In this document: piece by piece, positions 1-42,267 of the stretch
How positions within the stretch are numbered: position 1 is the first letter of the stretch
Layout: each line of letters begins with the position of its first letter
IMG/VR virus record: IMGVR_UViG_3300012232_000025
Coordinates: 1-42,267 of that record
Reading direction: 5' to 3' (one strand)
DNA length: 42,267 nucleotides
From: a virus
Lineage: Duplodnaviria; Caudoviricetes
Notes under the pieces: generated by a model
What the model was told of the DNA's origin: nothing
Databases searched by the model: none
What the model saw: the letters and a program-made list of their open reading frames with translations, nothing else
Program-made: the position numbers and the translations under genes

Positions 1-37
1 CCCCCCCCCTCGGCCTCGCGTTGGCCCCACAGGACCC
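1..37 (-). other. cosQ-like element and part of cosN
   Basis: Minus strand reads GGGTCCT (37-31; identical to lambda cosQ), a 21-nt spacer, then a G-run (9-1) that joins the other window end. Confidence 0.65.
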
Positions 38-215
38 GCGTGTCGGCGCCAGTGGGCCTGCGGCCGCCCGCGAGGGTCAGCGGCGCAGAACGGGAGTCAA
101 AGCGATCGTCGGGCATCGTAGAGCGTTTGCAGGCCCATCCCTGTCTTCCCAACTCCGGGAAAACGGGGCCGAGGGAGGACCAAAGGGGGAGAGAGCGTGC
201 CCCGATGGGTCGCCC

Positions 216-425
216 TTACCATTTGGCCTCCGGGCAGGGACGAGACGTGCGCCAGGGATGATGGCGCCCGTGCCATTCCGCGCACGCGAGCTTCGGGTGG
301 CAGCAACGGGCCTTCCCCCAACGCTGCCACCACTCGCATTCCCAACAGATGGCCTCACGCGCGCGCCAGCGTTCGAGCACGTCGGGCGCCTCGGGGGCGG
401 GAGGATCACCAGGGTCGCCAGACAT
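216..425 (-). CDS. Small Cys-rich phage protein (DUF6171-like)
   Basis: MSGDPG...REAICWECEWW...RCCHPKLAC...RPCPEAKW fits the R-x-x-IC-x2-C...CP-x2-KW pattern of small phage metal-binding proteins; ATG at 425. Confidence 0.6.
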   Translation of the reverse strand: MSGDPGDPPAPEAPDVLERWRAREAICWECEWWQRWGKARCCHPKLACAEWHGRHHPWRTSRPCPEAKW

Positions 426-711
426 GAGCGTGGAAACGGTTTCGAATCCCGAACCGCACGCGCACCTCCCGCGTGAAGGCAGCAAAGGTGGAGGGGCGCA
501 CCCCGATACGCCTGGCGAGCTGGCTCATGCTCAGGCCGCCGAGCGTGTCCGGGTTGATGGTCCACGCGAGGGCGAGAGCACGACACCGGACACCCCGCAG
601 GTGCTGCCGGCTACCCGACGTCACGGGTTCGGTGACCCAACGAAGCATCTCGTGCATGGCCCCGGCGGCGTCCTGGTAATCCCGAGGCTCGCAAGGAGGG
701 GTCGGCGTCAT
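406..711 (-). CDS. HTH DNA-binding protein, candidate late-gene regulator
   Basis: SMSQLARRIGVRPSTFAAFTREV is HTH-like; ATGA overlap with upstream gene; located near the end of the early operon before cos. Confidence 0.6.
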   Translation of the reverse strand: MTPTPPCEPRDYQDAAGAMHEMLRWVTEPVTSGSRQHLRGVRCRALALAWTINPDTLGGLSMSQLARRIGVRPSTFAAFTREVRVRFGIRNRFHAHVWRPW

Positions 712-1334
712 TTGGCGGTGGCGAGAGCACGAGCAAGGGCGCGCTGGAATTCTACCGGGAGGACCTTGTTTGCGAGCTGACTTTCAGTCGGGCCAAAGCG
801 GAGGATGGGATCGATGTGGGCGTCGGACTTAAAAGCGTACCAGATTTTGAGCGGGAGCCGCTTTTTGCCCCGCCGCGAGGCTATGAAATGTTTCCCGCTA
901 TTGGCCGTCATGACAAAGGCCCGCTTTTCCCCCAGGAGCCGCCGCGGCTTCGAGCGGGCAGGGACAACCGAGGTCTCCTTCGGCCGCGCAGCGCCCACCC
1001 TCGGGATCGCCAGGGAATGACCGCCGGCCTGTTTGATTCCCCCCTTCTCCTGGAGCAACAGCCAATCGGCTCGACTCCCGAGGATCGAGACGGGCTCCAC
1101 TTGGCTCTTCCCGGCAAACTTGATGTTGAACCCCATGCGCGTGCCAGGCTTCCACCAGGGGGCGCCGCGGGAGCGGAGAGTGAAAGCGCCAGGCAGGAGC
1201 TCGGTCACGGTGTGCCGCTGGAGGATCTTCGCCGTTTCATTGACGGCCACCATGGAAGCAAACCTGATTTGCTTGGGGGCATTCTTCACCCGGCGAAGGG
1301 CCGCATCCATGCCGGTGATTTGCAGGCCAGTCAC
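708..1334 (-). CDS. Lambda gpZ-like tail completion/neck protein
   Basis: Basic protein: ...LRRVKNAPKQIRFASMVAVNETAK... and C-terminal EFQRALARALATAK; start probably GTG 1334 (track start 1379). Confidence 0.55.
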   Translation of the reverse strand: MTGLQITGMDAALRRVKNAPKQIRFASMVAVNETAKILQRHTVTELLPGAFTLRSRGAPWWKPGTRMGFNIKFAGKSQVEPVSILGSRADWLLLQEKGGIKQAGGHSLAIPRVGAARPKETSVVPARSKPRRLLGEKRAFVMTANSGKHFIASRRGKKRLPLKIWYAFKSDAHIDPILRFGPTESQLANKVLPVEFQRALARALATAK

Positions 1335-1425
1335 AGGTTCACCAGAGAGAGGAATATCAAGCGAAGCGAATCCTAGCAAGGCGCTGGGGCTTGACCTTCT
1401 GCAGCCTGGCCAGGTCCAGGGGCAT

Positions 1426-1833
1426 TCATTCAGGAGGCTGGTGGGTGAATGGCGGAACGTGAAACAACCCGAGGGCGCCCTTGCAGGGATGGAACGGAAG
1501 CGGCTTCGCGTTGCGGAAGACGAACCCGTACGGACCGACGAACCACGGGGAGTCCGAGCGGTCCACGCAATCGACGATCTCCGCCTCGCCGACGATCCCG
1601 CCGCGTTCCAGTTCGGATCTTCCCGGGAACTCGCGACCGATCAGCATCCTTCCGGCCGCAAACCTCCGGGCGTTCCAGTATTCATTCACCGTCATCCCCT
1701 TGCTCGCGTGTAAAAGGAAGCGTCCGCGGAACCGCGTCTGCCAAGACCTGTTCTCGATGTCCTTTCCGGCGTGCAGAATCAGCCACGCCCACGGCTGGCG
1801 GATGCTCAACGCGACGACGGGAATGGCGCTCAC
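1426..1833 (-). CDS. ASCH domain protein
   Basis: ALSIRQPWAWLILHAGKDIENRSWQTRFRG...LHAS signature; C-terminal KGALGLF. Confidence 0.9.
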   Translation of the reverse strand: MSAIPVVALSIRQPWAWLILHAGKDIENRSWQTRFRGRFLLHASKGMTVNEYWNARRFAAGRMLIGREFPGRSELERGGIVGEAEIVDCVDRSDSPWFVGPYGFVFRNAKPLPFHPCKGALGLFHVPPFTHQPPE

Positions 1834-2228
1834 TTCCCCTCCTTCCGCTGCTCGGCGATCAGGGCGTCGGCGACCACCGGAGATGCGTCGGCCTCGGCCT
1901 GCTTGCGTTGCTTCTCCAGCGTCAGGTATTGGGCGACGTGGCGCGCATGGTGATCGAGCCAGCCTTTGATCATTCGGGCTTGCCCGTGCCAGCAGTCGCA
2001 GTCCATGCAGTATTCCGTGCCTGCGATGGTCAGGGTTTCGACCGTGTAATCCAGACTGGTTGCATTCGGATCGGCTTCAAGACCCTCAAACTCCCCGGGA
2101 TCCCAGTCATAGTCGTCGCGGTCATGGTGATAGAACGTCCGACCGCATTTGCACTGCCTACGGCATCCAGCCGACATCGACGAGAATGCCCGCTCGAAAG
2201 TTTGGAGGTCATCGGGTGTTGGATTCAT
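1830..2228 (-). CDS. Hypothetical Cys-rich protein
   Basis: CKCGR and CMDCDC motifs; overlaps its neighbours in the operon. Confidence 0.65.
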   Translation of the reverse strand: MNPTPDDLQTFERAFSSMSAGCRRQCKCGRTFYHHDRDDYDWDPGEFEGLEADPNATSLDYTVETLTIAGTEYCMDCDCWHGQARMIKGWLDHHARHVAQYLTLEKQRKQAEADASPVVADALIAEQRKEGK

Positions 2229-2547
2229 AGCCCTTCGGTGGACCGGACGTGAGTGATTTGAGGTAGCCTGCGAGGTGGGGTTTGAACCATTCCGACACCT
2301 CGATCATGGGTTCGAAGAACGTCTGCCCCATGACGACGCGACCTTGCACGCGCAGGTGGCAGCGCTGGCAGAGAGCGGCAAGGTTCCAGTCGTCGCAATT
2401 GGCCTTGTTGCCATCGAGGTGATGGACAGTCAGGCAGTAGCCCGTCTGCGGCTCATGCGGGTGGCCGCAGCGCTCGCACTTCCACCCGGCGCCATCCTTG
2501 ATGCGACCGGCGATGTCCTTCCAGTCGGGTGGATAGGTGGCGGTCAT
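2209..2547 (-). CDS. HNH endonuclease
   Basis: YPPDW...CERCG...LTVHHLDGNKANCDDWNLAALCQRCH; ATG at 2547 overlaps the upstream stop. Confidence 0.88.
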   Translation of the reverse strand: MTATYPPDWKDIAGRIKDGAGWKCERCGHPHEPQTGYCLTVHHLDGNKANCDDWNLAALCQRCHLRVQGRVVMGQTFFEPMIEVSEWFKPHLAGYLKSLTSGPPKGYESNTR

Positions 2548-2816
2548 TCCTTCTCCTCCTTCCGCCGCTCGGCGCTGGAGATCTCGATTGCCGCATCCGG
2601 TCCGCGAACCCGCCGGATGAAGTCGGCGAAGGACTCCCAGACTGGGCAGAGCGTGACCCGCTTGGGCAATGGCCTGGCATGGAGATCTCCCCAACGGCTC
2701 GCGCAATCCGGACAAGTGGCGTAGCCGCAAATGATGAAACCGCCCGGGCGATCGCTGTCCGTCCAGTCCTCGTTGCAAACGTCGCAGATGACGGCTCTGC
2801 CAATGGGAATGCTCAT
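2544..2816 (-). CDS. Small zinc-finger protein
   Basis: CDVC...CPDC motifs; ATGA coupling. Confidence 0.65.
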   Translation of the reverse strand: MSIPIGRAVICDVCNEDWTDSDRPGGFIICGYATCPDCASRWGDLHARPLPKRVTLCPVWESFADFIRRVRGPDAAIEISSAERRKEEKE

Positions 2817-3193
2817 GCCAATGTTTCCCTGGGCGGAAGTTTCACCTCCACCCCGACCTGCTTCCAGAGGTGCAGGCAGTGGGGGTGAGCATTCACATAT
2901 TCGGATTTTCGTGGGTGGAACTGCACCACCGTCTCGTCATCCGCCCAGAAGAGTTCCTTCACCCTGCACATCTCTTCCCAGGAGGGAATACGGTGAAGGA
3001 CCGACACCGAGACGTGCTCCCAATTCTTGATCTCCGCGTTCCACGTTGGGTCATCGGGGCCCGGCGTTCCGGAGGAGATCACTCTCAATTCGCCGATCCG
3101 AAAGAACCCATGATTCGCGCCGGCAGGGGTGTTCCCCAATTGGGGATGTGGTCTCCTATACTCGTCGAGTCGATGGTTCGGTTCCGGTCTCAT
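2813..3193 (-). CDS. Conserved phage protein (DUF7694-like)
   Basis: WEHVSVS...PSWEEMCRVKELFW...QFHPRKSEYVNAHPHCLHLW motif; ATG at 3193. Confidence 0.8.
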   Translation of the reverse strand: MRPEPNHRLDEYRRPHPQLGNTPAGANHGFFRIGELRVISSGTPGPDDPTWNAEIKNWEHVSVSVLHRIPSWEEMCRVKELFWADDETVVQFHPRKSEYVNAHPHCLHLWKQVGVEVKLPPRETLA

Positions 3194-3414
3194 TGAATGT
3201 GTTTCATCCATTCTTCCTCGCCGCTGGCTTTGATAAGCCATTCCTTGACTGCGTTGACTGCATCCTTTCTCTGCGCGTTGGAGATGTAGATCAGCCGCCC
3301 GTCATCCCGATCGAAGGGGAACGCCAGCAGGATGAACCCGTGTTGATCGGGAAGCTTGGCCTCCAGAAGCTTCGCCATCTCCCTGAGGTAGTCTCTGTCC
3401 ATACGGTCACTCAT
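3190..3414 (-). CDS. Hypothetical protein
   Basis: GFILLAFPF...YISNAQRKD motif typical of small phage proteins; in operon. Confidence 0.7.
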   Translation of the reverse strand: MSDRMDRDYLREMAKLLEAKLPDQHGFILLAFPFDRDDGRLIYISNAQRKDAVNAVKEWLIKASGEEEWMKHIQ

Positions 3415-3420
3415 AGGGGT

Positions 3421-3777
3421 TCATGGCACAGAGTCCGTTAGCGCCTCCGAGACCTTCGGCTGCGCGGTCTCGCCCAGGATGAATTCGACGTCCACGACCG
3501 CGCCCGACTCGATCTCGTCGAAGTGCGCAATCAGCCACTTATGCGCCTCAGGAATCGTTCGGGCGGATGTTTCCCAGTCGTAGGGATCGCACTTAAACTC
3601 CCCGTCCCCGCCGTTGATTCGCGCCAGCAGAACGTAGCTGCATTGATCTTCCGGGTCCGCGCCGTAGCCGGCACGCGACAGCAGATACCGGTCGGCTTCG
3701 TTCCCCGGGTCCAGCCGGATGGCGAGCATCGGGATGAAGGTTGCCCTGTCGCGGACTTCAATGGTTTTGGTGATCAT
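3421..3777 (-). CDS. Hypothetical protein
   Basis: Protein-like 118 aa ORF (IEVRDRATFIP...DPYDW...GAVVDVEFILGE), tightly packed. Confidence 0.75.
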   Translation of the reverse strand: MITKTIEVRDRATFIPMLAIRLDPGNEADRYLLSRAGYGADPEDQCSYVLLARINGGDGEFKCDPYDWETSARTIPEAHKWLIAHFDEIESGAVVDVEFILGETAQPKVSEALTDSVP

Positions 3778-4100
3778 GGTGTTTCTCGCTCATCGTTGTT
3801 GGAGGAAATGGCCAAAGGCTTAGATCGCCGGAGCCTTCGTTCGGTACATTGAACGACGAATCCAAGGTCTTCGGCCGCCCTTTGGGCCATCGCGGCGATT
3901 TGAATGAGTTCGAGGAGCATCGTTGTTCGATCCCGCTCGGCCCTCTTCTTTTTGACCTCGTCCCAGAACTCATCGATCTCCTCGAGGATTATCGAATAAG
4001 CCTCATGCGCTGAGTTGAACGGTGCGTTCTTGCTTCGAGCCGAAATCAATTCGGCCGCGACCAAATTGGGGAACAGGGTCTCAATCTTTTTTTCGCTCAT
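3774..4100 (-). CDS. MazG-like nucleotide pyrophosphohydrolase
   Basis: FNSAHEAYSIILEEIDEFWDEVK...ELIQIAAMA: all-alpha NTP-PPase EExxE...E-x-x-Q pattern; ATG at 4100. Confidence 0.65.
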   Translation of the reverse strand: MSEKKIETLFPNLVAAELISARSKNAPFNSAHEAYSIILEEIDEFWDEVKKKRAERDRTTMLLELIQIAAMAQRAAEDLGFVVQCTERRLRRSKPLAISSNNDERETP

Positions 4101-4414
4101 CGTAGTGGCCTCCGGGGCTGGCATTCGTGTTCCGAAAGGGTCACCTCCCCGACCTTCCAAACGTAGACCCACACACTCGAGTTCGGACCGTCGCCGTGCA
4201 TCAGCACCCTGCATGTGCCTCCAGGATCGCCGCCGGACGCATTGAGCCCGTGCTTCTCGCGCAGATGAGCCATGGCCTCGGCAATCGTCATCCGCCCCGT
4301 GATGGGAATGGCCGGTCCCTCCTTGGGATGACAGTTGTGGCAAAAGAACCACCGGCCGAATTCCGGCGATGGCGTCGAAGGCTCAGGCAAGCGGGCAGGC
4401 CCTTTGATCTTCAT
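4097..4414 (-). CDS. Hypothetical C2H2-like zinc-binding protein
   Basis: CHNC...HLREKH; ATGA overlaps on both sides. Confidence 0.6.
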   Translation of the reverse strand: MKIKGPARLPEPSTPSPEFGRWFFCHNCHPKEGPAIPITGRMTIAEAMAHLREKHGLNASGGDPGGTCRVLMHGDGPNSSVWVYVWKVGEVTLSEHECQPRRPLR

Positions 4415-4695
4415 CGCGGGTCAGTAGTTGAACTGAGCTTGCGCGCCCCTTGCTCCTCGATGTCCATCCACTTGATCACGGCGTCCGCCTGGTCGAGGGC
4501 CTGCTCGGCCATTTGGTCACGTGTCCAGGCTAACTCCGGGTCACCCCACATTCCGCACAGGACCTGCCCGACGAGCCACTGGCGGTAGGTCATGCCGGAG
4601 CTGCCCGGGTATTGGTACGTCGTGAGCCCGCCCTCGCCGAACATGGAATCGCCGAGCTGCGGAACTGGAAACGCCGGCCTGTCACCCACGCTCAT
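4411..4695 (-). CDS. Conserved small phage protein (PAFP...GMTxR family)
   Basis: PAFPV...GMTYRQWLVGQVL...ALDQADAVI, a common pattern in phage early regions. Confidence 0.75.
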   Translation of the reverse strand: MSVGDRPAFPVPQLGDSMFGEGGLTTYQYPGSSGMTYRQWLVGQVLCGMWGDPELAWTRDQMAEQALDQADAVIKWMDIEEQGARKLSSTTDPR

Positions 4696-4728
4696 CGTAC
4701 CCCCTCCAGAATGGCGCCCACGGTCAGG

Positions 4729-4915
4729 GTGCGCGGAAATGTGCGCGGAAAGTGTTTTTGTGTTTTTCTGGGGGTAGGGGGTGTGGGTGTGCGCGGAAAT
4801 ACACCCCCCTTTTTTATACCCCTTAAGGGGTAAAAAAAGGTGTATTTTCCGCGCACCACACTTGCCAAGTGCGCGGATATTCCGTGCAGTGACTTTTCGC
4901 GCACTTTCCGCGCAC
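4729..4915. repeat. Putative replication origin: GTGCGCGGAAA iterons around a palindrome
   Basis: GTGCGCGGAAA at 4729, 4741, 4789; inverted at 4846, 4905; variants at 4869, 4895; perfect palindrome TACCCCTTAAGGGGTA (4817-4832) flanked by T6/A6 tracts; directly downstream of the primase-helicase gene. Confidence 0.75.
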
Positions 4916-4920
4916 TGATT

Positions 4921-7068
4921 TCAGGCTTTGAAATAGAGGTCATTTTCGAGCTTCAGGTTGGGGGTTCTGGTGGTCTTGTCGGTGAGCCGGTTGAGAAGCC
5001 CACGGATGGCGGTGTCGCCCATTCCCTGACCGCGTTCGGCCAGCCAGGATTTCAGGAGGATAATGGTCCTGCGCTGGCTCAGGCCGTCGGCCGGCATCGA
5101 GGCGCTGAAGGGTGAGAAGTCGAGGGTGGAGACCGCGCGCTCGACGGCGGATGGGCGGCCGCGAGAACCGGTGCCGCGCTGGGATCGTCCAGGACCGCCG
5201 CAACCCTCTCCTCCGCTGTCCTCACCCTCGGCGGGCTCGGAAGGGGCCTCAGACTGTATCCAGCGAATGCCAACATCTGCATGGCGAAGCCAGAGGCTCG
5301 AGGTCGGCTCCCCGTTGAGGTGGGTGGCACCGGCCCGGCGGCCGCGCTTGGCGAGCATCAGCTGGTAGAGCCCGCCATCGACCGGGCGCAGGAGCATCAC
5401 CGCCCGGGCCCAGTTCACGAGCTCGGACGAGCCGAGGCCGGAATAGGCCCAATCGATGGCGGTCCAGCCCTTGGTTTCCTTGGCGGACTTCGGCTTCCCG
5501 GTGTGGTGCACGCCGATCGCGACGGCGCCGGTCGACTCGAGCACGGGGTTCAGCTGGGCCCGGAGGAAGGTGCTGACCTCGGATTGTTTCGAGACGTCGA
5601 TGCCGGCGAAGGAGAGCAAAGGGTCGATCCAGACGATGTCCGGCCGGTCGACGTCCAGCATCCGGTGCAGGCGCTCGACGAAGGCAGCGCCGACGCTCCG
5701 GGTCTCGCTGCGGAACCGAACGTTGGCGGCCACGGCGGCGAGCTGCTCGCTGCGCGGGTCGAGCTGGTAGGCGGCGGCGATGCCCTGGGCCATCTCTGCC
5801 AGGTCATGCTGGTCGTTCTCGGCCTGGATGATCAGGGACTTGAGGGGCCGCGCCGGCGTAATCCCCCAAACCGGCAGGCCCATCGCCCAGCCGACGGCAA
5901 ACTCGGTCACCAGTGACGACTTGCCGATGCCGGATGGACCAAGGAGCCAGGCGGACTTCCCTTTGCACAGGTAGCGGAGCGTCTCACCGCCACGGAAACC
6001 GATGACGCAGTTCGGATCCTGCCGGGTGTCGAGGTCAAGCAGCTCATCGATCCCCACGGATTTGCCGAGGGCGTCGCCATCGAGGCGCTTGCGCCACTCG
6101 GACCAGGACGGGCAGCCGGTGCCAAGCGCAAGGAGCTCCTGCCGGCGTGCGCCACGCTTGCTGTCGGGCAGGCGCGAGAACCGGGACGGGTTCTTGTTCT
6201 TGGCGTCGACGCCGTACGCAGCGAAGTGCTGGTGCAGGAAGGTGACCCGCTCGTCGTATTCGCGGCGGTCGACGGCTTCGATCCGCACCCAGGCGTGGAC
6301 GGACTTGCCGCCCGACGAGATGATGGCGGCGCAGGGGATCTCGGCGGCGATCCATAAGGCGTACTGCTGGACCGGCGACAGGCCGACGTCGATCTCGAGC
6401 AGGGCATGGCGGTACGATGAGACGTCGGCGTCCTTGGCCCCGCCCGGTTTCATCGGGTTGATGCCGATGAAGACCCCGGCGCCGCGGGATGACGACCAGA
6501 GGCCGTTGGGCCCGCCCTTCGTCTCCATCATCTGGATCCATTGCGCGGCCGTGAACACCGCGCCCTCGTCCTTGGGCACCTCGCGGCCGTCGTGTTCGTC
6601 GATTCGGCCCTGGGCAATGCGGACGCCCTCGTCGGGGCTGAAGGCGGCCCGCAGCAGCTCGACGGCGCCGTGCGGGACGGCGTCCGGGAGGCAATCCAGC
6701 TCCGGAACCTCGTAGGAGGCTGCAGGAGGCGATCGGAGGGGGTCCGGCTGTGAAGACCTTGCCCTTTGCGCCGAGGCCCTCCCGTTGTGACTGGCGCGCG
6801 GCGCGGTGGCTTTGGCGCCGACGGTCCCGCGGTTGGCGGCACCATTCCAGGCAGAGCGGATGGTGGTCGTGATCTCGCCATTGGACAGCGGTGGGATCAT
6901 GCGGCCGGACCATTCAGTCATAAGCCGAGCGAAGTCTGATTCGCCGACGCCGGGGAATCTCTCGCGGACGGCGAAGGCGGCCCGGTTGAGACCGTCGTTG
7001 CGGGAGCCCTCGCCTGGGGCGGGTATGGCGGCGAGGTAGGACTCGGCCCGTTCGAGGTCTGAGCGCAT
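4921..7068 (-). CDS. Primase-helicase (PriCT-like + RepB-type primase + AAA_25/RepA-type helicase)
   Basis: GEGSRNDGL...PPLSNGEITTTIRSA (PriCT); SSGGKSVHAWVRI, DAKNKNPSRFSRLP (primase); Walker A GPSGIGKS, IVWIDP, VHHTGK, SGLGSS. Confidence 0.85.
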   Translation of the reverse strand: MRSDLERAESYLAAIPAPGEGSRNDGLNRAAFAVRERFPGVGESDFARLMTEWSGRMIPPLSNGEITTTIRSAWNGAANRGTVGAKATAPRASHNGRASAQRARSSQPDPLRSPPAASYEVPELDCLPDAVPHGAVELLRAAFSPDEGVRIAQGRIDEHDGREVPKDEGAVFTAAQWIQMMETKGGPNGLWSSSRGAGVFIGINPMKPGGAKDADVSSYRHALLEIDVGLSPVQQYALWIAAEIPCAAIISSGGKSVHAWVRIEAVDRREYDERVTFLHQHFAAYGVDAKNKNPSRFSRLPDSKRGARRQELLALGTGCPSWSEWRKRLDGDALGKSVGIDELLDLDTRQDPNCVIGFRGGETLRYLCKGKSAWLLGPSGIGKSSLVTEFAVGWAMGLPVWGITPARPLKSLIIQAENDQHDLAEMAQGIAAAYQLDPRSEQLAAVAANVRFRSETRSVGAAFVERLHRMLDVDRPDIVWIDPLLSFAGIDVSKQSEVSTFLRAQLNPVLESTGAVAIGVHHTGKPKSAKETKGWTAIDWAYSGLGSSELVNWARAVMLLRPVDGGLYQLMLAKRGRRAGATHLNGEPTSSLWLRHADVGIRWIQSEAPSEPAEGEDSGGEGCGGPGRSQRGTGSRGRPSAVERAVSTLDFSPFSASMPADGLSQRRTIILLKSWLAERGQGMGDTAIRGLLNRLTDKTTRTPNLKLENDLYFKA

Positions 7069-7283
7069 GGGGGAAGCGGGGGAAGGCCCTTCAGGATTTC
7101 ATCGGATACCTCGGCGAGAAGAAGCTGCCGCCTGAGCGTGCCGACGATGGCCCCCATGCAGGCAATTTCATGATCGGCCCTGGGTTTTGTGAGTCGCCCG
7201 TCGGCGATCCACTTCGGGTAAGCGCGCTCGCGAAGGGCGAGCTCGCGCTCGGCGCAGTTCAGTTGGTCGCGGAGGGTTGCCAT
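6918..7283 (-). CDS. Conserved phage hypothetical protein
   Basis: QLNCAERELALRERAYPKWIADGRLT...ADHEIACMGAI helical family; 3' tail overlaps the primase start. Confidence 0.7.
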   Translation of the reverse strand: MATLRDQLNCAERELALRERAYPKWIADGRLTKPRADHEIACMGAIVGTLRRQLLLAEVSDEILKGLPPLPPCAQTSNGPSPTSPPYPPQARAPATTVSTGPPSPSARDSPASANQTSLGL

Positions 7284-7286
7284 TGG

Positions 7287-7655
7287 TCATGGGTCTTCCT
7301 CCCCGTCCGCCTTGCGCCGGATGAACTCGGCCAGGGCCTCGAGGGTTTTCCAGTCCTTCACCATGTCGGGGCTCAGGCGAACCACGACCCACCCCAGCAT
7401 GATGACGTGGAAGTCCTTCTCCCGGTCGCGCGCGGCGCCGGCGCCCGACGTGTGCCCGCCCCTGGCGCCACGCCACAGGCCGCCGTCGATCTCGACCAGA
7501 ACCCGAGACGCCCGGTGCGCGAAGTCGAAGCGGAAATCCCGACCAAGGACCTTCACTTCGCGGTCGAGTTCGGGTGCGCGCTTCAGCGCCGACCAGCGGA
7601 TGACGAAGTCGCGCTCGAGGCGCGATCCACGGACCTTGGTCGTGTTGAGGCTCAC
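7287..7655 (-). CDS. DUF559/Vsr-like endonuclease
   Basis: SRLE...RDFRFDFAH...LVEIDGG...H...RDREKD...GWVVVR. Confidence 0.85.
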   Translation of the reverse strand: MSLNTTKVRGSRLERDFVIRWSALKRAPELDREVKVLGRDFRFDFAHRASRVLVEIDGGLWRGARGGHTSGAGAARDREKDFHVIMLGWVVVRLSPDMVKDWKTLEALAEFIRRKADGEEDP

Positions 7656-9163
7656 GCCCGTACCTCCTTCATGAATTTCCTGAACTCGACGATGGAGGCC
7701 GTGTCCGGGCTTGGGTGACCGAGCCGGCTGAGCAACTCGCGCTGGGCGGGTGAAGCCAGGGTGAGCGTCTGCCCCCGGAAATGGATGTCGAGCAGCTTGG
7801 ATGCGTGGCCGCGCCCGCGAACGGTCGCCGGGTCGATGCCCGCGCGCTTCAGTACAAACGCCTGCTTTTCGGTGATCAGCTTAGTCTCCCAGGCCATCAC
7901 CGGCTCGTACTCGGCGACCGCGAGTTCGTGATGCTTCAGCGCGAATTCCTCGGCCGTGATGTACTTGCCCTTGCGCGTGGCCATCTCCTGTAACTTCTTC
8001 AGGAGCTTCTCCTCGCGCTGCGACGCCGCGTCGCTGGCTGCCTCCAGCAAATCCACCTCGCCGCCTGCCGCATCGTGCTCGGCGATCTCTGTGATCGCGT
8101 CCGCTTCCTCGTCGCTCGACGCGATCAGATTCGCCGGCCGCGCGAGCGAGTGCCGTTCATGCATCCAGAGCATGTCGAGGATCAGCAGGTTGTCCTTGAG
8201 CGGCTCGATGCGCGTCCCGCGGCCGACCATCTGCGCGTACAACGGCCGGCTCCGGGTCGGGCGCAGGACCAGGACGCAGTCGATGCCGGGATCATCGAAG
8301 CCCTCGGTCAGCAGCATGGCGTTGCTGAGAATGTCCCAGTCCCACGCTGCAAAGCGTTCCAGCTTCGACGCCCGCTCGGGATCGTACCCGTCGACGTGCT
8401 CGGCCCTGAGCCCGGCGCGCCTGCACGCCGCCGCGAACTTTTTCGAGGTCGCGATGAGCGGCAGGAACGCCAGCGTCCGCCGACCGGCCGCGTGCCGCTT
8501 CAGTTCCTCGGCGATCTGGTCGAGGTAGGGATCGAGCGCATCGCCAAGCTCGCCGGCGTCGAGGTCGCCAGCGGTCGACTTCACGCGGGACAAGTCGATC
8601 TGGAGCGGCACCGTGCGGATCGTGATCGGCGCCAGGTAACCGTCCTTGATGAGGTCGACCAGGCGCACCTCGGCGGCGACCCGCTCGAAGTAAGTGCCCA
8701 GCTCGCGCTTGTCGCCACGGTCGGGGGTCGCCGTAACCCCGAGCACGTTGGCGTGCATATCGAAGTGCCGCAGGACCCGCTGCCACGAATCGCTGATCGC
8801 ATGGTGCGCCTCGTCGCACACGACCAGGTCGAAGTGATTCTCCGGCCAGCGCAACAGGCGTTCGGATTTCAGAGTCTGGACCGAGGCAACGACGACCCGG
8901 GCGCTGGGGTCGGCCCATCGCTCAGCCTTCTCGACTGAGGCACGGATCCCGGTTGCGCGCTGAATCTTGTCCGCGGCCTGCCCGATGAGTTCCTCGCGAT
9001 GCGCCAGGACGAGCGTCCGCCGCACGTCCATTGAAGCGGCGAGGGCGGCGAAGATGATGGTCTTGCCGCCCCCGGTTGGAACCACGCCCAACTGCTTGGA
9101 TGACTCACCCCAGCCGGATTCGACGGCCTTCGTGACCTCGAGTTGGTAGGGGCGCAGCTTCAT
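7652..9163 (-). CDS. Superfamily 2 DEAH helicase (RadD/IRC3-like)
   Basis: LRPYQ, PTGGGKT, DEAHH, TATP, LTEGFD, QMVGRGTR motifs. Confidence 0.93.
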   Translation of the reverse strand: MKLRPYQLEVTKAVESGWGESSKQLGVVPTGGGKTIIFAALAASMDVRRTLVLAHREELIGQAADKIQRATGIRASVEKAERWADPSARVVVASVQTLKSERLLRWPENHFDLVVCDEAHHAISDSWQRVLRHFDMHANVLGVTATPDRGDKRELGTYFERVAAEVRLVDLIKDGYLAPITIRTVPLQIDLSRVKSTAGDLDAGELGDALDPYLDQIAEELKRHAAGRRTLAFLPLIATSKKFAAACRRAGLRAEHVDGYDPERASKLERFAAWDWDILSNAMLLTEGFDDPGIDCVLVLRPTRSRPLYAQMVGRGTRIEPLKDNLLILDMLWMHERHSLARPANLIASSDEEADAITEIAEHDAAGGEVDLLEAASDAASQREEKLLKKLQEMATRKGKYITAEEFALKHHELAVAEYEPVMAWETKLITEKQAFVLKRAGIDPATVRGRGHASKLLDIHFRGQTLTLASPAQRELLSRLGHPSPDTASIVEFRKFMKEVRA

Positions 9164-9168
9164 CTCAG

Positions 9169-9651
9169 TCAGAACGGAATATCATCCTCGTCACCAGGCG
9201 TGACTGCAGGAGCCTCGGCGGACTTCGCCGGTCGCACCGGCTCCAGCTTCGGCTTGTCCGTGTAGAAGATGCTGACCTTGTTGCGCTTCTTGCCGTTGTA
9301 CTCGTCGACGACGAGCCGCGCCCACACCCGCAGCCCGAACGGGTCGACGAACGCCACCCCAGCCCTCGCGGCCCGGTCGGCGGTGAATTCGTACGCGGCA
9401 CCTTTCGGGGGCGCGACGCCGGCAGCCTTCACGAACAAGTCGAGCTTCCACGCGGTTGCCTCGTGATCGATGAGGTTCTCCCACACCCTCCCCGACTTGC
9501 CCTCGATCTCGAACTCGACTTCGTACTGGTCAGCGCCTGCGGTCTTGCCGCCCTTGCTCAGGCCGACGTCGAACTCGACGACCCGCAGGATGTAATCGCC
9601 CTCGGGCTGCGGTTCGAACCGCCTGGCCTCGCTGTCGTTGAATCGTGGCAT
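9169..9651 (-). CDS. DUF669-like single-stranded DNA-binding protein
   Basis: PEGDY...; acidic DEDDIPF C-terminal tail; ATG at 9651. Confidence 0.8.
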   Translation of the reverse strand: MPRFNDSEARRFEPQPEGDYILRVVEFDVGLSKGGKTAGADQYEVEFEIEGKSGRVWENLIDHEATAWKLDLFVKAAGVAPPKGAAYEFTADRAARAGVAFVDPFGLRVWARLVVDEYNGKKRNKVSIFYTDKPKLEPVRPAKSAEAPAVTPGDEDDIPF

Positions 9652-9655
9652 CTGA

Positions 9656-10645
9656 CTATTCCTTCGCGGCTCTGAGGTAGCTGATGGACGGCGTGCGCCG
9701 CATTGCGTCGCCGAGCTTTGTTTCAAGGTCGCGCTCCGCGGGCGCCTTCTTCATGCCGTGGAATCCGGCGAAGGCCTCGACCAGTTTGGTGAAGCTGATT
9801 TTGCAGGCGGCGAGGAAATCGCCCTGCGGCAGTCCGGTGAGTCCGAACGCCTGGTTGATGTCGGGGATCTCGCGGTTGCCGGCGCGTGTCACGGGCGCGA
9901 AGCCGGTCGGGAGGACCCCCTTCTTGAAGGCCATGTCCTTGGCTGCGGCTTCGACGGCCTCGCACCAGTCCTTCACGACGCGGGCGGTGCGCAGGGCATC
10001 CCCCATGGCATCCGCGGTGTCGATCGTCTCGGCGGGCTTGCCGACCTGAGCCTTCTGGACCTGCTCGATGACCGCCGGACATGTGAGCCGGTTCGCGCAC
10101 CAGCCGCAATAACTGCACGCCGACGGCTTTTTGTCCGGCGCATTGGCGCGGTCGATGATCGGGAACACGACGCCCTCGGCGGATTCAACCGAGAACTCGA
10201 GGACCTCAGCCCGCTTGTGCAGCGCGTAGAGGATGTGAACCTTGACTGGGTCGTGCCCGATCATCAGCGAGTAGGCCGCCATCTGCGGGCCGTAATCGCT
10301 GACGTCATCCCGCCATTTGAGGTCAAACAGAACGGGGCCGCACACCACATCCGGCGTTCCGCGGACCTCGAGGAAATCCGGCCCGAGGAACGCGCCCTTC
10401 GTCTCGCGCTCCAACGGGTACTCGGACGTTGGCGCATGGGTGCGGATATATTCGCCCGCCCACTCGACGCCAGCGCGGTCGACCTCGTCGAGGTCCTCGA
10501 GCGCCGACACGTCACCGCCGAGATACCGAAATAACGCGTCGTGTCGCAGCGTTCCTGCCGCCTTGTCGTCCTCGCCCGTTGTCTGGTCGGCCGTGAAGCA
10601 CGGGCACGCCTGGAGCGCCGGGAGTGATGAAGGGCGCACGCTCAT
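9656..10645 (-). CDS. Cas4-like/DUF2800 PD-(D/E)XK exonuclease with probable Fe-S cysteines
   Basis: RPSSL...CP, GTLRH, GTPD...DLKW, QMAAYS, CSYCGWCANRLTCP. Confidence 0.82.
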   Translation of the reverse strand: MSVRPSSLPALQACPCFTADQTTGEDDKAAGTLRHDALFRYLGGDVSALEDLDEVDRAGVEWAGEYIRTHAPTSEYPLERETKGAFLGPDFLEVRGTPDVVCGPVLFDLKWRDDVSDYGPQMAAYSLMIGHDPVKVHILYALHKRAEVLEFSVESAEGVVFPIIDRANAPDKKPSACSYCGWCANRLTCPAVIEQVQKAQVGKPAETIDTADAMGDALRTARVVKDWCEAVEAAAKDMAFKKGVLPTGFAPVTRAGNREIPDINQAFGLTGLPQGDFLAACKISFTKLVEAFAGFHGMKKAPAERDLETKLGDAMRRTPSISYLRAAKE

Positions 10646-11508
10646 TTCGCCACCATATCAATGGCCGAAATGAATCGGTCGACCCGCGCCAGAATCTGGT
10701 TCGCGCGCTTCAGCGGGAGCTGGTCGAACTGCTCGCCTTCGGCCAGCCAGCCGACCTTTTTGCAATACACGGTCGCAGCTGGGATCCGCTCTCCGCCGAT
10801 GGCGGCGACGAGCTTCTCCTGGATGTCAGTCGGGAGGCTGGGCGACTCGCTTGCAGGAGGCGGTGGCGTCGGCGGGACTGGGGCGGCGGCATCAACGACC
10901 GGCGTGGCCTCGATGTTGACGACGGTTGCGCTGGCCGCGTCGGGTGTCGGCGTGGACGGCGGTGCAGCGATGGCACCGAGATTGATCTGAGCTACCGGCG
11001 CCGGGCTCTTTTCCTCGTCGTACTCGCCCGCGTAAATCTCCGGGCACAGCATCCCGAGCGCGTTCGAGATGAGCCGGGCGCGGAGCATGTTTGCAGGGTT
11101 GCGCTGCCAGCCGCTCTTGTCCTTCACCAGGCCGGCGGTCTTTGCCTGATCCATGGTGAACGCAAGCCGGACGGTCTGACCCTCGAAGGTGAATTCCGCC
11201 TCTGCCTTGAGGCCATCCTCGCCAGTCGCGATCCACTTCACTTTCCCGTCGCGCTTGCGGAAATCAGCGAAAGCGGCCATCGCCTTCTTGCGCAGCTTCC
11301 CCTCGCAGATGTCGTAGGTGCGCGAGAATTCGACGGGCGAGATGCCTTCCGAGATGCAGGTCAGGGCGAGGATGGCCCCCTGCTCGACGCGGTCGCACCC
11401 AAAGAGACCGGACCTGGCGAACCACTGGGCGGCCTTGTCGATGGCATCCGTTGGATTGGGGGAACGGCTGACAATGATTCCAAGTGACTGGTGATATTCG
11501 GGATTCAT
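10642..11508 (-). CDS. RecT/Redbeta-like single-strand annealing protein
   Basis: FTMDQAKTAGL...GWQRNPANMLRARLIS...CPEIYAGEYDEE; Pro-rich linker; adjacent to the exonuclease. Confidence 0.78.
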   Translation of the reverse strand: MNPEYHQSLGIIVSRSPNPTDAIDKAAQWFARSGLFGCDRVEQGAILALTCISEGISPVEFSRTYDICEGKLRKKAMAAFADFRKRDGKVKWIATGEDGLKAEAEFTFEGQTVRLAFTMDQAKTAGLVKDKSGWQRNPANMLRARLISNALGMLCPEIYAGEYDEEKSPAPVAQINLGAIAAPPSTPTPDAASATVVNIEATPVVDAAAPVPPTPPPPASESPSLPTDIQEKLVAAIGGERIPAATVYCKKVGWLAEGEQFDQLPLKRANQILARVDRFISAIDMVAK

Positions 11509-11514
11509 TTGTGA

Positions 11515-11679
11515 TTACTGGGTTGGGCGGCGCGTGCGCCGGCCGCATTCCTCGAGGATGAAGTTGTGGAGCGAGGCCTCACGGCAATCTGGCGAGCTGT
11601 CGAAGCTGTCCAGTGCGCGCTGAGTGCATTGGCCCCGCTCCAAAAACTGGGCCAGCTCATGGGTTGTCCACCGGGGCAT
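11515..11679 (-). CDS. Small hypothetical protein (54 aa, below the ORF-track cutoff)
   Basis: Translated by hand: MPRWTTHELAQFLERGQCTQRALDSFDSSPDCREASLHNFILEECGRRTRRPTQ; fills the gap, stop 6 nt before the recombinase ATG. Confidence 0.45.
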   Translation of the reverse strand: MPRWTTHELAQFLERGQCTQRALDSFDSSPDCREASLHNFILEECGRRTRRPTQ

Positions 11680-11923
11680 TGACGGCAGGTGTCGGTGATT
11701 GCCCGTTCGGGTTGGCCTGCGTTCGCGTCGCGATGGTGGCGATCTCCAGGGCGATCACGGCAATGTCTGGCGGGGCCGAATCGAGGATTCGGAGAAGTCG
11801 CGTTGCCAGACTCACGGCCGCGCGATGCCGGTTCAGGTAATCGAACTTGGAAAAGAGCTCGGCTTGGCTCACTCGGGTTCTGGTCACCGGCTCACTGGCA
11901 GGCTGGCGAGTTTTGCTGGGCAT
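11657..11923 (-). CDS. Hypothetical protein
   Basis: Amphipathic helical core; A/C-rich leader before ATG. Confidence 0.55.
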   Translation of the reverse strand: MPSKTRQPASEPVTRTRVSQAELFSKFDYLNRHRAAVSLATRLLRILDSAPPDIAVIALEIATIATRTQANPNGQSPTPAVNAPVDNP

Positions 11924-11955
11924 GGTCGGTTTGGTTTTGGGCAGGTGGTTGCGTT

Positions 11956-11985
11956 GCGGAGGGTGGACGCCTCCGTTCGTTTTTT
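11956..11985 (+). terminator. Intrinsic terminator-like hairpin in antisense orientation
   Basis: GCGGAGG/CCTCCGT stem followed by TCGTTTTTT on the plus strand. Confidence 0.45.
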
Positions 11986-12282
11986 CGTTCTCGGGTCCGG
12001 CGATCGGCTACGACTGCACTGGCGGGGGGCTGAAATTGTCGTCCTCCCGCCGCTGACTTGTGGACGTGGCGGGAGGACGTGCCGGGGCTGGGGGAGGCGG
12101 GATCTCCTCCCCGTTGGCCGCGCCGGCAAAAGGGGTTTCGCCAGGGTCCGGGCCCGGTTGCGGGTCCTGGTCGGATTGGCGGAGCCACACGCGAGGCTTC
12201 CCGTCAGCACCACGGCCGCCGGGTTGCGGGATGCGGCCGCGCCGGCTCCGGTAGAATCGCGGGCGGTTCATAACGGGCTGCC

Positions 12283-12519
12283 CTACGAGAGCAGGATCAC
12301 GGGTTCCCGTCGGGAGATCGGGCGGCCGCGCTTGCGCTTCGGCTCGCTCGCTTGCTGAACGCAGGCCTCCACTTCAGAACGCAGGACGAGGAGGCGGGTG
12401 CCGTCGTAATGGCGCTTGAAGCGGCCGTCGGCGAAGCGGCCATGAATCTCTGACACGGAGCAACGGAGGTACTCAGCCGCTTCCCGCGCCGTCATCCAGG
12501 GCGAAGGGCAATCGTTCAT
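12283..12519 (-). CDS. xis: Excisionase-like HTH_17 protein
   Basis: WMTAREAAEYLRCSVSEI...GRFKRHYDGTRLLVLRSEVEA; near the integrase. Confidence 0.75.
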   Translation of the reverse strand: MNDCPSPWMTAREAAEYLRCSVSEIHGRFADGRFKRHYDGTRLLVLRSEVEACVQQASEPKRKRGRPISRREPVILLS

Positions 12520-12785
12520 GCGGCCTTCGCCAGTTGCCGTTTTTCACGAAGTCGAATCGTCAGGAGTGCCGACCCCATCTTGACTTCGAGGATTCCGTCC
12601 ACGTCGGCCTTTTCGAGAAACACCTCGCAGGCGCTTCGTCCCAAGTCCGAAACCGAAACTTCCGCGCGTCTGGCAATTTCCTCGAACCGGCTTTTCAGGT
12701 CATCACCGACCCTGATGTTCAACCACTTGTCCCCCCTCTTTTCCTTGGCAGGGGATGCGTCTCCTCGACCTTCCCTGGGCTTCAT
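12516..12785 (-). CDS. Ribbon-helix-helix regulator (first early gene, Cro-equivalent position)
   Basis: WLNIRVGDDLKSRFEEIARRAEVSVSDLGRSACE is a CopG/Arc-type RHH; ATG at 12785. Confidence 0.75.
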   Translation of the reverse strand: MKPREGRGDASPAKEKRGDKWLNIRVGDDLKSRFEEIARRAEVSVSDLGRSACEVFLEKADVDGILEVKMGSALLTIRLREKRQLAKAA

Positions 12786-12842
12786 GGAGTTTTTAGTAGC
12801 TTTTAGCTCCCAAATGGAGCAACAGAAAAACCGTGAGAAGTT
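12786..12842. promoter_or_regulatory. Divergent switch region with candidate operators
   Basis: 57-nt AT-rich gap; TTTTAG repeated at 10-bp spacing (12791, 12801); inverted repeat GCTCC-N5-GGAGC (12806-12820). Confidence 0.55.
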
Positions 12843-13178
12843 GTGAGGCGAAAAGCAAAGAATGCCCGGTTGCGACCGGCAAAACCAATCAAGGTCCAAG
12901 TCGACGAGAAGTATCGTCAGAACCTGGACGAGTTCATGACGCAGACGGGATGGTCCGGCGCCCGGGCCGTGAACCGCTGGATCGGAATGGGCATCAGGGA
13001 GGACCAGAAGGCGGGCGGGTTGCACATCCACTTAAAGCTTTCACCTCTGCCGGAGGGGGACTCTACCGACATAATCCAACCAGCTCCTGGTACGAACGCC
13101 CTTGGGTTGACGGAAAGCGCACCTGGCGAAAGCTCCAAGCCCTCACCCCAAAACAAGCCAGGGAAGAAATCGCCCTGA
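12843..13178 (+). CDS. Ribbon-helix-helix regulator (repressor position), overlapping the integrase
   Basis: KPIKVQVDEKYRQNLDEFMTQTGWSGARAVNRWIGMGI has RHH patterning; its last ~47 codons overlap the integrase in another frame. Confidence 0.6.
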   Translation: MRRKAKNARLRPAKPIKVQVDEKYRQNLDEFMTQTGWSGARAVNRWIGMGIREDQKAGGLHIHLKLSPLPEGDSTDIIQPAPGTNALGLTESAPGESSKPSPQNKPGKKSP

Positions 13179-14209
13179 AACGCGCCGACCAGGCGCGTAG
13201 CCGGCTGGGACTGGCGATCAACCCGTATGCCGGCGGCCAGACCATCGCCGCCATCCTTGATGCCTACGAGCGTGCTGGGTTTCCGGACAAGCACCGTCAG
13301 GGACGAAGTGAGAAGGCCCGCGCCGAAGAGCAACGCCGGACCGGCAGCCTCCGCCGGATTATCGGCGAGGAACCAATTGCGTCATTGAGTGCTCCGGTTT
13401 GCGACCGGTACGCCGATTTCCGCCGCGCGGAACTCAAAGCCATAGGCCGCGATGGATCACGCGCAGTTGACTTGGAGATTCAGGCCTTGAGCAATGCCCT
13501 CAATTACGCCCAGCGCACGGGCATGGCTATTGCCAACCCCATCCGCCACGGTCGACCTCGGTATCACCGGGCGAGCCGGGCGCGACACGCGCGGGACTGC
13601 AGTCCGGCATCGGGGAATGAGCTGCACCTCCTGGCGCGCACCCTGGCCGAAGACCCGCGGGGGGAAGTCCTCGCCTGGCAACTCCTCTTCTCCGCCCTGA
13701 CCGGCTGTCGGACGAGCGAGATTCTCCGGCTGCGGACCGACGCCGCGCCACGCAAGCCCGGGTTCATCGAGGGCGACTGGCTCTGGATCGAGCGGAGCAA
13801 GAATGGCGTCAACCCCTTCGTCGTCATCCATCCGGATCTGCGGGCCTGCATCGAAGGTCACAGGAAATGGCTCGCTGCCCTGCCCGAGAAATGGCGCGGA
13901 CCATGGTGGTTCCCCAGTCGACGGGTCCCCGGCCAGCCTACGGAGACGACGAGCCTCTCTCATGCCTTGTATCGAGTGGCGCCTGCCCTTGGGCTCGGAG
14001 ATCGGACGGCGCACGGACTCCGCGCCTACTTCGTAACCGTCCGCCGATCGCAGGGCATTTCCGACGGACAAATTGCCGCCGAGATCGGGGACAAGACCTC
14101 GTCGCTCATCGCGACGACCTACGGTCAGGTGCCGCCGGGCTGGCGGGGTGGGCCGGAGCTTTGCTGGATTCCGACCGACGGCAATCCGGCATTCTGGGAG
14201 GCAGCGTGA
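13031..14209 (+). CDS. int: Tyrosine recombinase (integrase); start uncertain, frame open from 12833
   Basis: Arm-binding-like N-terminus GLYRH...WYERPWVDGKRTWRKL; TGCRTSE (R), SKNG (K), HGLR, TTYG (Y). Confidence 0.9.
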   Translation, partial: LKAFTSAGGGLYRHNPTSSWYERPWVDGKRTWRKLQALTPKQAREEIALKRADQARSRLGLAINPYAGGQTIAAILDAYERAGFPDKHRQGRSEKARAEEQRRTGSLRRIIGEEPIASLSAPVCDRYADFRRAELKAIGRDGSRAVDLEIQALSNALNYAQRTGMAIANPIRHGRPRYHRASRARHARDCSPASGNELHLLARTLAEDPRGEVLAWQLLFSALTGCRTSEILRLRTDAAPRKPGFIEGDWLWIERSKNGVNPFVVIHPDLRACIEGHRKWLAALPEKWRGPWWFPSRRVPGQPTETTSLSHALYRVAPALGLGDRTAHGLRAYFVTVRRSQGISDGQIAAEIGDKTSSLIATTYGQVPPGWRGGPELCWIPTDGNPAFWEAA

Positions 14210-14688
14210 AGGATCATAATCGGAGGCACGCGTTTCCCGATGGGAGCGTCCTGCAACTCATCGATCTCGACGGAGACCAACGGGACCAAGCGGGAGCCTT
14301 CCTCGCGGACCTGTTCTCAATGGCCACCGCGGAAATGCGCCGGGATGGAACCTCCCGCGTCATTTTGGCCGACGGCCGGAAAGGGGCCACCCCTTGCTTC
14401 CTGAGCTACCACCGCAACCAGCCCGACCCGGACGATAACGGCTGGATGCTGATGACGGCCAGCCGCACGCATTCTCAAGCTGCGTTCATCGTGGATTACG
14501 CCTTCAACCAGCAGGTCCTCCCGAGCGGCCCCGGGGAGCCCGCCCCGATGCACTTCCACTTCGAGGAGGCGGGCTGGCAAAAGCGGATGCTGGCAGCCGT
14601 CCACGCCTGGAATTCCTATGCCGTCTCGTGCTGCCGCCCTCCCCTCCAATGGCCGGGATTGCCGGCCGGAATGAGACCAAGTGAGTGA
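14206..14688 (+). CDS. Hypothetical protein translationally coupled to the integrase
   Basis: GTG at 14206 overlaps the int TGA, with GGAGG upstream; 160 aa globular-looking sequence. Confidence 0.7.
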   Translation: MKDHNRRHAFPDGSVLQLIDLDGDQRDQAGAFLADLFSMATAEMRRDGTSRVILADGRKGATPCFLSYHRNQPDPDDNGWMLMTASRTHSQAAFIVDYAFNQQVLPSGPGEPAPMHFHFEEAGWQKRMLAAVHAWNSYAVSCCRPPLQWPGLPAGMRPSE

Positions 14689-14705
14689 GCAGTCAGATGC
14701 TTTTC

Positions 14706-14945
14706 TATAGTCCACTCCATATACCAGTAGTCCCCCGAAATGCGCTTCCAGCACGCAGCACCCATTTCAGTAAACGCCAATGATTCCGCGGGTTTCGTGC
14801 GAACACTCGCAGGCCGAAAAACCTCTGTTCTGCCTACGGATCAGAAGGTTCCTGGTTCAAATCCAGGCGGATGCGCCAGTCCCCCAAGCATTTACGACAA
14901 AGGCAGCGACCGCCGAAAAAGGAATATAGTCCACTCCGTATACCA
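14706..14945 (+). repeat. 21-bp direct repeats flanking the att core (integrase arm-type sites)
   Basis: TATAGTCCACTCCATATACCA (14706-14726) and TATAGTCCACTCCGTATACCA (14925-14945), one mismatch. Confidence 0.75.
14834..14878 (+). other. attP core = 3' half of tRNA-Arg(ACG)
   Basis: Anticodon loop CTACGGA, T-arm CCTGG-TTCAAAT-CCAGG, acceptor strand CGGATGC-G-CCA; no D-arm or 5' acceptor strand upstream. Confidence 0.88.
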
Positions 14946-15062
14946 CCCCTGCTGCAGGGTTGGTCACTTGGCCGGACGGCGTGTCAGGTGAACGCCGGAC
15001 AGGAGTTTAAGGACATTCGCCGACTGCAAGCGGGCCGCATCAATGCGGCAGGCTGGTTCGAC

Positions 15063-15695
15063 ATGAAAACCTACGTGTTGAATCAAGGCCTCGACTCCCT
15101 CAAGCCGCGGCTCTCGAAACAAATCAGCGACCGCGCGCTCGCCTGGAAAAGCAGCAATGAGATCGGCGGGCTCATCCGCGGTCTTTTGGCTGACGGTGTG
15201 GTCAACCAAAAGGAAGCCGAGTACTTCCGCGAGTGGATGAAGACGAGGGCCGACTCCTTCAGGCAGGATCCGGTGGCGAGTGTGCTGGTCGACCGGCTGA
15301 GTCTCATCTACGCCGATGGAGTTGTGACGGACGAGGAACTTCAGGAATTGCGAACCGTGTTGACGGCGTACGCTGGAGAAGAAAACAAGCCGACGTCGTT
15401 GCCGCTCGATGACCCAGCACCTCAAATTGTTTTCGCCTCCCACGCTTTCTGTTTCACCGGCCCTTTTTCATCCGGCAGCCGGAAATGGTGCCAGGATCAG
15501 GTCATGGCACGAGGAGGCGTCCCGCTGAACAATGTCGTCCTGGATCTTCATTATCTGGTGATCGGTTCGAAGGTAAGCCCCGCGTGGGCGAACACGAGTT
15601 ACGGGCGCAAAATCGAAACCGCAATGAGCTACCGCGACGAACGACGTCTGCCGCTGCGGATCGTGACCGAAGCTCACTGGGCGGCTGCCCTGTAA
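15063..15695 (+). CDS. BRCT domain protein with helical TerB-like N-terminus
   Basis: GLLADGVVNQKEAEYFREW and YADGVVTDEELQEL repeats; FCFTGPFSSGSR...GG...HYLVIGS...SYGRKIETA...IVTEAHW BRCT pattern. Confidence 0.85.
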   Translation: MKTYVLNQGLDSLKPRLSKQISDRALAWKSSNEIGGLIRGLLADGVVNQKEAEYFREWMKTRADSFRQDPVASVLVDRLSLIYADGVVTDEELQELRTVLTAYAGEENKPTSLPLDDPAPQIVFASHAFCFTGPFSSGSRKWCQDQVMARGGVPLNNVVLDLHYLVIGSKVSPAWANTSYGRKIETAMSYRDERRLPLRIVTEAHWAAAL

Positions 15696-15696
15696 G

Positions 15697-15729
15697 AAAA
15701 ACGGGGAGCGACCGAGCATCCTCTTCCCC
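15697..15729 (-). terminator. Probable terminator between the convergent late operon and BRCT gene
   Basis: Minus strand GGGGA...TCCCC stem followed by GTTTTT. Confidence 0.4.
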
Positions 15730-15736
15730 TTTGCCA

Positions 15737-18205
15737 TTACGGCAGGGGACCGCGTTTGATGTAGGAGGCAAAGACCACCGGCGAAGTCGTGGTGTTGAAA
15801 CCGCTGGCGGCCCAGACATAGCAGGTGCTCCCGACCACGATCGTCGTCACGCTGCCGGCGAAAGCGAACCGGCTGGGCGGATTTGGCTGCGGGGGGGTGA
15901 CGGCGATCGCGAGGAAATTGTGTCCCGGCGGAACCGAGATCGTGACGTTGAGCCAGTCGTAGAATTCCCCGGAGGACGGGCTGAAGGTCGGCACGGGCTG
16001 CCCGCCGCCGGCGGCCGGAGGAACGACGATCTGCCAGATTGAAACCGTCTCGTGCCCGGCCGAATCCCGGGCGCTGGCCTGGAGGCTGTGGATCCCCTCC
16101 CCGACAAAGGTGATCCGCTTGGTGAACCGCCGGGAATTGTTCTGCGGGAACTCCTCCAGGAGCTGCTGAACCACCGCGTCGGCGCCGCGCCGGGAGACGA
16201 GCGAAAGCCGCACCAGGTCCCCGTTCGGGTCGGTTGCGGTGAGGTCGATATCGATACCGCCGGCCCCGTCGGTGGTTCCCGGGTTGGATGAGGGGAGAGC
16301 CCACGCAATCCTCGGGACCACTTCAAAGGCCGGCGGCAAATAGAACCCCCGCTCCGGAATCGGCGTCGTGACGTCTTCCCCGTACCGGGTGAAAGCGACC
16401 AAGCGGATCCGCCCCTCGGCCGTCCCGCGGACCAGGCTGGAAATCCCGGGGTGCGTCCAGGGCGCCACGTTGATGAGGGGGACAATCCAGCCCTCGGTGG
16501 CAACGGGCCACGGGAGGGGGGTCGTTCCCTTGCGGCCGCGCAGGACCGAGTAGGCGTGCTGCGTGGGGGAGACGGCCGAACGGGAAACGATGCTGGCCAT
16601 CTCCAGAACCGGCCTGCCGTCGGCGTCCAGGACCACCCGCCCGTTGGCGTCGGTCTGCGCCAGGATCGCCAGGAGCTCATCCTGGGCGGCCACCCCGGGG
16701 TCGTCCGGCGTCCGGCTGGCCAGGTAGGCGTCGGCACTTTCGGCGCCATCCAGGAGGTCCAGGGTCCACGTTGCGGCCGACTCCACCGCCGCAACCGCCA
16801 GGCGCACCCGGACCGCAAAGCCCGCCTGCTGCCCCAACCGGGTGAAGCTGTCCGGGTTGGCCGCCGGCGCAAAGTAGAGGTTCGCCCCAATCACGTCCGC
16901 CTGGGGCCGGGCGGCGAGGACGGCGATGGCAACGTCACTCCCCCACCCGCCCGGCGAGAGGGGGATGACCAGGGCATAGGCGATGGGAGAAACCACCAGC
17001 CCGGTCTCCTCGACCGGGATCCAGGCAGGGATGTAGGGCAGGGCTTCGGCGAGCGTGTCGGCCCGCAGGACGAGCGCAACCGGGCCATCCCGGGGATCAC
17101 GCCTCTCGGTGACGATCGAGGCCTGGGCGAGCCCCTGACCGCCGGGCTCTGGCTCCACGTCCACGAGCACCTTTGTCCCCACTTGCATGAGGTCGGCCAG
17201 GGGGGAGCGCACCTGGACATTGATGGTGGCCTCCGGACGGGCGGAGCGGACCAGGCTGCGCGCGGCAATGGCGGCCGCCTGCGCGATTCGGGTGATGAAG
17301 GGGAGGTCCATCTCCTCCCGGTTCAGTTCCCCCCGGAGCTGGCGCGCCAGGATGTTGTCGATCTTCTGCGCGGATTCCTTCCAGCGCCGGTCCCGGTCGA
17401 TGAACCGAACAAAGAGCCCGGTCGGCACACTCGCCCAGCCGTCGCCGTGCACCACCGTCCGGCCGGTGCAATGACGGGCATCGATCGTGGGAATGCCGGC
17501 CGGGATCTCGCCCAGGTCCAGCCGGCGGAGCTCGAGGAGCCCGGCCTCGTTCCACGCCAGGACGAGCTCGGTCAATTCCAGGAGGGCCCCCAGCCGCGCG
17601 CGGACGTCCGCCGTGTCGACCAGGAGCGCGGACACCGCCATGCGCGCGCGCCGGTTCGGGTCGGCCCAAATCCACTGGGCGGCGTCCGTCCAGGAAAGCG
17701 GTTCGAGGATGGCCTCCGGTTGCTCCAGGCCGATCAGGCTGATCACCAACTCGGCCATGACCGGCACCGGGTTGACCTGGCCATCCTCCATGAGGACGGG
17801 CTCAAGGAAGGACGGTGGCCTGGGTTTGCGCCAGACCACCACCTCGACATTCGGTGACGCTGTCCGCTCCCGGCCAAACAGGAACCGATGAAGAACGACG
17901 TAGCAGAACCCGTGGTAGATCGGGTGAGGAGGGTTCAGGGTGGCCAACACCGGGTCCCCTCCCAACTGCGTCCCCCGGTAAATCTTGATGGAGCCGCCGG
18001 GCTGGAGCCACTTGGAATCGACAGGCTGGAGCGCGGTCACGTCTTCGGTGAGCGCCAGGCCGCCCGCGGGGGCGGCGAAAACCTCCTTGCCGTCGACCAA
18101 AATGGAGTGGATCCCGTCCACCGGTCCCCAGCAAACCAGGCCGGCCACGGTTCCAAAGTAATCGTAGGTCTTGGCGCTGCCCGAGTCTTTGCCTCCGCCG
18201 CCCAT
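15737..18205 (-). CDS. Tail tip/central tail protein (Phage-tail_3 / gpJ-like) with C-terminal Ig-like and Fn3-associated-like domains
   Basis: MGGGGK...YFGTVAGLVCWGPVDGI...IYRGTQ...YHGFCYVV...PNVEVVV...VNPVPVMAE; C-terminal PTFSPSSGEF...SPVVFASY; ATG at 18205. Confidence 0.8.
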   Translation of the reverse strand: MGGGGKDSGSAKTYDYFGTVAGLVCWGPVDGIHSILVDGKEVFAAPAGGLALTEDVTALQPVDSKWLQPGGSIKIYRGTQLGGDPVLATLNPPHPIYHGFCYVVLHRFLFGRERTASPNVEVVVWRKPRPPSFLEPVLMEDGQVNPVPVMAELVISLIGLEQPEAILEPLSWTDAAQWIWADPNRRARMAVSALLVDTADVRARLGALLELTELVLAWNEAGLLELRRLDLGEIPAGIPTIDARHCTGRTVVHGDGWASVPTGLFVRFIDRDRRWKESAQKIDNILARQLRGELNREEMDLPFITRIAQAAAIAARSLVRSARPEATINVQVRSPLADLMQVGTKVLVDVEPEPGGQGLAQASIVTERRDPRDGPVALVLRADTLAEALPYIPAWIPVEETGLVVSPIAYALVIPLSPGGWGSDVAIAVLAARPQADVIGANLYFAPAANPDSFTRLGQQAGFAVRVRLAVAAVESAATWTLDLLDGAESADAYLASRTPDDPGVAAQDELLAILAQTDANGRVVLDADGRPVLEMASIVSRSAVSPTQHAYSVLRGRKGTTPLPWPVATEGWIVPLINVAPWTHPGISSLVRGTAEGRIRLVAFTRYGEDVTTPIPERGFYLPPAFEVVPRIAWALPSSNPGTTDGAGGIDIDLTATDPNGDLVRLSLVSRRGADAVVQQLLEEFPQNNSRRFTKRITFVGEGIHSLQASARDSAGHETVSIWQIVVPPAAGGGQPVPTFSPSSGEFYDWLNVTISVPPGHNFLAIAVTPPQPNPPSRFAFAGSVTTIVVGSTCYVWAASGFNTTTSPVVFASYIKRGPLP

Positions 18206-18213
18206 GGTGTTCC

Positions 18214-18408
18214 TTATTTCTTGCCCGGCTTTTCGTCCTTGGCCTGCACGGCGAAAACCGCGAAGGGCAGGCTGATCCACCGGATCGCCACCAGGCGGGT
18301 ACCCGCGAGGTACGGCACAGGGATGGACTCCTGCGCGGTGGAAAGCGTTTCGGGTTCAACGGGCACGTCGTCCGTTTGCCCCTGATCGCGCGAACCTTTG
18401 GAGCTCAT
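18214..18408 (-). CDS. Small tail assembly protein
   Basis: TAQESIPVPYLAGTRLV...WIS motif; lies between NlpC/P60 and tip genes. Confidence 0.7.
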   Translation of the reverse strand: MSSKGSRDQGQTDDVPVEPETLSTAQESIPVPYLAGTRLVAIRWISLPFAVFAVQAKDEKPGKK

Positions 18409-18854
18409 GTGGAGGGATGGGTCGGGCGCCAGACGGCCGCCAGGCGTTTAAACCAGACTGGCTGCAGGCAGGGGGAGATCCGCACCCCGAGCTGCTCAAC
18501 CGAGGAAACCACCCGGCCGCCGCCCAGGAGGATTGCCAGGTGATGAATGCAATGCCCCAGGCGGAACCCGAGGAGGTCCCCGGGTTGCATGGCATCAACG
18601 GCCGCCACCCGGGCGAACCACTCGAGTCCCTCCCCGTGGTCCAGGTACTCTTCCATGATGCTCCGGTTCTGCGACCGGCTCCAACCGACGGGCGCATTGG
18701 GAACCACGAGGTCCGGGAGCCAGCCGGCGTCGTGGTAAACGCTGAAGCAAAGCATGCTGCAGGAGACGCCAGCGCCCCGGACGGCGCTCCGTTCGCAGAA
18801 GGGAGTGCCCTCCCAGGCGGCCGCCGCGGCTTCCAGGCGTTCGAGGCCGGTCAC
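18405..18854 (-). CDS. NlpC/P60 family tail-associated peptidase
   Basis: WEGTPF...GVSCSML...QPGDLLGF...HHLAI. Confidence 0.85.
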   Translation of the reverse strand: MTGLERLEAAAAAWEGTPFCERSAVRGAGVSCSMLCFSVYHDAGWLPDLVVPNAPVGWSRSQNRSIMEEYLDHGEGLEWFARVAAVDAMQPGDLLGFRLGHCIHHLAILLGGGRVVSSVEQLGVRISPCLQPVWFKRLAAVWRPTHPST

Positions 18855-20911
18855 TTTTTGCCTCCGCCGGTCGGCGTCCCCATGGGCTGGACAACCGGGT
18901 TGGTCTCGGGAATTTCAGGGAAGGCGCCGAACCGGGCAAAGTTGTTGAATTTCCCCTCCGGGTTGCTGACCGCCACGTAGGCCCGACAGGTGGCGCTCCG
19001 GCCGTCGCACCCCGGCACCAGGCTCACCGTGGCGCCCGGGATCACCTGGGGGGAGAGAGAGCGGTCCAGTTCAACGGTCAGGATGCCGGCGGAAAAGGTG
19101 GAGCTGCGGGAAATGAAGGAAGCGGAGAGCCCATCCCCGCGCGCGAGGATCCCGAGGGCAAACCAATCGACCTGGGTGTTCAGGCCCGGCGGCATCACCC
19201 CGCCGGTGCCAGTCGGGGCCGTGAAGTTGTGGAGGACCAGCCGCGTCCCGACCACCGATTGCACCTGGGCGAAGAATTGCCAGTCAGCCTTGGCGAGCCC
19301 GCACCCGCGCCCGTACACGTCCCAATTGCAGATCCGCGAGAAAAGGAGAGCCGGCACCTGCCGGTCAAAAAGACTCGAGGCGCCGGCGGCCGAGGCTTGG
19401 AGGTAGGGACCATCAAACTCAACGCCGGTGATTTGGCCGTTGAACCTTTGGCGTGGGTTCAACCCCTGCCCGTTCTTGGGTTCGCACGCTTCGATCACGA
19501 GGCGCACGAGCGTATCGAGCTTCCCGGGCAGGAAGGCCGAAAGGGGACACCCGGGCCACCACCGGAGGGAGAGGGTGATTTCGTCCCGGTCGAGCCGGAT
19601 CGTTTGGCGGATTTCGGAATGGTCGCATGGGCGGGAAACGAAAAACTCCCCGGCCGAAACGAGGTCGTCCTCGTAGGAGGTAAAGCGCTCGGTTGAGACG
19701 GCCCCGATCCGGTCCATGTGGAGAGTGTAAAGCCAGGCCCGCTCCGGGAGCCGGCCGATGGTGGAGCCGCGAACCTCGTCAACGGGGAGGACGTCTTCAG
19801 CGGAAACTTCCCGCCAGGCCATCCGCGTCTCAGCAAGCCCCAGGCTGTAGAAAGTAAGCTCCACAACCGCGCGCGCGTGGCGCGCGAGCATGAGCGGCAT
19901 CAGAACCGCCTCGTCGGCCTCCCATGCGTTCGCCAGGGGCGCCGCGAGGGTTACCTGGTTGCCGGCCACCGAAGCAATCCGGGCGGCCTCCGTCGGCCCG
20001 TAGGAAGTGTGCAGGAGGATCGCCAGCTCGGGCTGAAGGGCGCCGGCGGCCGCCACCGTGAGCTGCGTGGCGCCGGCGAGCGAGTCGGCCACCAGGCGGG
20101 TGGGAGCCGCCAGGGAGGACGTCCAGTGCCCGGCCGCATTGCCCCCCTCCTGGAACCACCAGGCGAGGAACAGGGCGATGTCGGTTGACCCCGACAGGGT
20201 GATCAACCCCTCAACCGGGCGCTCCGCTTCCTGGGGGTAGATGGCGCTGGCGCTTTCCCGGCCAGGCCCGAGGTCCCGCCGATCGATTTCGAGATCGGCC
20301 GTCGCCGCACGAGTCGCGTTGGTCCAGTTGACCGGCCAGGGGAAAACGGAGGGATGGGTCCCGTCGGGCAGGGACGGCCCGGGGAGAAAGGTGTACGCCG
20401 GCGGCGTGAGCGCGTAGGCCGCCGGCCCGTCTTCCTGAACCGAGAAGGACACCCGGAACAGTTCCGGGCTCAGCGCGAAGGCCTCCGGCGCCCGGCCGAA
20501 GGCGCCCACGATCGCCGGCGCAATCCACTCCCAGGCTGTCGGATCCCCGATTGAGGAACCGATGGCCCATTCGGTCGCCTCCTTGCGCCAGGCCACCAGG
20601 AGCCCCCCGACCAGAGCCAGCTCTTCCGGATCCCCGGCACAGGTCGCCAGGGGCCAGACAGGAACGATGAGGGGAACCCCGGCGTAGGCCTGCAGACCCG
20701 ACAGGAGGGACTGCGCCGCGGCCGCCGGGAGGACAGACTGCCACTCCATCTCCGCGCGGAGGGTGGCGCCGGCCGGCCGCCGGTTCTCCCGGCCGGTCAT
20801 CCCCCGCTCAATCGAAACCGGCACCGTGAGCCGGAGGATCGGGAGCACCAGCCAGTCGGAGGGATGGTCGACCAGCCAGGCGGTCTTACCGTCAACAGTC
20901 ACTTCACGCAT
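18851..20911 (-). CDS. Distal-tail/hub fusion protein (Dit-like N-terminus + DUF2163/BR0599-like, lambda gpL-like cysteines)
   Basis: GRENRR Dit-like motif; CNWDVYGRGC and GCDGRSATC...KFNNFARFGAFPEIP; ATG at 20911. Confidence 0.8.
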   Translation of the reverse strand: MREVTVDGKTAWLVDHPSDWLVLPILRLTVPVSIERGMTGRENRRPAGATLRAEMEWQSVLPAAAAQSLLSGLQAYAGVPLIVPVWPLATCAGDPEELALVGGLLVAWRKEATEWAIGSSIGDPTAWEWIAPAIVGAFGRAPEAFALSPELFRVSFSVQEDGPAAYALTPPAYTFLPGPSLPDGTHPSVFPWPVNWTNATRAATADLEIDRRDLGPGRESASAIYPQEAERPVEGLITLSGSTDIALFLAWWFQEGGNAAGHWTSSLAAPTRLVADSLAGATQLTVAAAGALQPELAILLHTSYGPTEAARIASVAGNQVTLAAPLANAWEADEAVLMPLMLARHARAVVELTFYSLGLAETRMAWREVSAEDVLPVDEVRGSTIGRLPERAWLYTLHMDRIGAVSTERFTSYEDDLVSAGEFFVSRPCDHSEIRQTIRLDRDEITLSLRWWPGCPLSAFLPGKLDTLVRLVIEACEPKNGQGLNPRQRFNGQITGVEFDGPYLQASAAGASSLFDRQVPALLFSRICNWDVYGRGCGLAKADWQFFAQVQSVVGTRLVLHNFTAPTGTGGVMPPGLNTQVDWFALGILARGDGLSASFISRSSTFSAGILTVELDRSLSPQVIPGATVSLVPGCDGRSATCRAYVAVSNPEGKFNNFARFGAFPEIPETNPVVQPMGTPTGGGKK

Positions 20912-23285
20912 GAACCCTCCAGCCGGACCGCGCCACGGCATCGATGGCGATGGCTTCAATGTCGTCCCGGCTGGCGGCAATCCAGGCACGGCGGTCCAGG
21001 TAAACGTTGAGCTTCTGATTGATTGCCCGCGGCCCGCCCGCGGGGTCGGCCCCGGGGCCACCCGGCGCCATCCCGGCCGCCGCCTGCTGGAACCAATCGA
21101 GGCCGAGCCGAGGGATGGCGTTCACCGGAACCACGAGCTGGACCCCCGGCATTGCACCCGGCGGCGCCGTGAGGGATTTCTCCAGCCGGCCCACGCCGAG
21201 GCGGGAAACGGTCTGAGCCGGCACCACGTACTCCCCGCGGTGGACAACCCCCGCCGGTTCGCCGGAAGGGCCGGCGCCGGTGAACCCGCCTGACTGGAAC
21301 CCGCCGCCGAGAGCCGACATGGCCGCCAGGAGCGCGGCAATACCGATGGCGGCCGCCGCGCCGTAGGAGGTAATGGAAGTCAAAAGAGCGCTGGGAGCCT
21401 TGGCCACCGCCTCACTGGCTGCGGCCGTCTTCTCGGTGGCGCTCACCAGGAGCCGCCCGACAATCCACTCGGCGAACATCCGCGAGATGGCGTCGACCAC
21501 CGAGTTGAGGATGCCGCCGGCGATCGACCGGAGAGCCTGCCCCCAGGACATGGTCGAGGAGAGAAGCCCCTTGATGCCGCCGGCGATCGAGTCGACCGCG
21601 CCACCGATGAAGGTGGTCATCGCGCGCCCGACCATCTGCGCGGTGGTCCCGAGCTGCATCATGGCTTCCTGGATGCCCGCCACGGCGCCCGCCTTTGCGC
21701 CGCCCAGGCCCTGCTCCGATTCGATCGCCTGGGTTTCCTGGAATTCCTTGAAGCGCTTGGCGGTTCCACCAGCAAAGGTCCGCTCCGCCTGCTTGTCGTG
21801 GAGGTCCGAGATTTGCTTCTCAATCGCCAGGCGCTGCCCGGCCAGGGTCGTCAATTCCTTGGCCGCCTTCAGGCCCTTCTCGGTAAGGAGCGCCCCGGTC
21901 GTAATGTCGCCGGCTTCCTTTTGCCTGATGGCTTCCAGCTCCTTCGCCACCGCGAGCTGCCGGGCCAGGATGTCAAAGCGCTCCTGATCGGTTTCCGCAT
22001 TGCGAAGGCCGATCTCGAGCTGGGCCTGCGCCAGTTCGAGCATCTCCTTTCGGGAGGCCATCGACTCCGGAGATGCCGCGCCGACGGTCCCGCCGCCGGC
22101 CGGAGTGCTGGCAGCCGCCTTGCGCGCCGCGTGAATCCTGAGTGTCAGCTCCGCGATCTGCCCGGTGAGGGTTCGGATCTCGTTCGAGAAATCCCCGCCC
22201 GTGACAACCGACTTGAGCTCAACCCAGGCGAGCTCAGCCTCCTTGATCGCCAGGACGAGATAGTCCTGGACGGTCGTGCCCATGATCTTGATGCCGCCAA
22301 TCCAGTCGGCGATGGCCTGGGCGTTGAGGGCGGCAAAGAACGAAACCAGTGCCGCCACGAGGACCGCGATGGCCGCCGCCGCGATCAGGATGGGAGCCGA
22401 GATGGAAGCAAAGGCAGTCACCAGGAGCGCCAACCCACCGGCGCCCACGAGGCCCGCCACACCGAGGGCGAGCTTGCCCATGTTGTCCGAAACCAGTTTG
22501 CCAAGGGAGCCCCCCAGGTCGCGCAGGAAGGCCAGGAGCTCCGGATGCTCACTCTTGAAAACCTTCAGCTCAGCGTTCAACCGCTTGAGCCCGTCGGCTA
22601 CGCCTTGAAAAAAGTCGCCGGTTGTCGCGGTGAGGAACCCGCCGAGCACCTCTTCGAATTCACCCCACTGCACGCGCAGGGCTTCGATGGGACCCTTGGC
22701 GCGCATGGCCGCCGCCGCCTGCCCGTGCACGGCCGCGGTCAATTTCTCCAAGAGCTCGGTGGCGTCGGCCGCCTGCAGTTTGAAACCCCGGATGGAGATG
22801 GTTTCCCCGGCCAGGCCTTTGCCGAGCTCCTTGGCCGCTTGAACGGCGTCGGTCCCCATGGCCGCCGCCATGTCGAGGACGATCGGGGTGAACGCCTTGG
22901 CCATCTCCGCGGACCGGGTGAATTCCAGGATGAGCCGGGAGACGTCCTGAATGGCTTCGTCCGAAACCCCGGTGAGGTTTTGGAGCTCGTCCGCCAGGTC
23001 CGTGAATTCCTTGGCGGTCACCTTGGCTCCCTCGCCGGTGGAGAGAAGCGCCTGTTCCAATTGCGCCGTGGCAACCGCCGACTCCTGAGCCGCCTTAAAG
23101 AAACCGGAGAGCGCGTGGAAACTGATGAAGGCCGCACCGATGCCGGCCAGGGTGGTCGCGGTGGACTTGAGGCTGGCCTGAAACTTTTCGAGCCCGGCGC
23201 TCGCCTTCTTAAACTCCGCCGCCATGGCCGCGGCGCCAGACACCTGGAGCTTGATCCCGACCACGTTCGAGGTTGCCTCTGCCAT
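20904..23285 (-). CDS. Tape measure protein
   Basis: 793 aa, Ala-rich helical, hydrophobic mid segments, C-terminal FQSGGFTG...PAGVVHRGEYVV. Confidence 0.92.
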   Translation of the reverse strand: MAEATSNVVGIKLQVSGAAAMAAEFKKASAGLEKFQASLKSTATTLAGIGAAFISFHALSGFFKAAQESAVATAQLEQALLSTGEGAKVTAKEFTDLADELQNLTGVSDEAIQDVSRLILEFTRSAEMAKAFTPIVLDMAAAMGTDAVQAAKELGKGLAGETISIRGFKLQAADATELLEKLTAAVHGQAAAAMRAKGPIEALRVQWGEFEEVLGGFLTATTGDFFQGVADGLKRLNAELKVFKSEHPELLAFLRDLGGSLGKLVSDNMGKLALGVAGLVGAGGLALLVTAFASISAPILIAAAAIAVLVAALVSFFAALNAQAIADWIGGIKIMGTTVQDYLVLAIKEAELAWVELKSVVTGGDFSNEIRTLTGQIAELTLRIHAARKAAASTPAGGGTVGAASPESMASRKEMLELAQAQLEIGLRNAETDQERFDILARQLAVAKELEAIRQKEAGDITTGALLTEKGLKAAKELTTLAGQRLAIEKQISDLHDKQAERTFAGGTAKRFKEFQETQAIESEQGLGGAKAGAVAGIQEAMMQLGTTAQMVGRAMTTFIGGAVDSIAGGIKGLLSSTMSWGQALRSIAGGILNSVVDAISRMFAEWIVGRLLVSATEKTAAASEAVAKAPSALLTSITSYGAAAAIGIAALLAAMSALGGGFQSGGFTGAGPSGEPAGVVHRGEYVVPAQTVSRLGVGRLEKSLTAPPGAMPGVQLVVPVNAIPRLGLDWFQQAAAGMAPGGPGADPAGGPRAINQKLNVYLDRRAWIAASRDDIEAIAIDAVARSGWRVHA

Positions 23286-23294
23286 GGTTCCCTT

Positions 23295-23648
23295 CTAGCC
23301 GGCGGCCGCCCGCTTCTCGAGCCCGCGCGCCACCTTGTTCCACAACCGCTGGCCGTCCTTGGTTTGACTGGCGGCCGTCGCCGCGAGCACCACCTGCCCC
23401 TCGAGGAGGGCCTGGTCACTGCGACGTTTCTCGTGGGCTTCCATAAGGAGAGCGAGCCAGGCCGGACTTTCGCCGAGGACCTGGGTACGGGTCAGGCCCG
23501 TGATCGCACTGGCGGTGGCGGCAAATTGAGCGAGGGAGATCGTGGGCTGGCTTCCGGATCCGTTGCGCGCCGCAGAAACTTCTCGGTTGAGCCGGGCATT
23601 AGTTTCTCCTGGCGCCCCAGCCGGCGCTGGAACCATCGCACGAAAAAA
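23295..23648 (-). CDS. Tail assembly chaperone -1 frameshift extension (gpT-like)
   Basis: Open -1 frame relative to the chaperone, entered at T TTT TTC (23648-23642); ends 9 nt before the TMP start. Confidence 0.65.
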   Translation of the reverse strand, partial: FFRAMVPAPAGAPGETNARLNREVSAARNGSGSQPTISLAQFAATASAITGLTRTQVLGESPAWLALLMEAHEKRRSDQALLEGQVVLAATAASQTKDGQRLWNKVARGLEKRAAAG

Positions 23649-23908
23649 TCCGCGTTGATTCTTTCCCCCTCGAGGACCACCCGCTCCTGGCTTTCCATGG
23701 TGAGGCCCGCCACCCATTCCGCGTCACGGCCGGTGTAAAGACAGGCGGCCGCCACCTCGTCATCCTGCGCGGCCAGGAGGACCGGGAACTCACCGAAGGC
23801 GAGCTGCCGGATGCGGACGGTTTCGGTGGCGCCGGCCATGGTCTGCACTTCGAAGTCGCCGCCGGCGGTGAGCGTCTCCACCGGCGTCGGTCCAGGGGAA
23901 TCATTCAT
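23492..23908 (-). CDS. Tail assembly chaperone (gpG-like)
   Basis: ETVRIRQL...INADFFVR; upstream of TMP; ATG at 23908. Confidence 0.75.
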   Translation of the reverse strand: MNDSPGPTPVETLTAGGDFEVQTMAGATETVRIRQLAFGEFPVLLAAQDDEVAAACLYTGRDAEWVAGLTMESQERVVLEGERINADFFVRWFQRRLGRQEKLMPGSTEKFLRRATDPEASPRSPSLNLPPPPVRSRA

Positions 23909-23913
23909 GGGGG

Positions 23914-24105
23914 TTAGATTTTGGGAACCCGAACCGCCTTGATGTCTTCCCAAATCCCGAAGGCGTTCAGGACGAAAATGATCAGGACCAGGACCACCAC
24001 CGAAATGACGAGCCACTTGATCTTCGGGTCCACCGGTAGCGTGTTGAACCACCAGAGGAAAACGCCGAACACGATCAAGACGACAAGCAGGGCAATGAGG
24101 CTCAT
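23914..24105 (-). CDS. Small two-TM membrane protein (Thivi_2564-like); holin candidate
   Basis: Two hydrophobic helices separated by LPVDPKIK; AAGGA SD. Confidence 0.75.
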   Translation of the reverse strand: MSLIALLVVLIVFGVFLWWFNTLPVDPKIKWLVISVVVLVLIIFVLNAFGIWEDIKAVRVPKI

Positions 24106-24127
24106 GGCATTCCTTTTGATTTTGGTT

Positions 24128-24295
24128 TCACGGTTCGAAATCGAGGTCGAAGTGCAGGAGTTTGTTGACGGTGTTCGTGCCGGCCTGGATGTACCTCTCG
24201 CGCTTGATATAGGTGCCGTTGCTCGCCACGTACACGCACCCGCACCCGGCCAGGAGCGCCGCCAGCGCGAGCGTGAGTGCGAGCCGGGATTTCAC
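24128..24295 (-). CDS. Small lipoprotein
   Basis: (M)KSRLALTLALAALLAGC lipobox; GTG at 24295 overlaps the PEP-CTERM stop (GTGA). Confidence 0.7.
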   Translation of the reverse strand: MKSRLALTLALAALLAGCGCVYVASNGTYIKRERYIQAGTNTVNKLLHFDLDFEP

Positions 24296-24963
24296 CTGCG
24301 GTGATTCCAGATCCATCCGAGCCCAGGCAGGACGGCGAGCATAAGCCCACCCCATAAGGTCGAGGGCTCAGGGATGGGCACGTTGGTCAGGTCGGCATTC
24401 TGGACGTCCGCCACGAAGCCGCCGTCCGGCTCCAGGCCAAGGGCCGAGAAGCCGATCTCGGTATTGGCGAACCGGAAATCCGTCAGGGCCAGGCCGTAGT
24501 ACGCCAGCAGGTCGGGGTTCTTGGTGTCCGTCCCGACCCCGCTGAACAAGCCCAGCCCACCGCCGAGGCCCAGAACGACAGAGATGCTGTCGAACGTACC
24601 GGCGAGGAGAACCCCGGAGGCAACCACCGATAGGTCGGGTCGGATGACGGTACCGGTGAGTGTGAACGTGCCGCCGGGGCCAAAGGTATAGACCACCGCA
24701 CCCTCCGACACGTTCGGGCCGGTGACGAAGTTGAGCTTCCCGCCGAGGATCTCCAGGGGGCCGGACGGTACCGTTCCAACACCCGTGACCTGGTCGAAAA
24801 CGATGTCCGTGCCGATCAAGGGATCCACCCCGCCCGCGCCCCCATAGGCCAGCGTGCCGCCAAAGGTGGAGACGTCGTCGAACTGCAGGCTGACGGCGGC
24901 GTGGAGACTCGAGGTTGAGAACAGGGCGAGCAGGGCGAGTGAGATGGAGAGTAGGGATTTCAT
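24292..24963 (-). CDS. PEP-CTERM sorting-domain surface protein
   Basis: Signal peptide MKSLLSISLALLALFSTSSLHA; Gly/Thr-rich beta domain; C-terminal IPEPST + TM + HRR. Confidence 0.88.
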   Translation of the reverse strand: MKSLLSISLALLALFSTSSLHAAVSLQFDDVSTFGGTLAYGGAGGVDPLIGTDIVFDQVTGVGTVPSGPLEILGGKLNFVTGPNVSEGAVVYTFGPGGTFTLTGTVIRPDLSVVASGVLLAGTFDSISVVLGLGGGLGLFSGVGTDTKNPDLLAYYGLALTDFRFANTEIGFSALGLEPDGGFVADVQNADLTNVPIPEPSTLWGGLMLAVLPGLGWIWNHRR

Positions 24964-24971
24964 GGTTTCGG

Positions 24972-26381
24972 TTATCGGATTAGTTCGACGGTGAGAACGG
25001 ACAACGGCGTGGAGCCCGGCAGGGACGACGACGTGACACTCACCGCCCAGACGTGGAAGACGTGATTTCCGCTGTCGTCGGCAACCCGCTGGAAGACCGG
25101 GAAAATGCCCGAGGCGTCCACGGCGTCGATCGGCGGGCGGACCGAGATGCGGAGCGAGTAATTCCCGAGGGCAACCGGCACGGACACCTTGAACTCATGC
25201 GCGTCCCCCCAGTCGGCGATCCCCGGTGCGGTGCCGCCGGACGACACGGCGCCGGTGACCGATCCGCCTGCGCTGATGGACACCGTGCTCCAGCCGAGGA
25301 CGGTCGGCCCGCTGGAGGAGCCGGCCGGACCCTGCGGGCCGGTGGCGCCGGTGGCGCCGGTCGCACCCTGCGGGCCCGTCGGACCGGAGTTGCCCTGCGG
25401 GCCTTTCAAGTTTCCGCGGAACGTCCAGGTCGAGGCCCCCACCTTCTCCAAGTAATCGCCGGACGCAGTATCGAGGTACCAGTCGCCAATGACCGCGGTC
25501 GGCGCCGCGATGACGGGGCTGCCAGAACCGGTGAACCAACGTTCACCATCCGCGCCCGCGGGACCGGTGCCGCCCGGAGCGCCCGTTGCCCCCTGAGCGC
25601 CGGTCGCACCCGTCGCGCCCGTTGCCCCGGTTGGGCCCTGCAACCCCGTGGCGCCAGTCGGCCCCTGCGGGCCAGTGGAACCGGCGGCCCCCGTCGCACC
25701 TTGCGGCCCCTGCGCGCCCGTGGCGCCCGCGGCGCCATTCGAGCCAGGCGTTCCCTGCGGACCCGTCGAACCCGTGGCGCCGGGGTCGCCTTTCGGACCC
25801 TGGGCCCCGGCCGCGCCAGGAGCGCCGGCGGCGCCGGTCGAGCCCTGCGGACCGGTGGCCCCCGTCGCCCCGGTGGCGCCAGGGATCCCCTGCTGGCCCG
25901 CCGGCCCCTGCGCGCCAGGAGGACCCTGCGCCCCGGTGTTTCCCTGCGGGCCTTGCGGGCCGGCCGGGCCGGCTGGCCCTTGAGCGCTGGCCAGGGAGAC
26001 AAAGTCATCCCACGCGATAGCCTCAACAACCTGCCCGGTGCTGACCGGGCTTTGCCGAAAGCAGGAGACGAACGCGGGGGGCGGAGCGCCGCCGCCGAGG
26101 TCGTACCGCGGCGCCTGCGTGTTGATCCCATTAACAAAGAGGTACTGCACGCGCCGGCCGAGGCTGCCCAGTTCGACCGGCGTGCCGGCGTCCGTGATCT
26201 CGAAAAATGTTCCGCTGCCCGGCACCGAGCGCTGCAGGAACTCCAGGGGCCCGGGTCTGAATTCGGTGACGGTGGGATCGGCGGTCGACGTGGAGATCAG
26301 GAACCGCGCACCCGGAAACGTGGACGACGGAACGAAGATTCGTCCCGAGATCAGCGTGTCGGACAGGAGGTTATTCTGCAT
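24972..26381 (-). CDS. Collagen-like fibre protein
   Basis: About 49 consecutive Gly-X-Y triplets, a WFTGSGSP...GDWYLD knuckle, about 10 more triplets, globular termini. Confidence 0.9.
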
Positions 26382-26387
26382 GGCTCC

Positions 26388-29300
26388 CTAACCGATGATG
26401 ACGACCAGGAGGTTGACCGTGGTGCCCGGGGGCGTTGGTGCCCCGATAAGAGCAAAGCCAAGCTCAACCGCGTTCGTCGGGTCGGAGGCTTTCCGGTTCA
26501 CGGCGCAGGCCACCGAAGCACCGGCTGCGTTCCACACTGCGACCGTAAGATTCTGTGTGCCGAGCGAGTGAGTGACCGTGACCAGGTCTCCGTCCTTGGC
26601 CGAGATGGTCTGCGTGAACCGGCGCAGGCCGCGCGCGATGGTGCCGCTGCCGCTCGCCACCTCGAGAGGACAGGTGCTGATGGCGTGATCCCACGCGGCG
26701 GTTGGCTGGGCGGGTGTGAGCGTCCCGGGATAGCGCCCGCTCCGGTCCGGGATCACCGAACCACACCCGACCGAGAAATCCATTTCGGCAATCGCCCCGA
26801 CCTGCTGCACGGTCACGTCGTCGATCAGCCAGACATCCAGGGCGGTCCACCCGGCGAGGGTCAGGTAGGTATTGTAAAGGCCTCCGGTCTGGCCGCCCTC
26901 CGCGCGGCACACTCCACCGAACCGCGCCCAGGTGCCGGCGGACGAGATGGTCCCGCCCATGGCTCCGAGCGCGGCGGACTGATAACCGGCGCCGATACTG
27001 AGATTTCCCGTGCCGCTCACGCGCTGCGCCCACGCCTGAACAAGGTGCCGTTTGAGCGGCACCAGGGCGGACAGGTAGAACCAGTTATTCGACGAGGTCG
27101 ACGGCAGGCCGCCGGCGGTGAAGCGAACCGCGTGCGCACCACCGTGGAAGATGGCGGCCTCGTCGGCGGTCGTGACGGCGCCACCCTTCGTCCAACCGTT
27201 GGGCACCCCGGCAGCGAACCCACCCTCGAATCCGCCATTGGTGACGGTCATCCCGGTCATCGACCCATACTTGTCGGCGGACGCGACGCGGCCCTGGCGA
27301 GAGACGTCCAGCGCATCGGCGCTGGTCATGGCGTAGTTGAAGAAAGCGACCCGGATAATCTCGGGCACGCTCCCGCCCCCGGTGTCGTCCTTGCCGGCGT
27401 GCAGGTAGCTGGAATTGACCGCCATGTCCCACGTCGGCGGCGTCGCCCCACCAGGCGTGTCGGTCACGGCTTGCGCGGTGCCGTTGAGATAAAGGGTCGG
27501 CGCGGCGCTTCCCTTCCGAACCACGAGCACGTCGACGACCTTCCCCCCGTACACGCTGAAGAACAGGCCGACCGTCTTGAGCACCCGGTAGTTGCCCGAA
27601 TCCGTCGAGATGTAGAAATACACTTGGCCGGCTGAACCAATCACGATCTTGGCCGCGTTGTTGTAGGTGAGGCCGGTCGAGCTGCTGGAGGACACGCCGC
27701 AAACGCCGTCCACGTTCGGCCCCCGGAACGCAGCCGGCATTCGAAACCGCGCCCACAAGGTGAAGTCTCCCTGGCCGATGGAGTTGGCCAGGTCCAGCGC
27801 CGCCAGCATGTGCGCCGACTGATCGAAGATGACGCCGCCGACAGGAGTGGCGGAGCTGTCGTTCGTGAATCCGAGATCGTCGTAGAAGGCCAGCGCGTGC
27901 CGGCTGGGAACCGTGTCGGTGAAGTTGAGGCGGTCCCCGGTCGATTCGAGATGGCCGGCGAGAGGCGGCGAAAGCAGGGACGTGAGGGCGCTGGTGGGGG
28001 CGAAGCGAATCGGCGCCAGAGTCGTCGTGCCAACCGCGAATTCCAGACGGGCGGTGGGCGTGATGGCTGACGGCGGACTGGTGACGGCCGGAGTGAGCGT
28101 CACGCCCAGCCCGATGGGCCCCGCGAAATAGCTGACCGCATCACCGGGCGCATAGATGTTGAACCGCTGCCCCAGGCCGGTGCTGACCAGATCCAGGCGA
28201 AGGCCGGCGGTGCGGGAGGCGCCGGCGCCGGAGGCCAGGTTGACGCACCGGAACCCGTAATGCTCACCCGGCTGCGGCATCGTCGAGAGCGAGTCGGCGT
28301 GAAAGTGGGTGTAGGCCCCGATCGTCCCGGCGATCCCGGCAGGAGTGGCGCTGGTCGAATAGAAAGCCCAAACGTTGTTGACGGTCGGCCCGCCGGCGGC
28401 CGCGCCAATGTTGATGTTCGCGCGGACCCCGACCAGCCCGCTCACCGATCCGTTGCTGATCACAGCCGTGCCGGTGATGGCGTAAAGGTTGGCGCTCCCG
28501 ATGAAGGTGGCGGCGCCGTTCTTGTTGGCGCTCACGTACAGCCCATAGAGGCTGCGACTATTCCAGTCGGCGTTGCTGGCCGAGTTATCAACGACGCCAA
28601 TCAGGCCGCCCGGGAATGGCCCGGACGTCACCGTGTTAGAGAGATTGAACGTGCCAAGGACGTCCAGCGTTGAGGCGGGCGTGCACCGGATGCCCAGCTT
28701 CTCCTGCCCGGCCGTGAAGTCGAACCGCAGCGTGGCGGCGTTCCCAGTGAGTCGGCCGGAGGCGTCGCCGTACCCGACCGCGTTCGCGGCGAGCAACGGC
28801 ACGCCCGTGTAAGTCAGGAGATCGCCGAGGTTCACCCGGCGAACCATGTCACTCGCGTCGAGGCCGAGGACAAAGGTGGGGGCGCCGGTGGTCGTGATGG
28901 CGCTGGTGAATTTGACCTGGGACGTGGAGGCGAATTCCCATGCCTTGCCCGAGACGGTCAGCCGATCGTTCTGAAGTTGGATGCCGGCGAAGGGAGCCAC
29001 GAGCCCGTCACCCCACTGAACCGAACCGCCGGCGGTGATCGACAGGGACGGGACCGCGTTGGGGGTGGCCCACAATTCGATTAGGGCGGTGCTGGCGCTG
29101 CCAGCCTTCCACCGCTTCACCGCCGTGACGTCCTGCGCGGTGGCAACCGTCACCCAACGGGCATCGAGGGTCGCGGTGTTGAGGGAGAGATTCCATGTGC
29201 GATCAGCCGAGAGGTCCTGCGTTGGAGTAGCGACTTGGATCAGGGTGTCGCCGACAAAGGTGAGCTGCCGGCTCGAAGGGACGGCTGCGATGTCACTGGC

Positions 29301-30803
29301 CGAGAACCCCAGCCAGTTTTTGACGGCGGCAACTCCCCAGGTGACCACCGTCTTGTGGTCAGTGTTCGAGTCGTTGGCGTCACTCTGGATGCCCAGGAGA
29401 TTGAGGACGGGAGTCGTGCCCGCGGTGGAACCGGCCGTCGGCTTGAGGCGCAACAGACTCGTCCACAGAAAGCCGAACGGGTGCGTGTTGTCGCCCAGCC
29501 CGGTCGTTGGAGAGAGGACGCTGTTGCCCCAGGCGCGAATGGTGCCCGTGACGTCCTCCAGCTTGGAGTCCGTGATCTGGGTGGTGCCGGAAAACCGGGC
29601 GATGCGCGGCGTAACCCCGAGCCCCGGCGCGGTCACGACGTCGGGCCAGTCGGAGATGTCCGAGATCCCGATCGAGGCCCACAAAGGAGCCGTGCCGGCG
29701 GCCCCGGTGTGCTTGAGGAACTGCGCGGCACCAGGCGGAACGATGGGCGCAACCGTCTTGGCCCCGCTGGCCCAGAAGATCGACCCAACCGTGTAATCGG
29801 TGATCTGGCAGAAATTGATCTCCAGCCCGTTGAACTTAATGCCCCGACCCTCGGTGTAGGCGCTCTGCCCGAAGGTCTTTTGCCAGAGCTGAATGTCCGA
29901 ATTGATGGCGATGATCGAACCGCCGCCGGTCCCGGGCGGCCGCTGGCAACTCCACTGCGTCGCCGCGTTGACGGTGCCGGACGAAACGAAAACCAGCGTG
30001 CCAACCGTGAGCTCCCCGGTCGCGTCCGCGTCGGCCGCGCGCGTGAGGACCACCGGGACACTGGCCGTGCCCAGGGTGGTGACCGTGTAAATTCCGTTGT
30101 CGACGCCGGTCCCGCCCTGCTCCTGGTCCTTCAGGAGGACCCGGTCACTGAGCGCCAGGGTAACTCCGTCCGGGGCATACACCCCGTTCGCCGAAGCCGT
30201 GATGACATTGCCGGACCGGGCGCCGGCGAGGCGCGCCACGGTGGCCGCCTTGCAGGGGGCCACCACCACCAGGCCCGCGGCGGTCGCCAGGAGGGTGCGC
30301 CGGTTGACCGCATCAAAGTCCTTAACCGGATCATTGACCCGGAGCTGCCCGGTGGTGTTGGCAACGGGAATGACCAGGCCGGACGGCGCGGCGTCGGCCC
30401 ACTCCTCCGCCCCGCGGCCGTCCAGATAGTCGGCGTTGAGATGCTGGGTCCAGTTCTGAAGGTGCGTCCCCGGGTTGGGATTGAAAGCCGTGGGACCGCT
30501 CAAAACGAAGGGGGCGCCGGAGCCAATGCCACCGCCGCGGATCGGCGGCCGCCAGGACCAGAGTCCAGTCACCTCGTCGTTGCGGTTCAGGCCGGCCAGG
30601 AGCCGCCAGGTGGAGAACGGGGATCCCTCGTTGATGCTGTCGTAAACGGCGAGCCGCTTGGCTTGAGCGGCCGGCGCCGTGCTGTCGTAAACCAGGAGCT
30701 CGCCCAGGATCGGATCGACCGGCTCCGTCGTCAGAATCTGCGGAGCCCCCCGAAGGAACCGGTTCTTTTTGAAATCAAGATTCTGGAGAAGGTCGAGGTT
30801 CAT
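26388..30803 (-). CDS. Large fibre/adhesin with LamG-like and CBM4/9-like domains
   Basis: LNADYLDG; DGVTLALSDRVLLKDQ...NGIY; KLGIRCTPASTLDV; GDFTLWARF (LamG); VTNGGFE...IDDVTV (CBM); C-terminal THSLGT domain. Confidence 0.8.
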   Translation of the reverse strand: MNLDLLQNLDFKKNRFLRGAPQILTTEPVDPILGELLVYDSTAPAAQAKRLAVYDSINEGSPFSTWRLLAGLNRNDEVTGLWSWRPPIRGGGIGSGAPFVLSGPTAFNPNPGTHLQNWTQHLNADYLDGRGAEEWADAAPSGLVIPVANTTGQLRVNDPVKDFDAVNRRTLLATAAGLVVVAPCKAATVARLAGARSGNVITASANGVYAPDGVTLALSDRVLLKDQEQGGTGVDNGIYTVTTLGTASVPVVLTRAADADATGELTVGTLVFVSSGTVNAATQWSCQRPPGTGGGSIIAINSDIQLWQKTFGQSAYTEGRGIKFNGLEINFCQITDYTVGSIFWASGAKTVAPIVPPGAAQFLKHTGAAGTAPLWASIGISDISDWPDVVTAPGLGVTPRIARFSGTTQITDSKLEDVTGTIRAWGNSVLSPTTGLGDNTHPFGFLWTSLLRLKPTAGSTAGTTPVLNLLGIQSDANDSNTDHKTVVTWGVAAVKNWLGFSASDIAAVPSSRQLTFVGDTLIQVATPTQDLSADRTWNLSLNTATLDARWVTVATAQDVTAVKRWKAGSASTALIELWATPNAVPSLSITAGGSVQWGDGLVAPFAGIQLQNDRLTVSGKAWEFASTSQVKFTSAITTTGAPTFVLGLDASDMVRRVNLGDLLTYTGVPLLAANAVGYGDASGRLTGNAATLRFDFTAGQEKLGIRCTPASTLDVLGTFNLSNTVTSGPFPGGLIGVVDNSASNADWNSRSLYGLYVSANKNGAATFIGSANLYAITGTAVISNGSVSGLVGVRANINIGAAAGGPTVNNVWAFYSTSATPAGIAGTIGAYTHFHADSLSTMPQPGEHYGFRCVNLASGAGASRTAGLRLDLVSTGLGQRFNIYAPGDAVSYFAGPIGLGVTLTPAVTSPPSAITPTARLEFAVGTTTLAPIRFAPTSALTSLLSPPLAGHLESTGDRLNFTDTVPSRHALAFYDDLGFTNDSSATPVGGVIFDQSAHMLAALDLANSIGQGDFTLWARFRMPAAFRGPNVDGVCGVSSSSSTGLTYNNAAKIVIGSAGQVYFYISTDSGNYRVLKTVGLFFSVYGGKVVDVLVVRKGSAAPTLYLNGTAQAVTDTPGGATPPTWDMAVNSSYLHAGKDDTGGGSVPEIIRVAFFNYAMTSADALDVSRQGRVASADKYGSMTGMTVTNGGFEGGFAAGVPNGWTKGGAVTTADEAAIFHGGAHAVRFTAGGLPSTSSNNWFYLSALVPLKRHLVQAWAQRVSGTGNLSIGAGYQSAALGAMGGTISSAGTWARFGGVCRAEGGQTGGLYNTYLTLAGWTALDVWLIDDVTVQQVGAIAEMDFSVGCGSVIPDRSGRYPGTLTPAQPTAAWDHAISTCPLEVASGSGTIARGLRRFTQTISAKDGDLVTVTHSLGTQNLTVAVWNAAGASVACAVNRKASDPTNAVELGFALIGAPTPPGTTVNLLVVIIG

Positions 30804-30809
30804 GGGTGG

Positions 30810-31178
30810 TTAAGAGTCGGGAGTCCCGAGGACGACGTCCGTGAGAACCGCGATCGCGTCATGTTCGGCGGCGCTCGGGGTGGGCAGTTCAAGGATCCAT
30901 TCGACCGGGATGGGAGGCGGCAATTGCAGTTCAACTTCCTCGCCATTGATTGCCTCGAGGACCGTGTCGTGGGCCTTCTGGAAAGCCTCCCGGGATTGGA
31001 CGCCTTCCTTCTCGTAAGCTTCCTGCACCTGTTTCTGAAACGATTCGCGGTGGACCCGGACGGCGTTGCGCGCGCGCGTGTAGCGGATCTCCCCGGCCGG
31101 CGTGAATTGGAGTTTCTGGCTCTCCAGGCAATCCATCGCTTTCCCGAGAATGAGGACTTCGATCAGTTTTTTCTTCAT
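30810..31178 (-). CDS. Hypothetical helical protein (possible fibre chaperone)
   Basis: Charged helical 122 aa; ATGA coupled, directly before the fibre gene. Confidence 0.7.
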   Translation of the reverse strand: MKKKLIEVLILGKAMDCLESQKLQFTPAGEIRYTRARNAVRVHRESFQKQVQEAYEKEGVQSREAFQKAHDTVLEAINGEEVELQLPPPIPVEWILELPTPSAAEHDAIAVLTDVVLGTPDS

Positions 31179-31546
31179 GGGACGAGGGCTGTGATCATGG
31201 CGCGCGCGGCGCCGCTGAAGGACCGGCTGACGTGGACCTGGATTCGGTTCTCATCGAGGCAGAACCACGGGGCCAGGAAAACCGAGTTGCCACTGGAATT
31301 AATGAGAGAGACTTGGAGGGCCGTGCTGCCCAGGCCATGGGCTGCAATGGCGTAATTGTCGACGGGGCCGCCGACCCAATTGAGCGCAACCGTGACACCC
31401 CGAACGTTGCCAACCTTGGTCCCCTCGAGGTACCGCAACGGAACCGCATCCCCTCCGTCGACAGGATCAGGAAGCCCACTCACCCGGAAGGCCTGGATGA
31501 CAACCCCGGGGGCGGAGGGCGTCAGCCCGCAAGAGAAGCGACTCAT
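31175..31546 (-). CDS. Small fibre/adapter protein (HxLG-type domain)
   Basis: GLPDPVDGGDAVPLRYL; AHGLGSTALQVSL; ATG at 31546. Confidence 0.7.
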   Translation of the reverse strand: MSRFSCGLTPSAPGVVIQAFRVSGLPDPVDGGDAVPLRYLEGTKVGNVRGVTVALNWVGGPVDNYAIAAHGLGSTALQVSLINSSGNSVFLAPWFCLDENRIQVHVSRSFSGAARAMITALVP

Positions 31547-31863
31547 ACAAGTAGGATCACCGTCCCGGCGTACGGGTAAGTGTGAGTGATGACGGTTTGA
31601 TTCAGATTCGTGTGCCGAACACAAGAATCGGTCACCACGCCGTCCGTCGCGATGACCTGAACGGAGGCCGGATACTTTCCCTTATTGTGATCGATGACCC
31701 ACTCGACCGATGGAGGGGCAAACGAGTAGAGAAGCCGATCAGCGCAACAGCCCACTTCGGGGGGCGGAACCGGAGGGGCGTGAGTGCAAACGTCCAGAGA
31801 CTGCGGCGGCGTATTGGTCCCTCCCCAGAAGCTAGGAACCGGCACTGCCGGCGCATCAGTCAT
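31543..31863 (-). CDS. Small virion protein (WxIxHN-type domain)
   Basis: PSVEWVIDHNKGKYPASVQVIATDG. Confidence 0.72.
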   Translation of the reverse strand: MTDAPAVPVPSFWGGTNTPPQSLDVCTHAPPVPPPEVGCCADRLLYSFAPPSVEWVIDHNKGKYPASVQVIATDGVVTDSCVRHTNLNQTVITHTYPYAGTVILLV

Positions 31864-32561
31864 GCAAGCGGGATGGCGCAGGGATCAAGGGCGCCAGGCG
31901 CGGTGTTGATGTAGGCAGGGGGAGAGAGAGGCGGCGCCACGGCCGAACCGGTGCTGGCGTTGGCTTTGGTCCACGGAAGCGCGGTTGTGCCGAGGAGCGG
32001 ATTGGCAATGCCAGTGTACTGCCAGGTGCCGGAGTTGGCCGTTCCCTGCAACACCCGAACGATGCACCCCGGGATAAACTCAGGCGACGCATCCAGCGAA
32101 GCCTCGCGCACGGGGGAAATCACCTTGAGCGAACCATTGATGACCGTGCTGATCTGGCCGTGCAACGTGATGTTCCCGCTGGCGTCAGGCAACAGGATGC
32201 CGCTCTCCGTCAGCGTGGACTCGCCCACGGCACTCGTGCCGTTTCCCCTGACCCAGTAATAAGAGCGGGAGCCGAGCGAGCCGATGACCTTGGTACCGGT
32301 GCCATCGTAGGAACCGGTGGCCAGCTCGGGACCGCCAGCGGCCAGCGTGTAGAGCCCGTTCTGCGAAGGCGCCGTCTGCCCGGTCAGAAGGAACTCGTCA
32401 CCCTGATGGAGCTGCACCCCGTCGATACTCTGGAACTCGCTGGCAGTCGCCAGGTTGACATTGACCGTTGCGCAAACCTTGGCGGTGGCCTTGAACATAA
32501 ACGTGAGCCCGGTCCGCACGAGGACCCCCGGGGGCACGTCGGTCATATTGACGCACGACAT
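31860..32561 (-). CDS. Fibre-related virion protein
   Basis: IDGVQLHQGDEFLLTGQTAPSQNGLY domain shared with the large fibre. Confidence 0.72.
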   Translation of the reverse strand: MSCVNMTDVPPGVLVRTGLTFMFKATAKVCATVNVNLATASEFQSIDGVQLHQGDEFLLTGQTAPSQNGLYTLAAGGPELATGSYDGTGTKVIGSLGSRSYYWVRGNGTSAVGESTLTESGILLPDASGNITLHGQISTVINGSLKVISPVREASLDASPEFIPGCIVRVLQGTANSGTWQYTGIANPLLGTTALPWTKANASTGSAVAPPLSPPAYINTAPGALDPCAIPLA

Positions 32562-32566
32562 GGCGC

Positions 32567-33118
32567 TTAGAGGCTGCCCGTGTTGAGGCTCGAGGTAAGG
32601 AGCCGCGCCTCAATCGAGATTTCCGTGAGCGCCGCAGGATCGAAGGTGGCGTCCTCCGGGACGGACACCGTGCAGTAAAGATCGGCCACCGTTCGCAGGA
32701 CGTCGTTCTGATCGTACTGCTGGTGCTTGATCCAGCCATTGACCCGACCCGGGCCTTCGGTGGGATTCCACTGGGCGCTGGTGGCATCGAGCGCGGACGT
32801 GCCGAACAGGAGCTGCATGCACAGGGCGCTGAGCTGCTGGAGGCTGTAAGTCAGGACGATGTCACTCTTGGAAGGGATGACGTCATAGAGCCGGAGCCGG
32901 CCGGGTGAGGGCGCCCAGATGTCGACCGCTTCCCCGCGGGCGCCCTGGATCCGGCAGGTGCCAATGATCCCGAGATACCGTGAAGCCCAGCCCGGATCTG
33001 CCGCGTCCGCGTGTAAATTGCGGCCGCTCGTTCCGGCGGACGGGCTCGTGAAGGTTTGCCCGTCCTGCCAGAAGTAGGCATGAGTCCCGATCAGGAGAGA
33101 TGACGAAGCGAGGGGCAT
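32567..33118 (-). CDS. Major tail tube protein
   Basis: 183 aa beta-rich protein directly after the tail terminator; position-based. Confidence 0.65.
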   Translation of the reverse strand: MPLASSSLLIGTHAYFWQDGQTFTSPSAGTSGRNLHADAADPGWASRYLGIIGTCRIQGARGEAVDIWAPSPGRLRLYDVIPSKSDIVLTYSLQQLSALCMQLLFGTSALDATSAQWNPTEGPGRVNGWIKHQQYDQNDVLRTVADLYCTVSVPEDATFDPAALTEISIEARLLTSSLNTGSL

Positions 33119-33123
33119 AATTG

Positions 33124-33555
33124 CTAGGGATAGACAGCCTCTGGTTTGAACGCGGGGGTCCGGTAGACGACGACAAACTCCACGCGCGCGCCGGCAAGGA
33201 AGCGTTCCTCCTGCTGGGTTACGATCGAATCCGACAAGGGCTCAGTGGTCACCGCGAGGGGCGCCCCGGATTCCTTCCACCGAACATCCAACCCAATCGA
33301 CTCGAGGACCGCGCCGACCAGGCCGCGCACCTGCTCGGTGTCGGTCGCAAAAATCTCAACCGAGAATTGCAACCGGTGCTCGTGGACATTGGTGGCGGCC
33401 ACCCGAGAGCGGCACATCTCGTCCCGGACGATGGCGGCCGGGAGCTCTTCCTGCGGGAAAGGACTCACCCGCCAGATAAAGACACCGGACAAACCAGGGA
33501 CCGCGGCCACGCGCGCGCGCACGAGGTCGATCAACTGCTGGCGAATGGTGGCCAT
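33124..33555 (-). CDS. Tail terminator (gpU-like)
   Basis: MATIRQQLIDLV...WRVSPFPQEELPAAIV...VEFVVVYRT; ATG at 33555. Confidence 0.75.
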   Translation of the reverse strand: MATIRQQLIDLVRARVAAVPGLSGVFIWRVSPFPQEELPAAIVRDEMCRSRVAATNVHEHRLQFSVEIFATDTEQVRGLVGAVLESIGLDVRWKESGAPLAVTTEPLSDSIVTQQEERFLAGARVEFVVVYRTPAFKPEAVYP

Positions 33556-33563
33556 GAAAAAGG

Positions 33564-33938
33564 TCAGCCAGCCGGGTCCAGCGAAAGGATCAGGACCGTC
33601 AGCGCGGACCGCGGGTTCGGCCGAACCTCGATGACAAACCAGGTGGTTGCTCCATCCGACCAGGTGTCGCCATGCACCGGGACGGGGGCCGGCAGATCGG
33701 CGGTACGGAAGATGAGCGCCGGCAAAGCCGCCTCGACACCCGGAAGCCCCATCCCGTCCAGGCGCTCGTTCGAGAAGGGCGCCTTCCAGATTCCCGTGAG
33801 CGGAGAGCTTCCCCCCACCAGGCGCACGTAGGTCCCCGGCGTCCCGAGAACCCCTTGAACGTCCTTCACCACCTGTCGCCGCCAGAAATCCAGAGGATGC
33901 CCGGACGGGTAAGGAGGCTGGTAGTTGGGAGGATTCAT
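33564..33938 (-). CDS. Head-tail adapter (gpFII-like)
   Basis: ...GDTWSDGATTWFVIEVRPN...LTVLIL; ATG at 33938. Confidence 0.72.
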   Translation of the reverse strand: MNPPNYQPPYPSGHPLDFWRRQVVKDVQGVLGTPGTYVRLVGGSSPLTGIWKAPFSNERLDGMGLPGVEAALPALIFRTADLPAPVPVHGDTWSDGATTWFVIEVRPNPRSALTVLILSLDPAG

Positions 33939-33952
33939 CCATTGCCGGCGGA

Positions 33953-34327
33953 CTAATTTCGGTTTCGAAACCCAACCAGGAAGCCGTCCGCTACCAGGTT
34001 CGGCGTGCCCCCGGTCGCCGTCCAGGACACCCGGACAAACTCCTTCATGAGCGCCGTGTCGATCCCGAGGGACGAACCGGAGTTGGCGGCATTGATCGGC
34101 GCGAAGGATCCACCGGGGACGTCGGACCAGTTCGAGGCGCCGTCGTCCGAGTGTTCGAGTTTGGCCGTGAACACCGTGCTGGCCGAGAGGGCGCCCACCC
34201 GAACGATCGCGCGCGCGCGCCCGTCGATGTAAGTCGTCCGCGGAATGTCGATGCCGGTGCCACTCGCCGTGATCACCTGCGGCCGGAGGATGTTCTGCAG
34301 ATCGATGGAGAATTCGGCGTCGGTCAT
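33953..34327 (-). CDS. Capsid-associated (decoration-like) protein
   Basis: TASGTGID...AKLEHSDDGASNWSDV...EFVRV small beta-sandwich downstream of MCP. Confidence 0.65.
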   Translation of the reverse strand: MTDAEFSIDLQNILRPQVITASGTGIDIPRTTYIDGRARAIVRVGALSASTVFTAKLEHSDDGASNWSDVPGGSFAPINAANSGSSLGIDTALMKEFVRVSWTATGGTPNLVADGFLVGFRNRN

Positions 34328-34533
34328 TTCTTGCTCCTGTGTTTCGGATCCCGATGACCAGGCGCCGGATCGCGTTCCTCAACCTCTTCAGGATCTGCCG
34401 GGAGGGCGGATTCCGTCACGGGCTCGAACCGGCCGGCCAGGCGCCAAAGGTCGCCCTCGGGCACGTCAAAAACCTCGCCAGCCTGAACGGCGTGTCCCCG
34501 AACCGACATCGCTGTGAGGAACCGAACGCGCAT
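34324..34533 (-). CDS. Small post-capsid protein
   Basis: MRVRFL...AGEVFDVPE pattern typical immediately after MCP genes. Confidence 0.7.
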   Translation of the reverse strand: MRVRFLTAMSVRGHAVQAGEVFDVPEGDLWRLAGRFEPVTESALPADPEEVEERDPAPGHRDPKHRSKK

Positions 34534-34572
34534 GGGTAAGCCAGGGGTTGGACAAGTTTTTTGTCCGAGCCC

Positions 34573-36498
34573 TTATGCCGCACCCGTGTCGGTCGAGGCG
34601 CAGAACGAAGCGGCATGCCGGACCGCCACGTCGCCCAGGGCGTTGACCACCACGCGCACCTGGTGATTGAGCGAGAGCGAGTAGGGATCCACCACGATCT
34701 CGAGCGGGATCCACATGCCCAGGATGGCGTCCGCCCAATTGCCGAAGATGACCCGGTTCGTCGGGACGATCGTCGAGGCAACCGCGCGGTACCCGTTGAC
34801 CACGCCAATCGGCGGAGTCTCCGGAGTCGCAGCCGAGCCGGCCGCCGGGATGACCGGAATGAAACCGGAATCCTGCCACAGGTAACCGCCCGTGTTCGTC
34901 GTCGCCGTCTTCGGGATGTTCTTCCATTTCCCGCGCGTCGCCGGCGTGGACAGGTAGGCCAGGCTGCCAAAGTCCGCGTTGGCGTTGGCCACCGCGGTTT
35001 CGAAATCCAGGACCTTCGGCCAGGTCGCCGCGCCACCGAAGGTGACCGTGCCGATTCCGCTGGTGGCGAGGATGCCGGTGGGCTGCCCGCCGGCGCCGCT
35101 GCCCGCGATGATCGCGAGGTCGAACCCGCGCGCGATGGTGGCCGCCAGGTCGTCCCGGACAAAGGCCTCCACGTCGATGGTGCTCTGAACCACGAGCTGG
35201 CGGGAGTAAGCCGTCGCCGCCCCGTAGCGTTTGGGCGAGAGCGGGACCTGCCCGAACGTTTGCGCGCTGGGCACGATCGGCGCGGCCTCCGCCAACCAGG
35301 CGCCAGTCGCGCCGGCGGTGACAGCCGGAATGGAAACGTTCCCCTGCAGCCCGAACATCGTCCGAACGCCGAGCATGCCGGCGATCAGGCGCGCGCGCAG
35401 GAGCTCAATCAGCTCGGAACCGAGTACATCAGTCTGAACGGTGGCGCCACCCAGGGCGCCGGAGCCAGCCGCCAGGTCCGCGCGCGTGGCGCTGACAAAC
35501 GAGCGCTGCACGTCGAAGGGGATGTAAAAGCTGCGGTCGTTCGTTTTGAGTGAGAACCGTTGAGCGAAGGCGTCGGAGGCCTCCCGCTCCAGGCCGGTGA
35601 GTCCGCCCTCGAATGCGATCGAGGCCATGGCTCGCAAGATCGAAAATCGGCGAACCTCGCCATGGCTCATGCCGATATTCGGGTCCACCGGCTGGCGAGC
35701 CGGAGAGGGAGCCGAGGAACGCACGGGCCGTTGCACGTCGTCCATGAACTGGACGAAGGGCGTGCCATCGGAGATCGCGCGCATGGCCGCCACCTGATGC
35801 TGCGGAAAGGCCTGGCCGAAACGAGCGATCCGCGCGCCGTCGCCCTGGTCGTTCGTCACCGTCACCGCGCTTACGGGCGGCGTGGCGACAGGAGTCGGCG
35901 CCGGAACCTGGTCGTTGGTTCGGGTTTGAACGGCCGGCGTCGCCGGAGTGTTTGGCTGAGTGTTCATTTGAGAAAGTGGATCGAGTTGCCTTCCGACTCC
36001 GACCGAGTCATCGGCCGGGACGCTGACCACCGAAACCTCGAGGGGCTCCCACGATGTCACCCGGTAGGTGTCGTTATTGCCCTCGGTCTTTTCCAAAACG
36101 GCCGCGTTGACGCGGTAGCCAACCGAGATCTTCCCGCGGATCCCGTCGACGATGTCCTTGAAGATGACGTCCGCCTCGGGGCTGCGGGAGAAGCGAACCT
36201 CGGCGCGGAGCCGGCGGTCTTCGATCCAGGCCTTTTCGACCACGCCGATCTGCCGATCGGTATCGTGCCCCAGGAGGAGGGGCGCCCGGTTCTTCATCCG
36301 GTCCATCGAAACCGAGCTGCGGCCGTGGTCGAGAATCTCGAACCCGAACCACCGCGAACAGGGTTCCTCGGAACTCACCGAGAGCTGAACCGTCCGGGCC
36401 TCCTGGTTGACCGTGTCCCGGGCAAGCTCAATGCACCGGTGCAACCGGCCGCGGAGGCCCTCGGTGGTCAACGTTGCGTCTGCAATTTGGACCGGCAT
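34573..36498 (-). CDS. Prohead protease-scaffold-major capsid protein fusion (HK97 fold)
   Basis: PLLLGHD...IGVV...ISVGY...LEVSVVSVPAD protease; Pro/Thr linker; GGATVQT...IFGNW...DPYSL...DVAVRHAASF capsid. Confidence 0.92.
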   Translation of the reverse strand: MPVQIADATLTTEGLRGRLHRCIELARDTVNQEARTVQLSVSSEEPCSRWFGFEILDHGRSSVSMDRMKNRAPLLLGHDTDRQIGVVEKAWIEDRRLRAEVRFSRSPEADVIFKDIVDGIRGKISVGYRVNAAVLEKTEGNNDTYRVTSWEPLEVSVVSVPADDSVGVGRQLDPLSQMNTQPNTPATPAVQTRTNDQVPAPTPVATPPVSAVTVTNDQGDGARIARFGQAFPQHQVAAMRAISDGTPFVQFMDDVQRPVRSSAPSPARQPVDPNIGMSHGEVRRFSILRAMASIAFEGGLTGLEREASDAFAQRFSLKTNDRSFYIPFDVQRSFVSATRADLAAGSGALGGATVQTDVLGSELIELLRARLIAGMLGVRTMFGLQGNVSIPAVTAGATGAWLAEAAPIVPSAQTFGQVPLSPKRYGAATAYSRQLVVQSTIDVEAFVRDDLAATIARGFDLAIIAGSGAGGQPTGILATSGIGTVTFGGAATWPKVLDFETAVANANADFGSLAYLSTPATRGKWKNIPKTATTNTGGYLWQDSGFIPVIPAAGSAATPETPPIGVVNGYRAVASTIVPTNRVIFGNWADAILGMWIPLEIVVDPYSLSLNHQVRVVVNALGDVAVRHAASFCASTDTGAA

Positions 36499-38127
36499 CT
36501 ACCCTCCGGGAAAACGTTCGGGTTTTAAGTGTCCATTGCCGGACCGGCTCGGGGCCCGGGGGGCTTCGCCGTCGCCGTCCTTTTCATCCCCGGAATCGTC
36601 CGCGGCCGCCGCACCCGCGGGGGCGCCCGGCTGAGCCCCGGCCGCCGCCGGATCCGCGGCCAGGCCCGCGGCTTCGAGGACCTTCTTCTCGGCCGCCAAT
36701 TCCTGAATCGTCTGTGTGAAGGACCCGCCCTGCTCCGCCACAATTTGCGTCCGGCTTCGGACCCCCAACGCAACCCCCTGCGTTGCGGCGCCAATCTCCT
36801 TCTGCGGATCAACCCAGGCCCAACCGCGGGGGCGCCACAGGACCTGGTCAAACTCGCGAGCCTCCTCGATCGAGAGAGGGATGGCTCCGACATAGGCCTG
36901 GGCCACGAGCCAGGCGCGGAAGATTGGCCGGCAGAAGCCCTGGATGAATTCATCCTGGAGGACCGAGTAGCCGTCGTGTTCGTCCAGGAGCCCGATACGG
37001 GCGCTGGAATAATTCACGGCCTCGAGGTCCCCGGTCAGCGTGTGGTACGAGATGTCCCCGGAGGCGGCCACCCCACGAAGCATGCTCTTGGCAAAGGCGC
37101 TGAAGTTGGCGTTCGGGTGTTGAGGATCGAACTGCTTGAGGTCGGACCCGGCCGGCAGCTCTTCAAAGGTACCAGGCTGAGCTTCGACGATCGTGTTCCC
37201 TTGTTCGTCTTGCCCGTCGCCGGAGTATTCCGTGCCAACCGGAGGAACGATGAAACCCATCTTCGAAGCGGCCACCCGAGACGCCACGAGCTCCGCCTCT
37301 TCGTACCCGCCCAACATATTGATCCGGGCAATGGCGCTGAAAAGCCAGGGGACCCCACGGGTCTGGCCGATGAAATCCTCCATGTACCAGTGCACCATTT
37401 CCTCGGCCGGAATCCGCAACCGTTCCCCACGGCCAACCCGCTGCATTCCCCCGAGGAAATCATCCGGATTCTGCCGGTACGGGTGGTAAGCCAGGCGCCG
37501 ACCTTGGGCGTCAAACTCAACCCCCAGGCGCATCTCCCCGCCCGCCTGGGCGCCGGAGTTGAGCTGCTCGTCAAGCTGCTCAGGAACAAACCACTGCAGG
37601 GAAAGGAGGAACGGATTGGCCTGGTCTCTAACCAGCCGGCAAAACACTTCCCCGTCCGTGCACCCGTTCCGGAGGGCCTGGCGTTGCACTTGCGGCCAGG
37701 ACGTGCGGCCGCCCGTCGTGCACCAGGCGGAGCAACCCCACTGGATCCACCGCCGCTCGATGGCGTTCGCCTCCTCCCGCGAAAGCCGCAATGCCGCGGA
37801 GGCGTCGTCCCCCCGCCCCAGGATGCTGAGCTGCACGCCAGCCGGACCGGCAATGTTCTTCTCCACCAGGCGCGCGTACCGGCGCGCGTAGGGCTCGTTC
37901 TTGACCAGCTGCCGGGAGCGGCCGCGCATGAGCCGGAGCTGCCGGACCAGGTCGGAATCGGCGCTGAGCGAACTCCCGGAGAAATCGAGGGTGAGCCGGG
38001 ATTGGGCGCCGGCGTCGTACCCGCGACGCTGGCGCTGGAAGGTCCGGAGGGCGCCGGTCATGGAGGCCCGCGCGGCGCCCATGGGCATGTACCCCAAAAG
38101 GCCGAGGAACCGGCGCAAGAGCTTCAT
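36499..38127 (-). CDS. Lambda-family portal protein
   Basis: MRGRSRQLVKN, DGEVF, GQTRGVPW, LTGDLEAVNYSSAR, WVDPQKE; ATG at 38127. Confidence 0.93.
   Translation of the reverse strand: MKLLRRFLGLLGYMPMGAARASMTGALRTFQRQRRGYDAGAQSRLTLDFSGSSLSADSDLVRQLRLMRGRSRQLVKNEPYARRYARLVEKNIAGPAGVQLSILGRGDDASAALRLSREEANAIERRWIQWGCSAWCTTGGRTSWPQVQRQALRNGCTDGEVFCRLVRDQANPFLLSLQWFVPEQLDEQLNSGAQAGGEMRLGVEFDAQGRRLAYHPYRQNPDDFLGGMQRVGRGERLRIPAEEMVHWYMEDFIGQTRGVPWLFSAIARINMLGGYEEAELVASRVAASKMGFIVPPVGTEYSGDGQDEQGNTIVEAQPGTFEELPAGSDLKQFDPQHPNANFSAFAKSMLRGVAASGDISYHTLTGDLEAVNYSSARIGLLDEHDGYSVLQDEFIQGFCRPIFRAWLVAQAYVGAIPLSIEEAREFDQVLWRPRGWAWVDPQKEIGAATQGVALGVRSRTQIVAEQGGSFTQTIQELAAEKKVLEAAGLAADPAAAGAQPGAPAGAAAADDSGDEKDGDGEAPRAPSRSGNGHLKPERFPGG
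36513..36527 (-). promoter_or_regulatory. Candidate late regulatory motif TAAAACCCGAACGTT (copy upstream of capsid gene)
   Basis: Exact 15-bp copy also at 38724-38738; both end 14-15 nt before an ATG. Confidence 0.6.
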
Positions 38128-38708
38128 GGCGTGGTGAACCGGGCCAGGATCCGCCGCCGGTTCCCGCGGGCGCCGGTCCCTCCTTCGCACGGACTGAGGG
38201 CTGCTTTCTCCTCGGCCACCTGCTGACGGGTCGAGGCCAGGGCGCGGAAGTATTCGTCCAGGCTCCGGAACTGCACGAGCATCCCGTCAACGGTCATGCT
38301 GGCGTACCCGCTCGCCATGACCTGGGGACCAATCGCCAGGAGGGCGGCGAGCATGCGCTCGGACGGCGTGGTCGGATCGAAGCCAGGCGCGGTCAGGTCC
38401 GGGCAGGAGAGCGATCGGCCGGCGGCGATCGTTTCGACCAGGGCCAGGTTGCTGGCCCGGGTTTGCCAAGCGACGGCGCCGGCCGGCATTGCGCTCGTTT
38501 GAGCCGGGGTCAGGGCGAACCGGTACTCGGTCGGACCCGAGGCCACCCCGTCCACCACAACCGCGGCCGCACCGGCCGGCCGAAGGGACGTCTTGAGGGA
38601 CCAGCCGGAGGCCGAAGGGTGGGCAGGAGCCGAGACCGTCCAGGCGACGGAATCCCCCTGCACCCAGCTTGCAGGGGGACCCCCAGTCGCGGAACAACCA
38701 CAAGGCAT
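38124..38708 (-). CDS. Head-tail joining protein (gpW-like C-terminus)
   Basis: QGDSVAW...GWSL...YASMTVDGMLVQFRSLDEY...; lies between TerL and portal. Confidence 0.75.
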   Translation of the reverse strand: MPCGCSATGGPPASWVQGDSVAWTVSAPAHPSASGWSLKTSLRPAGAAAVVVDGVASGPTEYRFALTPAQTSAMPAGAVAWQTRASNLALVETIAAGRSLSCPDLTAPGFDPTTPSERMLAALLAIGPQVMASGYASMTVDGMLVQFRSLDEYFRALASTRQQVAEEKAALSPCEGGTGARGNRRRILARFTTP

Positions 38709-38723
38709 GCCAACCTTGCCCGG

Positions 38724-38738
38724 AACGTTCGGGTTTTA
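38724..38738 (-). promoter_or_regulatory. Candidate late regulatory motif TAAAACCCGAACGTT (copy upstream of gpW-like gene)
   Basis: Identical to 36513-36527; immediately downstream of the moron terminator. Confidence 0.6.
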
Positions 38739-38759
38739 GCGGCAACCGGCAGGCGCAAT

Positions 38760-38789
38760 AAAAAGGCCCCCGAGGGCTGTCCGGGGGCC
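38760..38789 (-). terminator. Intrinsic terminator of the HicAB moron
   Basis: Minus strand GGCCCCCGG-ACAGCCC-TCGGGGGCC-TTTTT. Confidence 0.8.
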
Positions 38790-38846
38790 GCAAAAAGCGC
38801 GATGTTGGCCCAACGTCGCGAGCCGCAGGGCGGCAAAGTATGGGGG

Positions 38847-39032
38847 TTATTTTGCCACCTTCGTTTTACGGACCTTCAGCAGCACTGCTCGCTGCGCACG
38901 GTCAAACCAATCGTCCGACAATTCCGGGATATCCGAACAATCGACCGGCTTGTCCGCCAGCTTGCGCAAGCGCTCTCGATCGGCCTCGGACAATCGCTTG
39001 AGGTCTTCCCGTTTGACTCTCACGAGGCTCAT
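38847..39032 (-). CDS. BrnA-antitoxin-like N-terminal peptide (61 aa)
   Basis: RERLRKLADKPVDCSDIPELSDDWFDRA; SD-like AAGGAAAGG; no RHH C-terminus. Confidence 0.6.
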   Translation of the reverse strand: MSLVRVKREDLKRLSEADRERLRKLADKPVDCSDIPELSDDWFDRAQRAVLLKVRKTKVAK

Positions 39033-39049
39033 ACTCAGGGCCTTTCCTT

Positions 39050-39424
39050 TCAGGCCTTCGGCCCCGGCTGGCCTGACAGTACGTGGCGAATCGCGATGGA
39101 CTCTTCCCGCGAGAGCTTGGTTTTGCGGCGCAGTTTGCTGGCGAGCGTGCGCTGGTTGACCCCGGAAAGATTCGCCAGCCTCGAAAGGTTCAGGATCGGA
39201 CGAAGGACGGTCAGCTCTTCCGCCAGTGCATCGGGCGCCGGAATGGGATCGCCGCATTTGTGCATCACCCGGAGGCAGGCATCGATCGCCTCCTCGATGT
39301 GCTTTGCCGCTTCAACTCGAGTGCGCCCCGTGGTGATGCAACCGGATAGCGCCGGAGCAACCGCGATGAAGCACAGGTCGACTTCGTCCCACCAGATCTG
39401 AGTGGAGTAGGTGTGTTTCTTCAT
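39050..39424 (-). CDS. hicB: HicB antitoxin with C-terminal HTH
   Basis: FIAVAPALSGCITTGRTRVEAAKHIEEAI...GDPIPAP; LNLSRLANLSGVNQRTL. Confidence 0.92.
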   Translation of the reverse strand: MKKHTYSTQIWWDEVDLCFIAVAPALSGCITTGRTRVEAAKHIEEAIDACLRVMHKCGDPIPAPDALAEELTVLRPILNLSRLANLSGVNQRTLASKLRRKTKLSREESIAIRHVLSGQPGPKA

Positions 39425-39642
39425 GGAAGGAAGGCTCTGATTTGTTTGGCTTGGTACTCGGGAATCGTTTTGCGGTGCGTCGCTATCACGACCAATTCAC
39501 CCGGCCCGCGTCGCCAGATGCGATGGCTGCCCTGAATCCGTTGCAGGGAGAAACCCAACCGGCGAAGGATCACCTGCACCTCGGCAATGGTGAGTTCCCG
39601 GCCCTCTTTGAGCTTCTCCATCAGCTTCTCTGCGCGACTCAT
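39421..39642 (-). CDS. hicA: HicA mRNA interferase toxin
   Basis: LRRLGFSLQRIQGSHRIW (GSH catalytic His)...YQAKQI; ATGA overlap with hicB. Confidence 0.92.
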   Translation of the reverse strand: MSRAEKLMEKLKEGRELTIAEVQVILRRLGFSLQRIQGSHRIWRRGPGELVVIATHRKTIPEYQAKQIRAFLP

Positions 39643-39651
39643 TACGGCGAT

Positions 39652-39705
39652 AAAGTTGCATCAAATTTGATGCACGTCAAATGCCGTTGCATCAAATTTA
39701 GTGCA
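39652..39705 (-). promoter_or_regulatory. hicAB promoter with two palindromic operators
   Basis: -35 TTGACG (39680-39675); perfect palindrome TGCATCAAATTTGATGCA (39657-39674) in the spacer; second copy TGCATCAAATTTAGTGCA (39688-39705). Confidence 0.8.
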
Positions 39706-39716
39706 GGCTTCAGCCG

Positions 39717-41621
39717 CTAATATCGGCGCCACCCGCCGGCGAACCCCCGGCGCTGTCCCGTGGAGAAGGGGCGCATTGACGGTTTGCCGGGCGCCGGCGG
39801 CGTGGGCCGGGACACCGGCAATTGAGTCTCCCGGCCCGCGGCCGAGGTTGTCGGCGCCGCGAGTCTCTTCGCCAGACCAGCCTCGAGCCGTCGCCAATTT
39901 GGGTTCAGGTACCGGAGCATGGCGAAGGCATAGACCCGCGCGTCCAAGGCTTCATTGCGCGCGCGCGTCTTGTGCCACTCGCGAACCGCGAACCCACGCC
40001 GAAAGGTGATCCGCAATTCCTCCGCCGTGAGCCCGGAGAAGAAAGCAGCGTCGTACCCGGCGCCCTGCGGGAAATGACAGTAACCGGGAGCTGGCTCCTC
40101 GAGCTGCAGGTGCGAATAGAGAAGCGCCTTCGCCTGGTCCGTCCCGATGGTGACGACGGCCGCCTTATGCCGGTTGTTCCGCCGGAGGGCGCTGATGAAG
40201 GGCGCCCCCATGGTGGGGCTGCCCTTCACCCCGAGGATGCCGCGCGCAAACCGCGACCTGGTCCACCGAAGGACGTCGTCGGTGAAGGCGCCGTAGTCGA
40301 TGCCGGCCGCCACCACCCGAAGCTCAAGCCCGTCTTCCCGCGTCCATTTCTGATTCAGATGCTCCTCAAGCGCGAGCCATGGCCCTGCACTATCCGGCCG
40401 GCCAGGGATCACCTTGTACTGAACACCCCAGCTCTCTTCTCCCAATCCCCACCCGACAATTTCCACCTCGAGCCGATCGGCCTGAACGTCGCACCCCGCG
40501 GTCAACACGAGCACTCCGGCCGGGACCGTGGGACCATAAGCCTCCGCTCGTTTCATAAGCTCTCCCTCGGCGATTCGTTCAGCTTGTTCCTCCCAGCTTT
40601 CGGCCAGGAACGTGTTGACCCACACGCGCAGCCGCATCGATCCGGCGGCGCGAGCGTCCAGGAATTGAGCCGCCATTTGATGGAGCCGGTTCTCGTACCC
40701 CCGGCCGAACCGGAAAGGGGTGGCGATCCCATTGATGTGATACCCGCGCGGCCGCCGTTCGGGATGGCGCGGACGCCACTGCCCTCGCCGAACCATGGCG
40801 ATGCGTTCGGCGTCGTTCAGATGCGCCTGGCACCCGGCGCATTCGTACCAGGCCGCCTGCGGTTCGTCCTTCGGCCACTGCACCTGCGCCCAAAGCAGGA
40901 TTTGAAAATGGCCGCACCGCGGGCAGGGACACCACCACTCGCGCTGGTCGCTTTCCTCCCAGGCGACGTCGATCCTCGAGGCGCCACGGATGGTGGGGGT
41001 GGATGTCTTGATGACTATCGCGTTCCAAAAGCTTTCCGCGCGCCGTTCCGCGAGCGCGCACGGGTCACCTTCGGTCCCGGCCGAGGGCGGATAGCGGTCG
41101 ATCTCGTCCAGGAGGATCACCCGCCGCGGCCGGCCGGCGAGACCACTGGGAGCGTTCGCCCCCACGATCGCAATATTCCCGCCCTCAAAGGTCTTGTGCA
41201 GGATGGTGTTCTCGGAATCCCGGGACCGCGCCTCCCGGACCCGGCCGGAGAGGACCGGCGTATCCCGGAGCATCGGCGCCAGGCGCTCCTTGCTCCAGGC
41301 CTGCGCCATCTCAACCGTCGGCTGCACCATCAGGATGGGCGCCGGTTCGGCGTCGATGAAGAATCCGACAATGTTCGAGAGGATCTCCGTCTTGCCCAAC
41401 TGCGCTGCCCAGTGAAGGCAGACACTCGGGACCCGCGGATCGGTCACCGCCTCCTGCGGTTCACGCTGGTACGGGGCCAGGGCGGAAAGGTACTTGCCCG
41501 GCTGGGCTGAGGATTCCCGGGAGAGGAACCGGTGGCGGTCCGCCCACTGCAGGCAATTGAACCGGGGCGGTGGAGCCAGGAGGGCTGCCAGTCTTCGAAG
41601 CACCGTTGCCGTTGCGCTCAT
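39717..41621 (-). CDS. Terminase large subunit (lambda GpA family)
   Basis: PYQREP, AQLGKTE, ILLDEID, STPT, CPRC/CAGC, GCDVQ, RNEALD. Confidence 0.96.
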   Translation of the reverse strand: MSATATVLRRLAALLAPPPRFNCLQWADRHRFLSRESSAQPGKYLSALAPYQREPQEAVTDPRVPSVCLHWAAQLGKTEILSNIVGFFIDAEPAPILMVQPTVEMAQAWSKERLAPMLRDTPVLSGRVREARSRDSENTILHKTFEGGNIAIVGANAPSGLAGRPRRVILLDEIDRYPPSAGTEGDPCALAERRAESFWNAIVIKTSTPTIRGASRIDVAWEESDQREWWCPCPRCGHFQILLWAQVQWPKDEPQAAWYECAGCQAHLNDAERIAMVRRGQWRPRHPERRPRGYHINGIATPFRFGRGYENRLHQMAAQFLDARAAGSMRLRVWVNTFLAESWEEQAERIAEGELMKRAEAYGPTVPAGVLVLTAGCDVQADRLEVEIVGWGLGEESWGVQYKVIPGRPDSAGPWLALEEHLNQKWTREDGLELRVVAAGIDYGAFTDDVLRWTRSRFARGILGVKGSPTMGAPFISALRRNNRHKAAVVTIGTDQAKALLYSHLQLEEPAPGYCHFPQGAGYDAAFFSGLTAEELRITFRRGFAVREWHKTRARNEALDARVYAFAMLRYLNPNWRRLEAGLAKRLAAPTTSAAGRETQLPVSRPTPPAPGKPSMRPFSTGQRRGFAGGWRRY

Positions 41622-42120
41622 GTTTTTCGGCCGCGAGGTTCAGAAGGCCGGACAGGTCACCGAGCACTCGCTCCTTCTCATCAGGGTCCAGACCGCTGGC
41701 CATGATCCGCTCGCGAGCCGCACCCAAAAAGCTGGCGAGAATGGCCACCATTTGATCAACCGAAACGAGGTCCCCCCGGAGCCGCGCGTTGTCGAGGGAG
41801 AGCTTGTCAGCCCGTTCCTTCGTTTCCCGAATCTTGGCGGACGCGAGATCGAGGGTGTGCTCCGCCGGCGCGCTGCGGCCGTCGCGGATTCGCTGGTGAA
41901 GGTGGACAACGTAAGCGCGGACCGATTGCCAGAGGTCATATTTGCCGAACCTGGTCCGGAGGATAACGCCCACCGCCGCCAGCCGGCCGAGTTGCACCTC
42001 CGACACCGACAGCAGATTCGAAAGGGTCGGCGCGGACACCTCGGCCGTATCGATCTGCGCGCCGTGACCCTTCTTAACCTCACTGGCCGCCCGACTGGGC
42101 TTTGATTTCTTGCGAGGCAT
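41461..42120 (-). CDS. Terminase small subunit (Nu1-like)
   Basis: Winged HTH LSNLLSVSEVQLGRL...GKYDLWQSVRAY; coiled coil ...ARLRGDLVSVD. Confidence 0.85.
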   Translation of the reverse strand: MPRKKSKPSRAASEVKKGHGAQIDTAEVSAPTLSNLLSVSEVQLGRLAAVGVILRTRFGKYDLWQSVRAYVVHLHQRIRDGRSAPAEHTLDLASAKIRETKERADKLSLDNARLRGDLVSVDQMVAILASFLGAARERIMASGLDPDEKERVLGDLSGLLNLAAEKHERNGNGASKTGSPPGSTAPVQLPAVGGPPPVPLPGILSPAGQVPFRPGPVPA

Positions 42121-42243
42121 CGAACTCGTTTTTCATTTTTGAGCCTCCATCACGAGCGCTTCGGCGTTGGCCAGCGCCACCCGAATACGGGCCGCTGGGC
42201 CATTCGGAGTCTAACAGAGGGTTTCAAGGCCCACCCCCTAGGG

Positions 42244-42267
42244 TTCCCGAAATCCTCGCGCGTCACC
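42244..42267 (-). other. cosN-like sequence at genome end
   Basis: Minus strand GGTGACGCGCGAGGATTTCG continues the G-run from position 1 and resembles lambda GGGCGGCGACCTCGCGGGTTTTCG. Confidence 0.6.

Follow-up and report, generated by a model that had tools for sequence, protein, structure and literature searches.

A regulator-like ORF overlapping a conserved tyrosine integrase without an ordinary start codon in a small clade of phages

The window analysed here, which is the entire 42,267-nt virus record, holds a tyrosine integrase gene that is conserved and intact and must therefore be translated, yet it lacks an ordinary start, and the 5′ part of its reading frame is shared with an RHH-like regulator ORF. 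The integrase frame is open over 12800-14209, one base behind (-1) the frame of the RHH-like ORF, which runs on the plus strand from GTG 12843 to TGA 13178 (111 aa) and lies nested in the integrase ORF's +1 frame, its last ~46 codons overprinting the integrase N-terminal domain. A previous sequence-only reading of this DNA had described the -1 overlap and the missing integrase start, and had explained them by a programmed frameshift similar to that of IS1222 and IS3 elements; its coordinates were all confirmed on the sequence. According to the comparison presented here, the overlap is a real clade-wide oddity, and the frameshift reading has lost its specific signal.

The overlap is kept in 4/4 close-clade DNA loci, namely the window, L001, L003 and L004 (L004 and L005 being one phage), and none of the four has a start codon at the start of the integrase domain. 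The integrases of L001, L003 and L004/L005 are 65-72% identical to that of the window, and each is accompanied by an RHH-like ORF in the same register, with the last 46-48 codons overprinting the integrase N-terminal domain; the RHH protein of L003 is 54% identical to that of the window. An RHH profile search of 1.84 billion representatives returned seven matches, among which P0123-P0126 were new, P0121/P0122 corresponded to L004/L001, and P0127 (5412 aa, repetitive) was dropped. The same layout is implied by the four new proteins, which carry the same tail and three of which pair with close integrases, and comparisons of RHH proteins given below comprise eight sequences, from the four DNA loci and P0123-P0126. 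In a quick tree, integrases of the clade formed one group of 13 rows (SH-aLRT 100). Regarding further DNA of the clade, viral scans gave only the same three other phages, GTDB scans gave outgroups only, with the RHH profile found in 0/401 genomes, tblastn against 50,697 GenBank phage records gave no match, and a word-based search with the RHH ORF found nothing. Two extra matches of the viral scans, L134 and L135, were not integrase loci as far as checked (L134 was read).

The outgroup is formed by prophage/island integrases of Verrucomicrobiota (Limisphaerales), such as P0015/L087, L006 and L059, which are 35-50% identical to the window integrase and share with it the N-terminal [FWY]-x-x-x-x-G-[IL]-Y. 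There, 42 of the 60 rows with enough upstream DNA, many of them near-duplicates, have their own ATG at the domain start, whereas the 13-row clade of the window has lost it. In 6/42 of these loci, the integrase is coupled by ATGA to a +1-frame ORF upstream of it; in L059 (3001-3852) this ORF is an RHH-like gene, and the integrase ORF there ends after 283 aa and may be broken. Named hosts of the integrase homologues are Verrucomicrobiota, mostly Limisphaerales, and judged solely by these homologues the host of the window phage is likely a member of Verrucomicrobiota.

From its predicted start, the integrase ORF (12833..14209, plus strand) encodes 458 aa, with a 68-residue low-complexity leader, an N-terminal domain from F 13040 and a catalytic domain behind it. 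It matches PHROG 1 (integrase) at E 4.9e-23 and Pfam PF00589 at E 0.00015, the latter below the curated cut-off, and a single-sequence fold of the 458 aa was uninformative (pLDDT 34.5). The catalytic motifs R, K, HxxR and Y are present (GCRT, RSK, HGLR, TTYG) and invariant in 13 close homologues. The invariance of these residues, set against the diverged 4-fold sites of the core (7/103 identical), shows that selection maintains the integrase, which must hence be translated. Around residue 420 (EIGDK), D occupies the usual catalytic H/W position and is invariant in 44 aligned sequences. Synonymous conservation is raised in integrase codons 1-50 (6/14 against 7/103, p 0.001). This part of the gene also includes GGAGGGGG (13052..13059, plus strand), an SD-like run at integrase Gly-Gly-Gly with its synonymous positions kept: the triplet is written GGA GGG GGN in 4/4 clade loci, compared to GGC GGC GGC in 2/2 outgroup GGGLY loci. 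No start codon follows the run; for its conservation, and for that of codons 1-50, dual coding, an RNA signal and recombination between relatives are possible causes. The overlap shows why gene callers truncate or mis-start integrases of this clade, and P0009, P0010, P0012 and P0013 are annotated minus their N-terminal domain.

An assembly error, 1 nt of which had been listed as an alternative by the sequence-only reading, or a decayed integrase gene could in principle create such a structure. The record is indeed a metagenomic contig, and our check compared the junction with assembled contigs. One contig from a run of a different study (X2, depth 3.3) agreed with 12815-13131 with 0 differences and 0 gaps, disclosing no indel, and a contig from X1 matches too but may be the source of the record. 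The same register in three other phages, at the integrase divergence given above and with invariant catalytic residues next to diverged 4-fold sites, also opposes error or decay. We regard this explanation as very unlikely, close to negligible.

The identity of the overlapping ORF as an RHH protein is plausible, on weak evidence. The window ORF has no Pfam or PHROG match, and the top Foldseek rows are RHH proteins (CopG, CopASO) at a non-significant E of 1.7-2.2, while the homologue P0125 matches RHH_1 at E 0.0016, below the curated cut-off. An AlphaFold model built with eight sequences predicts helices at residues 22-35 and 39-57 with pLDDT of 88-90, followed by pLDDT of 50-60 past residue 60. 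The switch of protein-like content from one frame to the other, noticed from the sequence alone, is therefore real: the RHH model loses confidence after residue 60, and integrase homology begins at F (TTC 13040). In the column of this F, the RHH frame carries only S or G in 8/8 proteins, because TTC or TGG in the integrase frame forces it. Such a restriction indicates that selection acts on the integrase frame from F/W at 13040 onward and that this frame is translated by that codon. The RHH gene itself may start at TTG 12870 (102 aa) instead of GTG 12843. By eye, a -10-like nAGAAT was found 6 nt upstream of TTG 12870; in L004, TAGCAT has the same 6-nt spacing to the RHH ATG. The N-termini of the homologues and the -10-like hexamer suggest that a leaderless transcript beginning near TTG 12870 could encode the RHH protein.

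In regard to the start of the integrase, the only in-frame canonical start codons ahead of its domain in the window are GTG 12833 and ATG 12950. The former, and the open integrase frame across the RHH gene, had gone unmentioned in the sequence-only reading. GTG 12833 belongs to a direct repeat, GTGA-N6-GTGA (12833..12846, plus strand), which is invariant in the 4-locus alignment and contains two GTG codons 10 nt apart, GTG 12833 in the integrase frame and GTG 12843 in the RHH frame. At about even probability, we propose GTG 12833 as the start of the integrase, which would then carry the 68-residue leader and have the RHH gene nested in its 5′ end. In 4/4 loci the integrase frame is open for 75-76 codons upstream, with an in-frame GTG at -64, -65, -65 and -73, and it closes 11, 11, 11 and 2 codons above this conserved GTG, which in L001 and L004 is the only in-frame ATG/GTG/TTG. 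Between the GTG and the RHH start, the integrase frame is the only stop-free frame, and P0002 begins with V-K-H-C-E at the place matching GTG 12833. The sequence context is likewise consistent with initiation: the upstream 15 nt contain 8-9 A, and folding energies across the loci range from -2.5 to -4.3 kcal/mol, compared to a median of -4.4 for 42 outgroup integrase ATGs, a median of -10.2 for 400 background ATG/GTG codons, and -12.4 for ATG 12950. An SD-like word precedes only 5/42 outgroup integrase ATGs, and some Verrucomicrobia are SD-scarce according to PMC10783764. Long leaders also occur in the family, as L064 has an ATGA-coupled ATG 67 codons upstream.

The frame is open beyond what chance would give, and how strongly this speaks for GTG 12833 depends on the null model. 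Chance openness per locus was 0.14-0.25 with genome codon usage (product 1.2e-3) and 0.06-0.27 with codon shuffling, and 113/308 control windows were open; the overall range is thus 0.06-0.37, except for two loci that reached 0.46 and 0.66 under the most conservative permutation. Within-ORF synonymous permutation gave a product of 8e-3. These products of P overstate the case, since all four loci are related as well as mosaic (they are grouped one way by the integrase tree and another way by the RHH identities); with the control rate and three independent loci the value is about 0.05. Stop-forming junctions are missing (0/57, compared to 29/372 in control genes, p 0.02), and leftward RHH genes of the same four loci contain 1-4 stops each in their -1 frame. 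Openness was counted in the four DNA loci, P0123-P0126 being known as proteins only. We take the open integrase frame over the RHH gene as moderate evidence, given the relatedness of the loci. A slip at 13032-13037 does not predict an open frame across the whole RHH gene.

On the other hand, slippage spread over the RHH gene would also predict an open -1 frame. Conservation of the GTGA-N6-GTGA repeat need not mean initiation, as it may be kept as an operator or promoter element, and the repeat is possibly an operator in addition to its coding role. Intergenic DNA in general is A-rich and weakly folded, and GTG 12843 scores equally well. Moreover, if the sole transcript begins near TTG 12870, behind the -10-like hexamer, GTG 12833 is not transcribed. 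If initiation at GTG 12833 nevertheless holds, ribosomes on one A-rich, SD-poor leader would pick either the integrase GTG or the RHH start located 10-49 nt downstream; alternatively, the choice would be made between a longer and a shorter transcript. The 68 leader residues would be disordered. If the RHH transcript is leaderless and begins near TTG 12870, a longer one would be required for the integrase, by analogy to the establishment promoter of 186, which is a speculation. As for its origin, such a nested structure could have formed when an ancestral ATGA stop-start junction between the regulator and the integrase was lost. We infer that this loss would remove the stop of the regulator and the Met of the integrase together and would thereby account for the read-through tail as well as for the lack of the Met.

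Other loci of the family present related organizations. In the distant integrase locus L097/L079 (2782-3010), an SD-led ATG lies 69 codons upstream, and the frame stays open over the full length of an HTH gene, the end of which coincides with the domain start. An outgroup prophage integrase in L092 (2680-3000) has an upstream ATG and a frame open for 135 codons across a small +1-frame ORF, which contains an A8 run (A_AAA_AAA) near its end and is preceded by TGnTATAAT; L092 is a better candidate for classical frameshifting or slippage than the site in the window. In L047/L049 (2900-3000), the integrase lies beside a tRNA-Arg(ACG), and there is no ATG, GTG or TTG in the 30 open codons upstream of the domain. 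Finally, L022 (590-880) represents an independent regulator-integrase overlap: a homologous integrase (45%) shares DNA with an RHH gene of the other frame, and ATGs in the integrase frame occur within that RHH gene.

A different route to the integrase would be a -1 ribosomal frameshift or a +1 transcriptional slippage from the RHH ORF, generating an RHH-integrase fusion. We consider it possible but unlikely that the integrase of this clade lacks independent initiation and arises solely by transframe fusion to the RHH repressor, with slip sites that turn over between lineages or are spread along a gene whose -1 frame is kept stop-free by selection. Such a fusion agrees with the -1 register and the crossover column, both the same in the four DNA loci and four more proteins, with an integrase domain that begins without a start codon, and with the synonymous conservation of codons 1-50, as expected of an RNA signal or dual coding. 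In addition, NNA_AAG occurs one or more times in the RHH frame of every locus (codons 5 and 64, 24, 5, and 47), and PMC4066793 and PMC5009743 describe A_AAG as the shiftiest tetramer in E. coli and NNA_AAG as the site used by IS1222. However, codon shuffling of these ORFs yields at least one A_AAG in 34-61% of cases, and 95/316 control windows contain one as well, so its presence is at chance level, and no slip motif is common to the loci at any one position. Fusions are also missing among the proteins: 0/7 RHH-profile matches are RHH-integrase fusions, and by eye none of the 120 integrase homologues listed has an RHH-like N-terminus.

The window does contain the specific site proposed earlier, C-TTA-AAG (13031..13037, plus strand; TTA and AAG are RHH-frame codons), but TTA_AAG occurs in just 1/4 DNA loci; L003 carries TTA_AGA instead, which is synonymous for the integrase, L001 has TTC_CCG, and L004 has none. 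Among the eight RHH proteins, Lys occupies the slip column in one, and in two of them the eight residues ahead of this column contain no Lys. Conservation across relatives, suggested as a check by the sequence-only reading, was observed for the -1 overlap and not for TTA-AAG. The SD-like GGCGG upstream does exist, at 13010-13014 and 13014-13018, in columns that are not conserved in the 4-locus alignment. Likewise, the arms of the proposed hairpin, TTCACCTC (13040-13047) and GAGGGGGA (13053-13060), are there and 7/8 positions pair, but the stem is neither stable nor shared: the region folds no better than its shuffles in the window (z +1.21 and +0.89), z for downstream structure in the four loci is +1.21, -0.95, -0.03 and +0.04, and RNAalifold on the four loci found no shared stem with covariation. 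According to PMC4066793, a tetramer shifts only with the help of a strong stimulator that begins 4-10 nt downstream, while the stem in the window begins 2 nt past the motif. The sole shared G-run, GAG_GGG, was rejected as a shift site, as it comes downstream of the selected F/W of the integrase frame and a shift there would skip the aromatic residue. The IS1222-like signal thus does not hold up, and within the fusion reading only a slight chance is left for a programmed shift at TTA_AAG. The remainder belongs to lineage-specific or diffuse low-level slippage along the RHH gene, with the open -1 frame catching it.

Start codons other than GTG 12833 were considered as well. Lineage-specific in-frame starts inside the RHH gene would include ATG 12950 (12950..12952, plus strand), giving an integrase of 419 aa, an alternative that had already been named from the sequence alone. 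This codon is present in the window and in L003 and is picked by gene callers (P0001, P0006); P0002, P0005 and P0008 have other in-frame Met codons, and the ATGs of L022, which lie within an overlapping RHH gene of another frame, offer a precedent. On the contrary, neither L001 nor L004 has such a codon, and the ATG is formed as a by-product of the RHH-frame Gly-Trp codons and sits in folded RNA (-12.4 and -11.7 kcal/mol). ATG 12950 is therefore not a general answer, and internal starts of this kind appear quite unlikely. The chance falls further, to highly improbable, for a near-cognate start codon directly before F 13040. Outgroup integrases with their ATG within -16..+8 codons of this place (the 42/60 rows mentioned above, with their many near-duplicates) and the ATT found there in L001 would favour it, but the codons differ from locus to locus (CTT AAA, GTT AAG, ATT CCC, GGT CCA), and K, P, L, S or N is found in the column of the ancestral Met.

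The surrounding genes are arranged in two divergent groups. On the minus strand, replication genes, an excisionase-like HTH gene and a second RHH gene follow in that order. The HTH gene (12283..12519, minus strand, 78 aa) is gene 2 of the leftward operon and matches Pfam HTH_17 at E 1.5e-6 and PHROG 66 (excisionase) at E 1.6e-6. The leftward RHH gene (12516..12785, minus strand, 89 aa), the divergent partner, matches Pfam RHH_1 at E 0.00099, just under the cut-off, has a counterpart in 4/4 loci, and has a presumed Cro/Cox-like position. The plus strand carries the RHH-like ORF, the integrase frame and the 3′ half of a tRNA-Arg. Since this is a layout of the P2/186 kind, with a regulator and integrase opposite a second RHH gene, excisionase and replication genes, it is reasonable to assume from the layout alone that the plus-strand RHH protein is likely the lysogeny repressor; the earlier idea that integration is hard-wired to immunity likewise derives from gene layout. 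A consensus scan found no plus-strand promoter in the switch, and Rfam gave no match in 12000-15200. On the minus strand, the ATG of the leftward RHH gene is preceded at 7 nt by TTGCTC-18 nt-TACTAA (12793-12822), and L001 and L003 contain similar words. Read by eye and missed by the consensus scan, this stretch is a possible leaderless promoter.

Downstream of the integrase follows a 160-aa ORF (14206-14688), joined to the integrase stop by an overlapping GTGA; L001 contains a homologue. The tRNA-Arg(ACG)-like 3′ half, read from the sequence, ends with CCA (14834..14878, plus strand), and no full tRNA was found in the window. It likely represents the attP core, and in L049 a tRNA-Arg(ACG) adjoins the homologous integrase. 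The attP-like stretch was absent from the five Verrucomicrobiota genomes searched with up to 3 mismatches allowed. The cores differ among close relatives, being tRNA-like Lys in L003 (4293-4367), another one in L004 (~4310-4370) and Arg in the window, which means that target sites differ within the clade. Beyond attP, a 274-aa gene (14871-15695) matches PHROG 3989 (function not known) and has a weak TerB match.

Compared to known systems, the window resembles IS1222/IS3 in having a small DNA-binding ORF and a recombinase ORF overlapping in -1, and in the window phage alone the likeness extends to the NNA_AAG hexamer, the GGNGG word and the hairpin. It differs in that motif, position and structure are not kept in relatives, in that the recombinase is a complete tyrosine integrase possessing an N-terminal domain of its own, and in that the integrase frame is open over the entire upstream gene to an in-frame GTG. 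Tail-chaperone G/GT genes of phages similarly combine an upstream ORF with a -1 overlapping ORF without a start; their slip site is conserved in position, whereas no slip site is positionally conserved in the clade of the window. With the P2/186 switch, the window shares a regulator and integrase facing a likely attP and a second regulator, excisionase-like and replication genes on the opposite side, all in putative roles. In P2, C and int are co-transcribed, and in both P2 and 186 repressor and int follow one another as separate ORFs, each with its own start; in contrast, the regulators of the window are RHH-like, and the genes are nested over about 110 codons. In 186, int is carried on the leftward lysogenic transcript, and an establishment promoter is located upstream of the lysogenic promoter, as stated in PMC7708051.

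No description of an overlapping regulator-integrase arrangement was found in the open-licence literature searched, and the term 'integrase' is absent from 300,000 characters of the review PMC5009743 and from PMC3711429. Either answer to how this integrase is translated would be unusual for a lysogeny switch. If it is nested, a regulator of ~110 codons would reside within an integrase gene, and the Int:repressor ratio would be set by the choice of start codon or transcription start. If it is a fusion, the phage would produce a recoded repressor-integrase protein, and integration would then be tied stoichiometrically to repressor synthesis. The overlap offers a compact, testable model for integrase dosing in an SD-poor host.
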